64,000 nucleotides of DNA from Spirochaetia bacterium (GTDB taxonomy: Bacteria > Spirochaetota > Spirochaetia > SZUA-6 > Bin103): assembly GCA_965203905.1 (NCBI GenBank), contig CBDBDQ010000005.1:5056001-5120000 (forward strand). Reading direction: 5' to 3'. Positions within the stretch are counted from its first letter, which is position 1. Every line of letters begins with the position of its first letter. The position numbers and the translations under genes were made by a program. Below the pieces are notes generated by a model, which saw only the letters and a list, made by a program, of their open reading frames with translations, did no database searches and was not told the DNA's origin. Positions 1-64,000 of the stretch are shown here, piece by piece.

Positions 1-332
1 CGTCCCGTTGCATCCAGCGAGAGGTAGCAGGGGCCGGGCCCCCCCGTGGGCTTCTGGTTCAGGGTTCTCAGTGCGCCATCCCCCGGATCGATGGCGAACG
101 CCGTGATCGCTCCGCTGGCCTTGCCTGCCACGTCGTTCACCTCGTTCACGGCGTAGAGGATTTTCCTCGACGGGGCCAAGGCCAGGTACGTCGGATTGTC
201 CGCGGCGTAAAGGGCGCCGGTGAGACTGAGCTCTCCGGAAACCGTATCGAAGCGGGCGGTGTAGATGCCTTCACTGGCGGTATCCCGAGTGAAGGTTCCT
301 ATGAACAGGATATGCTCACTATCTTTCGCCAT
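1..332 (-). CDS. lactonase family (6-phosphogluconolactonase-like) beta-propeller protein; runs off the window edge
   Basis: Manual translation MAKDSEHILFIGTFTRDTASEGIYTARFD...NPTYLAL...LYAVNE...TGGPGPCYLSLD matches the Pgl/YbhE pattern; GAGGAG RBS upstream. Confidence 0.85.
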   Translation of the reverse strand, partial: MAKDSEHILFIGTFTRDTASEGIYTARFDTVSGELSLTGALYAADNPTYLALAPSRKILYAVNEVNDVAGKASGAITAFAIDPGDGALRTLNQKPTGGPGPCYLSLDATG

Positions 333-358
333 GCACTCTCTCCTCAGATTGCTCGCCG

Positions 359-1642
359 TCAGATGCCTGGATACTCCAGCAAGGCCTCCGTGCCCTGCAA
401 GATGATGCCGTCATGGCCTTGCGCTTCAGCGAACTGCATCAGTCGTTGCACCGTCTCCTTCGGCCAGGTGCCCGCCTTGATCACCGGGTACGAAGGAATC
501 GAGCCATCGTTATACCGGCGTGCCCGCTGCATCTCCAGGGCCACGACGTCATACAACTTCTCGAAGCGCATCTCGAGGTCCACCGTGCCCACCCCCAAGC
601 CAGCCAGGGTTTGCGGCAGATCCAGGTGATCGTAGCCGAACAACCGATAGACGAGCTGCAACGCATCGGTCTCGTTCAATCCGGGGTTCCACTGGCAGAG
701 CAGGTCGGCATAGCTGGCAAAGGTCGCCAGGATGAAGATCTCCACGTGCGAGATGAGCGGACTGGTATAGCCGGACCAGCTCAGAAAATCGCGATAGTTG
801 TGGCCTACCAACAGCGAGAAGCTGGGCGGAAAGGTATCGGTTCCAAAGACGACCTCCCGTCCCGCAGCTTCATGTACCGCGTCCCTGAAGCGGCGCAGTT
901 GATCGCTGATCACCCGTGCCCGAAACTCGAACCAGTCGGTCAGGCCGGCGTCGATGCCCAGCCGCTGCGACAGGTCGACCAGCCCCCATCCGTCCCCGTT
1001 GGCCATCCGCACCGTCGCGGCGTCCAGATGATGGAGCCGATCCCAAAAGGCCAGGGCACTGGTACGCATGCGCGTGAAGTCGTAGCCCTGCTCGCGGGCC
1101 ACCGCCTGACAGCGCGCGCAGGCGCAACCGAACAGATTGTGCAGGAACGAAGGCGCCGTGTAGCGGCAGTGCGAGAGGTTGAGCCCCTCGACATCGTAGT
1201 TGGCGATCATTTCGGCATAGGCTGAACGCAGCCATTCGTTCAATCCTTCGTGATTGGGACAGAATGCGATGAGGTGCTGCTCCAGGCCGTAACGCAGCTT
1301 GGGAACTGCGCTGATCGGCTGTCCGTGCATATCCTGCATGCACATGGCCGGATGCCGGCCCGCGTCGTCGTGCCACCCCCAGCCACGTATCCAGACCTGC
1401 AGTCCCTTGTCGTGGGCGATATCGAGGGCGCGCCGCAAGTCGGCGTCGTCGTCCTCGCCGGGTGTCGGCACCGTCGCTTCCTGGCCAGGCGGCATGGGAT
1501 TCCTGGCGCGCGTCTCGGGTGAAAAGGTATAGCCCGCCATCAGCACGTGGTTCAGGCCCACGGTGTCGATCAGGGCATCGAAGTAGCCCGGATGTTGCAG
1601 CACGATCCGCGGTTCCGTATACAGTCCGACGAGTTTCGCCAT
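359..1642 (-). CDS. putative glycoside hydrolase-like TIM-barrel protein (GHL10-like)
   Basis: 427 aa; AHDKGLQVW, FCPNH, YDVEGLNLSHCRY, CACARC and WFEFR motifs; in an operon with the binding protein and lactonase. Confidence 0.6.
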   Translation of the reverse strand: MAKLVGLYTEPRIVLQHPGYFDALIDTVGLNHVLMAGYTFSPETRARNPMPPGQEATVPTPGEDDDADLRRALDIAHDKGLQVWIRGWGWHDDAGRHPAMCMQDMHGQPISAVPKLRYGLEQHLIAFCPNHEGLNEWLRSAYAEMIANYDVEGLNLSHCRYTAPSFLHNLFGCACARCQAVAREQGYDFTRMRTSALAFWDRLHHLDAATVRMANGDGWGLVDLSQRLGIDAGLTDWFEFRARVISDQLRRFRDAVHEAAGREVVFGTDTFPPSFSLLVGHNYRDFLSWSGYTSPLISHVEIFILATFASYADLLCQWNPGLNETDALQLVYRLFGYDHLDLPQTLAGLGVGTVDLEMRFEKLYDVVALEMQRARRYNDGSIPSYPVIKAGTWPKETVQRLMQFAEAQGHDGIILQGTEALLEYPGI

Positions 1643-1660
1643 CTGCTGTCCCTCCGCCGA

Positions 1661-3733
1661 CTACTCGGCGATGTAGAATTGAACGGGGGTTGCCTGAATC
1701 CAGAGCATGCTCTCGAAGGCGAACGGGAGCACTTCGGGGACGTTGCGCACGCGGTTGTTGACGATGATCGGCCGCACCACGTACGCCACGGTGCCGATCG
1801 CCGGCAGCAGCTCCGCCTGCAGCGCCCACCGCTCTGCGCCCAGCCGGTTGAACTCCTCGTCGTCGGTGGCGTTGGGCCACCCCCAGCCGGTGCGGATGAA
1901 TTTCTCCCACTCCTCCGGAGGTGCCTCGCCCGCGGGTGGTTCCTTGCCCTGGCGGCCTTGTTGCACCCAGAGCTCGTGTTGCCACCACCTATTCCAGTTC
2001 TCGGCGTAAGCCTTGAGGGTGCCGAAACCCGGATTGGAGGCCAGGCGGTTGGGGTTGTAGTCGCCGGCCACGCCCGCGTGCACGTCGAGCTGGTTGGCAG
2101 CCCTGAGCTCGGCGTAGAGCTCTTCGGAGACCATCTTGAGATCGACGCGCACGCCGACCTCCTGCCAGTAGTCCCGTACCAGCTCGCTGATGTTGAAACC
2201 CATCGGCCCGATCACCGACGAGGAACTGGTGCTCATCGACAGCGCAAACGAGCTGCCGTCCGGTCCCTCGCGGACGCCATCGCCGTCGGTATCACGCAAC
2301 CCGATCTCGTCCAGCATCGCCCGCGCCCGCGCCGGGTCGTAGTCGGCAAACGCCGTGGCCCACGCCGGATCGTAGAACCCCGCTCCCGCGGCCACCGTGA
2401 ACTGCTGCGGCGTTGCCAGCCCGTTGAACGCGAACTCGTTGATCTCCTCACGGTTGATGGCCAGCGACATGGCGTGGCGGAACCGCTTGTCGAGGAAGAC
2501 CTGCCGCTTCACCGGATCTTCATGATTGAGGTTGAACATGTAGATCATCCGCGCCGTCTTGAGATCCTGCCACTCGCGCAACGTGTAGTCGCCGATCGAC
2601 TCGTTCTCCTTGTAGAGCGCGAAGTCGGCCGGATCGGGGAGCCGGCCTCCCAGATCGACGCTGCCCTGCATCATGCTGAGAATGGCGACCTCGCTCTGCG
2701 CGAAGTAGCTCATGGTGAGGTTGTCGATATAGGGTAGCTGGTTGCCGGCGGTGTCCACGGCCCAGAAATAGGGGTTGCGCACCCGCGTAATGCCCTTCGA
2801 GTCGCGGTCGGACATGTACCACGGGCCCATCTCCGGCTGGATGTACTTGCGCCGTGGATCGAAGTTGAGCCGATCGTCGAAGTGCTTGATCCAGTCGTCG
2901 TAGCCTTCCTCCGCTGCCAGCTTCTCGGCGTCCGGGTTGAACTTGGGATGGAACTGCTGGAGAAAGTGGACCGGAGCGTAGAAGCGGCCCTGGCGCGAGC
3001 GCGTATACGCCATGAGGACGCTCAGCTTGGGCTGGGTGAGGGCGACGGGAAAGGAGATGCGCAGCGTGTAGTCGCCGAGCGCCTCGAACCTGGCGAGCTC
3101 GCCGCCCAGGGTGAACTGGCCGCGGTTGAAGTTCCTGATCTCCGGATCCTGCATCGTGTGCTCGTACACCCACATCGTGTCGTGCACGGTAAACGGCTCA
3201 CCGTCCGACCAGCGCGCGCCCTCCCGGTAGGAAATCGTGACGACGCGGTTGTCGTCCGAGACCTCGATGCCCCTTGCCAGGTAGGGGATGATGAGGTTGG
3301 AAGTGGGATCGGGCCGGAACATGAAGGCATGTTGCCCGCGGTACATGTCGCCCCAGTCCCCCGGTGACAGCCGGGCCACGCGCAGCGTGCCGCCGTATTG
3401 GCCCACCTCCGAGAACGGGGCGATCACCAGCGGATCGTCGGGCAGCCGGTCCTCCACGGGCGGCAGCTCCCCGGCTGCCACCATCTCCGCCAGCATCGGA
3501 GCTTCGTCGAACGCCGTGATACCGAGCTGTGATGCGGTGGGAGTCTCCAACCAGTTCTGCGGCCAGGTATAGCGACCGGCAACCAGCACCATGTCTGCGG
3601 CTGCCGTGGTGGCCGTGGCAGCCGTGCCTTCCGTAGCGCGCGGTGCGTCCGCGTCGCCCGCGGCAAACAGGAGCGGAGCGACAGCGCTCATGAGCGCGAC
3701 GACAATCGTGACCGAGAGACTTCTCGTTTTCAT
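1661..3733 (-). CDS. ABC transporter substrate-binding protein, family 5 (Opp/Dpp)
   Basis: Signal peptide; GELPPVEDRLP, YGGTL, WSDGEPFT and RNPYFWAVDTAGNQLPYID motifs. Confidence 0.92.
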   Translation of the reverse strand: MKTRSLSVTIVVALMSAVAPLLFAAGDADAPRATEGTAATATTAAADMVLVAGRYTWPQNWLETPTASQLGITAFDEAPMLAEMVAAGELPPVEDRLPDDPLVIAPFSEVGQYGGTLRVARLSPGDWGDMYRGQHAFMFRPDPTSNLIIPYLARGIEVSDDNRVVTISYREGARWSDGEPFTVHDTMWVYEHTMQDPEIRNFNRGQFTLGGELARFEALGDYTLRISFPVALTQPKLSVLMAYTRSRQGRFYAPVHFLQQFHPKFNPDAEKLAAEEGYDDWIKHFDDRLNFDPRRKYIQPEMGPWYMSDRDSKGITRVRNPYFWAVDTAGNQLPYIDNLTMSYFAQSEVAILSMMQGSVDLGGRLPDPADFALYKENESIGDYTLREWQDLKTARMIYMFNLNHEDPVKRQVFLDKRFRHAMSLAINREEINEFAFNGLATPQQFTVAAGAGFYDPAWATAFADYDPARARAMLDEIGLRDTDGDGVREGPDGSSFALSMSTSSSSVIGPMGFNISELVRDYWQEVGVRVDLKMVSEELYAELRAANQLDVHAGVAGDYNPNRLASNPGFGTLKAYAENWNRWWQHELWVQQGRQGKEPPAGEAPPEEWEKFIRTGWGWPNATDDEEFNRLGAERWALQAELLPAIGTVAYVVRPIIVNNRVRNVPEVLPFAFESMLWIQATPVQFYIAE

Positions 3734-3887
3734 CCGAGACCTCCGTGCGAGCGAATTGGCCCGTCAGGCCTGGCGTGCCCGGTGCAAAGCTCCGATGTTC
3801 GGCTCAGGGCCGGATCACCGAGCGTACCGCACCGTCGACCGCACCGCAACTGCACCGCAACCGCTCCGGGTGCGACCGGTGCGACCT

Positions 3888-5987
3888 AGGGCCATCCCAT
3901 GCTGAACGACGTCTGAGTCCTGTGTGGGGCCGAGCCGCGGTGACGGCCCCGGCGGCAGCGCCTGCCGGATCGCCGCCTTCAGGGTGTGTGGTTTCGTTCG
4001 CTGCACGATGTGTCCAGGAATGAGCGGGTAGCCGCCCACCGCAACGCCGGTCTCCACCGATGCGTTGCTGCCACGTCGGCGCCGCGGGGCAGGATTCTGC
4101 AAAAAGTGTCAAAAAAAGCTCGCTGAGCACTTGACGGGTTTGGCGCCGCTCGTGACGGCCCCCAGCCGCACGTTCCGGCCCCTCCGACCCTTCGAGCATC
4201 CCGCCACGCCCTCCAGGCCCGTCAGCACCCCGCCAGCGCCGGCCTGCACCCTTTCCGGTGCCGGTCCGGGACTCGCCGAAACCGTCCATTTCTCAGCCAT
4301 GATTATATTTACGCCATGGCTACCGCGACCCCTACCGGCTTCTCCTCCTCGCTCTCCGGGCTCCCCGACCAGGTGCTGCTGGCGCACACCAGGTCCCTCG
4401 TCCTGCATGAGCAGGCGCTGCAGCTCGCCGTCCTCGACCACCTGCGCGAGATCCACGCCCGCCACCTGCACCTGCGCCTCGGGTTCTCCAGCCTTTTCGA
4501 CTACGCGGTACGCGAACTGGGCTACAGCGAAGGTGCCGCGTGGCGCCGTATCAAAGCCATGCGCCTGTGCTCCGATACCGCCGGGTCACGCGAGCGGCTG
4601 CAGGACGGCTCGCTCTCCCTGAGCGCGGCGGCGCAGTTGCAGAACACCTTCGATCTCCTGCAGCGCACGGCCACCACCGCCGCGGACTCCGGCTCCGCAC
4701 CCGCGGCACCGGAGCTGCTGCCGGGCGGCACGGGGCCGGCGCTGGAGGCGGGGGCTTCGGGGGCCGTGGCAGCGGCGTCGGCGCGAGCGGTGCCGGCGTT
4801 GGACGCGGCGCAGCGGCAGGAGCTGGTGGCGCAGGCGAGCGGCAAGAGCACCCGCGAGGTGAAGCAGTTGTTGGCCGGTGTGGCTCCCGAGCTGGCGCCG
4901 CCGGCCGATCGCATGCGGGCGCTGGGGGACGGCCGCTGGGAGCTGAAGGTGGTGATCGACGCCGCCTGTCAGTGCGGGATCGAGCAGCTACGGGGACTGC
5001 TGTCGCACGTGGACCCGCACCTGACGCTGGGGCAGCTGGTGGAGCGGCTGGTGCAGGACGGCCTGCAGCGCTACGACCCGGGGCGGCCGCCGCGCGGGCG
5101 CAGAGGTGGGCGCCGGGAGGCAAGCGCGGGCCAGGCGCTGGAGCCGAAGGCGCAGGAAGAGCCGGCGGGCGGGGCGACTTCGCCGGCGAAGCGGGGCGCG
5201 CAAGAGCAACCCGGAGCGCCGCCGCCGGAGGGCACGAGCGCCGGTGGCAGCACCCCGGCGCCGGCAGAGGAACTCGCGTGCGGGATTGGCGGCGCCGGCA
5301 CCTTGGCGGTGGCAGCGCTGCCCGCGCCGCCGGCGGGGCGCGAGACTTGCGCGGGCAGCACCCCGGTGCGTGCCATGCCAGCGGCGGCGGCGCCCGACAC
5401 CGCTACTTCGGCGGCGAAGTCGGTGGCAGACCGTGGATCCCACGGCACCGCACCGACGCCACGGCGGACGGCGCCGGCAGACCAGGGCAAGCCGACCGCG
5501 CAGGCAGCGGCGGATCGCGGCCGCAGCGCTCCTTCGCCAGCGAAGCGGGCAGGGGCGGCGCAGCTCGATGGCCGTTCGCGGCCGCCGCCGGCACCAGCCG
5601 GCCGCTCCGGAGGCAGCGCGCAGCCGCCCCACCGGGCGCGGCGATCGCGGTACATTCCGGCACCAGTGCGGCGCGCGGTGTGGCGCCGCGACCGCGGCTG
5701 CTGCAGTTACGTCGATCCGCACAGCGGGCGGCGCTGCGGCTCCCGCTTCCTGCTGGAGCTCGACCACATCGTTCCCTTCGCGCTCGGCGGCAGCGCTGAG
5801 CCGCGAAACTTGAGGTTACATTGCGCTGCCCACCATCGCTTCCGGCATCGGGAGTATGGACCGCCGCCGGACGGGACCACATGATCGGTGCTCGTCGGGG
5901 GTTCGAGTTGGGCGGTCGGGTGTCGGTCCGAGGGCAGCGGGAGCAACGACCTACATCCGGCTTGTCGCGCAGCGTGGGATAGTCCTG
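3888..5987 (+). mobile_element. HNH-protein element copy 1 (conserved ~430-bp 5' arm, HNH ORF, ~100-bp 3' arm)
   Basis: Non-coding arms align with 17046-19160 (reverse strand) and 16023-16268; ends are approximate. Confidence 0.65.
4316..5884 (+). CDS. HNH endonuclease with DUF222-like N-terminus and Pro/Ala-rich linker
   Basis: GFSSLFDYAVRELGYSEGAAWRRI at the N-terminus; RD..CC....GRRC.....LELDHIVPFALGG....NLRLHCAAHH at the C-terminus; TATATT six nt before the ATG suggests a leaderless transcript. Confidence 0.88.
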   Translation: MATATPTGFSSSLSGLPDQVLLAHTRSLVLHEQALQLAVLDHLREIHARHLHLRLGFSSLFDYAVRELGYSEGAAWRRIKAMRLCSDTAGSRERLQDGSLSLSAAAQLQNTFDLLQRTATTAADSGSAPAAPELLPGGTGPALEAGASGAVAAASARAVPALDAAQRQELVAQASGKSTREVKQLLAGVAPELAPPADRMRALGDGRWELKVVIDAACQCGIEQLRGLLSHVDPHLTLGQLVERLVQDGLQRYDPGRPPRGRRGGRREASAGQALEPKAQEEPAGGATSPAKRGAQEQPGAPPPEGTSAGGSTPAPAEELACGIGGAGTLAVAALPAPPAGRETCAGSTPVRAMPAAAAPDTATSAAKSVADRGSHGTAPTPRRTAPADQGKPTAQAAADRGRSAPSPAKRAGAAQLDGRSRPPPAPAGRSGGSAQPPHRARRSRYIPAPVRRAVWRRDRGCCSYVDPHSGRRCGSRFLLELDHIVPFALGGSAEPRNLRLHCAAHHRFRHREYGPPPDGTT

Positions 5988-6062
5988 GGTACGCAATGAC
6001 TGGCCGCGGAGGTAGGCAGCGGCACCATGGTGGCATGCGGGTCGCGAGCGTAATCGCCACAC

Positions 6063-6389
6063 TCACGCGCCTGTACCAGTCGCGTAGGGGGTTACGAGAT
6101 CGAGCCTTGAGCCCAAGCGATCCTCTTCACTCTCGAGGTCGTGCTGATTTTGCAGGCCCATCCAAAACGCGGCGCTGTTCCCGAAGAAGCGGGCGAACAG
6201 CAGCGCCGTCTCCGCGGTGATCGCGCGCTGCCCGTGTACGATGGCATGAATGCGACGAGGGTCGACGCCAATAGCCTTGGCCAACCGGTACTGGGTGATG
6301 TTCATCGGCGACAGAAATTCCTCAGCGAGGATCTCTCCGGGATGAATCGGTGGAAGTTTCGGTTTTGTATTTTCTTCTTCTCTCGCCAT
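6063..6389 (-). CDS. higA: HigA-family addiction module antitoxin (orphan)
   Basis: PIHPGEILAEEFL...TQYRLAKAIGV...ITAETAL...FW..LQ. Confidence 0.88.
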   Translation of the reverse strand: MAREEENTKPKLPPIHPGEILAEEFLSPMNITQYRLAKAIGVDPRRIHAIVHGQRAITAETALLFARFFGNSAAFWMGLQNQHDLESEEDRLGSRLDLVTPYATGTGA

Positions 6390-6391
6390 AT

Positions 6392-7762
6392 CTATAGTCC
6401 AATTCGTGCCGCCAGATAGCGGGCGCCCTTGCCATCGCCGGCCTGCCGGGTCCACGCGGCCAGCAGGTTCCGGTGGTCGCGCAGCACCCGCTCGTGAGCC
6501 GGGGCCCCGGCCAGATTCACCGTTTCCAGGGGATCTTCGCGCAGGTCGCACAACAGCTCCTCCGACACCCCGTCATGGTGCAGGACGCAATACTTGTAGC
6601 GGTCGCTGCGCAGCATCCTGCCCGCCACCGTCTCGCTCACGACGTAGTCACGCCACCGCGCAGGCTCCTCGCCCAACGCCAGCCGCGCAAAGCTGCGTCC
6701 GGCAAGCCCCTCGGGAGCAGCGACCCCGGCGAGATCGCACAGGGTCGGCAGCAGGTCGATGCAGTTGTTGACCAGGTGCCTCTCGTCCACGCGGCCGGCG
6801 GGCACCCGGCCGGGCCAGCGCACGAGCAACGGCACGTGGACGGCTGCCTCGTAGAACGACCGCTTCATCGTCAGGCGATGCTCGCCGTCGTGGTCGCCAT
6901 GATCGCTGGTGAAGATCACCACCGTGTCCCGCTCCAGCCCCGACTCCCGCAGCGCATCCAGGACGATGCCGATCTGCCGGTCGACGTCGCCCATGAACGA
7001 GCGGTACGCGCCGCGGTAGAGCCGCCACTCCTCGTCGGTCCAGGCCTGAGAGCTGCGGCCGAAGCGGCGGTTCAGGCCCAGCTCCAGCGAAGACTCGTCA
7101 CCCAGCGTGCCGTCGCGGAACGCTGCGATCCAGCGCGGCTCGTCGCGGGTGGGGGCGAAGTTGGCGGGCAACGGCGGGCACCGGTCCAGCGTCAGCTCGC
7201 CGCTGGAGAACTTCCCGGTCTCGCGGTCTACCACCCGACAGATGTCATGAGGATTGATGAACGAGGCCCACAGGAAGAACGGAGCTCCTTGGCGTCTGCC
7301 CTTGCCGCGCTCCAGGAGAAAGTCTCCGGCACGCAGCGCCAGCTCCTCCCGCGAGTTGTCGATGAGACAGCGGAACCCGAACCGCTGCTCGGCTTCGCGG
7401 TTGAACATCGGCAGGCCCTCGACGTGCAGCTTGCCGCCGTAGACCGTTTCGTAGTCGGCCGCCTGCAGACACGACCCCATGGTGGGCGTGGACACCCAGT
7501 CAGCGATGGCGGGGAGCGCCTCCCCGGTGCTCTGGCGGTTGGTCTCCAGACCGCCGAACCGGTGCGGCATATCCCCGCTGAGCAGGCTGTAGCGAGCCGG
7601 CACGCACACCGGGTTGGCGACGTAGGTCAGACCGAAGCTGGTGCCCTCGCGCGCCAGGCGGTCAAGCGCCGGCGTCCGGACGTAGCGGTCACCGGCGTGG
7701 CCGGTCAGCCGGTGGTGCTGCTGGTCGGTGGTGATGAGCAGGATATTGGGGCGCTGAGCCAT
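6392..7762 (-). CDS. sulfatase
   Basis: RPNILLITTDQ; CVPAR (CxPxR); FTSDHGD; GGAG RBS before the ATG at 7762. Confidence 0.92.
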   Translation of the reverse strand: MAQRPNILLITTDQQHHRLTGHAGDRYVRTPALDRLAREGTSFGLTYVANPVCVPARYSLLSGDMPHRFGGLETNRQSTGEALPAIADWVSTPTMGSCLQAADYETVYGGKLHVEGLPMFNREAEQRFGFRCLIDNSREELALRAGDFLLERGKGRRQGAPFFLWASFINPHDICRVVDRETGKFSSGELTLDRCPPLPANFAPTRDEPRWIAAFRDGTLGDESSLELGLNRRFGRSSQAWTDEEWRLYRGAYRSFMGDVDRQIGIVLDALRESGLERDTVVIFTSDHGDHDGEHRLTMKRSFYEAAVHVPLLVRWPGRVPAGRVDERHLVNNCIDLLPTLCDLAGVAAPEGLAGRSFARLALGEEPARWRDYVVSETVAGRMLRSDRYKYCVLHHDGVSEELLCDLREDPLETVNLAGAPAHERVLRDHRNLLAAWTRQAGDGKGARYLAARIGL

Positions 7763-7789
7763 GCGGGTCTCCAAAGTGGTCGCGCGCCT

Positions 7790-8995
7790 TCAGTTGGCAT
7801 ACGGGTCGGCCGCATCGCGCAGCCCGTCTCCGACGAAGTTGAACGCGAGCACGGTGACGATAACGAACAGGCCGGGGATCATCAGCCATGGTGCCAGTGC
7901 CAGCGTGTGGATGTTCTGCGCCGCTTTCAGCAGCACGCCCCAGCTTATGGCCGGCGCCTGCATGCCCAGCCCGAGGAAGCTGAGGGCGGTCTCGGCCAGA
8001 ATCATGCCGGGGATCGTGAGGGTGAGGGCGGCGATGATGTGACTCAGGAACGACGGCACCATGTGGACGAAGATGGTGGCGATGTCGCCGCGACCGGCCA
8101 GGCGCGCGGCCACCACGAAATCGTCCTCCCGCAGCGCCAGGAACTTGCCCCGGACCACGCGCGCCAGCGTCGTCCACCCGAGCAACGACAGGATCACGGT
8201 GATGGCGAGGTAGGTCTGCACCACCGGCCAGCCGATGGGTAGCGCGGCGCTCAGCCCCATCCAGAGCGGCAGGCTGGGGATGGAGATCAGGATATCGATG
8301 CCGCGATTCACCACCTCGTCCAGCGGGCCGCCGAAATACCCCGCCAGCCCTCCGATCAGGATGCCGAGAAAGAAGCTGATGGCCACCCCCACCAGCCCGA
8401 TGGAGAGGGAGATCTGCGCTCCGTACAGGGTGCGGGCGAGCACGTCGCGGCCCAATGCGTCGGCCCCGAACAGGTGCACCGGCACGCCTTCGACCCCGGT
8501 GCCGAACAGGTGGACCTGCATCGGAAACAGGCCGAACAGCTTGTACTCGTGCCCGGGAACGAACAGCCGGATCGGGTAGGGCTGCGAGCGATCCTCCGTG
8601 TAGACGTTCTTGTAGGTCTCGCGGTTCTTCTCACTCTGCAAGGCGTAGACGAAGGGCCGCCGCAAGCGGCCGTCGTGGAACAGGTGCACCCGCATCGGTG
8701 GCGCCTCGCGATAGGCAACGTTGCGCTGCGTGGGGTCGTGCGGGCTCAGAAAGTTCGAGAACAGCGCCGCCAGGTACATCAGCACCAGCACTACCGAGCC
8801 GAGGATCGCCAGCCGGTGCTTGAGGAACCGGCGCCGCATCAACGCCCACTGCGAGGCGAAGTCGCGGGTGGCGGCCGGCCCGTCGGCGCCCGCGGCGAGC
8901 GGTCGTTCGGTCGGGGGGAAGGGCCGCTTCAAGTGCAGCCTGACCTCGCGTCCGCCCTCGGTGGCCGTGGGATCGCCGCGCTCGGCCATCGTCAC
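7790..8995 (-). CDS. ABC transporter permease (DppC/OppC-like)
   Basis: GADALGRD; REDDFVVAARLAG (EAA loop); GDGLRDAADPY. Confidence 0.92.
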   Translation of the reverse strand: MTMAERGDPTATEGGREVRLHLKRPFPPTERPLAAGADGPAATRDFASQWALMRRRFLKHRLAILGSVVLVLMYLAALFSNFLSPHDPTQRNVAYREAPPMRVHLFHDGRLRRPFVYALQSEKNRETYKNVYTEDRSQPYPIRLFVPGHEYKLFGLFPMQVHLFGTGVEGVPVHLFGADALGRDVLARTLYGAQISLSIGLVGVAISFFLGILIGGLAGYFGGPLDEVVNRGIDILISIPSLPLWMGLSAALPIGWPVVQTYLAITVILSLLGWTTLARVVRGKFLALREDDFVVAARLAGRGDIATIFVHMVPSFLSHIIAALTLTIPGMILAETALSFLGLGMQAPAISWGVLLKAAQNIHTLALAPWLMIPGLFVIVTVLAFNFVGDGLRDAADPYAN

Positions 8996-9990
8996 GCCGC
9001 CGCCTGCTTCTCGTAGCGGATCCGCGGATCCAGCAGCACCAGCAGGATGTCCGAGAGCAGCGTTCCCACCACGGTCAGAATGCTCAACAGCATGATGAAG
9101 CTGCCGGCCAGGAACATGTCCTGGGACAGCAGGGCACCGATCAGGAACGGCCCGGTGGTGGGCAGGTTGAGCACGATGGCGGTGATGGTGGCGCCGGAGA
9201 TCAGCGTCGGCAGCGTCCAGCCGACGGTGCTGATGAAGGGGTTGAGGGCCACGCGCACCGGGTACTTCATGATCAGGGTAGTCTCGGCCAACCCCTTGGC
9301 GCGCGCCGTGATGACGTACTGCTTGCGCAGCTCATCCAGCAGGTTGGCGCGCATGATCCGCACCAGCCCGGCGGTGCCCGCGGTGCCCAGCACCACCGTC
9401 GGCACCCACAGGTGCTCCAGCAGGTCGAGGACCTTGGCCAACGACCAGGGCGCCTCCCGGTACTCGACGGAAAACAGACCGCCGATGTCGAGCCCGAGAT
9501 AGCGAAACGCCACGTACATCAGGATGAGGGCGAGCAGGAAGTTGGGCGTGGCGAGCCCGATGTAGCTGAGGAACGTCGCCGCGTAGTCGCCCACCGAGTA
9601 CTGGCGCACGGCGGAGTAGATGCCCACCGGAAAGGCGACGATCCACACGAACAGCAGCGACGACAGGGAGATCACGAAGGTCAGGGCAATCCGCTCTCCC
9701 ACCAGCTCGCTCACCGGCGCGTTGTAGATGAAGGAGCGGCCCATGTTGCCGCGCACGAAGTTGCCGATCCACTTGAAGTACTGGCCCAGGAACGGCTGGT
9801 CGAGGCCAAACTCCTCCTTCAGCTCTTCGACCATATCGTCGTTGACCTCGAACCCCTCCGCCTCCAGCGCGAGAATGTACGTGGTCAGATAGTCGCCGGG
9901 AGGGAGCTGGATGATGGCGAACGAGACGAAGGAGATGACGACTAGGGCGATGAGCATATTCACGAGCCGTCGTACGAGATACTGTTTCAT
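8992..9990 (-). CDS. ABC transporter permease (DppB/OppB-like)
   Basis: YLVRR; QLPPGDY; YVITARAKGL; DPRIRY. Confidence 0.92.
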   Translation of the reverse strand: MKQYLVRRLVNMLIALVVISFVSFAIIQLPPGDYLTTYILALEAEGFEVNDDMVEELKEEFGLDQPFLGQYFKWIGNFVRGNMGRSFIYNAPVSELVGERIALTFVISLSSLLFVWIVAFPVGIYSAVRQYSVGDYAATFLSYIGLATPNFLLALILMYVAFRYLGLDIGGLFSVEYREAPWSLAKVLDLLEHLWVPTVVLGTAGTAGLVRIMRANLLDELRKQYVITARAKGLAETTLIMKYPVRVALNPFISTVGWTLPTLISGATITAIVLNLPTTGPFLIGALLSQDMFLAGSFIMLLSILTVVGTLLSDILLVLLDPRIRYEKQAAA

Positions 9991-10115
9991 CTTGCCAGCC
10001 TGCCCGAACAGCATGGTGCGCGATACCGGTGCGCTGTCAACCACGCACGGCCCTACGTCGGCATCCCGAGCACACAGCCGCAACTGGTACCGCGCTCGCA
10101 GGAGTTCCAACTAGC

Positions 10116-10143
10116 TTGACTCAGGCCCTGGGGGGGCGATAAT
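10116..10143 (+). promoter_or_regulatory. putative sigma70 promoter for the binding protein, with a G7 tract in the spacer
   Basis: TTGACT-16 bp-GATAAT, followed by GAGGAGG RBS. Confidence 0.45.
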
Positions 10144-10168
10144 TGTGGCCCCGAGGAGGGCTTGCTGC

Positions 10169-12232
10169 ATGACGAGGACTATCGTTGCGCTACTGATGGC
10201 GCCGTTGTTGACGTGCGGTGCACTGGTTTTCGCAGGTGCCGCCACTGAGGAGACGGCAACGGACACTGCCACTGTCGGCTCCGGAGCCGGAGCATGTGAG
10301 AAGGTGTTGGTGGGCGGTCTCTACACCTGGTGCAAGAACTGGCTGGAGACGCCAACCGCGTCAGAGCTCGGCATCACCCAGTTCAACGAGGCGCCCACCC
10401 TCGCCGCGCTGGTGGGGAGTGGGGAGTTGCCGCCGGTGGAGGAACGTCTGCCCGAGGACCCACTGGTCATCGCCACGTACGACGAGGTGGGAGAGTACGG
10501 AGGCACGCTGCGCGTGGCCCGCACCGGCCCCGGCGACTACGGTGATTTGCTTCGCGGCGCCAAGGGATGGTTGTTCCGAGCGGATCCCAGCACCAGCAAG
10601 GTCCTTCCGCACCTGGCGAAGGGATGGGAGATTTCGAGTGACCTCCGGTCGCTGACGATTCAGCTTCGCGAGGGTGTCAAATGGTCCGACGGTGTGCCCT
10701 TCACGGCCGACGACATCATGTTCCTGTACACCTACGGCTTCGCCGACCCCGACGTGCAGGATAGCTGGCGCCGTGGATGGGTGTTCGACGGGGAGCTGTC
10801 GCGGTTCGAGAAGATCGACGACTACACCGTACGGATCAACTTTCCCCGGCCGGTATCACCGGTCATCGTGAAGTCCAACCTCAACTGGTTTCGGTCGCGC
10901 CAGGAGTTTCTGTTCACCGCCGCGCACCACATGCAGAGGTTCCACAAGGCGTTCAACCCCAACGTGGAGGCACTTGCCAAAGAGGAAGGCTACGAGAACT
11001 GGGTGCAGCTATGGAATGCGGCAGTCGAGATACAGCCACGGCAGCGGTACACGCAGCCGGAGACCGGGCCGTGGGTCATGGAGAGCCGCGACTCGGCGGG
11101 CAAGAATATGGTGCGCAATCCCTACTTCTGGGCCATCGATCAGGAGGGCAACCAGCTACCCTACGTAGACGGCTTCCATGCCGAGTTTTTCTCGGATCCA
11201 CAAGTCGCCATCCTGAGCATGATGCAGGGGACGATCGACATCGGCGGACGCCTGATGAACCCCGCGGACTTCCCACTCTACAAGGAGAACGAGGGTATCG
11301 GCGGCTACCGCGTGCGGGAGTGGCAGGACACGAAGACAGCGCGCGTAACGTACGCCTTCAATCTCAACCACGACGACCCGGTGAAGGGACCGATCTTCCT
11401 GGACAAGCGATTCCGGCAGGCGATGTCGTTGGCCATGAATCGCGACGAGATCAACGAGTTCGCCTTCCAGGGTCTGGCCATTCCGCAACAGTTCACGGTG
11501 GACTCGGGAGCGGAGTTCTACGATCCGGCCTGGGCTCAGGCTTACGCCGACTACGATCCGGACCGAGCGATGCAGCTGCTCGAAGAGATGGGCATAAGCG
11601 ATCGCGACGGTGACGGCTGGCGTGAGGCTCCGGGTGGTGAGCAATTCGTCATCGACATGAACGTCCGTACCGACTCGGTGCTGGGCACCATGGGCTTCAG
11701 CACGAGCGAATTGGTGCGAGACTACTGGCAGGAAGTGGGCGTCAAGGTCAACTACAAGCAGATCTCCGACGAGCTCAATCAACAGCTGACGAACTCCAAT
11801 CAGCTCGACCTGGTAGTGTGGGTTGCGGGGAGCTATCTCCCGACCAGGCTGGCACCCCAACGATTCGGGACCGGCTCGTCAGGCTACGCCGTTCACTGGA
11901 ATGACTGGCTCGATCATGAGATCTGGATCGCGGCAGGCAGGCAGGGCGAAGAGCCGCCACAGGGCCAGGAACCGCCGGCCGAGTGGAAGCGCTACATTCA
12001 GGATCGCATCGATTGGAACAGCGCTGCCAGTGACGCCGAATTCAACCGCCTCGGCCGGGAGGTGTTTGCCCAACATGCGGACCTGCTGCCGGTGATCGGG
12101 ACCGTGGCGAAGGTGCTGCGCCCCATCATTATCAATGACCGCGTGCGCAACGTTCCCGACACCTTGCCGTTTGCCTTCGAGACGCTGCTCTGGACCCAGC
12201 CGACACCGATGCAGTGGTTCATCCGCGAGTAG
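10169..12232 (+). CDS. ABC transporter substrate-binding protein, family 5; paralog of 1661-3733
   Basis: Same motifs (NWLETPTAS, GELPPVEERLP, RNPYFWA.D..GNQLPY); transcribed divergently from the permeases. Confidence 0.92.
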   Translation: MTRTIVALLMAPLLTCGALVFAGAATEETATDTATVGSGAGACEKVLVGGLYTWCKNWLETPTASELGITQFNEAPTLAALVGSGELPPVEERLPEDPLVIATYDEVGEYGGTLRVARTGPGDYGDLLRGAKGWLFRADPSTSKVLPHLAKGWEISSDLRSLTIQLREGVKWSDGVPFTADDIMFLYTYGFADPDVQDSWRRGWVFDGELSRFEKIDDYTVRINFPRPVSPVIVKSNLNWFRSRQEFLFTAAHHMQRFHKAFNPNVEALAKEEGYENWVQLWNAAVEIQPRQRYTQPETGPWVMESRDSAGKNMVRNPYFWAIDQEGNQLPYVDGFHAEFFSDPQVAILSMMQGTIDIGGRLMNPADFPLYKENEGIGGYRVREWQDTKTARVTYAFNLNHDDPVKGPIFLDKRFRQAMSLAMNRDEINEFAFQGLAIPQQFTVDSGAEFYDPAWAQAYADYDPDRAMQLLEEMGISDRDGDGWREAPGGEQFVIDMNVRTDSVLGTMGFSTSELVRDYWQEVGVKVNYKQISDELNQQLTNSNQLDLVVWVAGSYLPTRLAPQRFGTGSSGYAVHWNDWLDHEIWIAAGRQGEEPPQGQEPPAEWKRYIQDRIDWNSAASDAEFNRLGREVFAQHADLLPVIGTVAKVLRPIIINDRVRNVPDTLPFAFETLLWTQPTPMQWFIRE

Positions 12233-12288
12233 GGTAGGTCCACCGGTGCCGCGCGGCCGATCTCGTGAGCGTACGTAAGGAGCAACCT

Positions 12289-13254
12289 ATGCCTGGTCTC
12301 AGTGAGAGTCAGATCGTTCAGTTCACCGATGAGGGGTATCTGGCGCTCGAGGACGTGCTTGACCCGCGACAGGATCTCGATCCGGTGGTCGAAGAATACA
12401 CGGTCATCATGGATCGGCTGGCAAGAGATCTGTTCGCCGCCGGCCGGATCTCCTCCACCTACTCGGATCTGCCGTTTGCCGAACGGCTCACCGGGATCCA
12501 GTTCGAGACCGGCGAGAGCTACACCCAGCATTTCGATATCGCGCTACCCAAACGGGGTGTCGCGGAACAGACACCGATTTCTGTCGGTCCGGCAGTCTTC
12601 AATCTGCTCCGCAACGAAACGCTGCTCGACATCGTCGAGTCACTCATCGGACCTGACATCTTCGCCAACCCCATTCAACATGTCCGGCTGAAGCAGCCGG
12701 TCGACAGCGCGCCCGGCGCTCCGGCAACTGAGAGCGCCGGGGCTGCTCCCGACTGGTTTCATCAGGACAACGCCTTCATGATGCCCGAGGCTGACGCTAC
12801 CGAAATGGTCACCGTGTGGCTTCCCCTGGTGGACGCAAGTGTGGAGAACGGCTGCCTCGCCGTGGTTCCGTTCAGCCACCGTGACGGGCTCATGCTGCAC
12901 TGTAATCCCGGCGTGACGATCCCGGCACAACACACCCTCGTCGACGAAGCCGTGCCGGTGCCGTTGCGGCGGGGAGGTGTGCTGCTGATGCATCGCTTGA
13001 TGCATCACGGCCCGCTGCCCAACCACAGTGACACGGTTCGCTGGAGTTTCGATCTGCGCTACAACCCCGCCGGCCAGCCGAGCGGCCGAGAGGTACAGCC
13101 GGGCTTTATTGCGCGCAGCCGGGCGCGGCCGGAGACCGAGATCCGCGACCCCGAAGAATGGGCGGCGCTCTGGCACCGGACCCGTGCCAGCTTGGCCGGG
13201 CAGCCTGATCCCGTCTACGAACGCTGGTCCTCCGACGAACCAGGATGCGCCTGA
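12289..13254 (+). CDS. phytanoyl-CoA dioxygenase (PhyH) family 2OG-Fe(II) oxygenase
   Basis: F..EGYL; HQD; VTVWLPLVDASVENGCL; HHG..NHSD.VRWSFDLRY. Confidence 0.9.
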   Translation: MPGLSESQIVQFTDEGYLALEDVLDPRQDLDPVVEEYTVIMDRLARDLFAAGRISSTYSDLPFAERLTGIQFETGESYTQHFDIALPKRGVAEQTPISVGPAVFNLLRNETLLDIVESLIGPDIFANPIQHVRLKQPVDSAPGAPATESAGAAPDWFHQDNAFMMPEADATEMVTVWLPLVDASVENGCLAVVPFSHRDGLMLHCNPGVTIPAQHTLVDEAVPVPLRRGGVLLMHRLMHHGPLPNHSDTVRWSFDLRYNPAGQPSGREVQPGFIARSRARPETEIRDPEEWAALWHRTRASLAGQPDPVYERWSSDEPGCA

Positions 13255-13276
13255 GATTGGATGTCGAGTCGCACAG

Positions 13277-13370
13277 CTATCCCTTCAGTGCGCCTATCAT
13301 GACGCCCTTCACGAAATAGCGCTGCGCGAAAGGATAGATCAGCAGCACCGGTACGCTCGCCACGATGCGG
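13277..13370 (-). pseudogene. C-terminal remnant of a carbohydrate ABC permease
   Basis: Manual translation [29 protein letters not shown]. Confidence 0.75.
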
Positions 13371-13492
13371 TGATGCGGCAGCAGCAACCCTTCGTGGACA
13401 GCGCTCGCTGGCTTCCGTCGCAACCCAGTGACTCGATCTGGAGTGTCTCGCGCCGACTCACCACGGCAGGTGCTCCGGGCACGCCGCGTCGT

Positions 13493-15196
13493 TCATGCCT
13501 CCTCATCCTCCCCACGTTGGCCCTCCTCGACGGCGAGAAATCCGGCTTCCCAGGACGGATTGTTGGGACGCGGTGCTTTTTCCACGTTGCGGTAGTGCCT
13601 GGTCTGGGTCTTCCACACCGGCGCAGGACCATCGGCGGCTTCGGTGCTGGCTCTACCCGGCACATCGCTGCGGTGGGTGATAATCTCATTCCAGCGGGCG
13701 TTCTGGCGGTCGCGTTCGAGGCGACCGTCGGGATCGGGCAGAGTGAAGGTATAGGAGTAAAGCTTTGCGTTCTTGAGGTAGAACTTGGCGAGTATGCCAC
13801 CGCGGTAGTCCTCACGTAGCTCCAGCGGAGAGCGGCCGGGCTTCCACGTTACCTGCTGATTCTTGCCATTGGCCGTTATCGGGACACAATCACTCCGCAT
13901 AAAATTCGGAATCGGTACGCCATAAGGGCTAAGCAGCTCAACCTCGACTGAGCCGCCACCGGCATCGGCGTTCACCACTATTTCCTGAGGTGGCCCCCAG
14001 GGCTTCGCGACAAAGAAGCCTTCGCTGCTTCCAGCGTCGAAGGAGACCCAGTGATCCTCCGGCATCTTTGCCAGAAAACAGTTGGAGGAGCCGCGCGCAT
14101 CGCCACGAGATTGCGCCAGGTACTCTTCCTGGGACCAGGAAGTGTGGAGGTAGGAGTTGGCGTGATAGTAAATCCAGGTGTCGCCGTTGAGCACTACAGG
14201 ACCGTTCCTGGCAGGAAAAATTATCCTGTCCCGGTCTCCCTCCTTGCCCGCGGGAACGACGGGTGACCGATCCGCCGGCCGTGACCACTCTCGTCCATCT
14301 CGACTGTACGCAAGTTGCACTTCGAGCGCACCTACTTGCTCGAATGTTACACTCTCCGGTGGTGGGTAATATACGCTGTGCAGTTCTGCTCCCGGGAGAA
14401 AATACATCGTCCCCAACATGCCCAGACAGAAATCCTCGTAGAAGAACGGCGCCAGTCCATGCAGATTGTACATCTCGGGAGGATCGTGTTCATCCGGGAC
14501 CAGGACACGGCCCCGGTCCACCCAGTCGATCAGGTCATGACTCTCATACAGAGAGAGGTCACGAGGGACATTCGGCACGCGCCGGGTGAACAGCAGGTAC
14601 TTGCGCCGGTCGCGGTCATAGATCAGTCCCCAGAGGTCGTCGCTGACACCACGCAGCACCGGGTTGACGTGCTTGGGCCGTTCCCAGCGGATGCCATCGT
14701 GGGAGTAGGCCAGGCACAAGGGTACATGATAACCCGCCCAGCGGTCTTCCCTGCTTTCCACGTCGAAAATCATCTTGTAGCGGCGCGCGGGGATGTCACT
14801 GGGATCGTCGATGATGTTGTAGTTGAGGGAGAGCATCTCCGGGAATATGTAGTTGTTCTGCTTGGAGCCGTTTATCTCCACCAGATTGAGGATGGGCTTC
14901 TCCCAGTGGATGCCGTCGGTGCTGGTAGCATAGGCGGTCTTTCTTCCGCGCTCCCAGTATTCGCCCGGTCGAATACCGGTAACGACATACCACATCTTGA
15001 AGAGCTTCTCGTCATGATCATAAATTACGTTGATATAGTTGAGAGAATCGGACTTGTCCACATCCCACGGGGCGTCGAGTTTGACGACGGGTTCGGGGTG
15101 TTTCTCCGCCCGATTTACCTTGCGCTGAAGATTGTGTGTCTCCAGTAGATCGAGATCGTCGATTACGAGAAACTTGTACCGGCAAACATCATTCAT
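13493..15196 (-). CDS. five-bladed beta-propeller glycoside hydrolase-like protein (GH32/43-like)
   Basis: Repeated Asp-box-like motifs YATSTDGIHWEKP, AYSHDGIRW and AYSRDGREW. Confidence 0.7.
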   Translation of the reverse strand: MNDVCRYKFLVIDDLDLLETHNLQRKVNRAEKHPEPVVKLDAPWDVDKSDSLNYINVIYDHDEKLFKMWYVVTGIRPGEYWERGRKTAYATSTDGIHWEKPILNLVEINGSKQNNYIFPEMLSLNYNIIDDPSDIPARRYKMIFDVESREDRWAGYHVPLCLAYSHDGIRWERPKHVNPVLRGVSDDLWGLIYDRDRRKYLLFTRRVPNVPRDLSLYESHDLIDWVDRGRVLVPDEHDPPEMYNLHGLAPFFYEDFCLGMLGTMYFLPGAELHSVYYPPPESVTFEQVGALEVQLAYSRDGREWSRPADRSPVVPAGKEGDRDRIIFPARNGPVVLNGDTWIYYHANSYLHTSWSQEEYLAQSRGDARGSSNCFLAKMPEDHWVSFDAGSSEGFFVAKPWGPPQEIVVNADAGGGSVEVELLSPYGVPIPNFMRSDCVPITANGKNQQVTWKPGRSPLELREDYRGGILAKFYLKNAKLYSYTFTLPDPDGRLERDRQNARWNEIITHRSDVPGRASTEAADGPAPVWKTQTRHYRNVEKAPRPNNPSWEAGFLAVEEGQRGEDEEA

Positions 15197-15228
15197 AGAC
15201 TGCTCCTTGAGGTCTGGGCACAGTAAGG

Positions 15229-15645
15229 TCAGAGGATCTCGATGCGTCGTTCGCTACAGACGGAACTGAAGTCGCGGAGGTTGAACGTCAGCATGGCGTC
15301 TACCCTTATGTTGGGATCAGTGATGACGGAGTGCAGTATTGCGTCTACCAGGCTCAACGGATGTCCTGCTTTGGCACGCGCAATCACATCTTCGTAAGCT
15401 GCGTCGCGATAGGGGGAATCGTCGACAAACTCTGTCTCGGGAGCGTTGGCCAAGCGTTCAAACTGAGCAACCTTGTCCGGATCGCGGACCAGCCGTGTAT
15501 TGATCGTCTCGTACAATATGGGCCAGGGCAGAACGGCAGGGAACAGGTCCAACCAATACTGTCTATCAAGCGCCTCGGAATGATAAGGATCACGTGGTTC
15601 TACGAGTGCGAAGAAGAACCCAGAATCGATCAGTATTCGCTGCAT
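15229..15645 (-). CDS. PIN-domain (VapC-like) protein
   Basis: ILIDSGFF; ILYETINTR; LSLVDA; LTFN.RDF. Confidence 0.8.
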   Translation of the reverse strand: MQRILIDSGFFFALVEPRDPYHSEALDRQYWLDLFPAVLPWPILYETINTRLVRDPDKVAQFERLANAPETEFVDDSPYRDAAYEDVIARAKAGHPLSLVDAILHSVITDPNIRVDAMLTFNLRDFSSVCSERRIEIL

Positions 15646-15965
15646 TACTCGTCATCATCACCGTAATCGTCGTCAAGAGTACCGTAGCCATCCCAGGGAG
15701 AACGCTTGCGTCTTCCGAAGATATATTTCCCTTTTGATTTCCCGTTTTCTTTGTAAATCACGTAGATGCGTGACTGTTTACTTAAAGAAATGGTCCTTTC
15801 GATCTCATTCTTCAGGCACTCAACCAAGTCACCGTCGTAGGTGAAATGGAGGGTGGCTACGCTGCTCCCGCACTCCTCGGCACCGTTGTCATCGAGCCAA
15901 GTATACAAGGAGCTGTAATCTCCTCGTACCCCCAGATCAAATGATAACCAGATTCGCGCTGTCAT
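15645..15965 (-). CDS. hypothetical protein, possibly Cas2/VapD-like ferredoxin fold
   Basis: 106 aa; WLSFDLG..GDY..LY.WLD; acidic tail; 1-nt overlap with the PIN gene; low GC. Confidence 0.6.
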   Translation of the reverse strand: MTARIWLSFDLGVRGDYSSLYTWLDDNGAEECGSSVATLHFTYDGDLVECLKNEIERTISLSKQSRIYVIYKENGKSKGKYIFGRRKRSPWDGYGTLDDDYGDDDE

Positions 15966-16022
15966 GGTCGTTGGGAGTCTAGCACGGCACTGGGACCGTG
16001 TCGAGACCTGAGCTTGATGTGA

Positions 16023-16268
16023 CAGGACTGTCCCACGCTACGCGACCAGCCGGCTGCAAGTCGCTGCTCGCGCTGCCCCGGACGACACCCGACTACCCAA
16101 CTCGCACCCTGGCGAGCGTCGATCAGGTGACCTCGTCTGGCGACGATCCGTACTACCGGCTCATTCCTGGACACGTCGTACAGCGAACGAACCCACGCAC
16201 CTGAAGGCGACCTTGGAACATCCCTTGCCCATACGGGATGCAGACGTCGTTCAGCATGGTATGGCCTG
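16023..16268 (-). mobile_element. internally deleted, ORF-less derivative of the HNH element
   Basis: 16023-16152 matches 17046-17175 (3' arm plus last HNH codons); 16153-16268 matches 19028-19160 and the reverse complement of 3888-4030. Confidence 0.75.
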
Positions 16269-16351
16269 GCACGGTCCCCCAACGGGCCCTTGAACGACGC
16301 CACCGGCAGTCGCTGAGCCCGGTCCGTAAAAGCGCGGGCGACGGCGCGCGG

Positions 16352-17035
16352 ATGGGCGCGCTGATCACGCCGGTGGGGCGGTGGCTGGCGCCGTATCAGC
16401 CGGCGCAGCGTTACCACCTGCTTGACCTGCAGCGGGTGGCGGCGGAGGATCTGCCCTACCGCAACCTGCTGCGCGCGGTGGTGCGGCTGGAGCAGAGCCG
16501 GTCGTGGGAGGACGTCAAGCGGGTGATGGGGGCGTTGCAGCGCTGGTTGCCGAAGCGTGGCGCGGAGGAGTTGCGGCGCGGGTTCGTGGATTGGATACGG
16601 CAGATTGCCGAACCGCTGGCGCCGGCGGGAGCGGTGGTGCCGGAGATACGGACGCTGGAGGAGGCGGGAATGTCGTTGGTGGAACGAGTCGCCGAGTGGC
16701 CCAAGCAGTGGCTCCAGGAAGGCCGCGAACAAGGCCTTGCGGAAGGCCGTGCACAGGGCGTTGCGGAAGGCCGTAAACAAGGCCGCGCCCAAGGCGTTGC
16801 GGAAGGCCGTGAACAAGGCCGTGAACAGGGCCTTACCCAGGGGTTCGACCAGCAGCGGACACTGCTGTGCCGGCTGGCGGCGGCGCGCTTCGATGCCGAC
16901 ACCGCCGCCCGCCTGGCCGACCTGCTGGCACCGGTCGCCGACCCGGAACGGCTGGCCGAGGTCGGTGACTGGCTGGTGCGCTGCGACACCGCCGCCAAGT
17001 TCCTCGCCCGCTTCGATCCCGCCTCGCGGGGCTGA
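16352..17035 (+). pseudogene. 5'-truncated Rpn/YhgA-like (PD-(D/E)XK) nuclease; C-terminal part intact
   Basis: YQPAQRYHLLD...LEQSR...ELRRGF..W...LEEAGMSLVERVAEW.KQWLQEGREQG repeats...ERLAEVGDWLVRC. Confidence 0.75.
16718..16833 (+). repeat. in-frame 12-bp tandem repeats encoding (E/Q)G(R/L/V)(E/A/K)
   Basis: GAAGGCCGCGAA CAAGGCCTTGCG GAAGGCCGTGCA... typical of Rpn C-termini. Confidence 0.8.
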
Positions 17036-17045
17036 CGTCCGCGGT

Positions 17046-19160
17046 CAGGACGCTCCCACGCTACGCGACAAGCCCGCTGCAAGTCGCTGCTCGCGCTGCC
17101 CCGGACCGACACCCGACCACTCAACTCGCACCCCGGCGAGCGTCGATCACGTGGCCCCGTCTGGCGACGATCCGTAGTCCCGATGCCGGAGACGGTGGTG
17201 AGCAGCGCAATGTAGCCTGAGATTACCCGGCTCGGCGCTGCCGCCAAGCGCGAAGGGAACGATGTGGTCGAGCTCCAGCAGGAAGCGGGAGCCGCAGCGC
17301 CGGCCGCTGTGCGGATCGACGTAACTGCAGCAGCCGCCGTCGCGGAGCCACACCTCGCGCCGCACGGGTGCCGGAATGTAGCGGGATCGGCGTGCCCGGT
17401 GGGGCGGCCGCGCGCTGCCTGCGGAGGGGCCGGCTGCTGCCGGCCGCGGCGGCGCTCGGCCATCGGCCTGCACCGCCGCCGCTACCCGCTGCGCCGCCCC
17501 TGCCCGCTTCGCTGGCGAAGGAGCGCTGCGACCGCGATCCGCCGCTGCCTGGGCGGTCGGCATGCCCTGGTCTGGCGGCCGTGACGCCGGTACCGTGCCG
17601 CGGGACCCACGATCTGCCACCGACTTCGCTGGCGAAGCAACGGCGCCGGGCGCCGCCACCGCTGGCCGGGCACTCACCGGGGTGCTGCTGCCCCAAGTCT
17701 CGCGCCCCGCCGGCGCCACGGACAGCGCTGCCAGCGCCGCGGTGCCGGCGCCGCCATTCCCGCGCGCGGGTTCCTCTGCGGACAGCGCTGCCGGCGCCGG
17801 GGTGCTGCCACCAGCGCTCGTGCCCTCCGGCGTCGGCGACACTCCGGGTTGCTGTTGCGCGCCCCGCTTCGCCGGCGAAGTCGCACCGCCGGCCGGCCCT
17901 TCCTGCGCCTTCGGCTCCGGCGCCGGGCCCGCGCTTGCCTCGCGGCGCCCACCCTTGCGCCCGCGTGGCGGTCGCCCGGGGTCGTAGCGCTGCAGACCGT
18001 CCTGCACCAGCCGCTCCACGAGCTGCCCCAGCGTCAGGTGCGGGTCCACGTGCGACAGCAGTGCCCGTAGCTGCTCGATCCCGAGCTGACAGGCAGAGTC
18101 GATCGCCACCTTCAGCTCCCAGCGGCCGTCGCCCAGTGCCCGCATGCGATCGGCCGGCCGCGCCACCTCGGGAGCCACCCCGGCCAACAACTGCTTCACC
18201 TCGCGGGTGCTCTTGCCGCTCGCCTGCGCCACCAGCTCCTGCCGCTGCGTCGCCCCCAGCGCCGGCACCGGGCTCAGTGGCGTCGCTGCCGCGGCCCCGG
18301 AAGCCCCAGCTTCCGGAGTCGTCTCTGCACCGCGCAGGAGCAGCTCCGGTGCCGCGGGTGCCGAGCCGGGGTCCGCGGCACCGGTCGCCGTGCGCTGCAG
18401 GAGATCGAAGGTGTTCTGCAACTGCGCCGCCGCGCTCAGGGTGAGCGAGCCGTCCTGCAGCCGCTCGCGGGTCCCGGCGGTCTCGGAGCACAGGCGCATC
18501 GCCTTTATGCGGCGCCAGGCGGCGCCTTCGCTATAGCCCAGTTCGCCCACCGCGTAGTCGAACAGGCTGGAGAACCCGAGGCGCAGGTGCAGGTGGCGCG
18601 CCTGGATCTCGCGCAGGTGGTCGAGGACGGCGAGTTGCAGCGCCTGCTCGTGCAGGACGAGGGACCTGGTATGCGCCAGCAGCACCTGGTCGGGGAGCCC
18701 GGAGAGCGAGGAGGAGAAGCCGGGAGCGCTTACGGTAGGCATGGCGTAAATATAATCATGGATGAGAAATGGCCGGTTACGGCAAGTCCCGGAACCGGCG
18801 CCGGGAAGGGTGCAGGCCGGCGCTGGCGGGTGCTGGCGGGCCTGGAGGGCGTGACGGGATGTTCGAAGGGTCGGAGGGGCCGGAATGTGCGGCAGCGGGC
18901 CGTCACGAGCAGCGCCAAACCCGTCAAGTGCCCAGCGCACTTTTTTTTGGCACTTTGCAGAATCCTGCACCCTGGCGGCGACGTGGCAGCAACGCAGCGG
19001 CGGAGATCGGCGTTGCGGGTGGGCGGCAACGGCTCATACTTGGACATGTCGTACAGCGAACGACCCACGCACCCTGAGGCGGCGATCTGGCAGGGGCCGG
19101 CCATCACCGCAGTTCGGCCACACACGGGATTCAGACGTCGTTCAGCATGGGATGGCCCTG
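17046..19160 (-). mobile_element. HNH-protein element copy 2
   Basis: Full-length homolog of 3888-5987, including both arms. Confidence 0.65.
17147..18742 (-). CDS. HNH endonuclease with DUF222-like N-terminus; paralog of 4316-5884
   Basis: Near-identical N- and C-terminal domains; the ATG follows the same CATGATTATATTTACGCC. Confidence 0.88.
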   Translation of the reverse strand: MPTVSAPGFSSSLSGLPDQVLLAHTRSLVLHEQALQLAVLDHLREIQARHLHLRLGFSSLFDYAVGELGYSEGAAWRRIKAMRLCSETAGTRERLQDGSLTLSAAAQLQNTFDLLQRTATGAADPGSAPAAPELLLRGAETTPEAGASGAAAATPLSPVPALGATQRQELVAQASGKSTREVKQLLAGVAPEVARPADRMRALGDGRWELKVAIDSACQLGIEQLRALLSHVDPHLTLGQLVERLVQDGLQRYDPGRPPRGRKGGRREASAGPAPEPKAQEGPAGGATSPAKRGAQQQPGVSPTPEGTSAGGSTPAPAALSAEEPARGNGGAGTAALAALSVAPAGRETWGSSTPVSARPAVAAPGAVASPAKSVADRGSRGTVPASRPPDQGMPTAQAAADRGRSAPSPAKRAGAAQRVAAAVQADGRAPPRPAAAGPSAGSARPPHRARRSRYIPAPVRREVWLRDGGCCSYVDPHSGRRCGSRFLLELDHIVPFALGGSAEPGNLRLHCAAHHRLRHRDYGSSPDGAT

Positions 19161-19199
19161 TTGATGTGACGACGAACCTGCCCACGTCCGACATGGGGG

Positions 19200-20095
19200 A
19201 GACAGTCGGTGCAAGCTGGCACTGGCGAACTGATAACGATCCTGGCGTAGTACAGGGACGCAACGCGATGCCGTCGCGGCGCTGGCGGTCGTGACCGCCG
19301 TACAGGAGCGTGGCGCGATCGGTGGCAACGCTGGTGTGCCGGCACCACCAGCGCAGGCCGGCGGCCAGTTCCGGCGCCACGGTCTGCGCCAACTTGATCT
19401 CGACCGGGTGCGGCGTTCCGGCATGCTCGATCACCAGATCGACCTCGTGGCCGGTACGGTCGCGCCAGAAGTACAGTGGCGGCTGCAGCCGGTGGTGGCG
19501 ATACGCCTTGATCACCTCGCCGACGAGGTAGTTCTCGAACTACGACCCGCGCAGGGGGTGGGTGACCAACTGCCGTTCATCGCTGACGCCGAGCAGGTGG
19601 CAGGCGAGGCCGGTGTCGACGAAGTAGACCTTGGGGCTCTTCACCAGGCGCTTGTTGTAGTTGCGATGATAGGGCCGTAGCAGGTGGATCACGAAGCTGG
19701 TAGCCAGGACCGATGTCCAGCGCCGCGCGGTGTCCACCGCCACCCCGCAGTCGTTGGCCAGGGACGCGCATCAACAGGAGGTTCTGCGATCCCGTCAGGA
19801 TGTAGTTCCCGGTGTGCTCGGGGTGGTCGACGGCGACCTGGATCGCCGAGGGCAGATCGGGGACGCGCTGCACCTCGTCGATGATCACCGGCGGCCGATA
19901 GCGGTCCAGGAAGCCGTGCGGATCCTCACGCGCAAAGCGGCGCGACTCGGTGTCCTCAAGGGTTACGTAATCGAACGCCGGAAAGGCCGCCCGTGCCAGC
20001 GTGGTCTTGCCCGATTGGCGCGGGCCGGTGAGCGTGACGACCGGATAGTAGCCCACGTCACGAGCCAGGTACGTATGCAGCGTGCGCCGCAGCAT
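19200..20095 (-). pseudogene. AAA_14 ATPase / DUF4143 protein with internal deletion and frameshifts
   Basis: LTGPRQSGKTT, IIDEVQR and LTGSQ, then RLVKSPKVYFVDTGL and YFWRD..GHEVDLV in other frames. Confidence 0.8.
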
Positions 20096-20192
20096 AGGTG
20101 TCAGATTTACGATCCAAAGCAAATTTGACAAATCGTGATGCACCTGGAGTTGCGCGGTGCGGAGTGTTCCGATAGAGTTGGTCGTTGGAACC

Positions 20193-21368
20193 ATGGCCGC
20201 TGTCCGCCAACCGCTGAACGAGGTAACCCGCTCGATGCGCGTGCGCTGGTATCGCAGTCCGATCGAGCCACAGGTGCTGCGGCGCCTGATGCAGCGCAGC
20301 GACCTGCAGGGCTGGCTGCAAGCGGGGGGCAATCTGGCGCTGTTGGCCGCCACCGCGACGCTCACCTGGTACCTGTTCCTGCAGCAGGCGTGGGTCGGCT
20401 TCGCGCTGGCGCTCTATCTCCATTGCACGGTCGGCAGCTTCCTCAGCGCCGCCTGTCACGAGCTGGACCACGGCACCGTGTTCAAGACCAAGCGGCTCAA
20501 CCGCATCTTCCTGCGCGTTTACTCGTTGCTGGCATGGTTCAACTTTCATGACTACGCTCTCAGCCACACCTACCACCACCGCTACACGCTGCATCCGGAC
20601 GGCGATCGCGAGGTAGTGCTGCCGCAGTCGCCGACGCTGCGCTGGCTGTACGTGCTGCAATTGCTGACGATCAACATCACCGGCGGGCCGATGTGTCGCG
20701 GCTTGTGGCCGATCCTCCGCTACACCGTGACCGCAGCGCTCGGGTTGCCGATGAGGGCGGACACGGTCGGCGATACCGAGCCGGTCGGCGTGCGCGCCCA
20801 GGAATGGATCGTAGCCCTGTACCAGGCGCACCCGGAAGAGCGGCGCAAGTCGATTCGCTGGGCGCAGATCCTGCTGCTGTTCCACGGCGCGGTGCTGGTG
20901 GTGGCGATCGCCTCCGGGCTGTGGCTGTTGCCGGTGCTGATCAGCCTGCCGGCGGCGGTAGCCAACTGGTGGCGCTACCTGGTGTTCATGCCGATGCACT
21001 GCGGCCTGCGCGACAATGTCGCCGACTTCCGCAAGTGCGTGCGCAGCATCAAGATCGACCCGGTCTCATCGTTCCTGTACTGGCGCATGAACTGGCACAT
21101 GGAGCATCACATGTACGCCGGCGTGCCGTGCTACAACCTGCGCCGGCTCAGCCGCACGATCGCCGCCGACTGCCCCCCGCCGCGCACCCTTATCGGCGCC
21201 TGGCGCGAAATGCGCGTCGCCTGGGTGCGCCAGCGCACGGATCCCGACTACCAGTACGACACGCCGGTGCCGACCCCGGCGCACACCGCGGCTGCAAACG
21301 GTACCCGCACCGACGACGCGCTCGGTGGCTCCATCGGCGACCTGGCGCCGGTCGTGCTCGAGCGATAG
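20193..21368 (+). CDS. fatty acid desaturase family membrane protein
   Basis: His boxes HELDH, HTYHH and HMEHH; VPCYNL. Confidence 0.88.
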   Translation: MAAVRQPLNEVTRSMRVRWYRSPIEPQVLRRLMQRSDLQGWLQAGGNLALLAATATLTWYLFLQQAWVGFALALYLHCTVGSFLSAACHELDHGTVFKTKRLNRIFLRVYSLLAWFNFHDYALSHTYHHRYTLHPDGDREVVLPQSPTLRWLYVLQLLTINITGGPMCRGLWPILRYTVTAALGLPMRADTVGDTEPVGVRAQEWIVALYQAHPEERRKSIRWAQILLLFHGAVLVVAIASGLWLLPVLISLPAAVANWWRYLVFMPMHCGLRDNVADFRKCVRSIKIDPVSSFLYWRMNWHMEHHMYAGVPCYNLRRLSRTIAADCPPPRTLIGAWREMRVAWVRQRTDPDYQYDTPVPTPAHTAAANGTRTDDALGGSIGDLAPVVLER

Positions 21369-21386
21369 TCAAGTACGGATCGCCCA

Positions 21387-22385
21387 TCATTCCGCCCAGA
21401 ACGGCACGTACTCGCGATATTTCGGCGGCGCTTCAGGCAGGCGGATGGCAACCAGACCCGCCTTCACGGCCTCTCCGATCAGACGCGACGCGATCGCCCG
21501 GTTCTTTTCGTCGATTCCGAACCGCTCACGAATCGACCTGTTGGTCATGCTGTGGCGTTGTACGTACCTCAGGCAGGCATGCAGATAGCAGGCACGCTCA
21601 CGTTCCGTCTTGTCCATTTCAGCGAGGTTCTTTCGGGAGAACAACACCACCCGCGTGAAGTTGGGAGGGGTCTCGAACAGCGGTGCGGGCAGGTGGTAGC
21701 GTTCGATCGCGGCCACCACCTTGTCAATCCCGCTGCCACGCTCCTCGCAAATCCGGAACCGACGCATGAGCGATGCAAGCACCTCGTTGCGTGATCGCGG
21801 CGGCCTATCGGGAAAGCGCTGGGTATCCACCAGCGGCTCGCCCGGGTTCGTGATCTCGATGCGATCCGGGAATATCTCCACCATCGGTCCGGCGCCAGTT
21901 GCGAGAAAATCCTGGTGGATCAGGGCATTCGCCACCAGTTCACGTACCGCAATTTCGGGGAACGCCGGCACCGTGTGGCGCAAGGCCTGACCAATGACCT
22001 CTGTCGCCGGCAGCCGGGCATTGATGTAGGCGAGCAGGCTCTCGAAGCCGCCAGCGTAGCCTCGCGAGGCTTCGGATTCCTTCAGCGTTTCGGTGCGTCC
22101 TGCACGCCGGTACTCGATCACCCGAACGGCCTTCCGTTGCAGGGACCGAAAGTCGCCCAGGTTCCTGGCGAGCAGCACGGCCCCCACATTGGTGATGTCG
22201 AACCCACCTGCCGCGCAAGGAGCGATCAGCCGATCCGTCTGCAGCACGTCAAGGATCGCCGTGTGGCCGTCCGGCAAAGCTACGTCCAGGAGCTCGAAGT
22301 AGGCAGGGTAGTCGAGCTTGCGCAGCACATTTTCGGCGCTCATCCGCTCTGCGGCGATGCCATCTTCGAAACTGCGAGTCACCAC
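21387..22385 (-). pseudogene. RecG-C/HATPase_c_4 plus HTH protein lacking its N-terminal (AlbA/Schlafen) domain
   Basis: AVRELVANALIHQDF; IEITNPG; RNE.LA..MRR..ICEERGSG. Confidence 0.7.
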
Positions 22386-22431
22386 GTTCCCCGTGCCGGT
22401 GTCACGAGCCGCCAGAACCGACGATTCCTTC

Positions 22432-24381
22432 TCATCGATCCACGAGCCAGGCCAGGTTGAACGAGTAGTGGTTGCTGCTGCTGATGAGTTGGATGCGGCC
22501 GTCGGCGGACTGGCAGGCGGTGAGATAGCCGTTCACCTCGGCGTTTCCGGGGCCCATCAGGCAGGGGACTCCATCCATCGCTTCGATGACGCGGTCGGGT
22601 CCGCCGTCGCTGACCAAGCGGCGAAACGGCCAGGTCTCGCCGTCGTCGAAGGATAGCGCGCAGTACATGCCGCAAACTGCCCTGCGGCCGCCGGCGTCGA
22701 CGACGGTGAAGGCGCCATCCGACTCCGCCACTGCATTGGCGAAGGAGATGAGGAGAATCGGATCGGTGCCGGCGCTGCAGGTTCCTCGCAGGCGCTTGAG
22801 CACCAGCCGCTGTGAGCCGCCGATGGGGAGAAACGGACTGGCGGAGTAGTTCCACGTCTTGCCGCGGTCCGCGGAAACGCTCATCGCCAGGGTCCCGTCC
22901 ACCTCGTCGCCGCGTCCGAAGGCCAGCAGCCGGCCGTCGGCGAGCTCCACCGCCGATGCATGGATCCCGGCGATGGTGCCGCCGGCATCCCGCCACGTCT
23001 CGCCGCCGTCGGCGCTCATCCACAGGGCGGTGCCGCCGTCGCCGATGCTGACCGCGTCGCACGGCAGCACCAGGGTTCCGTCGCGGAGCGTGAACGCCGC
23101 CGCGATCGGCATCTGGCGCGGGCCGTGCTCGCCGCTGATGAACCTGGCCCGGCTCCAGGTGGCGCCGCTGTCGTCGGAGGTGCGCAGGATGGTCCGCAGC
23201 GGCCCCCAGGTGGCGGCGGCTGACATGCCGTTGAAGTGGTACATCCGTGCTCCGTCGCAGAGCAGGGCCGGCGCGTGGTCGTTGCGGTCGGGGGCGTCCC
23301 AGAACACCGATGCTGGCTCCCAGGAGTCGGTTCCGGCGCGCAGACGGCTGGCCAGAATGCCCAGTTCGCGGCCGGGTTCCTCGACGCAGCTATACCAGAT
23401 GGCCAGGAGGTCGCCGTTGGGACACTGGCAGATCGCCGGATCGTGGTTGTGGGTGCTGAACAGGGGCCCGTAGGAACGGGGAGGTAGGTGCACGTAGCGG
23501 GCCGGCCCGCGGAACAACGGCGCATCGTCGGTACCTGACGCCTCGGCGGGTACGGTAGTCTGTCGAACGTTGTTGGCGTGCAACTCCACCGGCGCCTTGC
23601 GAGCCGGTCTCGGCGGCACCGGACGATCGGCGCACACGACCCGGAACCCGATCAGCCAGTTGCGTTCTTCCGGCAGCGCCGCCGCACGGTTGGCGGACCG
23701 GAGATAGTAGGTCTCGGTCGAGTGGCTGCCGCCGCGGGTGACCCGGAAATCGCCATCGGGTGGACCGGTGGGGTCGCTGGCGTCGCGGTCGAGGTACGGG
23801 CCGTACCAGTCCAGGCACCACTCCTCGACGTTGCCGTGCATGTCGCACAAGCCCCACGGGTTGGGGGGCGTGCGGCCGACGTGCAGCGGGACGACGTTGT
23901 CGCCGGTGGTGCGCGACGGGTCGGGAAACCAGGTGCGGCGCTGGTTCTTTGCCACCCCCGGCGGCGGTGCATCTCCGCTGGAGAACGGTGTCGAGGATCC
24001 GGCCCGGCACGCGTACTCCCACTCCGCCTCGGTGGGCAGGCGGAATCCGGCGCCCTCGCGCTCGGACAGCCAGCGGCAGTAGGCGGCGGCGTCATCCCAG
24101 CTCACGAACACCACCGCTTCGTCGTCATCACTTGAGAACCCCAGCTTGCCGCGCAGTTCCCGGTGCGCCGGGTCGAACATCTCGTACTGGGCGTTGGTCA
24201 CCTGGCACTCCGCCAGGTAGAACGGCCTGGTGACGGTAACCCGGTGCACGGGCACCTCGTCGAAGTCGCCGTAGCGGAAGCAGGAGGGTGACAGCAGGGC
24301 GTCGGGCAGCGCCCGGTCGTTTCCCATCAGGAACGAACCGGCAGCGACGCGCCGCAGCCGCATGCCCGTCGTAGTGATCAT
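22432..24381 (-). CDS. SUMF1/FGE-sulfatase domain fused to a BNR-repeat sialidase-like domain
   Basis: RLPTEAEWEYACRAG; NPWGLCDMHGNVEEW; Asp boxes SDDSGATW, SADGGETW, SADRGKTW and SFDDGETW; GGAGG RBS. Confidence 0.85.
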   Translation of the reverse strand: MITTTGMRLRRVAAGSFLMGNDRALPDALLSPSCFRYGDFDEVPVHRVTVTRPFYLAECQVTNAQYEMFDPAHRELRGKLGFSSDDDEAVVFVSWDDAAAYCRWLSEREGAGFRLPTEAEWEYACRAGSSTPFSSGDAPPPGVAKNQRRTWFPDPSRTTGDNVVPLHVGRTPPNPWGLCDMHGNVEEWCLDWYGPYLDRDASDPTGPPDGDFRVTRGGSHSTETYYLRSANRAAALPEERNWLIGFRVVCADRPVPPRPARKAPVELHANNVRQTTVPAEASGTDDAPLFRGPARYVHLPPRSYGPLFSTHNHDPAICQCPNGDLLAIWYSCVEEPGRELGILASRLRAGTDSWEPASVFWDAPDRNDHAPALLCDGARMYHFNGMSAAATWGPLRTILRTSDDSGATWSRARFISGEHGPRQMPIAAAFTLRDGTLVLPCDAVSIGDGGTALWMSADGGETWRDAGGTIAGIHASAVELADGRLLAFGRGDEVDGTLAMSVSADRGKTWNYSASPFLPIGGSQRLVLKRLRGTCSAGTDPILLISFANAVAESDGAFTVVDAGGRRAVCGMYCALSFDDGETWPFRRLVSDGGPDRVIEAMDGVPCLMGPGNAEVNGYLTACQSADGRIQLISSSNHYSFNLAWLVDR

Positions 24382-24508
24382 GGTAAGCCCTCCAAGGTCG
24401 ACTGATTCTGACGAACTGGTGACGAAGTATGACCGCACCAGGTCGGCGCGCCAATACCCAACTTGATCGACGCTGTATTCTCGACTACGATCCAGTCGAA
24501 GGCGTTCC

Positions 24509-24739
24509 ATGAGTGAAACGGGCGATGGTTCTGTAGAACTTGGTAGAGTGGTTTCTCGTAACCCCGAAATTCATAGCGGGGACTTGGTATTCGCGGCGAC
24601 TCGCGTGCCGGTAGATACGCTTGTCGACTATCTCAAGGGCGATCATTCCGTTGAAGAATTCCTGAGGGATTTTCCGACCGTCGAGCGGTGGCAGGTGGAG
24701 TCGTACCTTGAACTCTCACCTGACGGCATTGAAAACTGA
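24509..24739 (+). CDS. DUF433 antitoxin
   Basis: NPEIHSG..VF..TRVPV..L...L. Confidence 0.85.
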   Translation: MSETGDGSVELGRVVSRNPEIHSGDLVFAATRVPVDTLVDYLKGDHSVEEFLRDFPTVERWQVESYLELSPDGIEN

Positions 24740-24757
24740 GACTCTGACCGTCATCGA

Positions 24758-24990
24758 GTGAGGGTACTGCTCGACGAGGATATTCCGATCAGACTCAGGC
24801 TTCACTTCCAGGCGAACGTCGAAGTCGAAACGGTCGAGTACCGAGGATGGAAGGGCCTGAAGAATGGTGCATTGCTACGCGCTGCTCAGGATCACTTCGA
24901 TCTACTCGTAACAACAGAACAACCTGCCCAATCAGCAGCCTCTTGAGCGGTTTGACCTTGCGGTCGTGATCTTGCCTGAGGATCTATCCT
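24758..24990 (+). pseudogene. DUF5615 PIN-like toxin, frameshifted and truncated
   Basis: VRVLLDED; GWKGLKNGALL; NLPNQQ...LAVVIL continues in another frame. Confidence 0.75.
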
Positions 24991-25101
24991 CCCGAGTAAC
25001 ATGAGATCGGTCTACGGCGACCTGATCCGGACCGGGTACGACACCCGCGGGATCGTTGGCACCGGTATCATCGCCCGCGCCGTTGCGGGTAGGCTGCGCC
25101 C

Positions 25102-26520
25102 ATGAGCAGCCGTCGACCCAACATCGTGTTCGTGTTCTCGGACCAGCAGCGCTACAGCGCCCTCGGCGCCAACGGCAACCCGGTGGTACGTACCCCCGTG
25201 CTCGACCGGATGGCAGGCGAGGGCATGGTCTGCGACAATATGTTCTCGAACCATCCGCTGTGCTCGCCGTACCGGGCCATTCTCCTCACCGGCCAGTTCG
25301 GCTGGCGCAACGGCGTGATCGACAACGAGTACCGGCCGCGGCGCGACATTCCCACCCTGCCGGGAACCTTGCGCGAGCACGGCTACGGCACCGCTCACGT
25401 GGGCACCTTCCACCTCGGCAAGGGACCGTATACCGAGGAAGGCAGGTACGGGATCGACTACCTGGCCGCGGTCGGCATCGGCCGCGGGTACTTCGACCAG
25501 GGCTACTACGAGAACGAGCGTGGGCCGGTCACCTTCCCGGGCTGGGGGCCGACCGTCGAGACGGACTTGGCGATCCGCTACCTGGAGCGCCACCGCGAGG
25601 AGCGGCCGGACGACCCGTTCGCCCTGTTCCTGTCGTGGCGGCCCCCGCACTGGCCGTACGAGCAGTTTCCCGATTCCATCGAGCGCTACGATCCGGCCAC
25701 GGTCGACCTGCCGGCCAACGTGCCCGATGCCCTGGCCGACCACGCCCGCCGCGAGCTGGCCGACTACTATTCCTGCTGCACCGGGCTCGACGTGGAGATG
25801 GGCCGCCTGCTGGCCGCTCTCGACCGCCTGCAGGTCGCGGACGACACCATCGTCTGCTACACCTCGGACCACGGCGACCACATCCGCGCCCACGGCTACG
25901 GCAAGCCGAACGAGACTTGGCTGCACCACACCCGCCGCGCCTCCAAGGCCACCCCGTACGAGGATTCCGCCCACGTGCCGTTCGTCGTTCGCTGGCCGGG
26001 CAACACCCCGCCGGGCACGCGCAGCGACGCCTTCATGGGCGCCATCGACATCGTGCCGAGCCTGCTCGGCGCGTGCGGCGTGCCGTTGCCGGCCGGCCTG
26101 CAGGGCCGCGACCTGTCGCCGGTGTGGCGCGGGCGGCCGGTACCTGCGGACCCGCCGCACGCCCCGGGCGCCAGCGAATCGGTGTACCTGATGAACATGG
26201 CCAACGGCTGGCCCAACCGCTACGGCTGGGTGGGGCGCTGGCGCGCCGTGCGCACCGCGCGCTACACCTATGCCCGCTGGTACGCCAACGAGCGCAGTCC
26301 CTGGCTGTTCGACCGCCGGGAAGACCCGCTGGAGATGGACAACCTCGTGTACTCGGCGCCCGCGCGCCCGGTCGTGCAGGAGATGGAGGAGCGCCTGCAC
26401 CGCTGGATGGAGGCCACCGGCGACCCGTTCGAGCACGGCGCCCGCGGTCCGCGCGGTTTCGTCGAGGTGGGCCAGCAGTGGGCGGACTCGGACAAGTGGG
26501 CGGAGTGGGGGACGAGCTGA
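25102..26520 (+). CDS. sulfatase
   Basis: RPNIVFVFSDQ; CSPYR; YTSDHGD. Confidence 0.92.
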   Translation: MSSRRPNIVFVFSDQQRYSALGANGNPVVRTPVLDRMAGEGMVCDNMFSNHPLCSPYRAILLTGQFGWRNGVIDNEYRPRRDIPTLPGTLREHGYGTAHVGTFHLGKGPYTEEGRYGIDYLAAVGIGRGYFDQGYYENERGPVTFPGWGPTVETDLAIRYLERHREERPDDPFALFLSWRPPHWPYEQFPDSIERYDPATVDLPANVPDALADHARRELADYYSCCTGLDVEMGRLLAALDRLQVADDTIVCYTSDHGDHIRAHGYGKPNETWLHHTRRASKATPYEDSAHVPFVVRWPGNTPPGTRSDAFMGAIDIVPSLLGACGVPLPAGLQGRDLSPVWRGRPVPADPPHAPGASESVYLMNMANGWPNRYGWVGRWRAVRTARYTYARWYANERSPWLFDRREDPLEMDNLVYSAPARPVVQEMEERLHRWMEATGDPFEHGARGPRGFVEVGQQWADSDKWAEWGTS

Positions 26521-26572
26521 CGCGATGCCCGCCGGGCATCGTCTGCCACCGCAACGGTGGAACCCCGACCGC

Positions 26573-27290
26573 TCACATCCCCCACACCGTGATCCGGTGC
26601 TGGTCATCGGTGCGTTCGGCGCGGCGGAAGATCTTGTCCTCCCACCGCTTGCCTGCGCCGCGGTCGAAGATGACCAGGTGGCCCGCCTGCGCCGCGCACC
26701 GGTCCATGTAGTCGGCGGTCTGCAGCAACCCCTCGCGGACCGTGCGCTCCAGGCTCCCGTGCAGCACCTTGCACTCGATGACGAATCTGCCCGCGGCGTG
26801 CGGTCCCGCGCCACCGGGTCGCGGCCAGATGATCAGCAGATCGGTGCGCCCCCGCCCGAGGCCGTACTCGCGCTCCATGCGCCCGCCGCTGTTCACGATC
26901 CGTTGCAGGAACGCCTGCAGCAGGAGCTGCGGACCCGCCTCGGCGTAGTCGAAGCGCGCCACCCCCCGCTTCGCGGCCCTGCGGGGCTCGGAGTGCTCGC
27001 GGAAGAACCCCTGGAAGTCGGCCAGCAGCTTGTCCAGGTCGAGGCCGCCGTCGGCGTCCACGTACCACACCGGATCCTGCAGCAGCTTCTCCTGGACTGC
27101 GTAGGTGAGCTCTCGGGGAACCACCTCGGCGTAGATAGGATTGGCCATGCGCGGCAGCCTGTCACGGGCAACGAGGCCGAGGTCGCGCACGTACTCCAGG
27201 TCGCGGGTCGACGAGTGGTCCACGCTGGCCCCACTCAGCAGCGGCTCGATCACGCGCCGCACGCGCGCCTCCTTGAGCTTGTCGGTTGAG
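26573..27290 (-). pseudogene. C-terminal fragment of an AAA-ATPase / PD-(D/E)XK nuclease protein
   Basis: ANPIYAEVVPREL; EAGPQLLLQAFLQRIVNSGG; REYGLGRGRTDL; VIECK; ITVWGM; no ATPase N-terminus. Confidence 0.75.
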
Positions 27291-27466
27291 CTGCTCCTGC
27301 GCGTCGAGGATCGCGTCGTTGGATGAACATGTCCGCGGCTCAACGCCGGGGACGACCACGGCACCGCCGAACATGTAGAGACTGTCAACGAATCCCGCAT
27401 GGCTTCGCTGAGCTAACCGGAGCCTACACGGTCAGGGTGTAAGAAGCGCACGCCCTGCCCGCCACC

Positions 27467-27494
27467 TTGACTGTACCCTTAACCTGGGTACACT
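27467..27494 (+). promoter_or_regulatory. TA promoter with operator palindrome
   Basis: TTGACT-16-TACACT overlapping the inverted repeat TGTACCC/GGGTACA; GTG at 27501 suggests a leaderless mRNA. Confidence 0.65.
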
Positions 27495-27776
27495 GTGTCA
27501 GTGGAAGTCCAGCTGTCCAAGGCTGCGAGGAAGCAACTTGCCAAGGTTCCGCAACATATCGTCCGAAAGTTCGCCCTCTGGCGCGACCTGGTCCGTTTTG
27601 AAGGGCTCGCCGCAGCTCGGGCAGTCCCAGGCTTCAGGGATCACCCCCTCCACGCTGACTGGCGGGGGTACAGGGCCGTCCGGCTCAGCGACGCTTACCG
27701 AGCCATCTATATCGTGCACAGCGCAGGGTCTGTCGAGACCGTCTACGTCGAAGAGGTAAACAAGCATGACTACTAA
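27495..27776 (+). CDS. RelE/HigB-like mRNA interferase toxin
   Basis: ARKQLAKVP; FRDHPL...W.GYRAVRL...YRAIY; EEVNKHDY. Confidence 0.8.
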   Translation: MSVEVQLSKAARKQLAKVPQHIVRKFALWRDLVRFEGLAAARAVPGFRDHPLHADWRGYRAVRLSDAYRAIYIVHSAGSVETVYVEEVNKHDY

Positions 27777-28086
27777 ACGCGGACACACCGAGTCGGACAC
27801 CGCATACATCGAGAACTTGATTGGAGGCCCCTTGAGCCTCGGGGGCGCCTTGGGGGCAATCCGCGAAAGTGAAGGCGAAAGCCTCGCCCAGTTCGCGCAG
27901 CGGCTGGGTGTTTCCCGTACGCACCTCTCGGATATCGAGCATGGAAGGCGTTCTTTGAGTCTGGAGCGCGCCGCACAGTTCGCAGCCGCCCTGGGTCATA
28001 ACCAAGCGCAGTTCGTACGCCTGGCTCTCCAAGATCAAGTGCGCGAGGCAGGACTGAAGCTCCGTGTCGCCGTTCACGCCGGGTAG
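27766..28086 (+). CDS. XRE HTH antitoxin
   Basis: FAQRLGVSRTHLSDIEHGRR. Confidence 0.85.
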   Translation: MTTKRGHTESDTAYIENLIGGPLSLGGALGAIRESEGESLAQFAQRLGVSRTHLSDIEHGRRSLSLERAAQFAAALGHNQAQFVRLALQDQVREAGLKLRVAVHAG

Positions 28087-28539
28087 AGCGGCTTCCGGCG
28101 AATGCTGCCGAATAGTCGCTCGCAGCTGACGGGGCTGATAGCGTCTTGCGTCAACGAGTTTCTCTTTCGGTTGGCGCCGTCGCGGCGTCCGCGGTAGCCG
28201 CTTCAACCTGCTTCATCGGTGCCATGACGCGACCCGACCGACTGCCGTCGAGACGCACGTAGGCGGCTGATCTCTTCCGCAGAGAGTGGGCCTGCGATAC
28301 CTTCACCTGTTCCCCGCCGGGTGTGCCGGCGTCCGATGTGGTCCTCCGCGCACCTGGCGCGGTCCGCCGCACGCCATCGAAGCCGGCCCGCGACGCGAGC
28401 CGCGTGCACGATCGCGGCCATCGCTGTCGAGTTGCGCTGCCGGTGGCCGGCTGTCTCTATTACAAGGGGCCTTCGACACGGCAGATGAGATCGTCAGTAG
28501 GGATAGGCGTGTAAGCACACATACGCTTATGATGGTTGC

Positions 28540-28764
28540 ATGAGTACAACTCGATGGTCGCTGGTGGTCTCCGAAGCAACTGACCGCGCCCTGCGTACCT
28601 TCCTTGCGAGTCGGGGACTGAAGAAAGGGCATCTCTCGCAGTTTGTCGAGGACGCCGTGAGAGAAAAGCTGTTCGATCTGACCGTCGCAGAAGTCAAAGA
28701 GCGAAACGCGGGACAAACCGATGCTGTCATGCAGGCCGTCGAGGAGGCTCTCGAGCGAGCGTGA
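28540..28764 (+). CDS. ribbon-helix-helix antitoxin
   Basis: RWSLVVS..TDRALRTFLA....KG.LSQFVEDAV. Confidence 0.8.
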   Translation: MSTTRWSLVVSEATDRALRTFLASRGLKKGHLSQFVEDAVREKLFDLTVAEVKERNAGQTDAVMQAVEEALERA

Positions 28765-28767
28765 GGG

Positions 28768-29176
28768 GTGCGTGTTGTGCTCGACACCGGAATCCTCGTT
28801 GCCGCTCTGATCACACGGGACACGCCCCCAGACCAACTGTACCAGCTGTGGCGCAAGCGACGGTTCACGCTGATCACGTCCGAGCCGCAGTTAAGCGAGT
28901 TCCGGCGCGTCACTCGTTACCCGAAGCTACGTCGGTTCCTGAAAGCTCACGAAGCGCTGACTCCTGCGCGGGGTGCGTACGCGAGCTGTTGTTGTCCCAG
29001 GGCTGCCACAGATCGATCTTGTCGACGACCCCGACGACAATCTCGTGCTTGCCACTGCTCTCGCCGGCGAGGCTGACTATCTGGTCACCGGAGATCGGCG
29101 TCACCTACTGCACCTGAAGAAGGTGCAGCACACGAGGATCTTGACGGCACGTGAGCTCACAGAGTTGCTCAACTGA
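28768..29176 (+). pseudogene. PIN_3-family toxin, frameshifted
   Basis: VRVVLDTGILVAALI, then DPDDNLVLATALAGEADYLVTGD in the next frame. Confidence 0.8.
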
Positions 29177-29525
29177 CCGTTCCCGACGAACGGGACCGGC
29201 CGATGGCCATTCCAAGTTCTCGATCCCATCCCTGGCCTTACACCAGGCGGCGACTTGGCCCAACTCGAACGCCCCGTGCATCGGCTTCGCTGACCGGCCA
29301 GGTCAGCTCGAAGTGGCGCCTGGGCACCGCATTGTCGCCGCATCATCGGGCACCGCAGACCGACGGCGGGCAAACGCCAGCCAACCGCGAGCTGACGCGC
29401 GCGAGTCGATTGCCGGTCGGTGTGGTCGGAGCCAGGATCGGGCGCACGCCGGTTGGGGGCCCCAAAAAAGAAACCCTTCGTCTCGTTCGCGTTGGCCACT
29501 GGGAGCTCGTGAAGGTCCCGATGGA

Positions 29526-29819
29526 TCAAGCACCCTTTCTGCGCAGATGAATCTCGGGGACTGCTTCGAGCGCATCGGCCAGACGCCGGAGAAACGATAA
29601 CGATAGATTGCGGTAATTGCCCGATTCGACTCGGGCGATTGCGGGTTGAGATGTACCGACTCGTTCTGCGAGCTCCTTTTGCGTGAGGTTCAATCTCTTG
29701 CGCAGCGCAATGATCTCCGTGGCCAAGGTGAACTCCTCCTCTAGCGCCTCATACTCCCGCCTGAAGTTGGGGTCCCTAAGCTGCTCGTTCAGCAAATCCT
29801 GGTACCTGGTTGCCTTCAT
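29526..29819 (-). CDS. XRE HTH antitoxin
   Basis: LTQKELAERVGTSQPAIARVESG. Confidence 0.88.
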   Translation of the reverse strand: MKATRYQDLLNEQLRDPNFRREYEALEEEFTLATEIIALRKRLNLTQKELAERVGTSQPAIARVESGNYRNLSLSFLRRLADALEAVPEIHLRRKGA

Positions 29820-30151
29820 TGCTCGCTGGCCTCCTCGTACTGTCTCTTCAGTCTCATGGCTCTGTCGATCTCACTGCGACTGGTCCGGTGAGCCTTCTTG
29901 ACGTAGCCGGAAGTCACGACGTAGACCCTTTGTCCCTTGTGGAAGTAGAACAGTCTGCATGTGTTCGATCCTATCTGCGACCTGAGCTCGTGCAAGTCGC
30001 ACCCAGACAGCTTGCGTGCGTGCGGCATCGGAAGATGAGGCCCGAATCGCTCCAGAAGCTGGATGCAGCGAAAGGCCTTCGCTCGAAGCTTTGTCTCGAG
30101 CTTCCGTAGGAAGTCCTCCGCTGGCTGAAGCACGATGACTTCATAATCCAC
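29816..30151 (-). CDS. RelE/ParE (Gp49-like) toxin
   Basis: GPHLPMPHARKL; LHELR; RLFYF; GYVKK. Confidence 0.85.
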   Translation of the reverse strand: MDYEVIVLQPAEDFLRKLETKLRAKAFRCIQLLERFGPHLPMPHARKLSGCDLHELRSQIGSNTCRLFYFHKGQRVYVVTSGYVKKAHRTSRSEIDRAMRLKRQYEEASEQ

Positions 30152-30339
30152 TGAGTGTGTATACCACTATTGATATTGCCAGTCAAGGAACCCCGCCGCG
30201 GCGTTGCGAGCGATAGGCCTCGGACTGCCTCCGGACTTACCCAGCTGGGGCGGAATGCTCAGCCCCGAGCGGCGGGCAGGGCCACCGAGGTGAACGCTCG
30301 CCGGAACGGACGGCACACTGCGGCTTGGCCGTGGACCAC

Positions 30340-30460
30340 GGGACACTTCCCGCCAGGTATTCGAGAACGTCGTAGACCGTGATGCGATCTCTCGAATGCA
30401 CGGTCTGCCGAACGCGGGACCAGATCAACGATTATGTGATCCAGGAGATCCTGATGGCAT
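30340..30460 (-). pseudogene. DUF433 remnant
   Basis: LLDHIIVD and RITVYDVLEYLAG in broken frames. Confidence 0.6.
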
Positions 30461-30649
30461 CTCAGGATATTTGAGATGGGGATTGGTGAACACGGCCACA
30501 TGGGGATCCCTGTTGTCGGTCCAGGCCGAGATCAGCTTCATGTTCCCCGGACGCCTTCACCTCGGCACCGCCAACACTGAGCATAGTCTCGCGCTTCGAG
30601 CGAGCGTCACTCTTGCGGACGTCGCCGCCTAGGCGACCTCCTTGCCTCT

Positions 30650-30850
30650 CAGAAGGGGCCTTGGCGCATGGTCCGAATCGGCCAATGGGCCCTTTTGCCG
30701 GACCCCGGGTGTCGCCATTGTGCTGATGTCGCGGGCGCACTGCTAGTGACGGTTGGCCGGTGGTGCCAGCGTGGATGGTGGCGGCGTGAGAGGTAGCGCT
30801 GCCACGTCGTGCCGCCGCTTCATCGGCCGCGGCAGAGTTCGTAATCGGTG
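30650..30850 (+). repeat. dispersed non-coding repeat family, segment A
   Basis: Direct homolog at 39065-39240; 30652-30690 is inverted at 31554-31592. Confidence 0.8.
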
Positions 30851-30949
30851 CTGTTCCCGTGCGGTGGATCTGAAACCTCAGAGCGGTCAACGTTCTTCTT
30901 CCACCAACACCGAGATTGCCTTATCCTCGTATCAAGGGAGCCAGCACAG

Positions 30950-31177
30950 ATGCGTAGCCTCTCCGGCTTGGTTATCCAGGACTCAGAGATCATGTCAGGA
31001 ACGCCCGTATTCGCCGGCACACGGGTACCCGTCCAGAGTCTGTGGGACCATCTCGAAGCCGGCGACAGCCTGGACAAGTTCCTCGATTCCTTCCCCTCGG
31101 TGTCCCGCCGGCAGGCCAAGGAAGTGCTCGAGCTTGCCGGCGAACTGCTCATAGACCGTGCACATTCTGCTCGATGA
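30950..31177 (+). CDS. DUF433 antitoxin
   Basis: DSEIMSGTPVFAGTRVPV. Confidence 0.88.
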   Translation: MRSLSGLVIQDSEIMSGTPVFAGTRVPVQSLWDHLEAGDSLDKFLDSFPSVSRRQAKEVLELAGELLIDRAHSAR

Positions 31178-31477
31178 GTCGGTCCCGCGTCAGTTTGCTC
31201 GGCTCCTGGAAGGCCATGAGGTGCAGACCGTGCCGCGGAGGGCTGGGCAGGCGTCCGCAACGGCGAGCTGCTCCGCAGGGCTGCGACCGAGTTCGATGTG
31301 TTCGTCACCGTTGACCAGAACCTCCAACACCAGCAAAACCTCGGCCGGTTTCCGGTCGCCGTCGCCGTCCTCGTTGTCCATGACAACCGAATCGAAACCC
31401 TGGAACCTCTCGCCCCTCTCCTTCTGAGCGTCCTTCCATCGCTCCAGGCGGGCCGGGCCACCGAAATCACTCCGTAG
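31158..31477 (+). pseudogene. DUF5615 PIN-like toxin, frameshift near 31238
   Basis: VHILLDESVP, then GWAGVRNGELL...FDVFVTVDQNLQHQQNL in a shifted frame. Confidence 0.8.
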
Positions 31478-31553
31478 TCTCGGCCATCGCCTTCACCCGT
31501 TGCGCTTGCTCGCCACACCAGCCCATCGCCTCAAACCGCCGCCCGCCAAACCC

Positions 31554-32135
31554 GCCCATTGCCCGATTCGGACCGGGCGCCAAGGCCCCTTCGACAAGCG
31601 GAGTGCAGACCAACCTCGGCCTGCTCTTCGTAGTGATGCGCCATCCTTCCTCGGTCTCCTGTCGCGGCAGAGGACGACGCCGACTGACGTTTCAGCCAGC
31701 GTCGCTCGGCCGCGAGCGCCATTGGTCTCCGATGGCCCGCACTGTCCGGTCACGGGGCCCACGAACGGACGACCCGTCAGTCGTGAACCGATGAGAGACG
31801 TACGAGAGATCAGCGTCGAGATCGGTGCGGGTGCCGGTCGCCCGGCGGAGTACCTGGGCGCGCTTCTCCGAGCCAGCTCTACGGGACCACCTGACTCGGT
31901 ACACTTCGCCGACTCGGTCTGCCGTGCCCAGGCGCCGCTTCGAGCTGACCGGCCAGGTCACGCCCATCCCCAGCCCGGCGCTCGTCGACCTGGTCGGCCG
32001 CGTTCCGGGCGCGCCTCCGGAGCGGCCGACGGGCTCCCAGCCCACGACGTCCCTGTCGAGGTCTGGGGAGCTACATGTCACCCGTGGGGCGATGGAGGGC
32101 GCCATCGGGTGGAGGTCACCGTGCATCCGGCGTGA
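31554..32135 (+). repeat. dispersed non-coding repeat family, long copy
   Basis: Reverse-complement homologs at 52085-52332, 39236-39415 and 38960-39100; short piece at 29290-29331. Confidence 0.8.
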
Positions 32136-32267
32136 GACCGTGGGAGGTGCCGGTCGGCGCCGCGAACCTCGTTCGCGCGCACCCACGGGTTTCCTACGGG
32201 TCGGCGCTGTTCACAGGGTGGCCGCGCTCGCGAGAGAGTGCACCGTTAGGGGTTCGGCGAATGTGGA

Positions 32268-32752
32268 TGACGCGTCACGAGGACCGCCAACGCAGTGGTC
32301 GGTTGGCGGTCACGGTCGGTGACCTCCGAGTGGTTGACAGGGTGCCCGCGTCCATAGCAAGCTCGCATCGCTTGGGTTCCCACGGATCGCTGATGAACCG
32401 CCGCGACGACAGTCAGCGCAGTGACCGGTTCCACTGTGACGCGACCGGTGCACCCCCCCCCCCCCCGCAACTCTTTATTAGAAAAAGCATTAACCGCTCA
32501 GGCTGATCGCCCCCTACGCGACCCCGTTCACACCGTCGCCTTCACCACCGCCGTAGCTATCGGTGGCGCCGGCTCGGTCCATCGCCGAACCGGCATTAAG
32601 ACCGCCCGCACCCTTCCCGTCGACCGCAACGGTGCCGGATCCCCGCCTGCGACCAACTGCGCGCAAAACCCACCACCTGCGTTGGCGGCCATTCAGACTC
32701 ACTGCTGTTCAGACCACCGCCACGCGTGGCGTTGTAACGCAGATCCCGACGT
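32268..32752 (+). repeat. conserved non-coding leader with C14 tract (copy 1)
   Basis: Aligns with 43988-44430; C run at 32453-32466. Confidence 0.8.
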
Positions 32753-32764
32753 AGGTCTAGATTT

Positions 32765-32978
32765 CGCCCCGGGTGTGGCCTTCCGCATCCTCCTACGGCG
32801 TCGGCACCCCAAAGTAATTCCTTTCGCGGCTCGATACCCGGCCCGCACGTACCCCCTGTCAACGCTTCACCCCCGCCCTCGCGGGCGACGGCGCATGACT
32901 CGGGGCCGCCGTGGGTCGCTAGCCCTTCGACGTATGACTCTTCCATTCACAACACCTTGCCGGTTTGTGCCGGCGCAC
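32765..32978 (-). mobile_element. 5' remnant (domain I) of a group II intron
   Basis: GTGCG start; near-identical to 46333-46546; same insertion site. Confidence 0.85.
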
Positions 32979-32989
32979 AGGAGGTCAAG

Positions 32990-33025
32990 ATGATACTCAA
33001 AGAACCGCACGCGCGCGCGGCGTGA
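32990..33025 (+). CDS. putative 11-aa leader peptide MILKEPHARAA
   Basis: AGGAGG SD; same length and position as 46559-46594; overlaps a GC-rich hairpin. Confidence 0.4.
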   Translation: MILKEPHARAA

Positions 33026-33168
33026 GCCGGGGTGAACCCGTTGAGTCACACGCCGCGCGCGTCCGAGAACTTGACTCAGACTGGCCGCCCGCGTTGCGGG
33101 CCCGAGAGTAGCCAGGGAGCGGCAAGTCGCTCCGCAATGCTCTCAAAATCCAAGCAAGGATACTAACG

Positions 33169-34986
33169 ATGATGAAAATCCTATTTAGAATGACTAGAAT
33201 GACCTTCGCGTTTGCGTTGGTCCTCGTAATGACCGCAACCGGCCTGTGGGCCACTGGCGCAGACGAAGAGGAGGCGGCCGCCGCCGCTGACAAGAAGTAT
33301 GTGACCGACCCCACCACCGGCAAGGTGGTGGCGGCGCCAGAGTATGGCGGGACTTTCACCTTTGCCAATCAGCTCGAGCCTCCGCATTCTGACACCGCGC
33401 TCCATGGGCTTCCGGGACTGGCCGTCAGTGGCGTTGTAGAGAGGCTAGGAATCATGAACTGGGCAATAGATAGGGACGAATTTGCCTTCAGTAGCACGTT
33501 CGTACCTTCATTTACCCTAAGACCGCACCTGGCGGAAAGCTGGGATACCGAGGACGGCCTCACCTATACCTTCCACATCCGCAAGGGAGTTTACTGGCAC
33601 GATAAACCACCGATGAACGGTCGAGAGCTAGATGCCTATGACGTCGAATATAACTATCACCGCTATTTGGGTATGGGCAGCGGCTTCACCGAACGTTCCC
33701 CAGTAGGAGAGTACGTAGCTTTGCCTTTCGAATCGGTAACGGCCACCGACAAGTGGACGGTTGTTATGAAGATGACGGAGCAAACCGTCGCTCCGCTGGC
33801 AACTATGGTTTCGCCCTTCATATCCCCCCCCGAGGTAATCAAGGAACACGGCGACGTTCAGGACTGGAGGAACCTGGTCGGCACCGGGCCCTATATGCTG
33901 ACTGACTGGGTCGATGGCAGCTCTATGACCTATGTCAAGAATCCTGACTACTGGGGCTACGACGAAAAATACCCGGAGAACCGCTTGCCCTACTTTGACG
34001 AGTTACAGCACCTGATTATTAAAGAGGAAGCGACATATCTGGCGGGACTGCGCGCCGGTAAGATTGATTTCCTGGGTTTCACTGCTGGTGTATCTGACCT
34101 AACCGATAACGATACGATCGATAGCCTCCGGCGGACCAACCCTGAAATCGTGCTGGAGCCGTGGTGGGACCGTTCGGAAACGTCTTATGGCCTTGACGCG
34201 ACCAAGCCGCCCTTTGACGACATCAGGGTGCGCAAGGCAATGCAGATGGCACTGGACCTTGAGGGCATTAACAATACCTACTACAAGGGCACTGCAATGT
34301 GGCAGCCTCAGGGTATATTAGGGGAAGCTGTCACCGGGTATTCCACCCCATTTGAAGAGTGGCCCGAAGAGGTCCAGAAGGGCTATATGTATGACCCGGA
34401 AGGGGCGGAAGCGTTGCTTGATGCGGCTGGATATCCCCGCGGCGCCGACGGCACTAGATTCAAGACCGTGTTGAACCATTTCTGGCGGTTTCCTTTAGCC
34501 TATAGTGAATTAGCTGCCGCCTACTTTAAGGCAATTGGCGTTGATGTAGAGATTAACGTAATCGACGAAGCTACGGCTGGCGCTATGAGAGTTGATACCC
34601 ATGCGGAACGTACTTGGGAAGGTATGATGATGACCGTTCTGGGCTGGAACATTAACCCTGTGTGGGGTATGTTCTGGGTTGCTCACTCGACCGGCTCCGG
34701 ACAAAACTACCACGGAATCGGGTACCCTGAGTTGGACGCCCTTATTGACGCCGCCGAAGCCGCTACCTCCTTGGAGGAGCAGCAGAGGCTGCTTAAAGAG
34801 GCAGATATGTACACTATAGAGAACCACTGGCATGTATGGGGTCCTAAAGCTGGAAAGTTCATGTCGATCCAGCCGTGGGTCATAGGTTTTAACGGTGAAA
34901 TCTGGCTTCATTCAGGTCAGGACCGCTTGCTCATCTTCGCCCGCCTCTGGTTTGACCAGGAGCTGAAGGAAGCAATGGGTCATTAG
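33169..34986 (+). CDS. ABC transporter substrate-binding protein, family 5 (lower-GC type)
   Basis: PEYGGT; WHDKPPMNGREL; VGTGP; PFDDIRVRKAMQMA; exact start codon uncertain. Confidence 0.92.
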   Translation: MMKILFRMTRMTFAFALVLVMTATGLWATGADEEEAAAAADKKYVTDPTTGKVVAAPEYGGTFTFANQLEPPHSDTALHGLPGLAVSGVVERLGIMNWAIDRDEFAFSSTFVPSFTLRPHLAESWDTEDGLTYTFHIRKGVYWHDKPPMNGRELDAYDVEYNYHRYLGMGSGFTERSPVGEYVALPFESVTATDKWTVVMKMTEQTVAPLATMVSPFISPPEVIKEHGDVQDWRNLVGTGPYMLTDWVDGSSMTYVKNPDYWGYDEKYPENRLPYFDELQHLIIKEEATYLAGLRAGKIDFLGFTAGVSDLTDNDTIDSLRRTNPEIVLEPWWDRSETSYGLDATKPPFDDIRVRKAMQMALDLEGINNTYYKGTAMWQPQGILGEAVTGYSTPFEEWPEEVQKGYMYDPEGAEALLDAAGYPRGADGTRFKTVLNHFWRFPLAYSELAAAYFKAIGVDVEINVIDEATAGAMRVDTHAERTWEGMMMTVLGWNINPVWGMFWVAHSTGSGQNYHGIGYPELDALIDAAEAATSLEEQQRLLKEADMYTIENHWHVWGPKAGKFMSIQPWVIGFNGEIWLHSGQDRLLIFARLWFDQELKEAMGH

Positions 34987-35087
34987 GGGTTTTAGCCCTT
35001 GTGGCTGAGCTCAGGGAAAAAGGGAGCTGGGTGGTTCAAACCTCCCGGCTCCCATACTCCTCAAATAATGAGAAGGGCGCTTTCTCA

Positions 35088-35408
35088 CTGTCATTCCGGC
35101 GGTCCGCCGAAGCGGCGAAGACGCGGAATCCAGAAAACGCAACCATTTGAAATTACTCTGGATTCCGCCTTTCGGCGGAATGACAGGAGGGAATCAGGGG
35201 GACACCCCTCTGGACTCCCCAAAACGGTGAGAGGCCAGCCATCAGCCCACCGGAATTCATGCACCGATTTGTGTGACGAACCCTTAAAGAGTGCCGCGCC
35301 AGTCGGGCAAGGGGATGGTCTAAGTGGATTGCGGTTTTCACCGCAATGACGGGGGGAGAGAGGGCGAAGAGATTGCCACGCCCCGATAAATCGGGACTCG
35401 CAATGACG
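35088..35408. repeat. REP-like GTCATTCC...GGAATCC/GGATTCC...GGAATGAC and GATTGC...GCAATGAC palindromes
   Basis: Nested inverted repeats; homologous cluster at 49570-49965. Confidence 0.7.
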
Positions 35409-35422
35409 AGGAGGGGTGTAAC

Positions 35423-36421
35423 ATGAGAGCCTATATCATCAGGCGGTTATTACTCATAATCCCCACCCTGTTTATATTGACCATCCTGGTCTTTCTCTCG
35501 GTACGCTTCATCCCCGGCGATGTCATAGACGTAATGGTTGGAGAGTTGGACTACATGGCTGGGCCCATCGACCGTGAAGCTCTTGAGCGTAGGCTGGGAT
35601 TGGACCAGCCTGTGTACGTGCAGTATGGACGCTGGATAGGAGTGTTGCCGACCCCTGACTGGCTTACCGGTGAGTCACGCTACAACGGTATCCTCCAGGG
35701 CACCCTTGGCGAATCACTGATGGGCGATTGGTCGGTAGAGGACAAGATAATAGGTAGATTGCCGGTAACCATTGAGCTCGGTGTCATAGCAATCGTAATC
35801 GGGCTTCTGATAGCGCTGCCAGTCGGCATCTACTCGGCGATTCGCCAGTATACTGTCGCCGACTACCTGGGGCGCTCCATCGCCATCATCGGTCTGGCAA
35901 CGCCTAACTTCTGGCTGGCCTTGATGGTCATGATCTACCCGGCAATCTGGTGGGGCTGGTCGCTACCGATGCGGCTGATTACTTTCTCCGAAGACCCTCT
36001 GGAGAATCTCGGGATGTTCCTCATTCCAAGCGTGATTCTCGGAACCTACCTTGCCGCAGCCACCATGCGGATGACACGCACTATGATGCTGGAGGTGCTG
36101 AGGCAGGACTATATCAGGACAGCCTGGGCCAAGGGTCTCAAGGAGAGAGTAGTTGTTCTGAGACACGCCGTAAAAAATGCCCTCATCCCGGTAGTTACCC
36201 TGATAGGCCTGCAGTTGCCTGTCCTGGTAGGTGGCGCCGTTATCATGGAGAACATATTTAACCTGCCGGGGCTAGGTCGTCTTCTGCTGAAGGCACTCGA
36301 ACAGAGAGACTACCCGGTGGTCTCCGGAGTAAACCTCTTTTTCGCCATCGTGGTTATGGCGAACAATCTATTGATCGACCTGATTTATCCTTATTTGGAT
36401 CCCAGGGTCCGCCACAGATAA
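35423..36421 (+). CDS. ABC transporter permease (DppB-like)
   Basis: YIIRRLL; QDYIRTAWAKGL; LDPRVR. Confidence 0.92.
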   Translation: MRAYIIRRLLLIIPTLFILTILVFLSVRFIPGDVIDVMVGELDYMAGPIDREALERRLGLDQPVYVQYGRWIGVLPTPDWLTGESRYNGILQGTLGESLMGDWSVEDKIIGRLPVTIELGVIAIVIGLLIALPVGIYSAIRQYTVADYLGRSIAIIGLATPNFWLALMVMIYPAIWWGWSLPMRLITFSEDPLENLGMFLIPSVILGTYLAAATMRMTRTMMLEVLRQDYIRTAWAKGLKERVVVLRHAVKNALIPVVTLIGLQLPVLVGGAVIMENIFNLPGLGRLLLKALEQRDYPVVSGVNLFFAIVVMANNLLIDLIYPYLDPRVRHR

Positions 36422-36439
36422 AGGGGGAGAATCACGAGT

Positions 36440-37366
36440 ATGAGTGATGGCATACCGTCACCAGTAAGTGAGCCAAGGAGACGTAACGCGCTGCCTGATT
36501 TCTTTACCAGGTTGTGGAAGGAGCAACCACTTGGCACTATCTGCGGGATTATGGTATTGATACTGATTTTGGTTGCTATCTTCGCCGATGTTCTGGCTCC
36601 TTATGGCTTTAGTGAAGTACACCTTCCAGACAGATTGCAGAGCTCATCAGCCCGGTATCTCCTGGGTACCGACCACCTGGGGCGAGACTTCTTAAGCCGC
36701 ATTATCTACGGGGCTCGCATTTCGTTGCTTGTCGGCCTGGCGGCGACTAGTGTTAATGTTGTGGTGGCTACCCTGATAGGCGGCATCTCGGGATTCTTTG
36801 GCGGTAAACTGGACTTGGCTGTGCAGAGATTTGTCGATGCCTGGATGGCTTTCCCGGGACTGCTCCTGTTGTTAACCGTAATGTCCATAGTGGGGCGGGG
36901 TGTGCCACAGATAATATTGGTCCTGGGGATATCAGGAGGCATCGGCGGCTCAAGAGTAGTCAGAGGCGCCGTGATTGGGGTCAAAGAGAAAGTCTATTTT
37001 CAGGCGGCGGAGGCAATTGGCAGCTCAAGATGGAGAACACTTATCCGACATGTCCTTCCCAATATTGCGGCGCCCATAATCATCATATTCAGCATCAACA
37101 TCGGGGGGGTGATTATCAGTGCGGCTTCTCTGAGCTTCCTCGGATACGGTCTGCCAGTCCAGATTCCCGACTGGGGTGCTATGCTCAGCCGGGAAGGACG
37201 TCAGTACATGGAGACGGCGCCACGCCTGGCTCTCTGGCCGGGTCTTTGCCTGACTATTGTCGTCTACAGTCTGAACATGTTCGGCGACGCCGTGAGGGAC
37301 CTGCTCGACCCGCGGCTGCGTGGCGGCGGGGGCCGCCTCGGAGCCGATGCCGCCAGGTCGGTCTAA
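36440..37366 (+). CDS. ABC transporter permease (DppC-like)
   Basis: LGTDHLGRD; RHVLPN; GDAVRDLLDPRLRG. Confidence 0.92.
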   Translation: MSDGIPSPVSEPRRRNALPDFFTRLWKEQPLGTICGIMVLILILVAIFADVLAPYGFSEVHLPDRLQSSSARYLLGTDHLGRDFLSRIIYGARISLLVGLAATSVNVVVATLIGGISGFFGGKLDLAVQRFVDAWMAFPGLLLLLTVMSIVGRGVPQIILVLGISGGIGGSRVVRGAVIGVKEKVYFQAAEAIGSSRWRTLIRHVLPNIAAPIIIIFSINIGGVIISAASLSFLGYGLPVQIPDWGAMLSREGRQYMETAPRLALWPGLCLTIVVYSLNMFGDAVRDLLDPRLRGGGGRLGADAARSV

Positions 37367-37379
37367 TAGGGCCCGCCTG

Positions 37380-37545
37380 GGGTCGAAGGTCGGAGGCCAC
37401 CACCCGGCAGTAGCCGGCGGCTGGGAGGCCACGACGAAGATTGGCTAAGATGGCGGAGCCCGGAGCGAACACGAGCCGTGAACCCGCTCCCCACCGACCG
37501 TCGGCAGGCCGCTCGGGGAACAACACCACTGACCTCGGGGTGAGT
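37380..37545 (-). pseudogene. decayed second copy of the SLOG-like gene at 39437-40015
   Basis: VVLFPERPADGRWGAGSRL...YCRVVASDL aligns with VVLFPERPADRQWGPGSRL...FCRVAAADL. Confidence 0.65.
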
Positions 37546-38033
37546 CCCGCAAGGAAGCCGGGCACCAGGTAAACTCGGCAATCCGCCGCGCATCTGACGC
37601 GGTCCCCCGCGCGTACACGACAGGCGCACCGCGCCAAGGATGGCGAGCGTGCGGCTGCCCTGTGGACAGCTTGGGGCGCGGCGTCCGGAGTCCGCGACGA
37701 TTCAGCCCAGCGGCCGCCGGGCCCTCGGGAAATCGCCACGGCTCCTGCCAATGTGCCCACGCCTCTCGTCGGTCGCTTCGCACGAAGCCGTTGCCGAAGC
37801 GGCGCGACCAGGGATTCTGGCATCATTCGGCCTCCGTCGGAGCGTAACTTGAGCGTGTGTGCGGACTTTTGAAGTGCAAGTCCGAGTGTTCAGGGAGTTT
37901 CGCTTCCGGAAATACGCCTGTGCTAGCTTCACGTCCGCCGTGTGATCGGCGTAATCGGCGCCGTCAGCAGAACGCACCCGTTGAGTCGTACTGCTCACTT
38001 GATTGATATTCACATTATTGCTAACTTCCGCCG

Positions 38034-38388
38034 GTGCGACGAACGATCGAGTTCTACAGGACGAAAAGCGGAGCCGTCCCGACGGAAGCGTTTTTCGACA
38101 CGCTGTCGGACAAGGTCGTGCAGAAGGTCATCACAGTGATCGAACTCGTCGAAACAGAGCGAATCGTCCCAGCAAAGTTCTTCAGGAAGCTTGTCGGCAC
38201 CGAGCTGTTCGAGTTTCGCATCCGGTGGGAGTCGAACTTCTATCGATTGCTGTGCTTTTCGACCGAAACGACACGGTGGTGATTACGCACGGATTCGTGA
38301 AGAAGACCCAAAAGACGCCGCAAGGTGGAAATCAATCGAGCGGAACGATATCGCCAAGACTATTTCGCACGGAGGAAACCATGAGTGA
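38034..38388 (+). pseudogene. RelE/Gp49-like toxin, frameshifted (possibly a sequencing error)
   Basis: IEFYRTKSG..P...F; LFEFRI; then ITHGFVKKTQKTP in another frame. Confidence 0.8.
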
Positions 38389-38656
38389 TCTCGAGAGATA
38401 CATACAGAAGCGAGAGAGGAAGAACCCGAACTTCCGGAAGGGGCTGGAGGAGGAGCGGCGCAATCTGCGGATCGGCCTCCTGATCAGAGAGCTCCGCCTC
38501 GAGAAAGGCATGACGCAGGACCAGCTCGCGCGGGAGATTCGCACCACCAAGAGTGCAATCTCCAGACTCGAGAATCACTCCGAGAGCATTACGCTTGCGA
38601 CACTCGAGAAGGTAGCCCACGCGCTCGGGAAAGTGGTCCACATCGAGCTGTCATAA
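38381..38656 (+). CDS. XRE HTH antitoxin
   Basis: MSDLERYI; GMTQDQLA....TKSAISRLEN; GGAGG RBS. Confidence 0.88.
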   Translation: MSDLERYIQKRERKNPNFRKGLEEERRNLRIGLLIRELRLEKGMTQDQLAREIRTTKSAISRLENHSESITLATLEKVAHALGKVVHIELS

Positions 38657-38789
38657 TCCACGCCTGCACGAATCCTCCACCGCGACCACCGCGGTGTGAG
38701 CCCTTCGTCGACCACCCCCTCCACGCTGCCGATCTTCGGCGCCTGTCCCGCACTGCGGGCACGACCTCTTTGCACTCGTCATCCAGCGC

Positions 38790-39415
38790 GCTCCAGTCTG
38801 GCTGCGCGCCTGCGCGCTGGCCGCTGTCCACCCTCACCCAGAAATGTTCGAACGGGTCGGCTTCAGATGTCTTCGCGCTCGATCACGTCGGGCCGCCGCC
38901 ATTTTGCGTCGCCACCGCCGCGCCGATCCGTCGGTGCGGCGGACGAAGTTCGCGCCGCCGAAAGCGGCGCTCGTGGCCGAGCGACGCTGACCAATGACGT
39001 CGGCACGCGACCAGCGCTGGCGCCACCGGGCCGTCTCAATCAACCGAGACACGGTCGGTCGTGTCCAAGGGGCCTTCGCGCTCCCTCTGAATCGGCCAAT
39101 GGGCCCTTTTGCCGGATCACAGGTATCGCCATTGTGCTGATGTCGCGGGCGCACCTTTAGTGACAGTTGGCCGGTGGTGCCGGCGCGGATCACGGTGGTG
39201 CCGCCGCTTCATCGGCCGCGGCAGAGTCCGTAACCGGTGACCTCCACCCGTGGCGCCCTCCCTGGCGCCACGGGTGGCATACGGCCCACAGACCACGACA
39301 CGAGGTCGGGGGCTGTGGGTTGCTTCGCTGGTCCGGAGGGGGGGCCGGAAGGCGACCGAGCAGGTCGGCGAGCGCCGGGCTGTGCGTCGGCGTGGCCTTG
39401 CCGGTCAGCGGGAAG
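38790..39415. repeat. mosaic copy of the dispersed repeat family
   Basis: Segments match 51900-52050, 30650-30850 and 31554-32135 (inverted). Confidence 0.75.
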
Positions 39416-39436
39416 CCGATGCTCCGATCTGGACCC

Positions 39437-40015
39437 TCAGTACTCGTCGTCGCAGAGGCCGTCGCGGAAGGTGTGCGGCACCACCCAGTAGCCGTCGACC
39501 GTGGCGAACAGGTCGGCGGCCGCCACCCGGCAGAACGCCGGAGCAACAGGCGGCCGTGAGGCCACCACGAAGGTCGGCTTGAGGTGGTAGAGCGCCGAGC
39601 GATAGGCAAGCCGCGAGCCCGGACCCCACTGCCGGTCGGCAGGGCGCTCGGGGAACAGCACCACCAGCGAGCTGCGCTTGACCAGCCACAGGGTGCGCCG
39701 CGCCAGCGCCGCCCGGGGCGGGATGCCCTCGGGCACCACCGCCGAGGCGAACTAGCCCCTCGGCCCGGCAGCGCCGTACGCGCTTGCCGAACGCGCAGCC
39801 GACGAACACCTCGTCGGGGCCGCACGCTGAGTGGGCCAGCGCCGCGCGGAACGCCGCATCGACGCCGGTCGCGCAGCTCACGAAGAACCCGAACCCGTGG
39901 CGGCGGAACCGCTCGACCAGCGCACGGCAGACCGGCTGCTCCACCTGCCCGCGGCGGCTGCCGGCAAACAGCACCGCGCGCGCCGCCACCTTGAACCGCA
40001 GCGCCGGCTGACCGG
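39437..40015 (-). pseudogene. SLOG/DprA-like protein, 5'-truncated, frameshift near 39753
   Basis: VLFAGSR; VSCATGVD; AALARRT.WLV..S..VVLF; GS. Confidence 0.55.
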
Positions 40016-40847
40016 AAACCTGAAAGTGGAGAGCGTCAGCGACTTGTCGGCCCAGGCGCTCTACTACTACGGCAAGGACGACCTGAAGCACTGCTTCATC
40101 GTCATCGGCGAGAAGCACGGCAGCGAGGGCTCTGACTACCCGCTGCGCGAGCTCATCTCGCGGCGCTCGATCACCAAGGCGGTGCCGATGAAGGACCCGG
40201 TCACCGGCCAGGTGAAGACCGAGACCATTACCGTGAACGGGCCGATCTCGCTGGCCGAGACCACCACCAAAGGCGACGTGAACCCCGAGAACCTCAGCCG
40301 CAGCTTCGTCGTGGGCATCGACGAGTCAGAGGACCAGACTCGGCTCATCCACGACCGGCAGCGCACCAACTACACCGTCGACGGCTTCCTCGAGCGACGG
40401 AGTCTGGATCGAATCGCCGAGCGCCACCACTTCGCGCAGCGGTTGCTCGAGCCGGTGCTGGTCTTCAACCCCTATGCGGAGGTGTTGACCTTCCCGGCCT
40501 CCACACTGAAGACCCGGCGTGACCACGAGAAGTTCCTGCGGCTCATCAACGCCATCTGCTTCCTGTACCAGTACCAGCGCAGGCGCAAGCAGCTGACGTT
40601 GGACGGCGGCGAGACCCTCGAATACATCGAGTGCACCGTCGCCGACTACCGGCTCGCTCACGAGCTGCTCTCCGACGGCGTGCTGGACAACACCCTCGAT
40701 GACCTGCCACGGCCGGCCAGAGAGCTGCTGGAGCTCATCAAGAAGTACGTCACCGACAAAGCCGATGCGGAGGGCGTCGTTGCCGAGCAGGTGGTCTTCC
40801 GTACCCTCGCCGACTACGAGTACATCCAGCTCATCAAGGCGCGCAGT

Positions 40848-42647
40848 GAGGAAATTGCGCTGTCCGTAAGTGCAATGCAGGCAATGAAATAGCGAGGCAG
40901 GGATTTTTCTTTACCCCACGGCCCACCGGAGCGCCACCGAGGCAGCTCCCGGGCCCCGGATGATACATCGTAACTATTTATCTACAAAGTAATTGACGGC
41001 TCTCCTGTCGCTTGCCATAATGGCCTGAGAACCACCTCACAACAGGAGAACCGCCGGTGGCTACTATACCAGAACCTTCTCTGTTTTGCTGGGACAGCGT
41101 CGAGCAGTTGGGCGATCTCGAACGCCTGAGCCTGGTCCTCGACGCGCTCCCCGACGAACCGCTGATGCAACTGCTGGAAGCCGATCGCGGCCACGGCCGC
41201 AACGACTACCCGGTGCGCCCGATGTGGAACTCTCTCATCGCTGCCTTCGTCTTCCAGCATCCCAGCATCGCCGCTCTGCGGCGTGAGTTGCTGCGCAACG
41301 GCCAGTTACGAGACAGCTGCGGGTTCGACCCGTTCGCGGGCGCGGCAGCGGTGCCGACCGAATGCGCTTATACCCGGTTCCAGCGCCGGCTGCGCAAGTA
41401 TCAGCCACAGATAGAGGAACTGTTCCATAGCACGCTCGATGAACTGCAGATCGAACTGCCGGATCTGGGACAGGTACAGGCCCTGGACGGCAAGGAGTTG
41501 CATTCGCTGGCCAAGGGCGAGAGCAGCTATCCGCTGCCGGAGGATGACACCCAGCAAGACAGCGACGGGCGCCGCGACCGGGATGCCGATTGGGGCGTCA
41601 AGGGCTCGGGCAAGAAGAAACGCTACTGGTACGGCTACCTGCTGCACTTGGTGGTGGATGCCACCTACGAGTTGCCGCTGGCGTTCGAGGTCACCGAGGC
41701 CTCGCGTGGGGAGCAGCCGCAGGCGCAGTGGCTGCTGGATCAGATGCAGGAGCGCCATCCTGAGTTGCTGGAACGGTGCAGTCGTTTGAGCGCCGACAAG
41801 GGCTACGACGACCACAAGCTGATCAACCGGCTGTGGGATGAGCATCAGATCAAGCCGATCATCGCGATTCGCAACTGCTGGAAGGATGCGGATGCGGAGG
41901 ACAATGGCGTCCGCACCAAGCTGGTGAACGGACAGGAGAACGTGATCTACACCTACAACGGCGAAGTCTCCTGCATGTGTCCGCTCAGCGGTGAGGTGCA
42001 TAGCATGACCTACGGCGGCTTCGACGCGATCGCGAGACGCTGAAGTACCGCTGTCCGGCGCGCTACTCGGGGATCACCTGCAAGGGCATGGAGCAGTGTC
42101 CGCTGGCGGGCAAGGCGGTGCGCATCCCGCTGGCGGAGGATCGACGGGTGTTCACGCCGGTGGCGCGGTCCAGCTACCGATGGCAGGACTACTACGACGA
42201 GCGCAGCGCAGTGGAGCGGGTCAACAGCCGCTTGGCGGGCGGCTTCGGGTTCGAGCGACCGGGCATCCGCGGGCTGGCGAAGATGCAGTTGCGCATCACC
42301 ATGGCCCTGACGATCATGCTGGCGATGGCCTTGGGGCGGATCCGGGCCGGCCAACCTGAGCACCTGCGGAGTCTGGTCAAACCCGCCGCCTGAGCGGCGC
42401 CTCCTCGCCGGTCACCAACGAGAAACACAATCCCACCGGCTGCGCAGCGCCACCGGTCTGTCCTGAGCTGGCCGCGGAGCCACGATGAAGCCCGATTCAA
42501 GCGCTGAGGCATCCTCCAGCACACTCCGGATGGCCACTATGTGGCGCTGCGGTGTGCGCCCAGCGAGGCCATGCGCGAGCCCGCCCCACGCGCTTGGCCC
42601 CCGACGTTCGTTCGCCGACCCAAAACCCTATACAGCGCAATTGCCTC
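40848..42647 (+). mobile_element. 1800-bp insertion sequence (IS1182/IS5-like)
   Basis: 16-bp inverted repeats GAGGAAATTGCGCTGT / ACAGCGCAATTGCCTC (1 mismatch); 5-bp TSD GCAGT at 40843-40847 and 42648-42652. Confidence 0.9.
41057..42393 (+). CDS. DDE transposase (DUF772 + DDE), frameshift near 42023
   Basis: GRNDYP; ALDG; D.DADWG; YGY.LH; ADKGYD; RSAVERVNSRL in the second frame. Confidence 0.85.
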
Positions 42648-42947
42648 GCAGTGGTCTTGCCAATCAGTACCGGCTGTCGGCACACTATAGCGACCTCGAT
42701 TTCCTCACCACGATCCTCAGCCCCGAGGATCTGACTGCCAGGATCAAGGCCCAACCTGCCGCTGCGGGCGCGGCGACCTGAACGAGCTGAACAAACCCGA
42801 ACATTCAGGTTCGGATGCGGTAACCAACTCTCCTGCAAGGAGATAGCCGCACCCGGACCCCCGAACCCCGTATTTGAACGTATACCCTGTTTAGACTGTG
42901 CCCGAAGGTGTCTCACCGGCAGCGGACGGCAACGGAAAGGAGCAAGC

Positions 42948-43823
42948 ATGAAGTTCCAGCGCCACCTGGACGGTTTTCGCGACTACCTGCGCGCCCATCA
43001 CTTCGCCGCCCGCACCCTCGAGACCTACGGGGCTAACACCAAGCGCTTCCTGGCATTCCTCGAGGAGCGCTACCCACGCATCGACACGGTCGAGCAGGTC
43101 ACCAAGGACACGATCCTCGACTATCAACGGCATCTGGCCGAGCATGAGCATGCCACGCAGAACCTGATCCTGCGGTCGGTGCGCAAGTTCTTCCATTATC
43201 TACTGCGCGGCGACTTCATCCTCCGGGACCCCACCAGCGTGCTGGAGTTCCCCAAGGAGGAGCAGAAGCTGATTCGGAATGTGTTGTCGGAGGACGAGGT
43301 CTCAGGCCTGCTCGAGCAGATCAAGCCGATCGGCCCCGAGGGGCTGCGCAACCGCGCCATCGTCGAGCTGCTGTACGCCTGCGGCATCCGCACCACCGAG
43401 CTGTGTCGGCTCCGGGTCGCCGACGTGGACCTCAAGGAACAGACGGTCACCATCATGAAGGGCAAGGGCGGCAAGTCGCGCGTGGTCCCCATCGGTCAGT
43501 ACGCCTGCCACTACATCGCCGAGTATCTGCGCAAGGGTCGCAAGTACTTCCTGCGCGGACGCACCGACGATCCGGGCCTGTTGTTCCTATCGGGCTGGGG
43601 CAACCCCTTCAACGCCAGCACTATCAACCGCTCGGTGATGTGGAAGATCGCCACCGAGGCGGGGCTCAAGAAAGACCTGACCTGCTATACGTTTCGCCAT
43701 TCGGTGGCGACCCATCTTCTGCGAGCCGATGCGAACGTGATGCACATCGCCAAGCTGCTCGGCCACGCCTCGCTGAATAATGTTGCGTTGCCCGTTATGT
43801 TGCGTTGGGCCGGTTCTCCTTAA
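42948..43823 (+). pseudogene. XerD-like tyrosine recombinase truncated before the catalytic Tyr
   Basis: RNRAIVELLYACGIR; GKGGKSR; FRHS.ATHLL; LLGHASLN, then unrelated sequence. Confidence 0.82.
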
Positions 43824-43990
43824 CGAGTGAGGAGCGTCGGCTCGATCAACGCAACATAACGGCGTACGCTTACAGCGTTCGCAGGAACGCCATCAAGCCG
43901 GTGTCCTCCCGCCACGGGGTAGTCGCTTGCGGTTCGGTTTCGTCGCACAGAGCGATTGCCTTGGCCTTCGTCTCGAGGTCGATTTCGACG
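43778..43990 (-). mobile_element. end of a RIT-like element (terminal repeats plus C-terminus of a tyrosine recombinase)
   Basis: TAATGTTGCGTTG...TTATGTTGCGTTG and inverted CAACGCAACATAA; minus-strand VEIDLETKAKAIALCD...WREDTGLMAFLRTL* at 43870-43990. Confidence 0.65.
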
Positions 43991-44430
43991 TCGCGCCATG
44001 ACGACGCGCCAGGATGGCGTCAGCGCAGTGACCGGTTGGCGCTCACGTTTGGTGAGCTCCGAGTGGTCCGAGTGGTTGACAGGGTGCTCGCGTCCATAGC
44101 AAGCTTGCCTCGCTTGGGGTTTCGACGGATCGATGATGACGCGCCATGACGACAGCCAGCGCAGTGACCGCTTCGCTGTGACGCGACCGGTGCATCCCCC
44201 CCCCCCCCACTTTTTCGAACCGAGAAACAACTAACCGCTCCGGCTGATCGGCCCGTACGCGACCCCGCGCACGCCGTCGCCTTCAGCACCGGGGTAGCGG
44301 CCGGCTACGACCGCAACGGTCCTGGATCCCCGCCCCCCAACTCACCGTCACAGAACCGACCGCCGACGTCGCCGGTCAACCACATTCGTTGCTCGGCCGA
44401 CCACCGCCCCGCGTGGCGTTGTGACGCAGG
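43988..44430 (+). repeat. conserved non-coding leader with C13 tract (copy 2)
   Basis: Aligns with 32268-32752; C run at 44196-44208. Confidence 0.8.
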
Positions 44431-44528
44431 TCCCAACGTCCGCCGAGCGGTGGGCGTTTGCATGATGGGGCGCGCACGCGGATCCCATCTTACGTCAGCC
44501 ATCTGGCAGGGCACCCTGTGCCCCAAGA

Positions 44529-46546
44529 GTCGGAGTAGGAATGACCATCGCTGATCACCCCCTCCACAGATCCCGGCGAGCGGAACTACCGCACCGGGCT
44601 CCTGCCTCAGGTATGACGCCAAGGCGGTACAAGGGATAGGGATGGCACACGCGGGGCGGTGGCAACCAGTGGCCGATCAGACGGCTCAGCCGCTCCCAGG
44701 TAAGCCGGGGCTTCTGACTGCGCCGCCGCATCGACCGATACCAGAGCCGACCTACCCGCAGGCGGAACAGGCGCAGTGCGCGGGAGTTCGTGGGCACCCC
44801 GTAGTACCGCAGGTGCCCACCCACAACCGAGCGCAGCCAGCTTCCCACCTCCGGGACCGGATCGTGCAGGCGCCGCCGGAGCTCGGTCTTCACCTGCCCC
44901 AGCTTGGCCTGCAACCGCTCCCGCATCGTCTGCCTGAGCACCGTAAACCGTCCGTCACTCCACTTCGTCCCGCAGATGTGCGTGAACCCGAGGAAGTCGA
45001 AGGTCTCCGGCTTCCCCTGACCTCGACGCCTGCGGTTCTCGGCCGCGAACGGCCCGAACTCGATCAAGCGCGTCTTGTCAGGATCCAGCTCCAAGGCGAA
45101 CTTGCTGAACCTCTCGGTCAGCTCCGCCCGGAACCGCTCGGCATCCGAGCGGTTCCGGAATCCGCCGACGATGTCATCCGCGTAGCGCACGACGATCACC
45201 TCGCCACGCGCCTGCGTCTGCCGCCAGCGCCGGACCCACAGGTCGAACACGTAGTGCAGGTAGATGTTGGCAAGAAGCGGCGAAGCGCTGCCTCCCTGCG
45301 GCGTCCCCTGCTCGCTGCGTGTCCGCGTCCCGTCTTCCAGCACGCCGGCGTTCAGCCATTTCTGGATGAGCCGCACGACGCGCCGATCCCCGATCCGATG
45401 CTCGGCGAACTTCACCAGCCAGCCGTGGTCGATGGCGTCAAAGAACCCACGGATGTCCACGTCGAGCACCCAGTTCACCTTCCGTGTCAGCAGGCCCACA
45501 TAGAGCGCGTCCAACGCATTGTGCTGGCTGCGCCCCGGCCGGAACCCGTAACTGAACCCGAGAAAGTCGGTCTCGTAGATGGTGTTCAGCACCTCGACTG
45601 TCGCACGCTGGACGATCTTGTCTTCCAGCGCCGTCACGCCGAGCGGTCGTTGCCGCCCGTCGCTCTTGGGGATGAACACCCTCCGCACCGGCTTCGCCCG
45701 GTACGCTCCTCGCTGCAGCCGTCCACAGAGGTCCAGGAGGTTGCCCTCCAGGTCCCTGCCGTACTGCCGCCACGTCACCCGGTCCACCCCCGGCGCGGCT
45801 TCCCGCCTGAGGCTGAAGTACGCCTCCCGGAGCATCGCAGGGTTGTCGACGTGGTGCATGAGCGCGGTGAACCGCAGCGTCCTATCCCGTCGCGCTGCTT
45901 GACGTATCCGCTCCAGCGCACTGAGCGCGCCCTCCCGGCGCAGTGTCCGGGGCGCGTTTTGCTGGCGCAGATTCCCTTTGGCCAGGCCCCTTTCCTCCAC
46001 CCGCTCCGCGGCCCGGTTGCTGCCGGCCGGCGTGACCGTAGGTTCTCCCTTGGCTGTATCCGGCGTTTCCGCCTGCGTGCCCGTGTAGGGTTCACCATAG
46101 CCGCGCCACCTGCGGCAGCCCCCGTCCTTGTTCGCGGGTTTCCCAGGTACTATGGGCCTGTCCGACTTCCCAGCTCCGTTCATCGTCGGCGTACGTCCTT
46201 GGACTTCCCGACACGGCCTGCGGCGCCATCCGCCACAGGCGAAGCTGGGATCTCCCGGCTCCCGCGCAAGGTGTTTCCGTACGTGCCCGGGGTCTGTGAC
46301 CGCGCAGGGTCCCGTGGCGCCTCGCGATATCGGCGCCCCGAGTGTGGCCTTCCGCATCCTCCTACGGCGTCGGCACCCCAAAGTAATTCCTTTCGCGGCT
46401 CGATACCCGGCCCGCACGTACCCCTGTCAACGCTTCACCCCCGCTCTTGCGAGCGACGGCGCATGACTCAGGGCCGCCGTGGGTCGCTAGCCCTTCGACG
46501 TATGACTCTTCCATTCACAACACCTTGCCGGTTTTTACCGGCGCAC
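44529..46546 (-). mobile_element. complete group II intron (probably bacterial class E)
   Basis: 5' GTGCG at 46546; DV GAGCCCGGTGCGGTAGTTCCGCTCGCCGGGATC; DVI ending CCTACTCCGAC at 44529. Confidence 0.92.
44555..46183 (-). CDS. ltrA: group II intron reverse transcriptase/maturase, no endonuclease domain
   Basis: RFTAL.HHV; AAPGVD; IPKSDGRQRPLG; GTPQG; RYADD; FDFLGFTH. Confidence 0.93.
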   Translation of the reverse strand: MNGAGKSDRPIVPGKPANKDGGCRRWRGYGEPYTGTQAETPDTAKGEPTVTPAGSNRAAERVEERGLAKGNLRQQNAPRTLRREGALSALERIRQAARRDRTLRFTALMHHVDNPAMLREAYFSLRREAAPGVDRVTWRQYGRDLEGNLLDLCGRLQRGAYRAKPVRRVFIPKSDGRQRPLGVTALEDKIVQRATVEVLNTIYETDFLGFSYGFRPGRSQHNALDALYVGLLTRKVNWVLDVDIRGFFDAIDHGWLVKFAEHRIGDRRVVRLIQKWLNAGVLEDGTRTRSEQGTPQGGSASPLLANIYLHYVFDLWVRRWRQTQARGEVIVVRYADDIVGGFRNRSDAERFRAELTERFSKFALELDPDKTRLIEFGPFAAENRRRRGQGKPETFDFLGFTHICGTKWSDGRFTVLRQTMRERLQAKLGQVKTELRRRLHDPVPEVGSWLRSVVGGHLRYYGVPTNSRALRLFRLRVGRLWYRSMRRRSQKPRLTWERLSRLIGHWLPPPRVCHPYPLYRLGVIPEAGARCGSSARRDLWRG

Positions 46547-46558
46547 AGGAGGTGCGAA

Positions 46559-46594
46559 ATGATACTCAAAGAACCGCAACCCCGCGCGGCGTGA
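46559..46594 (+). CDS. putative 11-aa leader peptide MILKEPQPRAA
   Basis: AGGAGGTG SD; conserved with 32990-33025. Confidence 0.4.
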   Translation: MILKEPQPRAA

Positions 46595-46753
46595 GCCCGG
46601 CTAAACCCGGTGAGTCACACGCCGCGCGCTTCACAATTCGACTCAGACTGGCCGTCCGCGTTGGCGGGCGCGCCCGCGTTGCGGGCGTCAGAGTAGCCAG
46701 GGAGCGGCAAGTCGCTCCGCAATACTCTCGAGAATCAAGATCCGGAGTTACGC

Positions 46754-48544
46754 ATGAACTTTGCAAAAATTAGAATGACCTTCGCGTTTGCGTTGGTCCT
46801 CGTAATGACCGCAACCGGCCTCTGGGCCGCTGGCGCAGAAGAGGAGCCGGCAGCCGCTGCCGACAAGAAGTATGTGACCGACCCCTCCACCGGCAAGGTG
46901 GTGGTGGCGCCAGAGTATGGCGGGACAATAACCTTCGCCCGAAAAGACGAGCCGGCGGGTCCTGACACCGTGATCAGTGGTATGTGGGCGCAAGCCTACG
47001 TCGCTGGCGTTAATGAGAAGCTCGCCTGGCCGGACTGGGCAACGCCTAGGGACGAATTTGACTTCGTGTATCACAACGTTCCAACTAACACGATAGGGAG
47101 TCTGGCGGAAAGCTGGTCGCAGCCCGACCCACTGACGTATATCGTCAAAGTCCGCCAGGGCGTTTACTGGCATGATAAGCCACCGATGAACGGTCGGGAG
47201 CTGATTGCCGACGATATCGTATATAACTATCACCGTATTACGGGTACGGGCAGCGGTTTCACCGAACGTAGCGAATGGGCCCAGGCACTCAAATCTGTGC
47301 CACTCGAATCGGTAACGGCCACCGACAAATGGACGGTTGTTTTTAAGCTGAAGTCGCTACACCTCGATGCGCTGGCTGCTATCCTCGACGGCACGATCGC
47401 TTGGATATATCCCCCCGAGGTAATCAAGGAACACGGGGACGTTACGGATTGGAGGAACCTGGTCGGCACCGGACCCATGATGCTGACTGACTTGGTCGAA
47501 GGCGTCTCTATTACCTGGGACAAGAATCCTGACTACTGGGGATACGACGAGAAATACCCGGAGAACCGCCTGCCCTATATTGACCGGCTGAGGGCCCTGT
47601 TTATGCCAGAAGACCCAACGTATCTGGCGGCACTGCGCACGGGTAGGATTGATTACATAGGTCCGATCAGCGGCAACGCAATCATGAGTCAAGACCAGTT
47701 AGAGAGCCTCAAGAGGACCAACCCCGAACTCGTGATATATCCGTATATCGATCGGTCAGATAATGCTATTGGTATGAACACGCAGAGGCCGCCCTTTGAC
47801 GACATCAGGGTGCGCAAGGCAATGCAGATGGCACTAAACCTCGAGGAAATTAACGACGGCTTGTATGGAGGTTTTGCAGATGTGACACCTCAGGGGGTGA
47901 TAAACCGGTCTTTAACATGTTGTGTCACCCAATTTGAAGAGTGGCCCGAAGAGGTCAAGAAAGGCTTTATGTATGACCCGGCAGGGGCCGAGAAGCTTCT
48001 TGATGAGGCGGGGTATCCGCGCGGGGCCGACGGCATTAGATTTAAGACCGAGTTGATGCACCTCGTGTTTAGACCTTTGAGCTATGTAGAATTACTCGCT
48101 TCATACTGGAATAAGATTGGCATTGATGTAGAGATTGATTCACCACCAGTACCTTCCTTTGCCTCTAGAAGAGGTGAGAGGGATTTCGAAATGATCAGTG
48201 CGGAAGCGGCCATGCGGTGGAACCCATTGGTATTAGAATCTCGCTATCTACCGACCACATCATATAACAGCGCCAATGTCAACGACCCGGTTTATACAGC
48301 CATGCATGAAGCCGCCGCAGCCGCTACCACCATCGAGGAGTATAACAGTATAATTAAAGAGTTGGATCAGTATGGGATAGAGAAGTTCTGGGAGATATGG
48401 GGTGGTATGGCCCCACAGTATGTCGCGATCCAGCCGTGGCTCGTCGGTTTTAACGGTGAAACGATGTTGGGAACGGGTCAATATACCACCATCTTCAGCC
48501 GCCTCTGGGTTGATAGTGAGCTGAAGGAAGCAATGGGTCATTAG
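46754..48544 (+). CDS. ABC transporter substrate-binding protein, family 5; paralog of 33169-34986
   Basis: Near-identical signal region and identical ELKEAMGH end; GGAG RBS. Confidence 0.92.
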   Translation: MNFAKIRMTFAFALVLVMTATGLWAAGAEEEPAAAADKKYVTDPSTGKVVVAPEYGGTITFARKDEPAGPDTVISGMWAQAYVAGVNEKLAWPDWATPRDEFDFVYHNVPTNTIGSLAESWSQPDPLTYIVKVRQGVYWHDKPPMNGRELIADDIVYNYHRITGTGSGFTERSEWAQALKSVPLESVTATDKWTVVFKLKSLHLDALAAILDGTIAWIYPPEVIKEHGDVTDWRNLVGTGPMMLTDLVEGVSITWDKNPDYWGYDEKYPENRLPYIDRLRALFMPEDPTYLAALRTGRIDYIGPISGNAIMSQDQLESLKRTNPELVIYPYIDRSDNAIGMNTQRPPFDDIRVRKAMQMALNLEEINDGLYGGFADVTPQGVINRSLTCCVTQFEEWPEEVKKGFMYDPAGAEKLLDEAGYPRGADGIRFKTELMHLVFRPLSYVELLASYWNKIGIDVEIDSPPVPSFASRRGERDFEMISAEAAMRWNPLVLESRYLPTTSYNSANVNDPVYTAMHEAAAAATTIEEYNSIIKELDQYGIEKFWEIWGGMAPQYVAIQPWLVGFNGETMLGTGQYTTIFSRLWVDSELKEAMGH

Positions 48545-48549
48545 GGGTT

Positions 48550-49465
48550 TTGAGCAGCCGACAAGACTGCATTCCAGCCGGGGAAGGACCGGCCGTACCA
48601 ATTGCCCGGTTCGGGTACGTAGTGATGCCACAGTTCGTGTTGGGTAACCGCACGATAGCTGCGTGGTGTATAAGGCCCTGCCGCTTTGTCAGGCACAGGA
48701 CTGCAAGGTGGGGGCATCCAGAGGGTCGAGCGAGCACAGGAGCCTGAACATAAAGGAATGTCTGCAGCCCCGAAATATGACCCCCGGCGAAAGCTGCTGT
48801 CCGGGACCTTTTGGTGTGCCGAGCACGTAAGCCCTATTGCGAGGCCGACGCTCTTCGTGAAGAAACGGGTACATGCAGCGAAGAGACACTACGGGGTAGG
48901 GGACCAAGCGACTGTGCAAGGAATGCAGGGACAAAGTCGGGAAGGACCATCTCCCAGCAGGGGCTGGCAGCAACCTGCAGGGACCTGTCGTATAAGGCGG
49001 AGAGCTGAAGTCGTCAGGAGGGATTTGGTCTGGCGCCTGAGCCAGTATGAGCTATGAAGGTGGAGTAATGCCCTCTGACGTGACGCTCGATGTCACGCTG
49101 CAACGGGTAACGACCGCTGCAGGCGAAGGGGCTCTCGGTGCATGTCGGATGCCTGACGGGCACACGCCGGGGCGCTGTACCCGGGTAACGTGAGAAGTCG
49201 CAGCGGGCATCGAGCCGGTGGTATAACCGGCCGGGTTAGGGGCGTATGCGTGCCAGCGCTTGAGCTTCGGCCCCGTCGGGAAGGTCCATCGGGTAAAGTG
49301 GGCATGGCCGCCAACCGGACTCGAGAAATTCGACCGTCCGGGATGAGAGGGGGGCTTCGCGGAAACGCGGACTATGGTGGAACTAGGATCCTGCCTCGCA
49401 ATCGAAAGAGCGAGGTGGTTATGAATCTCTGCCTAAGGCTTGCGCGCGCCGCGATTCTACCCGGC
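48550..49465 (+). ncRNA. ORF-less group II intron
   Basis: 916-bp insertion absent from the paralogous site near 34990; DV-like AACCGGACTCGAGAAATTCGACCGTCCGGGAT; extended DVI ending CTACCCGGC; EBS1-like GACCCC pairs with the exon GGGGTT. Confidence 0.8.
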
Positions 49466-49569
49466 CACCCCTTGTGGTTGACCTCAGGGAAAGAGGGAGC
49501 TGGAGGGCTCAAGCTCAAGCCCCCCAGTTTTCCCATACTCCTCAAATAATGAGAGGAGGGCTTTCATAC

Positions 49570-49965
49570 TGTCATTCCGGGCGGAGACCCGGAATCCAGA
49601 AAACGCAACCATTTGAAATTTCGCTGGATTCCGCCTTTCGGCGGAATGACGGGGAGAATCAAGGGGGACACCCCCTTGAACCCCCGTTTCAAAAGGGGTT
49701 TCACCCCTCTGGACTCCCCAAAACGGTAAGAGGCGAGTTTCTTGGCAGGGGTCATTCGCACCTTAGAGAGTGCCGCGCCCTTCAGTGGAAGGGGCCGGAA
49801 AGACGTGGAAGGTGGATTCCGGCCCCGGATCTAGTCCGGGGCCGGCTTTTCGCGGGAATGACGTGGAAGGTGGATTCCGGTTTTCACCGGAATGACGGGA
49901 GCCTGCCCCGTACCTGATACGGGGTTGGGATATATACCGCAATGACCAAAGAGGGGTGGCAATGA
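49570..49965. repeat. REP-like palindrome cluster (expanded copy)
   Basis: Several GGATTCC...GGAATGAC units; homologous to 35088-35408. Confidence 0.7.
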
Positions 49966-49993
49966 CGGGGTACATCGCGATGAGGAGTGTGAT

Positions 49994-50947
49994 ATGAAAG
50001 CCTATATAATCAGACGGTTATTGCTGATAATCCCCACCCTGTTTATATTGAGCATCCTGGTCTTTCTCTCGGTCCGCTTCATCCCGGGCGATGTAATAGA
50101 TGCAATGTTGGCTCAGATGGAAATGTACGGGGGGATTGACCGTGAAGCTCTTGAGCGCCGGCTGGGATTGGACGTGCCTGTCTACGTGCAGTATGGACGC
50201 TGGATAGGAAATATTTTCCGGCACGGTAGCCTTGGCGAATCACTGATGGGCCGTGGGGCGGTGGAGGAGAAGATAATAGATAGACTGCCGGTAACCATCG
50301 AGCTTGGTGTCATGGCAATCGTAATCGGGCTCTTGATAGCGCTGCCAGTCGGCATCTACTCGGCGATTCGCCAGGATACGGCGGCCGACTACGTGGGGCG
50401 CTCCGCGGCCATCATCGGCCTGGCAACGCCTAACTTCTGGCTGGGAACTATGGTCATGATCTTCCCGGCAATCTGGTGGGGCTGGGCGCCACCGCTGGAG
50501 TGGGTTTCTTTCACCGAAGACCCGCTGGGGAATCTCGGGGTGTTCATCATTCCCAGCCTGATTCTGGGGACGGCCTCGGCTGCAGCCACAATGCGGATGA
50601 CGCGCACCATGATGCTGGAGGTGCTCAGGCAGGACTACATCAGGACGGCCTGGTCCAAGGGTCTCAAGGAGAGGGTAGTTATTATGAGACACGCCGTCAA
50701 GAATGCCCTCATCCCGGTAGTTACCCTGATCGGCCTGCAGGTGCCTCTGCTGGTAGGCGGCTCGGTTATCATGGAGAAGATATTTGCCCTGCCGGGGTTA
50801 GGTCGTCTCATGCTGGATGCACTCAATAACAGAGACTACCCGGTTGTCTCCGGAGTAAACTTGGTTTTCGCCACGGCGGTTGTAGGGATCAATCTAATTA
50901 TCGACCTGATTTATCCTTATTTAGACCCCAGGGTACGATACAGCTAA
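49994..50947 (+). CDS. ABC transporter permease (DppB-like)
   Basis: Close paralog of 35423-36421. Confidence 0.92.
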   Translation: MKAYIIRRLLLIIPTLFILSILVFLSVRFIPGDVIDAMLAQMEMYGGIDREALERRLGLDVPVYVQYGRWIGNIFRHGSLGESLMGRGAVEEKIIDRLPVTIELGVMAIVIGLLIALPVGIYSAIRQDTAADYVGRSAAIIGLATPNFWLGTMVMIFPAIWWGWAPPLEWVSFTEDPLGNLGVFIIPSLILGTASAAATMRMTRTMMLEVLRQDYIRTAWSKGLKERVVIMRHAVKNALIPVVTLIGLQVPLLVGGSVIMEKIFALPGLGRLMLDALNNRDYPVVSGVNLVFATAVVGINLIIDLIYPYLDPRVRYS

Positions 50948-50965
50948 AGGGGGGAAATCGGGGAT

Positions 50966-51894
50966 ATGAGTGACGCCACAGGGATACCATCAGCAGAAAT
51001 TGCGCCAAAGAGACGTACCGCGCTGGCTAATTTCTTGAGCAGACTGTGGAAGGAGAAGCCACTGGGTACTGCCAGCGGGATTATCATATTGATATTGATT
51101 TTTGTGGCTATCTTCGCCGATGTTCTGGCCCCTTACGGCTTTCTTGAAGTACACCTGGCAGACAGGCTTCAGGGCTCATCAGCCCGGTATCTGCTGGGTA
51201 CCGACCAGTTGGGGCGAGACTTTTTCAGCCGCCTTATCTACGGTGCTCGTCTTTCGATAGTTGTCGGTCTAGCGGCGACCAGTCTCAATGTTGTGGTGGC
51301 GGCCCTCATAGGCGGCACTTCAGGATTTTGGGCGGCAAATTTGACCTGGCAGTGCAGAGATTTGTCGATGCCTGGATGGCTTTTCCGGGACTGCTCCTGT
51401 TGTTAACCGTAATGTCCATAGTGGGGCAGGGTCTGTTACAGTTAATAGTGGTCCTGGGGGTAACAGGAGGCATCGTTGGCTCAAGAGTAGTCAGAGGCGC
51501 CGTTATCGGTGTAAAAGAGAATGTGTATTTTCAGGCGACGGAGTCGATTGGCTCTTCAAAATGGAGAACATTTATCCGACATGTCCTACCCAATATTATG
51601 CCTACCGTAATCATCATATTCAGCATCAACATCGGGGGGGTGATTATCAGCGAGGCGTCCTTAAGCTTCCTGGGATTCGGTCTGCCGCCGAGTGTACCCA
51701 GCTGGGGTGGGATGCTCAGCCGGGAGGGGCGTGAGTTCATGGAGATGGCGCCATGGCTGGCTCTCTGGCCTGGTCTTTGCCTGACTATTACCGTCTATAG
51801 TCTAAACATGCTCGGCGACGCGGTGCGGGACCTCCTCGACCCGAGGCTGAGGGGCGGTGGTAGTCTCGGTGCCGGAGCCGCCGGGTCGGTCTAA
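50966..51894 (+). CDS. ABC transporter permease (DppC-like), frameshift at the T-run near 51325 (likely an error)
   Basis: Two ORFs join into a paralog of 36440-37366. Confidence 0.85.
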
Positions 51895-51899
51895 GGAGA

Positions 51900-52550
51900 G
51901 CGCGCCTGCGGCGGCCTGGGGGCCACGCGCCTGCTGCGGGGCCGTGCACCCCACCGAGCAAGGCAAGGTGCGACGGGTCGGCCCCAGATGTCTTCCCGCT
52001 CGATGACTCCGACGGGGGCATCCTTCGGCTTCGCCACCGCCGCGCCGACCCATGGATGTGCGGCCGACCGGGAACCCCCGCGGGTTCACGCCGGATGCGC
52101 GGTGACCTCCACCCGTGGCGCCATCCCTGCCGCCACGGGTGTGCATGCGCCGGCGGCAGTTCCGGAGGCGCGCCCGGAACGCGGCCGACCAGGTCAACCA
52201 GCGCCGGACTGTGGATGGGCGTGACCTGGCCGGTCAGCGCGAAGTGGCGCCCGGGCACCGCAGACCGAGTGGGCGAAGTGTCAGGTACCTCTCATCACAC
52301 GACTGACGCGTCGTCCGTTCGTGAGCCCCGTCCATGGGGCCCACCACAGGCGTTCCCGCGCCATGGAGGGCAAGCGTGCGGCTGTCCTGTGGACAGCGGC
52401 TGTTCTTTGGACAGCCTGCGGCGCGTCCGGAGGGAGTTGCATTACCGGCATCGCGACGCCGAAACTGGCTCGACCACCGCTCCAGGTATTCACCGGGCCA
52501 ACCGTCGACGAGAGACTGCACACGAAGCGGCGCGCCCGGGGACTTTGCCT
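51900..52550. repeat. dispersed repeat family copy downstream of cassette 2
   Basis: Matches 38790-38930, 31750-32135 (inverted) and 37640-37830. Confidence 0.75.
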
Positions 52551-52922
52551 GACTCATAGGTTATGCCCCAGCCGAATCGCGCTGACCACGGTCGTCCGGT
52601 GGGGTGATATGTGCCGACAACCACAGATACCGCCAATGCGATCTCCTCCACGCTCGAGGGGGACCCGCGAGGTACCGCAAGCAGTCGGCATACGTTTCCA
52701 TCATTCTCGCCGCACGGATTGCGCTGCAATCGACGGTGTCGAACCCCATTCCGCTGACCAGCTCTAACGGGTTGCTCGGTGCGCTCGTCGTCACCGGCTG
52801 TGTAGTGGCCGCCCGAACACTAGATGTGCTTGTAGCGATGTCAATTGAGAGATTCAGTCAGCTTTCGCGAACCCCCCAGGTTCAGAAATGACCGTCACCG
52901 GCTAGTTGGTTATACTCATGGT

Positions 52923-53162
52923 ATGAAGACTGCCGTGTCGGTCCCGGATGAGATCTTCCTTGCCGCCGAACGCCATGCGCAACGGACGAGGAAGTCTCGA
53001 AGCCAGCTATACGTTGACGCTCTCGCTGAGTACCTGGCAAGACACACGCCTGACGACGTTACGGCTGCGATGGATCGGGTGGCGGAAGCCGTCGGCGAGG
53101 CGTCACCGGACGAGTTTGTGTCTCGAGCGTCACGTCAGACTCTCGAACGCTCCGAGTGGTAG
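52923..53162 (+). CDS. ChpI/MazE-like RHH antitoxin
   Basis: MKTAVSVPDEIF..AER.A.....SRSQLY..AL. Confidence 0.85.
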   Translation: MKTAVSVPDEIFLAAERHAQRTRKSRSQLYVDALAEYLARHTPDDVTAAMDRVAEAVGEASPDEFVSRASRQTLERSEW

Positions 53163-53503
53163 ACATCGCGCAGGGCGAGGTCTGGTGGGCGGAGCTACCG
53201 CAACCCCTTGGCTCGGGGCCCGGTCTGCGGCGGCCGGTTGTGGTGGTTCAGGGCGACCATCTGAACCGGAGCCGAATCTCGACCGTGGTCTGCGTTCCAC
53301 TCACCAGCAACCTGATGTGGGCCGACGCTCCGGGCAACACGTTGCTGCCCGCCAAGGCGACCGGATTGCCGAAGGACTCCGTAGCAAACGCAGCTCAGAT
53401 CGTGGCGCTCGACCGCAGCATCCTGGTGAAGCGCATGAGGCGACTCGCGGCGCGGCAGGTGGCACTCGTCGTGAGCGGGATCGACGTCGTGCTCGGCCGG
53501 TGA
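53156..53503 (+). CDS. PemK/MazF toxin
   Basis: GEVWWA.L..P.GS.PG.RRPVVVVQ; VPLTSNL; DSVAN. Confidence 0.9.
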   Translation: MVDIAQGEVWWAELPQPLGSGPGLRRPVVVVQGDHLNRSRISTVVCVPLTSNLMWADAPGNTLLPAKATGLPKDSVANAAQIVALDRSILVKRMRRLAARQVALVVSGIDVVLGR

Positions 53504-53907
53504 GAATAGAAGATGGCGGCCAGGCCAATGCTGCGCATCTCCACTCGTCGTTAGCAGAAGGTCGGCCGCCTTTCACTGGTCAACGCTCCGCTCCGCCGAA
53601 CGACTAAACTCGGCTGACCGGGATCATGGTCACGACTAGCATCCTCGTTACGCACCAACGTCGGATTCACCATCAACCCTACAATCGCGAACAAGGGGCC
53701 TTGGGGCACATTAGTCCTGACAGCAGTCGGCCCGATCTTCATCCACCGCTGGCGAGATGCTCGCCGCCACCTGGACCAGTCCGGCGCAAACCCCGGTAGG
53801 TAGCTCGTCGATGCGCTGGGCAGCGACTGGGAGGAGACCGCCCTTCGACAGGGAGTCAGGTAACCACGGGAACGAGATGATATGATTGCGGGAGTGGGGA
53901 AGGACGC

Positions 53908-54318
53908 GTGGGCCACGTATTTGCGGAACTGGAATTGAGCAATCCCCGGCGCCCCGACTTCGTACCGGTACAGGTGGACGCGCTGGTTGATACGGGGGCT
54001 CTGATGCTGTGCATTCCGGAGCACGTCGCACGGCAGCTCGACCTCGAAACGGAGTCGGTGCGGGTGGTGTCGGTCGCGGACGGCAGGACGGCGACCGTGC
54101 CCTACGTCGGACCGGTGAAGGTCGCCTTCGGCAAGCGGTTCTGTTACGTCGGCGCGCTGGTGATCGGCGACGAAGTGTTGTTGGGGTCCGTTTCCATGGA
54201 AGACATGGACTTGGTCGTGAACCCCGGCCGCCGGCAGCTCACGGTCGATCCCGCCAGTCCCAACGTGCCTCACGCCCGCGTGAAGCGCCACGCCACCACG
54301 CCTGCTACCGGCGAATGA
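53908..54318 (+). CDS. clan AA aspartic protease (AF_0612-like)
   Basis: DALVDTGA; ADG; VLLG...MEDMDLVV.P. Confidence 0.85.
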   Translation: MGHVFAELELSNPRRPDFVPVQVDALVDTGALMLCIPEHVARQLDLETESVRVVSVADGRTATVPYVGPVKVAFGKRFCYVGALVIGDEVLLGSVSMEDMDLVVNPGRRQLTVDPASPNVPHARVKRHATTPATGE

Positions 54319-54340
54319 GATCCTGATGCCGGAGATCCAG

Positions 54341-54871
54341 TCACGGGGACCGGTGTTGAACCGTGGCGGGGACGTCTACGTCGTCCACGATGACGACACT
54401 CAATTCGTCGATTCCCTCGAAGCCCGAATCGGTGGTCACCAGGTGATCGGCGCGGATACGCAGGGCCGTGGCGAGTATCACGGAGTCGATGGTGAGCAGA
54501 CCGTACGCGGATTGTAGTTCCAGGCAACGAGTATAGTCCGCCACGCGATGTTCCTCGACGCGAATACCCATCTCCAGCAGTGCGTCGACCTTGGCCCGAT
54601 AGGCATGCAGCCCCTTGACGACCTCCGGCTGGGCGGACAACTTGCGGGCAGGGTTCGACCCCGAGATCCTGTTCCCGGCGCGCGCCTCGATCAGCATGAG
54701 CTTATGGCACACCTCCAGGAGTGCTGCGAAAGGGAGGATTCCGCTGACCGCACCCTCGGCACACCGCGCCAGCAGGGCCGTCGCCTGCTTCGAGTGTCCT
54801 TCTTCTGCGTAAATCAGGACGTTGGCATCCAGCACGCACCGAGAGCCGTCGGCGATGTCCGTATCCTTCAC
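54341..54871 (-). CDS. PIN-domain (VapC) toxin
   Basis: VLDANVLIY; YGLLTIDS; LVTTD..F; GTGA overlap with the antitoxin. Confidence 0.82.
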   Translation of the reverse strand: MKDTDIADGSRCVLDANVLIYAEEGHSKQATALLARCAEGAVSGILPFAALLEVCHKLMLIEARAGNRISGSNPARKLSAQPEVVKGLHAYRAKVDALLEMGIRVEEHRVADYTRCLELQSAYGLLTIDSVILATALRIRADHLVTTDSGFEGIDELSVVIVDDVDVPATVQHRSP

Positions 54872-55119
54872 CGCGCCAGCAGGTCGTCGTCGACGATCTC
54901 GCGCAGGTCGTCCATGCCCGCGTTCATGCCGCCTATGGGGTTGCTGCAGAAGCGGCGATACGCCTGCATCGCGCGGCGAGGCTCCGGAGCACGCTCCGCG
55001 AGGTATCCGGCAAGTGCCTCGGCGAACAGATCGCACAGCCGCTTCCCGTCCTCCGCCGCGGCGCGCTTCACGTCCCTGAGCAACTCCGTATCGATCAAGG
55101 TCCCAACTTTCGTCTTCAT
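54868..55119 (-). CDS. RHH-like antitoxin
   Basis: MKTKVGTLIDTELLRDVKRAAA......LF.EAL..YL. Confidence 0.75.
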   Translation of the reverse strand: MKTKVGTLIDTELLRDVKRAAAEDGKRLCDLFAEALAGYLAERAPEPRRAMQAYRRFCSNPIGGMNAGMDDLREIVDDDLLAR

Positions 55120-55178
55120 CGTCTTTCGAGAATAAGGAAGAATTCTTCCCTTGTCCAGACAAACGGTCCTCGGAGAGA

Positions 55179-55404
55179 ATGATCACCTCAAGCGAGGCCA
55201 GAGCGGTGGTTGAGTTGGGCGAACTCGTGGATGACTATCCCGATGATGCGCGCGGGCACAGCTGTCTACTGCTCGGTCGAGTGGGTGAGCGGGGTGTTCA
55301 TGTCGTTTGCGCACCTAAAGAGGACTACTTGGCGATCATCACGGCCTACATCCCTACGGCTGACGAGTGGGAGCCCGATTTGCGAACCGAAGAGAAAGAA
55401 GTGA
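55179..55404 (+). pseudogene. DUF4258 toxin, N-terminus probably missing; reads in frame into the next gene
   Basis: DYPDDARGHSCLLLG; HVVCAP; IITAYIP...W. Confidence 0.75.
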
Positions 55405-55613
55405 ACTGTGTCCATTGCCAAGGCAAGATGAAGCGTTCGACCGCGCCGTTTCATGTTGATCGCAACGGCTACCATCTGGTAGTGGATACGGTGCCGGCGT
55501 GGGTGTGCAAACAGTGCGGCGAGGCCTATTTCGATGAGTGCGAAGTCGACGCCATCCAGCAAGCGATCCGGAGTCTCGATGACCACACCCGCAAGCTGGT
55601 GATACCGGCCTGA
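55401..55613 (+). CDS. YgiT/MqsA-type zinc-finger antitoxin
   Basis: CVHC...VPAWVCKQCGEAYF. Confidence 0.82.
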   Translation: MNCVHCQGKMKRSTAPFHVDRNGYHLVVDTVPAWVCKQCGEAYFDECEVDAIQQAIRSLDDHTRKLVIPA

Positions 55614-55653
55614 GGTCAGCGGCGGCACTACGTTGAACCGCGCCATCGCGCCT

Positions 55654-58500
55654 CTACAGGCGGATCAGGTCCTGTTCGAGGTCGTCGAGCCGCTTGTTGC
55701 CGGGCGGGCGCGGCATCGACTGCAGCGCTTCGCGCAGCGACAGTGCGGGTATCTCGTCGCCCTGGATGCGGATCAGCACGCCGAAGGCGCGGTGGCGGAC
55801 GAGGACCTGGCGCGCCGCTTGGTCCGCGAGCACGTCCGCCAGCGGCGAATCGAGGTGCAGGCGTGCCCCCTCCCGGCTCGGCAGGTAGCGGCGGCGCTGC
55901 GCTTCGCTCAGATCCAGCGACAGTTCGTGTTCGCCCGAGCCGACCTCCACGGCACTTGTAGCTCCAGGTAGCCACAACTCGGCGGTGGTGTTGGCGGGTA
56001 CCACGGCGCGCAGTGTGAACGTGGCCGGCGCGTTGGCGGGGTGATCGATGCGCCAGCTCGATTCGGTGCGGCCGTAGGGCGTGTCCACCGCCGCGCGTGC
56101 GTGCCGGATCCCGCCGCCCGGGTGCGGCTCAACCACGAACCGCCGCCATCCGCGCTCCGCGTCGTGTTGCCGCAGGCCGGCCATGCGTTCGTACAACCAG
56201 GCGCCCACGGCGCCGTAGGCGTAGTGGTTGAACGAGGTCATCTCGCCGGGATTGATCGAGCCGTCGGGCAGCATGGCGTCCCAGCGTTCCCAGATGGTGG
56301 TGGCGCCCATGGTGATCGGATACAGCCACGACGGCAGCTCGGTCTGCTGCAGCAGCCGGAACGCCATGTCGTCGTCGCCGATGCGGGTCAGCACCTCGCA
56401 CAGCCAGGGGGTGCCCAGGAAGCCGGTGGAGAGCCGGTGGCCCTCTTTCTCGATCAGCTTGCGGAGGCGGCGCGCCGTGGCCGGGCGCTGCTCGGGAGTG
56501 ACCAGGTCGAACGCCAGCGCCAGCAGGTGGGCGGTCTGGCTGTCGTTCACCACGCGGCCGTTCGGGGCCACGAACTCGGCGCGGAAGCCGGCGGCCACCT
56601 CGGCGGCGAGGCGGCGGTATGCGGCGGCATCGCCCGTCTCGCCCAGCAGCTCGGCCGCTTCGGCCAGGATCTGCGCGGAGCGCGCGAACCACGCCGTGCC
56701 CACCAGCGACGAGTCGGTCTGGGCGTCTCCCGGCGCGTCGGGTGGCGACTTTGGGTCTACCCAGTCACCGAACTGAAAACCGTCGCCCCACACGCGGTGC
56801 TCGTCGCAGATGCCCTTCACGTGCTCCACCCATGCCTTCATGGAGGGGTATTGGCGGCGCAGCAGCTCCAGGTCGCCATAGCGCGCGCCGAGAGTCATCG
56901 GCACCACGGTGGCGGCGTCGCCCCAGCCGGCGGCGGTGAACGACGACGGCAGGATGGAGGGGATGACGAACGGCACGTTGCCGTTCGGTTCCTGCTCGGC
57001 AGCCAGGTCGATCAGCCACGAGCTCAGCAGGGCGGCGGTGTCGTAGAGCAGGGTAGCGGTGGGGGCGAACACCTGGATGTCGCCGGTCCAGCCCAGCCGC
57101 TCGTCGCGTTGTGGGCAGTCGGTGGGTACGTCCAGGAAGTTGCCGCGCATCCCCCACACGATGTTCTGGTGGAGCTGGTTGACCTGCCGCTCCGAGCACT
57201 CGAACCAGCCGGTGCGCACCATGTCGGAGTGCAGCACCACCGCGGTGATGTGTTCGGGGCGCAGCTCGCCGGGCCAGCCGCTCACGCCGGCGTAACGGAA
57301 GCCGTGGAAGGTGAAGCGCGGCTCCCACACCTCGCTGCCGCCGCCGCTGGCGACGTAACGGTCGGTGGCCTTGGCCGAGCGCAGCGGGCGCACGCCCAGT
57401 TCGCCGTCCTCCAGTACCTCGGCGTGGCGCACGGTCACTTCCGTGCCCGCCGGCACCTCGGTGCCCGGCTCTGCCGCCAGGCGAATGCGCAACCGGCCTA
57501 CCAGGTTCTGGCCGAAGTCGACCAGGGTCTCGCCGGAGGGCGCGCGCCAGATCGACGCGGGAGCCACCTCCTGGACGGCGCGCACCGGCGGCACCGCCGC
57601 CGGCGTGAGGGTGGCCAGGTCGTGCTCGATCACCGCGACCGGCTGCCAGCCGCCGGCGTCGTAACCGGGCCGCGACCAGCCGCCCAACTCGAGCCGTGCA
57701 TCGTACGTCTCGCCGTCGTACAGATCGGAGCCGCGCTCGGGGCCGACGCCGGAGCGCCACTCGCCGTCCGTGGCCAGGGTACGGACGGTGCCGTCCGCGA
57801 GTGCGATGTCGAGTTGCGCCAGCAGTGCCGGCCGGTCGGTGTAGAAGTTGCGCGCGCCGCTGAACCCGAGGCGCCCGCGCGCCCAGCCGTCGCCCACGAT
57901 GGCGCCGATGGCATTGTCGCCGTCACGCAACAGGCCGGTGACGTCGTGGCTGGCGAAGCGCAGGCGGTGCCGGTAGCTGGTCCAGCCCGGCGCCAGTTCC
58001 TCGTCGCCGACCCGGCGGCCGTTGATCTCCACCTGGTACACGCCCAGGGCGGTCACCGACAGCACGGCCCGCTGCCACGGTTGATCCAGGGCGAACTCGC
58101 GCCGGAAGTAGGGGCAGGGTTCCGCCTCGCTCGCCGCGGTGGCGCCGGCCGGCGAGATGAACCGCGCCGACCAGTCGCCGGCCTCCAGCAACGGCGCCCA
58201 CACCGGGAGCGGCTGGCTCCAGTCGCTGGCCACCCCGTCGCGGCCGGTGACCCGCACCCGGCAGGTCACACTCTGGTGTGACGCCAGCGGCGGCGCCGGC
58301 CACGGCACCAGTACCGAGTCGCCGGAGGCGACCGCTGCGCCGCGGTACTCCAGATCGCCGGAAATCTCCATTTCGTAGGAGGCCTGGTACCAATTCGGCG
58401 TGCTGGTGGCGACGCGCCACGAAAGACGCGGCGTGGCGGTGGCGACGAACGGGCCGGAGCCGCGATGCTCGGCGGTCAGATCGACAACGGTGAGTGACAT
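55654..58500 (-). CDS. alpha-L-rhamnosidase (GH78)
   Basis: PRLSW; LAPGWTSY; DFGQNLVG; FTFHGFRY; VPTDCPQRDERLGWTGD; GATTIWERWD; SFNHYAYG. Confidence 0.93.
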   Translation of the reverse strand: MSLTVVDLTAEHRGSGPFVATATPRLSWRVATSTPNWYQASYEMEISGDLEYRGAAVASGDSVLVPWPAPPLASHQSVTCRVRVTGRDGVASDWSQPLPVWAPLLEAGDWSARFISPAGATAASEAEPCPYFRREFALDQPWQRAVLSVTALGVYQVEINGRRVGDEELAPGWTSYRHRLRFASHDVTGLLRDGDNAIGAIVGDGWARGRLGFSGARNFYTDRPALLAQLDIALADGTVRTLATDGEWRSGVGPERGSDLYDGETYDARLELGGWSRPGYDAGGWQPVAVIEHDLATLTPAAVPPVRAVQEVAPASIWRAPSGETLVDFGQNLVGRLRIRLAAEPGTEVPAGTEVTVRHAEVLEDGELGVRPLRSAKATDRYVASGGGSEVWEPRFTFHGFRYAGVSGWPGELRPEHITAVVLHSDMVRTGWFECSERQVNQLHQNIVWGMRGNFLDVPTDCPQRDERLGWTGDIQVFAPTATLLYDTAALLSSWLIDLAAEQEPNGNVPFVIPSILPSSFTAAGWGDAATVVPMTLGARYGDLELLRRQYPSMKAWVEHVKGICDEHRVWGDGFQFGDWVDPKSPPDAPGDAQTDSSLVGTAWFARSAQILAEAAELLGETGDAAAYRRLAAEVAAGFRAEFVAPNGRVVNDSQTAHLLALAFDLVTPEQRPATARRLRKLIEKEGHRLSTGFLGTPWLCEVLTRIGDDDMAFRLLQQTELPSWLYPITMGATTIWERWDAMLPDGSINPGEMTSFNHYAYGAVGAWLYERMAGLRQHDAERGWRRFVVEPHPGGGIRHARAAVDTPYGRTESSWRIDHPANAPATFTLRAVVPANTTAELWLPGATSAVEVGSGEHELSLDLSEAQRRRYLPSREGARLHLDSPLADVLADQAARQVLVRHRAFGVLIRIQGDEIPALSLREALQSMPRPPGNKRLDDLEQDLIRL

Positions 58501-58529
58501 GATGGGCCTGCTCGTCGGGGTATGTCTGG

Positions 58530-58844
58530 TCAGTCGAGGTGGAACACTTCCGGCAGCTCGCGCATCACCGGTGAGTTGTCCGGATTGGTCTCCATGAGGT
58601 CGGCCATGTAGGCCCACCACTTCTTGACCACCGGACTCTCCGGCAGTTCCCCGGCGGTGTGGTCCGGGCTCAGCTTCTGCACCGCGAACAGGGTCAGGGA
58701 CTCCGGGTCGAGGTAGATCGAGTAGTCGCTGACGCCGGCCTCGCGAATCTCCCTGGCAAGCTCGGGCCAGATCTCGTCGTGGCGCTTCTGGTACTCGGCC
58801 TCGAAGCCGGGCTTGAGCTTCATGGCGAAGGCGAATCGTTGCAT
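58530..58844 (-). CDS. rhaM: L-rhamnose mutarotase
   Basis: EYQKRHDEIWPEL; DYSIYL; WWAYMADLMETNPDNSP. Confidence 0.93.
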   Translation of the reverse strand: MQRFAFAMKLKPGFEAEYQKRHDEIWPELAREIREAGVSDYSIYLDPESLTLFAVQKLSPDHTAGELPESPVVKKWWAYMADLMETNPDNSPVMRELPEVFHLD

Positions 58845-58856
58845 TGCGGAGCTCTC

Positions 58857-59984
58857 CTAACGTGAGTATGGATCGGCGGCGTCGCGCAGTCCGTCGCCGA
58901 GGAAGTTGAACATCAGCACGGTGACGATGACGAACAGGCAGGGGATCAGCAGCCAGCCGTGGTGGGCGATCGCCTGCACGTTCTGGGCGTCCTGCAGCAG
59001 CACCCCCCAGCTCACCACCGGCGGCTGCAGCCCCAGGCCGAGGAAGCTCAGCGCCGTCTCGCCGAGGATGGTCTGCGGTATCGCCAGCGTCAGCGACACG
59101 ATGATGTAGCTGGCGAAGGAGGGCAGCAGGTGCTTGCCGATGATGGCGCCCTGCGTGGCGCCGGCGATGCGCCCCGCCATCACGAAGTCCTCCTCGCGCA
59201 GGGCCAGCAGCTTGCCGCGAATCACCCGCGCCAGGCCGGTCCAGCCGATCACGGAGAAGATGATCACGATGCCGAAGTAGATCCGCACCGGCGGCCAGTC
59301 GCGCGGCAGCGCCGCCGCCAGCGCCATCCACAGCGGAATGGTGGGAATCGAGATCAGCAGGTCCACCAGCCGCTGGATCACCGTATCCACGAAGCCGCCC
59401 AGGTAACCCGACAGCCCGCCCAGGATCATGCCGAACACGAAGGTGAAGAAGATCCCCACCAGCCCCACGGACAGCGAGATGCGGGCCCCGTACAGGATGC
59501 GGCTGAACACGTCGCGGCCGAGGCGGTCGGCGCCGAACAGCAGCACCGGCCCCTCGTCCGACCCGAACAGGTGGAGGTCGCTCTGGAACAGGCCCCACAG
59601 CCGGTACTCCTCGCCGCGGACGAAGAAGCGCACGTCGAAGCGCTGCTCGGGGTCGACGGTGAAGGTGCGCCGGAACGTCTCCGGGTCGCGCCCGCGCACC
59701 AGGCCGTAGACGTGGAGCCCGATCCGCTCGCCGGCCGCCAGCAGGCGCAGGCGCTGCGGAGGCGCATACAGGTACTCGGTAAAGCGGGTGCCCGGGAGAT
59801 AGGGGCTCAGGAACTCGCAGAACGCGGCGATGAAGTACATGACCGCCAGCACGACGCCCGCAACCAGGGCCATCTTGTGCTTGCGGAACTTCCACCACAC
59901 CAATTGCCACTGGGAGGCGACGAAGTAGCGTTCGGCGGCCGCGGTCTCCTGGGCGGTCGGCTCGACCGCCTCGACGGTGCTCAC
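58857..59984 (-). CDS. ABC transporter permease (DppC-like)
   Basis: ASQWQL; GADRLGRD; GDGLRDAADPY. Confidence 0.92.
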   Translation of the reverse strand: MSTVEAVEPTAQETAAAERYFVASQWQLVWWKFRKHKMALVAGVVLAVMYFIAAFCEFLSPYLPGTRFTEYLYAPPQRLRLLAAGERIGLHVYGLVRGRDPETFRRTFTVDPEQRFDVRFFVRGEEYRLWGLFQSDLHLFGSDEGPVLLFGADRLGRDVFSRILYGARISLSVGLVGIFFTFVFGMILGGLSGYLGGFVDTVIQRLVDLLISIPTIPLWMALAAALPRDWPPVRIYFGIVIIFSVIGWTGLARVIRGKLLALREEDFVMAGRIAGATQGAIIGKHLLPSFASYIIVSLTLAIPQTILGETALSFLGLGLQPPVVSWGVLLQDAQNVQAIAHHGWLLIPCLFVIVTVLMFNFLGDGLRDAADPYSR

Positions 59985-60979
59985 CTGGTGGCTCCCTGGT
60001 AGCGGATGCGCGGATCCACCCACGCCAGCAGGAGATCGGAGATCAGGGTGCCGATCACGGTGAGGATGCTCAGGATCATCACCAGGCTGCCGGCGAGGTA
60101 CATGTCCTGGAACAGCAGCGCGCGCAGCAGCACCGGCCCGGTGGTGGGCAGGTTCAGCACGATCGAGACCAGCGCCTCACCCGAGACGATGAACGGCAGC
60201 AGCCAGCCGATGGTGCTGATCAGCGGGTTGATGGCGATGCGCACCGGGTACTTGAACAGCAGGGTCCGTTCGGCCACGCCCTTGGCGCGCGCGGTCACCA
60301 CGTACTGCTTGCGCAGCTCGTCCAGCAGCATGCTGCGCATCACCCGGATCAGGCTGGCGGTCCCGGTGAGCCCGATCACCACGATCGGCACCCACAGGCG
60401 CGGCAGCATGTCCAGCAGCCTGGCGAAGCTCCACGGCGCGTCGGCGAACTCCGGCGAGAACAGCCCGGTGACACTGATGCCGAGTTGCGTGAATGCGAGA
60501 TACATCACCACCAGGGCGAGCAGGAACCCCGGCACCGAGATGCCGATAAAGCCGAAGAAGGTGAACACGTAGTCGCCGAGCGAGTACTGGTGGGTGGCGG
60601 CGTAGATGCCGATCGGGATCGCCACCACCCAGATGAAAATGAGCGTCAGCAGCGAGATCGACATGGTGAGTGCGATGCGTTCGCCGATCACCTGGGTCAC
60701 CGGCTGCTCCCACTGGAACGAGCGTCCCAGGTGGCCCCGGCTGATGATGTTCCAGGCCCACAGCGCGTAGCGCTCCACCAGCGTCTTGTCCAGGCCGTAC
60801 TGCTCGGTGAGCCGCGCAATCTCGTCTTCGTCGACGCGGGTACCGGTCTGCTCCAGCTCGACGATGCGCATCGTCACGTAGTCGCCGGGCGGCAACTCGA
60901 TGATCGCGAACGAGAGCACCGAGATGATCACTATCAGCGGGATGATCTGGAGGGTGCGCCGGAGGATGTAGTCGAACAT
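59981..60979 (-). CDS. ABC transporter permease (DppB-like)
   Basis: ELPPGDY; YVVTARAKG; DPRIRY. Confidence 0.92.
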   Translation of the reverse strand: MFDYILRRTLQIIPLIVIISVLSFAIIELPPGDYVTMRIVELEQTGTRVDEDEIARLTEQYGLDKTLVERYALWAWNIISRGHLGRSFQWEQPVTQVIGERIALTMSISLLTLIFIWVVAIPIGIYAATHQYSLGDYVFTFFGFIGISVPGFLLALVVMYLAFTQLGISVTGLFSPEFADAPWSFARLLDMLPRLWVPIVVIGLTGTASLIRVMRSMLLDELRKQYVVTARAKGVAERTLLFKYPVRIAINPLISTIGWLLPFIVSGEALVSIVLNLPTTGPVLLRALLFQDMYLAGSLVMILSILTVIGTLISDLLLAWVDPRIRYQGATR

Positions 60980-61054
60980 GGGGCCTGCAACAGACAACAC
61001 GGGTGCCGGAGCGAGGCTCCGGCACCCGGTGCGGTCATGAAAGGGCGGACCGCC

Positions 61055-62980
61055 CTAGTTCTTGAAGAAGAGCTGCTCGCCGGCGAAGTTAGCGGCGATG
61101 GCGAAGCCGCCGGTGGGCACGTTGCCCAGGTTCTTGTTGACGATCAGCGGGTACTTGACGTCTTCGACGTTGAGGATGATGTAGACGTTTTCCATCATGC
61201 GCTCGCGCACCTCCTCGATCGCCGCTTCCCGCTCGGCACCCGACCGGGCGATGGAGCGGTCCATGGCGGCCATGAATGCCTTCACGTCCTCGGGCGGCTC
61301 CTCGCCCTCGGCGCCCGCGGTGTTGAACCACGTGAACCAGGCGCGGCCGAACGCACTCGGCACGAAGTCCCACAGGGCGCCCCACCACAGCTCGGGACCG
61401 TGGTGCCACAGCAGGTCGGCCTTCAGCTCGTTGGCGTTGCGTCGGGTGGCCTGCAGGCCGGGCTCGATGGTCTTCATCGTGGTCTTGATGCCCACGTCCT
61501 GCCAGTGCTCGGCGATCATCTCGGTGACCGGCACCTGATCGGTGGCGTGCATGGCGATCTCGAACGGAATCTCGAAGGTCTTGCCGTCCGGCCCGAGCCG
61601 GAAGCCCTGGTCGTCGCGCTGGTCCAGGCCCATCTCGTCCAGCAGGCGGTTGGCCATGTCGGGATCGTACTCCGACGGCACGTAGGTGGAGGCGGTTGCG
61701 AAGCCGAAGTAGATGGCGTCGATGATCTCGTCGCGGTTGATGGCGACGCTCAGCGCCTTGCGGAAGCGCACGTCGTTCACGACTTCGCGCCACACCGGAT
61801 CGTCGTAGGTCAGGTTGAGCCGCGGATCGGTCGGGGTCACGTGCATGTCGAGCAGCACGACCTCGTAGCCGGCGCGGTCCTCGTTCTCCTTGTACAGGTC
61901 GAGCTTGTCGAGGGTGGCGTCCTCACGCAGGAAGTCCACCTCACCGGCCAGCACCTTCAGGTTGGACATCTCCACGTCCGCCACCACCTGCGAACGCAGG
62001 CCGTTGATGTAGGGGAGCTGCTGGCCGGCGCTGTCGACCTTGAAGTAGTAGGGGTTGCGGTCGAAAACCGCGGTGGTGGGGCTCTGCTCCACCAGCATCC
62101 ACGGGTTGAGCACCGGGAAGCCCAGCGCCTTGGGCCGGGTCAGGTCCCAGTTGCGGGCGTCGCGGTTGTTGAACAGCGTCCACCACTCGCCCTTGCTGAG
62201 CCCTTCCTCGGCGATCTCGTCCTCCAGGTCGGCGAGCGCCGTATAGTCGGCGTGCCACTGCTTGAGGTGGTGAGCCGGCTTCACGAACTCGGTGTAGCCC
62301 TTCCACTGCACGATCGACAGGTAGGCGGGAAAGCCGTCGTAGCGCTCGGCGAAGCTGATGCGAAAGGTGTAGTCGTCGATGATCTCGATCTTCAGCGGCT
62401 CACCGTCCGACTTGCTGGCCGACCGCATCCAGCGCGGGAACACCTTGGTGAGGTTCTCGTTGAGCAGGAAGTCCTCGTAGGTGAAGCGGACGTCCTCGGT
62501 GGTCACCGGCGTGCCGTCCGACCACTTGATCCCCTCGCGCAGCGTGAGGGTGAAGTTCTGGCCGTCGGGGGTGACCTCGAAGCTCGAAGCGACGTTGCCG
62601 CCGATGCCGTCGGCCAGGATGCCGGGGGCGGCGAGCAGGGACTCGTCGTTCATCACGAAGATGTCGGGATTCCAGGTCGGACTGGGCTGTACCGAGCGCA
62701 GGATGCCGCCGTACTTGCCGACCTCGAAGTCCAGGTCGCTGGCGGGGATGTCGTTGCGCTCCGCGCTGAGCACGCGCGGCTCCAGCGGCAGGCGCTCCTC
62801 CACCGGCGGCAGCTCTCCGGCCGCGACGAGGGCGGCCAACTCGGGCGCCTCGCTGTACTTGCCGCTGGATGTCATGGCAGCGGCGGTATCTGTGTCGCCG
62901 CTTTCCTCTTCTTCGCCACCGGCGAACAGCAGTGCCGGCAGCGCCATCAGCGAGACGGCGATCAACCATCGAATACTCAT
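61055..62980 (-). CDS. ABC transporter substrate-binding protein, family 5
   Basis: Signal peptide; GELPPVEERLP; RNPYYFKVD..G.QLPYI; GGAGG RBS. Confidence 0.92.
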   Translation of the reverse strand: MSIRWLIAVSLMALPALLFAGGEEEESGDTDTAAAMTSSGKYSEAPELAALVAAGELPPVEERLPLEPRVLSAERNDIPASDLDFEVGKYGGILRSVQPSPTWNPDIFVMNDESLLAAPGILADGIGGNVASSFEVTPDGQNFTLTLREGIKWSDGTPVTTEDVRFTYEDFLLNENLTKVFPRWMRSASKSDGEPLKIEIIDDYTFRISFAERYDGFPAYLSIVQWKGYTEFVKPAHHLKQWHADYTALADLEDEIAEEGLSKGEWWTLFNNRDARNWDLTRPKALGFPVLNPWMLVEQSPTTAVFDRNPYYFKVDSAGQQLPYINGLRSQVVADVEMSNLKVLAGEVDFLREDATLDKLDLYKENEDRAGYEVVLLDMHVTPTDPRLNLTYDDPVWREVVNDVRFRKALSVAINRDEIIDAIYFGFATASTYVPSEYDPDMANRLLDEMGLDQRDDQGFRLGPDGKTFEIPFEIAMHATDQVPVTEMIAEHWQDVGIKTTMKTIEPGLQATRRNANELKADLLWHHGPELWWGALWDFVPSAFGRAWFTWFNTAGAEGEEPPEDVKAFMAAMDRSIARSGAEREAAIEEVRERMMENVYIILNVEDVKYPLIVNKNLGNVPTGGFAIAANFAGEQLFFKN

Positions 62981-63177
62981 AGGGTCCTCCTTCCTTGAGC
63001 AATTGGAGATGTAGTGCGTCGTCGAGCGCAGCGAGAGCTGCGACTGGCCCTCCGCACGGGTAATCGTGCCGGTTATATAAGGAAACAGGATGCGTGACAA
63101 GCCGAGGACCTTGCCCTCTGCAAATAAGGTGGCGGTAACGGGGACGGGGGTCCGGGGGCGGGGGGTGTCTGTCCCTG

Positions 63178-63385
63178 TGGATGGCCGAGTGCGGTCGCAC
63201 CTCGTTGTAGAACTCCATCCACTCGTCGATCACCCGCCGCGCCACGAAGCCGTCCGCCAACTCGTGCAGGTACACCGCCTCGTACTTCATCGAGCGCCAC
63301 AGCCGCTCGATGAACACGTTGTCCAGACACCTGCCGCGCCCGTCCATCGAGCACCGTATTCCCGCCGCCTCCAGCAGCTCGCTTC
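63178..63385 (-). pseudogene. IS3-family transposase (integrase core) fragment
   Basis: SMDGRGRCLDNVFIERLWRSMKYE...FYNEVRPHS. Confidence 0.85.
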
Positions 63386-63641
63386 GGGCTGGCCGACCAC
63401 GGTGCCGAGCTGGGGCGGCATGCTGAGCCGCGAGGGGCGCCAGTACATGGAGATCGCGCCGCGGCTGGCGGTGTGGCCGGGGCTGTGCCTGACGGTGGTG
63501 GTGTACTGCCTGAACATGGTCGGCGACGCGGTGCGCGACCTGCTCGACCCGCGCCTGCGCGGCGGCAGCGGCCGCCTCGGCGCCTACGGCTCCCAGGCAG
63601 TCGGAAAGGGCGGAGGAACCACACGGTCGGCACCGACGTGA
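63386..63641 (+). pseudogene. 3' fragment of a third DppC-like permease of the duplicated-cassette type
   Basis: PSWGGMLSREGRQYMEIAPRLA.WPGLCLT...GDAVRDLLDPRLRGG; high-GC codons. Confidence 0.8.
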
Positions 63642-63729
63642 GGCTGCTTCCGCGTCCCGGACATCTTGTCGCATAGGGTGCGGGGAGCGGTCTTGGTTCC
63701 GCAACGCGAGGCGTGGCCCGTCAATCTCT

Positions 63730-63908
63730 GACTCGAATTCTTGACTCTTCGACGATGAAGAGCCGACCACTGATCTCGTCGGTAATACCCCGAGTAGCTT
63801 CCTGCCAACTTCCAGGATATGGTCGCGCGCCTGGTCGTTGAGGCGCAACACGACGATGCCTGAATACCTGCGAGGCGGGTATGTCCGGATGTCCATCTTG
63901 AAGCGCAC
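63730..63908 (-). pseudogene. DUF5615 toxin with internal deletion
   Basis: MRFKMD joined directly to IRTYPP..YSGIVVLRL. Confidence 0.6.
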
Positions 63909-63918
63909 GCCGCCGGCC

Positions 63919-64000
63919 CTATCGTGACAACGACAGTATTCGCTCCTTGGCCAAGTCCGCCGCGTAGCCTACGGCGGCTTGGACCGACTGCCGGCTGATC
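63919..64000 (-). CDS. DUF433 antitoxin C-terminus; its start lies beyond the window
   Basis: ISRQSVQAAVGYAADLAKERILSLSR*. Confidence 0.65.
   Translation of the reverse strand, partial: ISRQSVQAAVGYAADLAKERILSLSR

What the first reader, a model, noticed from the sequence alone, without database searches (positions are those of the whole stretch)
46321..46561. Group II intron whose EBS1 is a Shine-Dalgarno sequence
Seen: the intron lies antisense, and its 5' end (46546) abuts AGGAGG, so IBS1 is CCTCCT. The domain-I loop GCCGT-AGGAGGAT-GCGG (46358-46363, minus strand) is the exact complement. The remnant at 32765-32978 has the same loop and site. Inference: the intron homes just upstream of ribosome-binding sites, an abundant non-coding target. 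CCUCCU followed by U also matches the 16S rRNA 3' tail, so reverse splicing into rRNA is conceivable (speculative). The two sites may descend from a single insertion.
Basis: partly seen in the sequence, partly recalled or inferred. Interest (0 to 1): 0.75.

Follow-up and report, generated by a model that had tools for sequence, protein, structure and literature searches.

The report
Intron retroelement that targets ribosome-binding sites
This is a complete mobile group II intron whose guide loop reads like a ribosome-binding site, and its relatives in many bacterial phyla sit backwards, right in front of the ribosome-binding sites of real genes, a way of choosing targets that I could not find described.

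Summary
A full-length group II intron of 2018 nt lies on the minus strand at 44529-46546. It matches Rfam RF02005 at 181.7 bits and has an intact RT/maturase.

Its 5' exon ends in CCTCCT. The loop AGGAGG (46358-46363) is EBS1. Among 81 distinct insertion sites of related introns, 74 show 6-7 contiguous pairs in one fixed register. There are 17 covarying loop variants, and an EBS3/+1 pair covaries as well. I found no sign of EBS2.

In this genome and its genus, the intron occupies one multi-copy leader upstream of paralogous SBP_bac_5 ABC-transporter genes.

In the sister genus and in the 80 closest IEP relatives (mostly Acidobacteriota, also other phyla), 58 of 70 non-leader sites have an ATG 12-14 nt from the insertion point on the opposite strand. 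The control rate is 5%. All 10 downstream ORFs that I tested are real genes.

So the lineage sits antisense, immediately 5' of Shine-Dalgarno sequences. In the sister genus the copies run with the replication fork, which points to the lagging-strand template.

It is not settled whether this enrichment comes from targeting or from survival of harmless insertions. Eight literature searches found no description of it. The idea of reverse splicing into 16S rRNA gained no support.

The parts
44529..46546 (-). Full-length group II intron, 2018 nt. It is the only full-length copy in this genome.
   Evidence: The 5' end is GTGCG. RF02005 scores 181.7 bits. RF00029 covers D5/D6 at 37.1 bits and ends at 44529. 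blastn of the intron against the genome finds one other copy, which carries an internal deletion, plus fragments. An intron-less junction 44528|AGGAGG occurs in contigs of runs X15 and X16.
46347..46374 (-). EBS1 hairpin. The loop is GUAGGAGGAU, and EBS1 = AGGAGG lies at 46363-46358.
   Evidence: 74 of 81 sites pair over 6 or more bp in a fixed register. 6 of the 7 IBS1-EBS1 pairs show changes on both sides across 31 aligned introns.
46297..46297 (-). Candidate EBS3: the A that follows the conserved GCGCGGUC. It pairs with the first base of the 3' exon (T, window 44528).
   Evidence: 59 of 66 sites form a Watson-Crick pair with +1, and all four pair types occur: A-T 37, C-G 16, G-C 4, T-A 2.
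44555..46183 (-). Intron-encoded protein of 542 aa: RT plus maturase, YADD present, no endonuclease domain. In this copy the frame runs on through D5 into D6.
   Evidence: Pfam RVT_1, E 2.3e-36. NCBIfam TIGR04416 at 336.1 bits against a cut-off of 300, covering residues 117-488. Translation.
44529..44603 (-). Domains V and VI with a bulged A. The 3' end reads ...CUACUCCGAC.
   Evidence: RF00029 at 37.1 bits, E 4.3e-05, below the gathering score of 40. The same D5/D6 sequence is conserved in relatives.
46547..46552 (+). AGGAGG on the gene strand, which is IBS1 (CCTCCT) on the intron strand. It is the first six bases of the conserved leader.
   Evidence: Sequence reading. Leader copies without an intron start here.
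46559..46594 (+). An 11-codon ORF (MILKEPQPRAA) that begins 6 nt after AGGAGG.
   Evidence: A start codon is present in 25 of the 31 alignable leader copies, by my hand reading.
46547..46753 (+). Conserved leader of about 207 nt (AGGAGG, short ORF, long GC-rich hairpin) in front of the SBP gene. It is the intron's 5' exon, read in antisense.
   Evidence: 32 copies in the genome. 28 of the 32 lie 154-217 nt upstream of an SBP paralog. The leader was found only in genus g1.
46754..48544 (+). ABC-transporter substrate-binding protein gene (SBP_bac_5).
   Evidence: Pfam PF00496, E 1.9e-59.
44000..44528 (-). 3' exon. It is a second repeated block, upstream of the leader in gene orientation. Over the first 120 nt it is 98% identical to the 3' flank of the second intron copy.
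32765..32978 (-). Intron remnant holding the first 213 nt, with the EBS1 loop at 32794-32789. It sits at the same position in a paralogous leader (IBS1 32984-32979), upstream of the SBP paralog at 33169-34986.
   Evidence: RF02005 at 124.6 bits. Sequence. blastn gives 96% identity over 214 nt. Pfam.

Best explanation
The element is a complete and probably active group II intron retroelement. It has an RF02005-type ribozyme, a compact IIE/IIF-like RNA, and an RT/maturase without an endonuclease domain.

It belongs to a lineage that finds its DNA target through only 7-8 base pairs. EBS1 is a 6-7 nt purine-rich loop with the sequence of a Shine-Dalgarno site (AGGAGG here; AAGGAG, AGGAGA, CAGGAG, UGGAGG and others in relatives). 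EBS3 adds one more pair. No EBS2 takes part.

The target is therefore the complement of an SD. The intron enters the template strand of a gene immediately 5' of its SD, in antisense orientation, and leaves the SD and start codon intact.

Shown: the pairings, the positions of the sites, and the strand bias in the sister genus.

Inferred:
- The RNP reverse-splices into single-stranded DNA of the lagging-strand template at replication forks, and a nascent strand primes the cDNA. This is the known route for endonuclease-less introns.
- The strong excess of true SD sites among the many 7-mer matches is mostly survivorship. Insertions just 5' of an SD disrupt no coding sequence, whereas antisense insertions inside genes cannot be spliced out and are lost.

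In this genome and its genus the same rule has turned the intron into a classical homing element. A conserved leader that starts with AGGAGG-N5/6-ATG is present in about 30 copies upstream of paralogous SBP_bac_5 operons, and it offers a repeated perfect site. Copies probably also spread between these leaders by recombination.
For: Identity of the element.
- RF02005 at 181.7 bits. D5/D6 matched at 37.1 bits.
- IEP matches TIGR04416 at 336 bits and has no endonuclease domain. Its closest solved relatives are group IIC RTs.

EBS1.
- 74 of 81 distinct sites show 6-7 contiguous pairs in one register, with 17 loop variants. Shuffled pairings give 2.03 against the observed 6.11.
- In a 31-intron alignment, 6 of 7 pairs have compensatory changes and 92.6% of cells are paired. 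When the whole tested structure is slid by 1-3 columns, pairing falls from 95.4% to 37-55%.

EBS3 and EBS2.
- EBS3: 59 of 66 sites pair with +1 in Watson-Crick fashion, and all four pair types occur.
- EBS2: the longest complement averages 3.79 against 3.75 in shuffles, and 167 of 500 shuffles reach the observed value.

SD context.
- Of 70 non-leader sites, 58 have ATG at offset 12-14 and 63 have some start codon at offset 10-16.
- In the control, 1755 of 35126 hexamer sites in this genome have ATG at 12-14, which is 5.0%.
- 46 of the 70 are followed by an ORF of 100 aa or more, or one still open at the flank end.
- All 10 ORFs tested hit Pfam families; in 7 of them the domain starts within the first 16 residues.
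- In G020, 2784 CCTCCAG sites exist and only 114 have CAT 5-8 nt upstream. Yet 7 of the 10 insertion sites that end in CCTCCA do (hand count).

Breadth. 553 IEP relatives were found. The best 80 come from Acidobacteriota, Planctomycetota, Alphaproteobacteria, Magnetococcales, Pseudomonadales, Gemmatimonadaceae and other groups.

Strand bias.
- On G020 contig C4, 13 of 14 sites switch strand at 1.56 Mb (coordinates). The GC skew changes sign at the same place, +0.022 against -0.015.
- In G000 the skew minimum coincides with dnaA, so the G-rich strand is the leading strand.
- G018: 6 of 6 hits, and G020 contig C3: 7 of 7 sites, run with the fork if the origin lies at dnaA.

Site rule. Tandem head-to-tail arrays occur in G020, where EBS3 is C and the resident intron's first G satisfies +1.

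Local picture.
- 32 leader copies exist, and 10 carry an intron or remnant at exactly this position.
- 28 of 32 lie upstream of SBP paralogs.
- The leader is found in 7 of 10 other genomes of genus g1, 0 of 13 of genus g2 and 0 of 17 from other families.
- All 11 sites from genus g1 are in the leader, and none of the 20 sites found by the RF02005 search in the sister genus g2 is.
Against: Within this genome alone the case is weak.

- Every copy sits in one homologous leader.
- The AGGAGG there precedes only an 11-codon ORF. The ORF's nucleotides, rather than its codons, look conserved. 6 of 31 alignable copies lack a start codon (hand reading). SD function at this site is therefore unproven.
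- Occupied leaders show no lagging-template bias: 3 of 10 run with the fork, against 7 of 22 empty ones.
- The two long copies share a 3' flank that is 98% identical over its first 120 nt, while their 5' flanks are 74-80% identical. This fits recombination better than retrohoming.

How an intron lying antisense to its host gene gets transcribed together with its 5' exon is unexplained. No sigma-70-like promoter was found on either strand across 44300-46800. The contigs from RNA libraries cannot show strand or transcription.

The enrichment at SDs may owe nothing to targeting, and nothing here separates the two readings.

7 of the 70 sites have no start codon nearby, and 8 have only a short ORF.

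The site set was chosen by a regular expression (GTGCGCCGG plus the hairpin). Other RF02005 lineages and truncated copies among the 170 loci were dropped before counting.
Confidence: 0.85

Rival explanations
1. The intron recognises translation-initiation regions by more than base pairing. Besides EBS1/EBS3, the RNP (the IEP or another RNA element) would sense the start region, for example the start-codon complement 12-15 nt upstream, or easily melted AT-rich DNA in front of genes. The SD preference would then be built in, not a product of selection.
For: The enrichment is very large. 7 of 10 G020 sites fit CAT-N5-8-CCTCCA|G, against 114 of 2784 genome-wide, or 4.1%. These G020 copies are identical over their first 270 nt, so they are recent and selection has had little time to act. 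In the exon profile, information rises again at positions -16 to -13.
Against: The offset of the ATG varies from 12 to 15. It has the same spread as natural SD-ATG spacing in the control, whose peak lies at 11-14. No EBS2-like complementarity to positions -17 to -7 was found. A few sites have no start codon at all. Survivorship alone can produce strong intergenic bias.
Confidence: 0.25
2. This is ordinary site-specific homing to one repeated leader, and the resemblance to an SD is incidental. The element would be a standard homing intron, and the window finding would carry no wider meaning.
For: In G000 and its genus, all 11 sites of this lineage lie in the leader. The leader is restricted to genus g1. 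The short ORF behind the AGGAGG is doubtful as a gene.
Against: Related introns in 70 non-homologous sites from many phyla abut SD plus ATG of unrelated real genes, and their EBS1 covaries with the exon. No long homing site or EBS2 is evident.
Confidence: 0.05
3. The insertions serve the host or act as regulators. The antisense intron would supply an outward promoter, as described for IIC-attC introns, or an antisense RNA that controls the gene behind the SD, and it would be kept for that reason.
For: The intron always leaves the SD and ATG intact and lies directly in front of them. [quoted passage not shown]
Against: No sigma-70-like promoter was found on either strand of the window copy. The copies behave like a proliferating retroelement, with tandem arrays, remnants and deletions. 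No expression data are available.
Confidence: 0.05
4. The real target is the RNA or DNA of the 16S rRNA 3' tail (CCUCCU followed by U), and the genomic SD sites are by-products.
For: The 16S gene of this genome ends ...GGATCACCTCCT|TTT. This matches IBS1 plus IBS3 perfectly, and it lies on the strand that runs with the fork.
Against: That site is empty. None of the 81 sites is in rRNA. None of 27 metagenome matches to '16S tail + intron start' lies in 16S.
Confidence: 0.02

Closest known systems
Group IIC (bacterial class C) introns, which insert after intrinsic terminators or at attC sites
   Same: Both have an endonuclease-less IEP and a compact ribozyme. Both lack a working EBS2. Both use a short, abundant, non-coding target motif instead of a long homing site, so they occupy many sites per genome and form tandem copies. 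Both prefer the lagging-strand template. The closest solved IEP structures are IIC RTs (6AR1 at E 2.4e-40, also 5HHL and 7UIM). Like the IIC-attC introns, this lineage lies antisense to the neighbouring gene; that orientation of IIC-attC introns is recalled.
   Different: Here the target is read by a 6-7 bp EBS1 pairing. In IIC, as I recall and as PMC3753933 says, recognition rests on a DNA hairpin plus a shortened EBS1. I saw no consistent hairpin in the exons, but this was by eye only and was not tested. The motif is the SD complement, not a terminator or an attC site. D5 has a 5-nt loop.
Bacterial classes E and F (group IIE/IIF ribozymes; Nagy et al. 2013, PMC3753933, passages read)
   Same: The ribozyme is small, about 363 nt before the ORF. 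D5 has a 5-nt loop instead of a 4-nt one (read). A hairpin with a conserved terminal loop sits next to EBS1 in distal Id, where alpha' is expected in IIE/IIF. That paper found EBS1-IBS1 crucial for splicing and EBS2 dispensable.
   Different: The paper describes IIE/IIF introns as having a clear, covarying EBS2-IBS2 and specific homing sites. No EBS2 signal is found here. The class was not assigned by IEP phylogeny, because no reference sequences were at hand.
RmInt1 (class D, Sinorhizobium meliloti)
   Same: The IEP lacks an endonuclease. The intron inserts into the lagging-strand template at replication forks (abstract of PMC8914252, seen in the listing). It homes into a repeated genomic element, as this intron does in genus g1.
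   Different: RmInt1 uses EBS1, EBS2 and EBS3 on a long site in an insertion sequence, in the sense orientation (recalled). The intron here needs 7-8 bp and lies antisense to its host genes.
Rfam RF02005 (group-II-D1D4-6)
   Same: The D1 region scores 181.7 bits against a gathering score of 49.
   Different: The family also holds lineages with other 5' ends and other targets. One example is the abundant G005 lineage, which sits behind ...GGGGGGTACCCTGGG. SD targeting is a property of one sub-lineage, not of the whole family.

Membership tests
Group II intron (ORF-containing, bacterial) | A 5' GUGYG and a D1 that matches a curated covariance model | tested here: met
   GTGCG at 46546. RF02005 at 181.7 bits against a gathering score of 49.
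Group II intron (ORF-containing, bacterial) | Domain V and domain VI with a bulged branch-point A close to the 3' end | tested here: inconclusive
   RF00029 scores 37.1 bits, E 4.3e-05, below the gathering score of 40. The sequence is conserved in relatives. One base pair next to the catalytic triad is non-canonical (flagged).
Group II intron (ORF-containing, bacterial) | An RT/maturase encoded in domain IV | tested here: met
   TIGR04416 at 336.1 bits against a cut-off of 300. RVT_1. YADD present in the translation.
Group II intron (ORF-containing, bacterial) | EBS1-IBS1 and EBS3-IBS3 pairing with the flanking exons | tested here: met
Group II intron (ORF-containing, bacterial) | Self-splicing and retromobility | not testable with these tools
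   Only indirect evidence exists: many identical copies at different sites in G020, and an intron-less junction in contigs.
Endonuclease-less IEP lineages | No D/En domain after the maturase domain | tested here: met
   The TIGR04416 match ends at residue 488 of 542. The last 18 or so residues are read-through of D5/D6. No further Pfam or NCBIfam domain was found.
Class C / IIC | Insertion after a terminator or attC hairpin, with a shortened EBS1 | tested here: not met
   EBS1 pairs over 6-7 bp. The sites are SD complements in front of genes. The absence of a hairpin was judged by eye only.
Class C / IIC | No EBS2 | tested here: met
   No complementarity above shuffled controls.
Classes E/F (IIE/IIF) | A 5-nt loop in D5 | tested here: met
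   The D5 loop reads GCGG-UAGUU-CCGC here and GCGG-GAAAC-CCGC in relatives (my reading).
Classes E/F (IIE/IIF) | A covarying EBS2-IBS2 | tested here: not met
Classes E/F (IIE/IIF) | The IEP falls in clade E or F | not tested
Shine-Dalgarno site (for the AGGAGG beside the window intron) | Lies 5-9 nt upstream of the start codon of a translated ORF | tested here: inconclusive
   AGGAGG-N6-ATG is present, but the ORF has only 11 codons, and 6 of 31 alignable leader copies lack a start codon. No ribosome-profiling data exist.

The most novel reading that the evidence does not exclude
A widespread lineage of group II introns has made the universal SD/anti-SD code its address. Its EBS1 mimics an SD and guides the RNP to the antisense strand of translation-initiation regions of head-on genes, across phyla. 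This recognition would be an evolved, active preference that goes beyond 7-8 bp of pairing, and it would have consequences for expression of the invaded genes. It would amount to a fourth target-site strategy for bacterial group II introns, beside homing sites, terminators and attC sites.
Probability: 0.3. Interest if true: 0.9.

Novelty: new variant of a known kind. Interest (0 to 1): 0.8.

Why it matters
A 2015 review (PMC4424553, passage seen) lists three target specificities for bacterial group II introns: homing sites, terminator motifs and attC sites. A lineage that uses the complement of the Shine-Dalgarno sequence would add a fourth.

This strategy would explain how an intron with only 7-8 bp of specificity can multiply to dozens of copies without destroying genes. 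The motif is present in front of most genes in most bacteria, so it would also explain the lineage's spread across phyla.

It gives a natural system for asking how endonuclease-less introns pick sites at replication forks. It also allows a test of what a 2-kb antisense insert just 5' of an SD does to gene expression.

As a by-product, the work reveals a highly conserved, multi-copy leader in front of about 30 paralogous transporter genes, which may be an unknown regulatory RNA.

Tried and rejected
EBS2. I looked for complementarity between the internal loop at the Id2 position and exon positions -17 to -7. There was none above shuffled controls.

Outward or own promoter. The consensus scan of 44300-46800 found no sigma-70-like site on either strand.

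16S rRNA as target. The genome's own 16S end is a perfect match but is empty. A scan of metagenome contigs for the 16S tail joined to the intron start gave 27 stretches. None lay in 16S, and most were chance matches inside coding sequence.

Single ancestral insertion for the two window sites. I rejected this because the flanking genes are far more diverged than the intron parts.

Terminator-type (IIC) targeting. A long hairpin does lie about 35 nt upstream of the site in the leader. The non-leader sites show no consistent hairpin, but this was by eye only.

Known RNA family in the leader. Rfam at E up to 1 over 44300-46700 gave only the two intron matches.

Transcription and splicing from public runs. 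Only contigs were available, so strand, ends and expression level could not be read. Depth over the leader is high in the RNA libraries, but it sums many paralogs and organisms.

Other RF02005 lineages. The lineage abundant in G005, and the 'TGACAC'-loop introns L192-L200, were looked at but their targets were not resolved.

Literature. Eight full-text searches found nothing on group II introns that target SD or RBS sequences. I read passages of PMC8643678, PMC2882425, PMC4424553, PMC3753933, PMC3552965 and PMC8919778. A term search of PMC7306698 returned no occurrences. Simon et al. 2008 is not held. An unpublished thesis, Wu 2018, is cited in PMC8919778. Supplementary files were not opened. 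Any of these may contain insertion-site data that I could not see.
Full report
WHAT IS THERE

On the minus strand the window holds a group II intron. It begins GTGCG at 46546. Rfam's group-II-D1D4-6 model (RF02005) matches 46290-46509 at 181.7 bits, E 4.2e-53. A second match at 32728-32941 scores 124.6 bits. Domains V and VI are found at 44529-44603 with RF00029 at 37.1 bits, slightly under the gathering score of 40.

The ORF from the ATG at 46183 to 44555 encodes 542 aa. It has an RT domain (RVT_1, E 2.3e-36) and matches NCBIfam TIGR04416, group II intron RT/maturase, at 336.1 bits against a cut-off of 300, over residues 117-488. YADD is present and no endonuclease domain follows. Among solved structures the best hits are group IIC RTs (6AR1, E 2.4e-40).

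BOUNDARIES

The 5' exon ends ...CACCTCCT. I first placed the 3' end at ...CCTAC (44535), but three results move it to 44529 (...CUACUCCGAC).
- The RF00029 alignment ends there.
- Head-to-tail copies in genome G020 join ...CTACTCCGAA directly to GTGCG, at a spacing of 2016 nt.
- Contigs of two RNA libraries from different studies (X15, X16) join window base 44528 directly to AGGAGGTGAAG and then the ATG at 46559. This is an intron-less leader broken exactly at the two predicted splice sites. Contigs cannot say whether it is an empty DNA site or ligated exons.

The intron is thus 2018 nt, 44529-46546.

THE LOOP IS EBS1

Next to it lies a second hairpin with a conserved terminal loop (consensus fold of 31 introns).

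To test the pairing I collected relatives in two ways. One was RF02005 hits in 41 related genomes, of which 24 had a match. The other was the 80 best of 553 IEP relatives in one-per-species genomes. Further regions were fetched.

A regular expression for the 5' start plus the hairpin found 97 intron 5' ends in the 170 loci L031-L200. Of these, 82 are unique by their last 40 exon bases, and 81 remain after the tandem-junction entry is dropped. Loci without the pattern were dropped at this step; they are other lineages or truncated copies.

With loop position 3 set opposite exon position -1, 74 of the 81 sites show 6 or 7 contiguous pairs. The mean is 6.11, against 2.03 (sd 0.26, maximum 2.85) in 2000 shuffles, and there are 17 different loop sequences. 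Rare non-SD loops covary too: AUGCAU with an exon ending ATGCAT, UAGGGU with CCCTA, UGGAAC with GTTCCA.

On a MAFFT alignment of 31 diverse introns, 6 of the 7 IBS1-EBS1 pairs have changes on both sides and 92.6% of cells pair. For the whole tested structure, sliding the partners by 1-3 columns drops pairing from 95.4% to 37-55%.

EBS3 AND EBS2

A single nucleotide after the conserved GCGCGGUC (window 46297) covaries with the first base of the 3' exon. The counts are A-T 37, C-G 16, G-C 4 and T-A 2, so 59 of 66 sites form a Watson-Crick pair. This is EBS3-IBS3.

I found no EBS2. The longest complement between the Id2-position loop and exon positions -17 to -7 averages 3.79, against 3.75 for shuffled partners, and 167 of 500 shuffles reach the observed value. 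Target reading therefore rests on 7-8 base pairs.

WHERE THE LINEAGE SITS

Of the 81 sites, 11 are the leader described below and all 11 come from genus g1. Among the other 70:
- 58 have an ATG whose first base lies 12-14 nt from the insertion point on the opposite strand.
- 63 have some start codon at offset 10-16 (60 ATG, 2 GTG, 1 TTG).
- 46 are followed by an ORF of 100 aa or more, or one still open at the end of the flank. 9 have ORFs of 50-99 aa, 8 have shorter ones, and 7 have no start codon.

In the control, only 1755 of the 35126 occurrences of six IBS1 hexamers in this genome (5.0%) have ATG at 12-14. Where long ORFs do follow such hexamers, the spacing peaks at 11-14, the natural SD spacing.

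All ten downstream ORFs that I tested hit Pfam families: nucleoside hydrolase, short-chain dehydrogenase, aldo-keto reductase (twice), sulfatase, glyoxalase, alpha/beta hydrolase, transaldolase, hydantoinase B and an Mrr-type nuclease. In seven of them the domain begins within the first 16 residues. The ATGs are therefore real starts, and the CTCC-type exon ends are the complements of their SDs.

G020 carries copies that are identical over their first 270 nt. It holds 2784 CCTCCAG sites but only 114 with CAT 5-8 nt upstream. Yet 7 of the 10 insertion sites that end in CCTCCA fit that pattern, and two more have CAT at 9 nt (hand count).

The hosts named in the record titles are mostly Acidobacteriota. 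Planctomycetota, Alphaproteobacteria, Magnetococcales, Pseudomonadales, Gemmatimonadaceae, Deferrisomatales, Binatia and others also appear.

STRAND

On contig C4 of G020, six sites at 0.18-1.56 Mb lie on the plus strand and seven at 1.57-2.89 Mb on the minus strand, with one exception (coordinates). Ten 20-kb samples on each side give a GC skew of +0.022 +/- 0.005 on the left and -0.015 +/- 0.007 on the right. In G000, dnaA sits at the cumulative-skew minimum, so the G-rich strand is the leading strand.

The introns therefore point the way the fork moves, which means they lie in the lagging-strand template. On G020 contig C3, 7 of 7 sites lie downstream of dnaA on its strand. In G018, 6 of 6 hits agree if the origin is at dnaA.

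This is the bias reported for endonuclease-less introns (PMC8919778, passages; PMC8914252, abstract in a search listing). It implies that the invaded genes are head-on genes.

TANDEM ARRAYS

In G020, EBS3 is C and the 3' exons start with G. An occupied site keeps its IBS1, and the resident intron's first G satisfies +1. This accounts for the seven head-to-tail arrays.

In L167 a copy with EBS1 CAGGAG sits one base inside a resident copy. It uses the resident intron's G as the last IBS1 base and its T as +1. Both cases follow the recognition rule.

THE LOCAL PICTURE

In G000 the 120 nt upstream of the intron recur 32 times. Of these copies, 28 lie 154-217 nt upstream of a paralog of the window's SBP_bac_5 gene. 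The proteins are only 29-71% identical, while the leaders are 72-91% identical in DNA.

Read in gene orientation, the conserved block begins exactly at the insertion point. It reads AGGAGGTG, then 4-5 nt, ATG, a conserved 11-codon frame, and a long GC-rich hairpin.

Ten of the 32 copies carry an intron or an intron remnant at precisely this position: seven with an intact start nonamer and three degenerate. Only the window copy is full length. The copy at C5:7566053 has lost intron positions 1223-1664, and the window remnant keeps 213 nt.

The leader was found in 7 of 10 other genomes of the genus, in 0 of 13 genomes of the sister genus, and in 0 of 17 genomes from other families of the order. 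This fits the split between leader sites in g1 and assorted gene starts in g2.

WHAT DOES NOT FIT

- The leader's short ORF looks conserved at the nucleotide level, and 6 of 31 alignable copies lack a start codon (hand reading). The AGGAGG may not act as an SD here.
- Occupied leaders in G000 show no lagging-template bias: 3 of 10, against 7 of 22 empty ones.
- The two long copies share a 3' flank that is 98% identical over 120 nt, but their 5' flanks are only 74-80% identical. This suggests spread by recombination between leaders.
- I cannot say how an intron that is antisense to its host gene is transcribed together with its 5' exon. No promoter-like site was found.
- Nothing here separates true preference for initiation regions from survival of harmless insertions among the roughly 3000 possible 7-mers per genome.

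16S rRNA

The genome's single 16S gene ends GGATCACCTCCT|TTT. This is a perfect IBS1 plus IBS3, and it lies on the fork-directed strand, yet it is empty. None of the 81 sites lies in rRNA. A metagenome scan for the tail joined to the intron start gave 27 stretches, none of them in 16S. RNA-level reverse splicing could not be tested.

COMPARISON AND NOVELTY

The RNA shares a 5-nt D5 loop and its small size with classes E/F (PMC3753933, passages). It shares the lack of EBS2 and the use of a short, abundant motif with class C. It is a member of RF02005, but other RF02005 lineages have other targets.

A 2015 review names three target specificities for bacterial introns: homing sites, terminators and attC sites (PMC4424553, passage). 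Eight full-text searches found no report of SD-complement targeting. Simon et al. 2008, an unpublished thesis cited in PMC8919778, and all supplements were out of reach.

I rate this a new variant of a known kind, with high interest.

Noticed in passing
window 46547-46753 (+) and 32979-33168 (+); 32 copies in G000: A leader of about 200 nt (AGGAGG, an 11-codon ORF, a long GC-rich hairpin) is far better conserved (72-91% DNA identity) than the SBP_bac_5 genes it precedes (29-71% protein identity). It is confined to one genus, has no Rfam match at E up to 1 in the part scanned, and shows very high summed depth in RNA-library contigs. It may be an undescribed cis-regulatory RNA or leader peptide.
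   Followed up: partly
window 44000-44528 and 32200-32760 (minus-strand reading): A second repeated block of about 15-29 copies lies 150-550 nt upstream of the leader. It includes a run of 12-13 G at about 44195-44207 and a similar run at about 32455-32470. Its function is unknown, and the homopolymer length could be an assembly artefact.
   Followed up: no
G020 (L062-L066, L071, L075); also G012 and G014 by their spacing: Head-to-tail tandem arrays of two or three identical introns at a spacing of 2016 nt. They are explained by retention of IBS1 together with an EBS3 (C) that accepts the resident intron's first G.
   Followed up: yes
L167 (an Acidobacteriota MAG locus): One intron is inserted one base inside another. 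The newcomer uses the resident intron's first G as its last IBS1 base and the following T as +1.
   Followed up: partly
G005 (L081-L099) and G001 (the 68.8-bit hits): Other RF02005 lineages have proliferated to 15 or more copies. Their 5' ends (GUAYGAG...) and their targets differ, for example behind ...GGGGGGTACCCTGGG. I could not find their EBS1 pairing.
   Followed up: partly
window 44569-44601 (-), domain V: The base pair formed by the G of the AGC triad is a G-A mismatch. Infernal flags it, and it is conserved in all relatives examined. In this copy the IEP frame reads on through D5 into D6 before its stop at 44555.
   Followed up: no
G000:C5:2528540-2528640 (L201): The single 16S rRNA gene ends ...GGATCACCTCCT|TTT. 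This is a perfect match to the intron's IBS1 and IBS3, on the strand that runs with the fork, yet it is unoccupied.
   Followed up: yes
window 41057-43823 (+): Between the two SBP operons lie a DDE transposase gene (41057-42043) and a tyrosine recombinase gene (42948-43823), directly next to the repeated block that forms the intron's 3' exon.
   Followed up: no
G000:C5:7566053-7567644 versus the window copy: The two long intron copies are 95% identical. Their 3' flanks are 98% identical over the first 120 nt, while the 5' flanks and adjoining genes are about 74-80% identical. This looks like gene conversion between paralogous leaders rather than retrohoming.
   Followed up: partly
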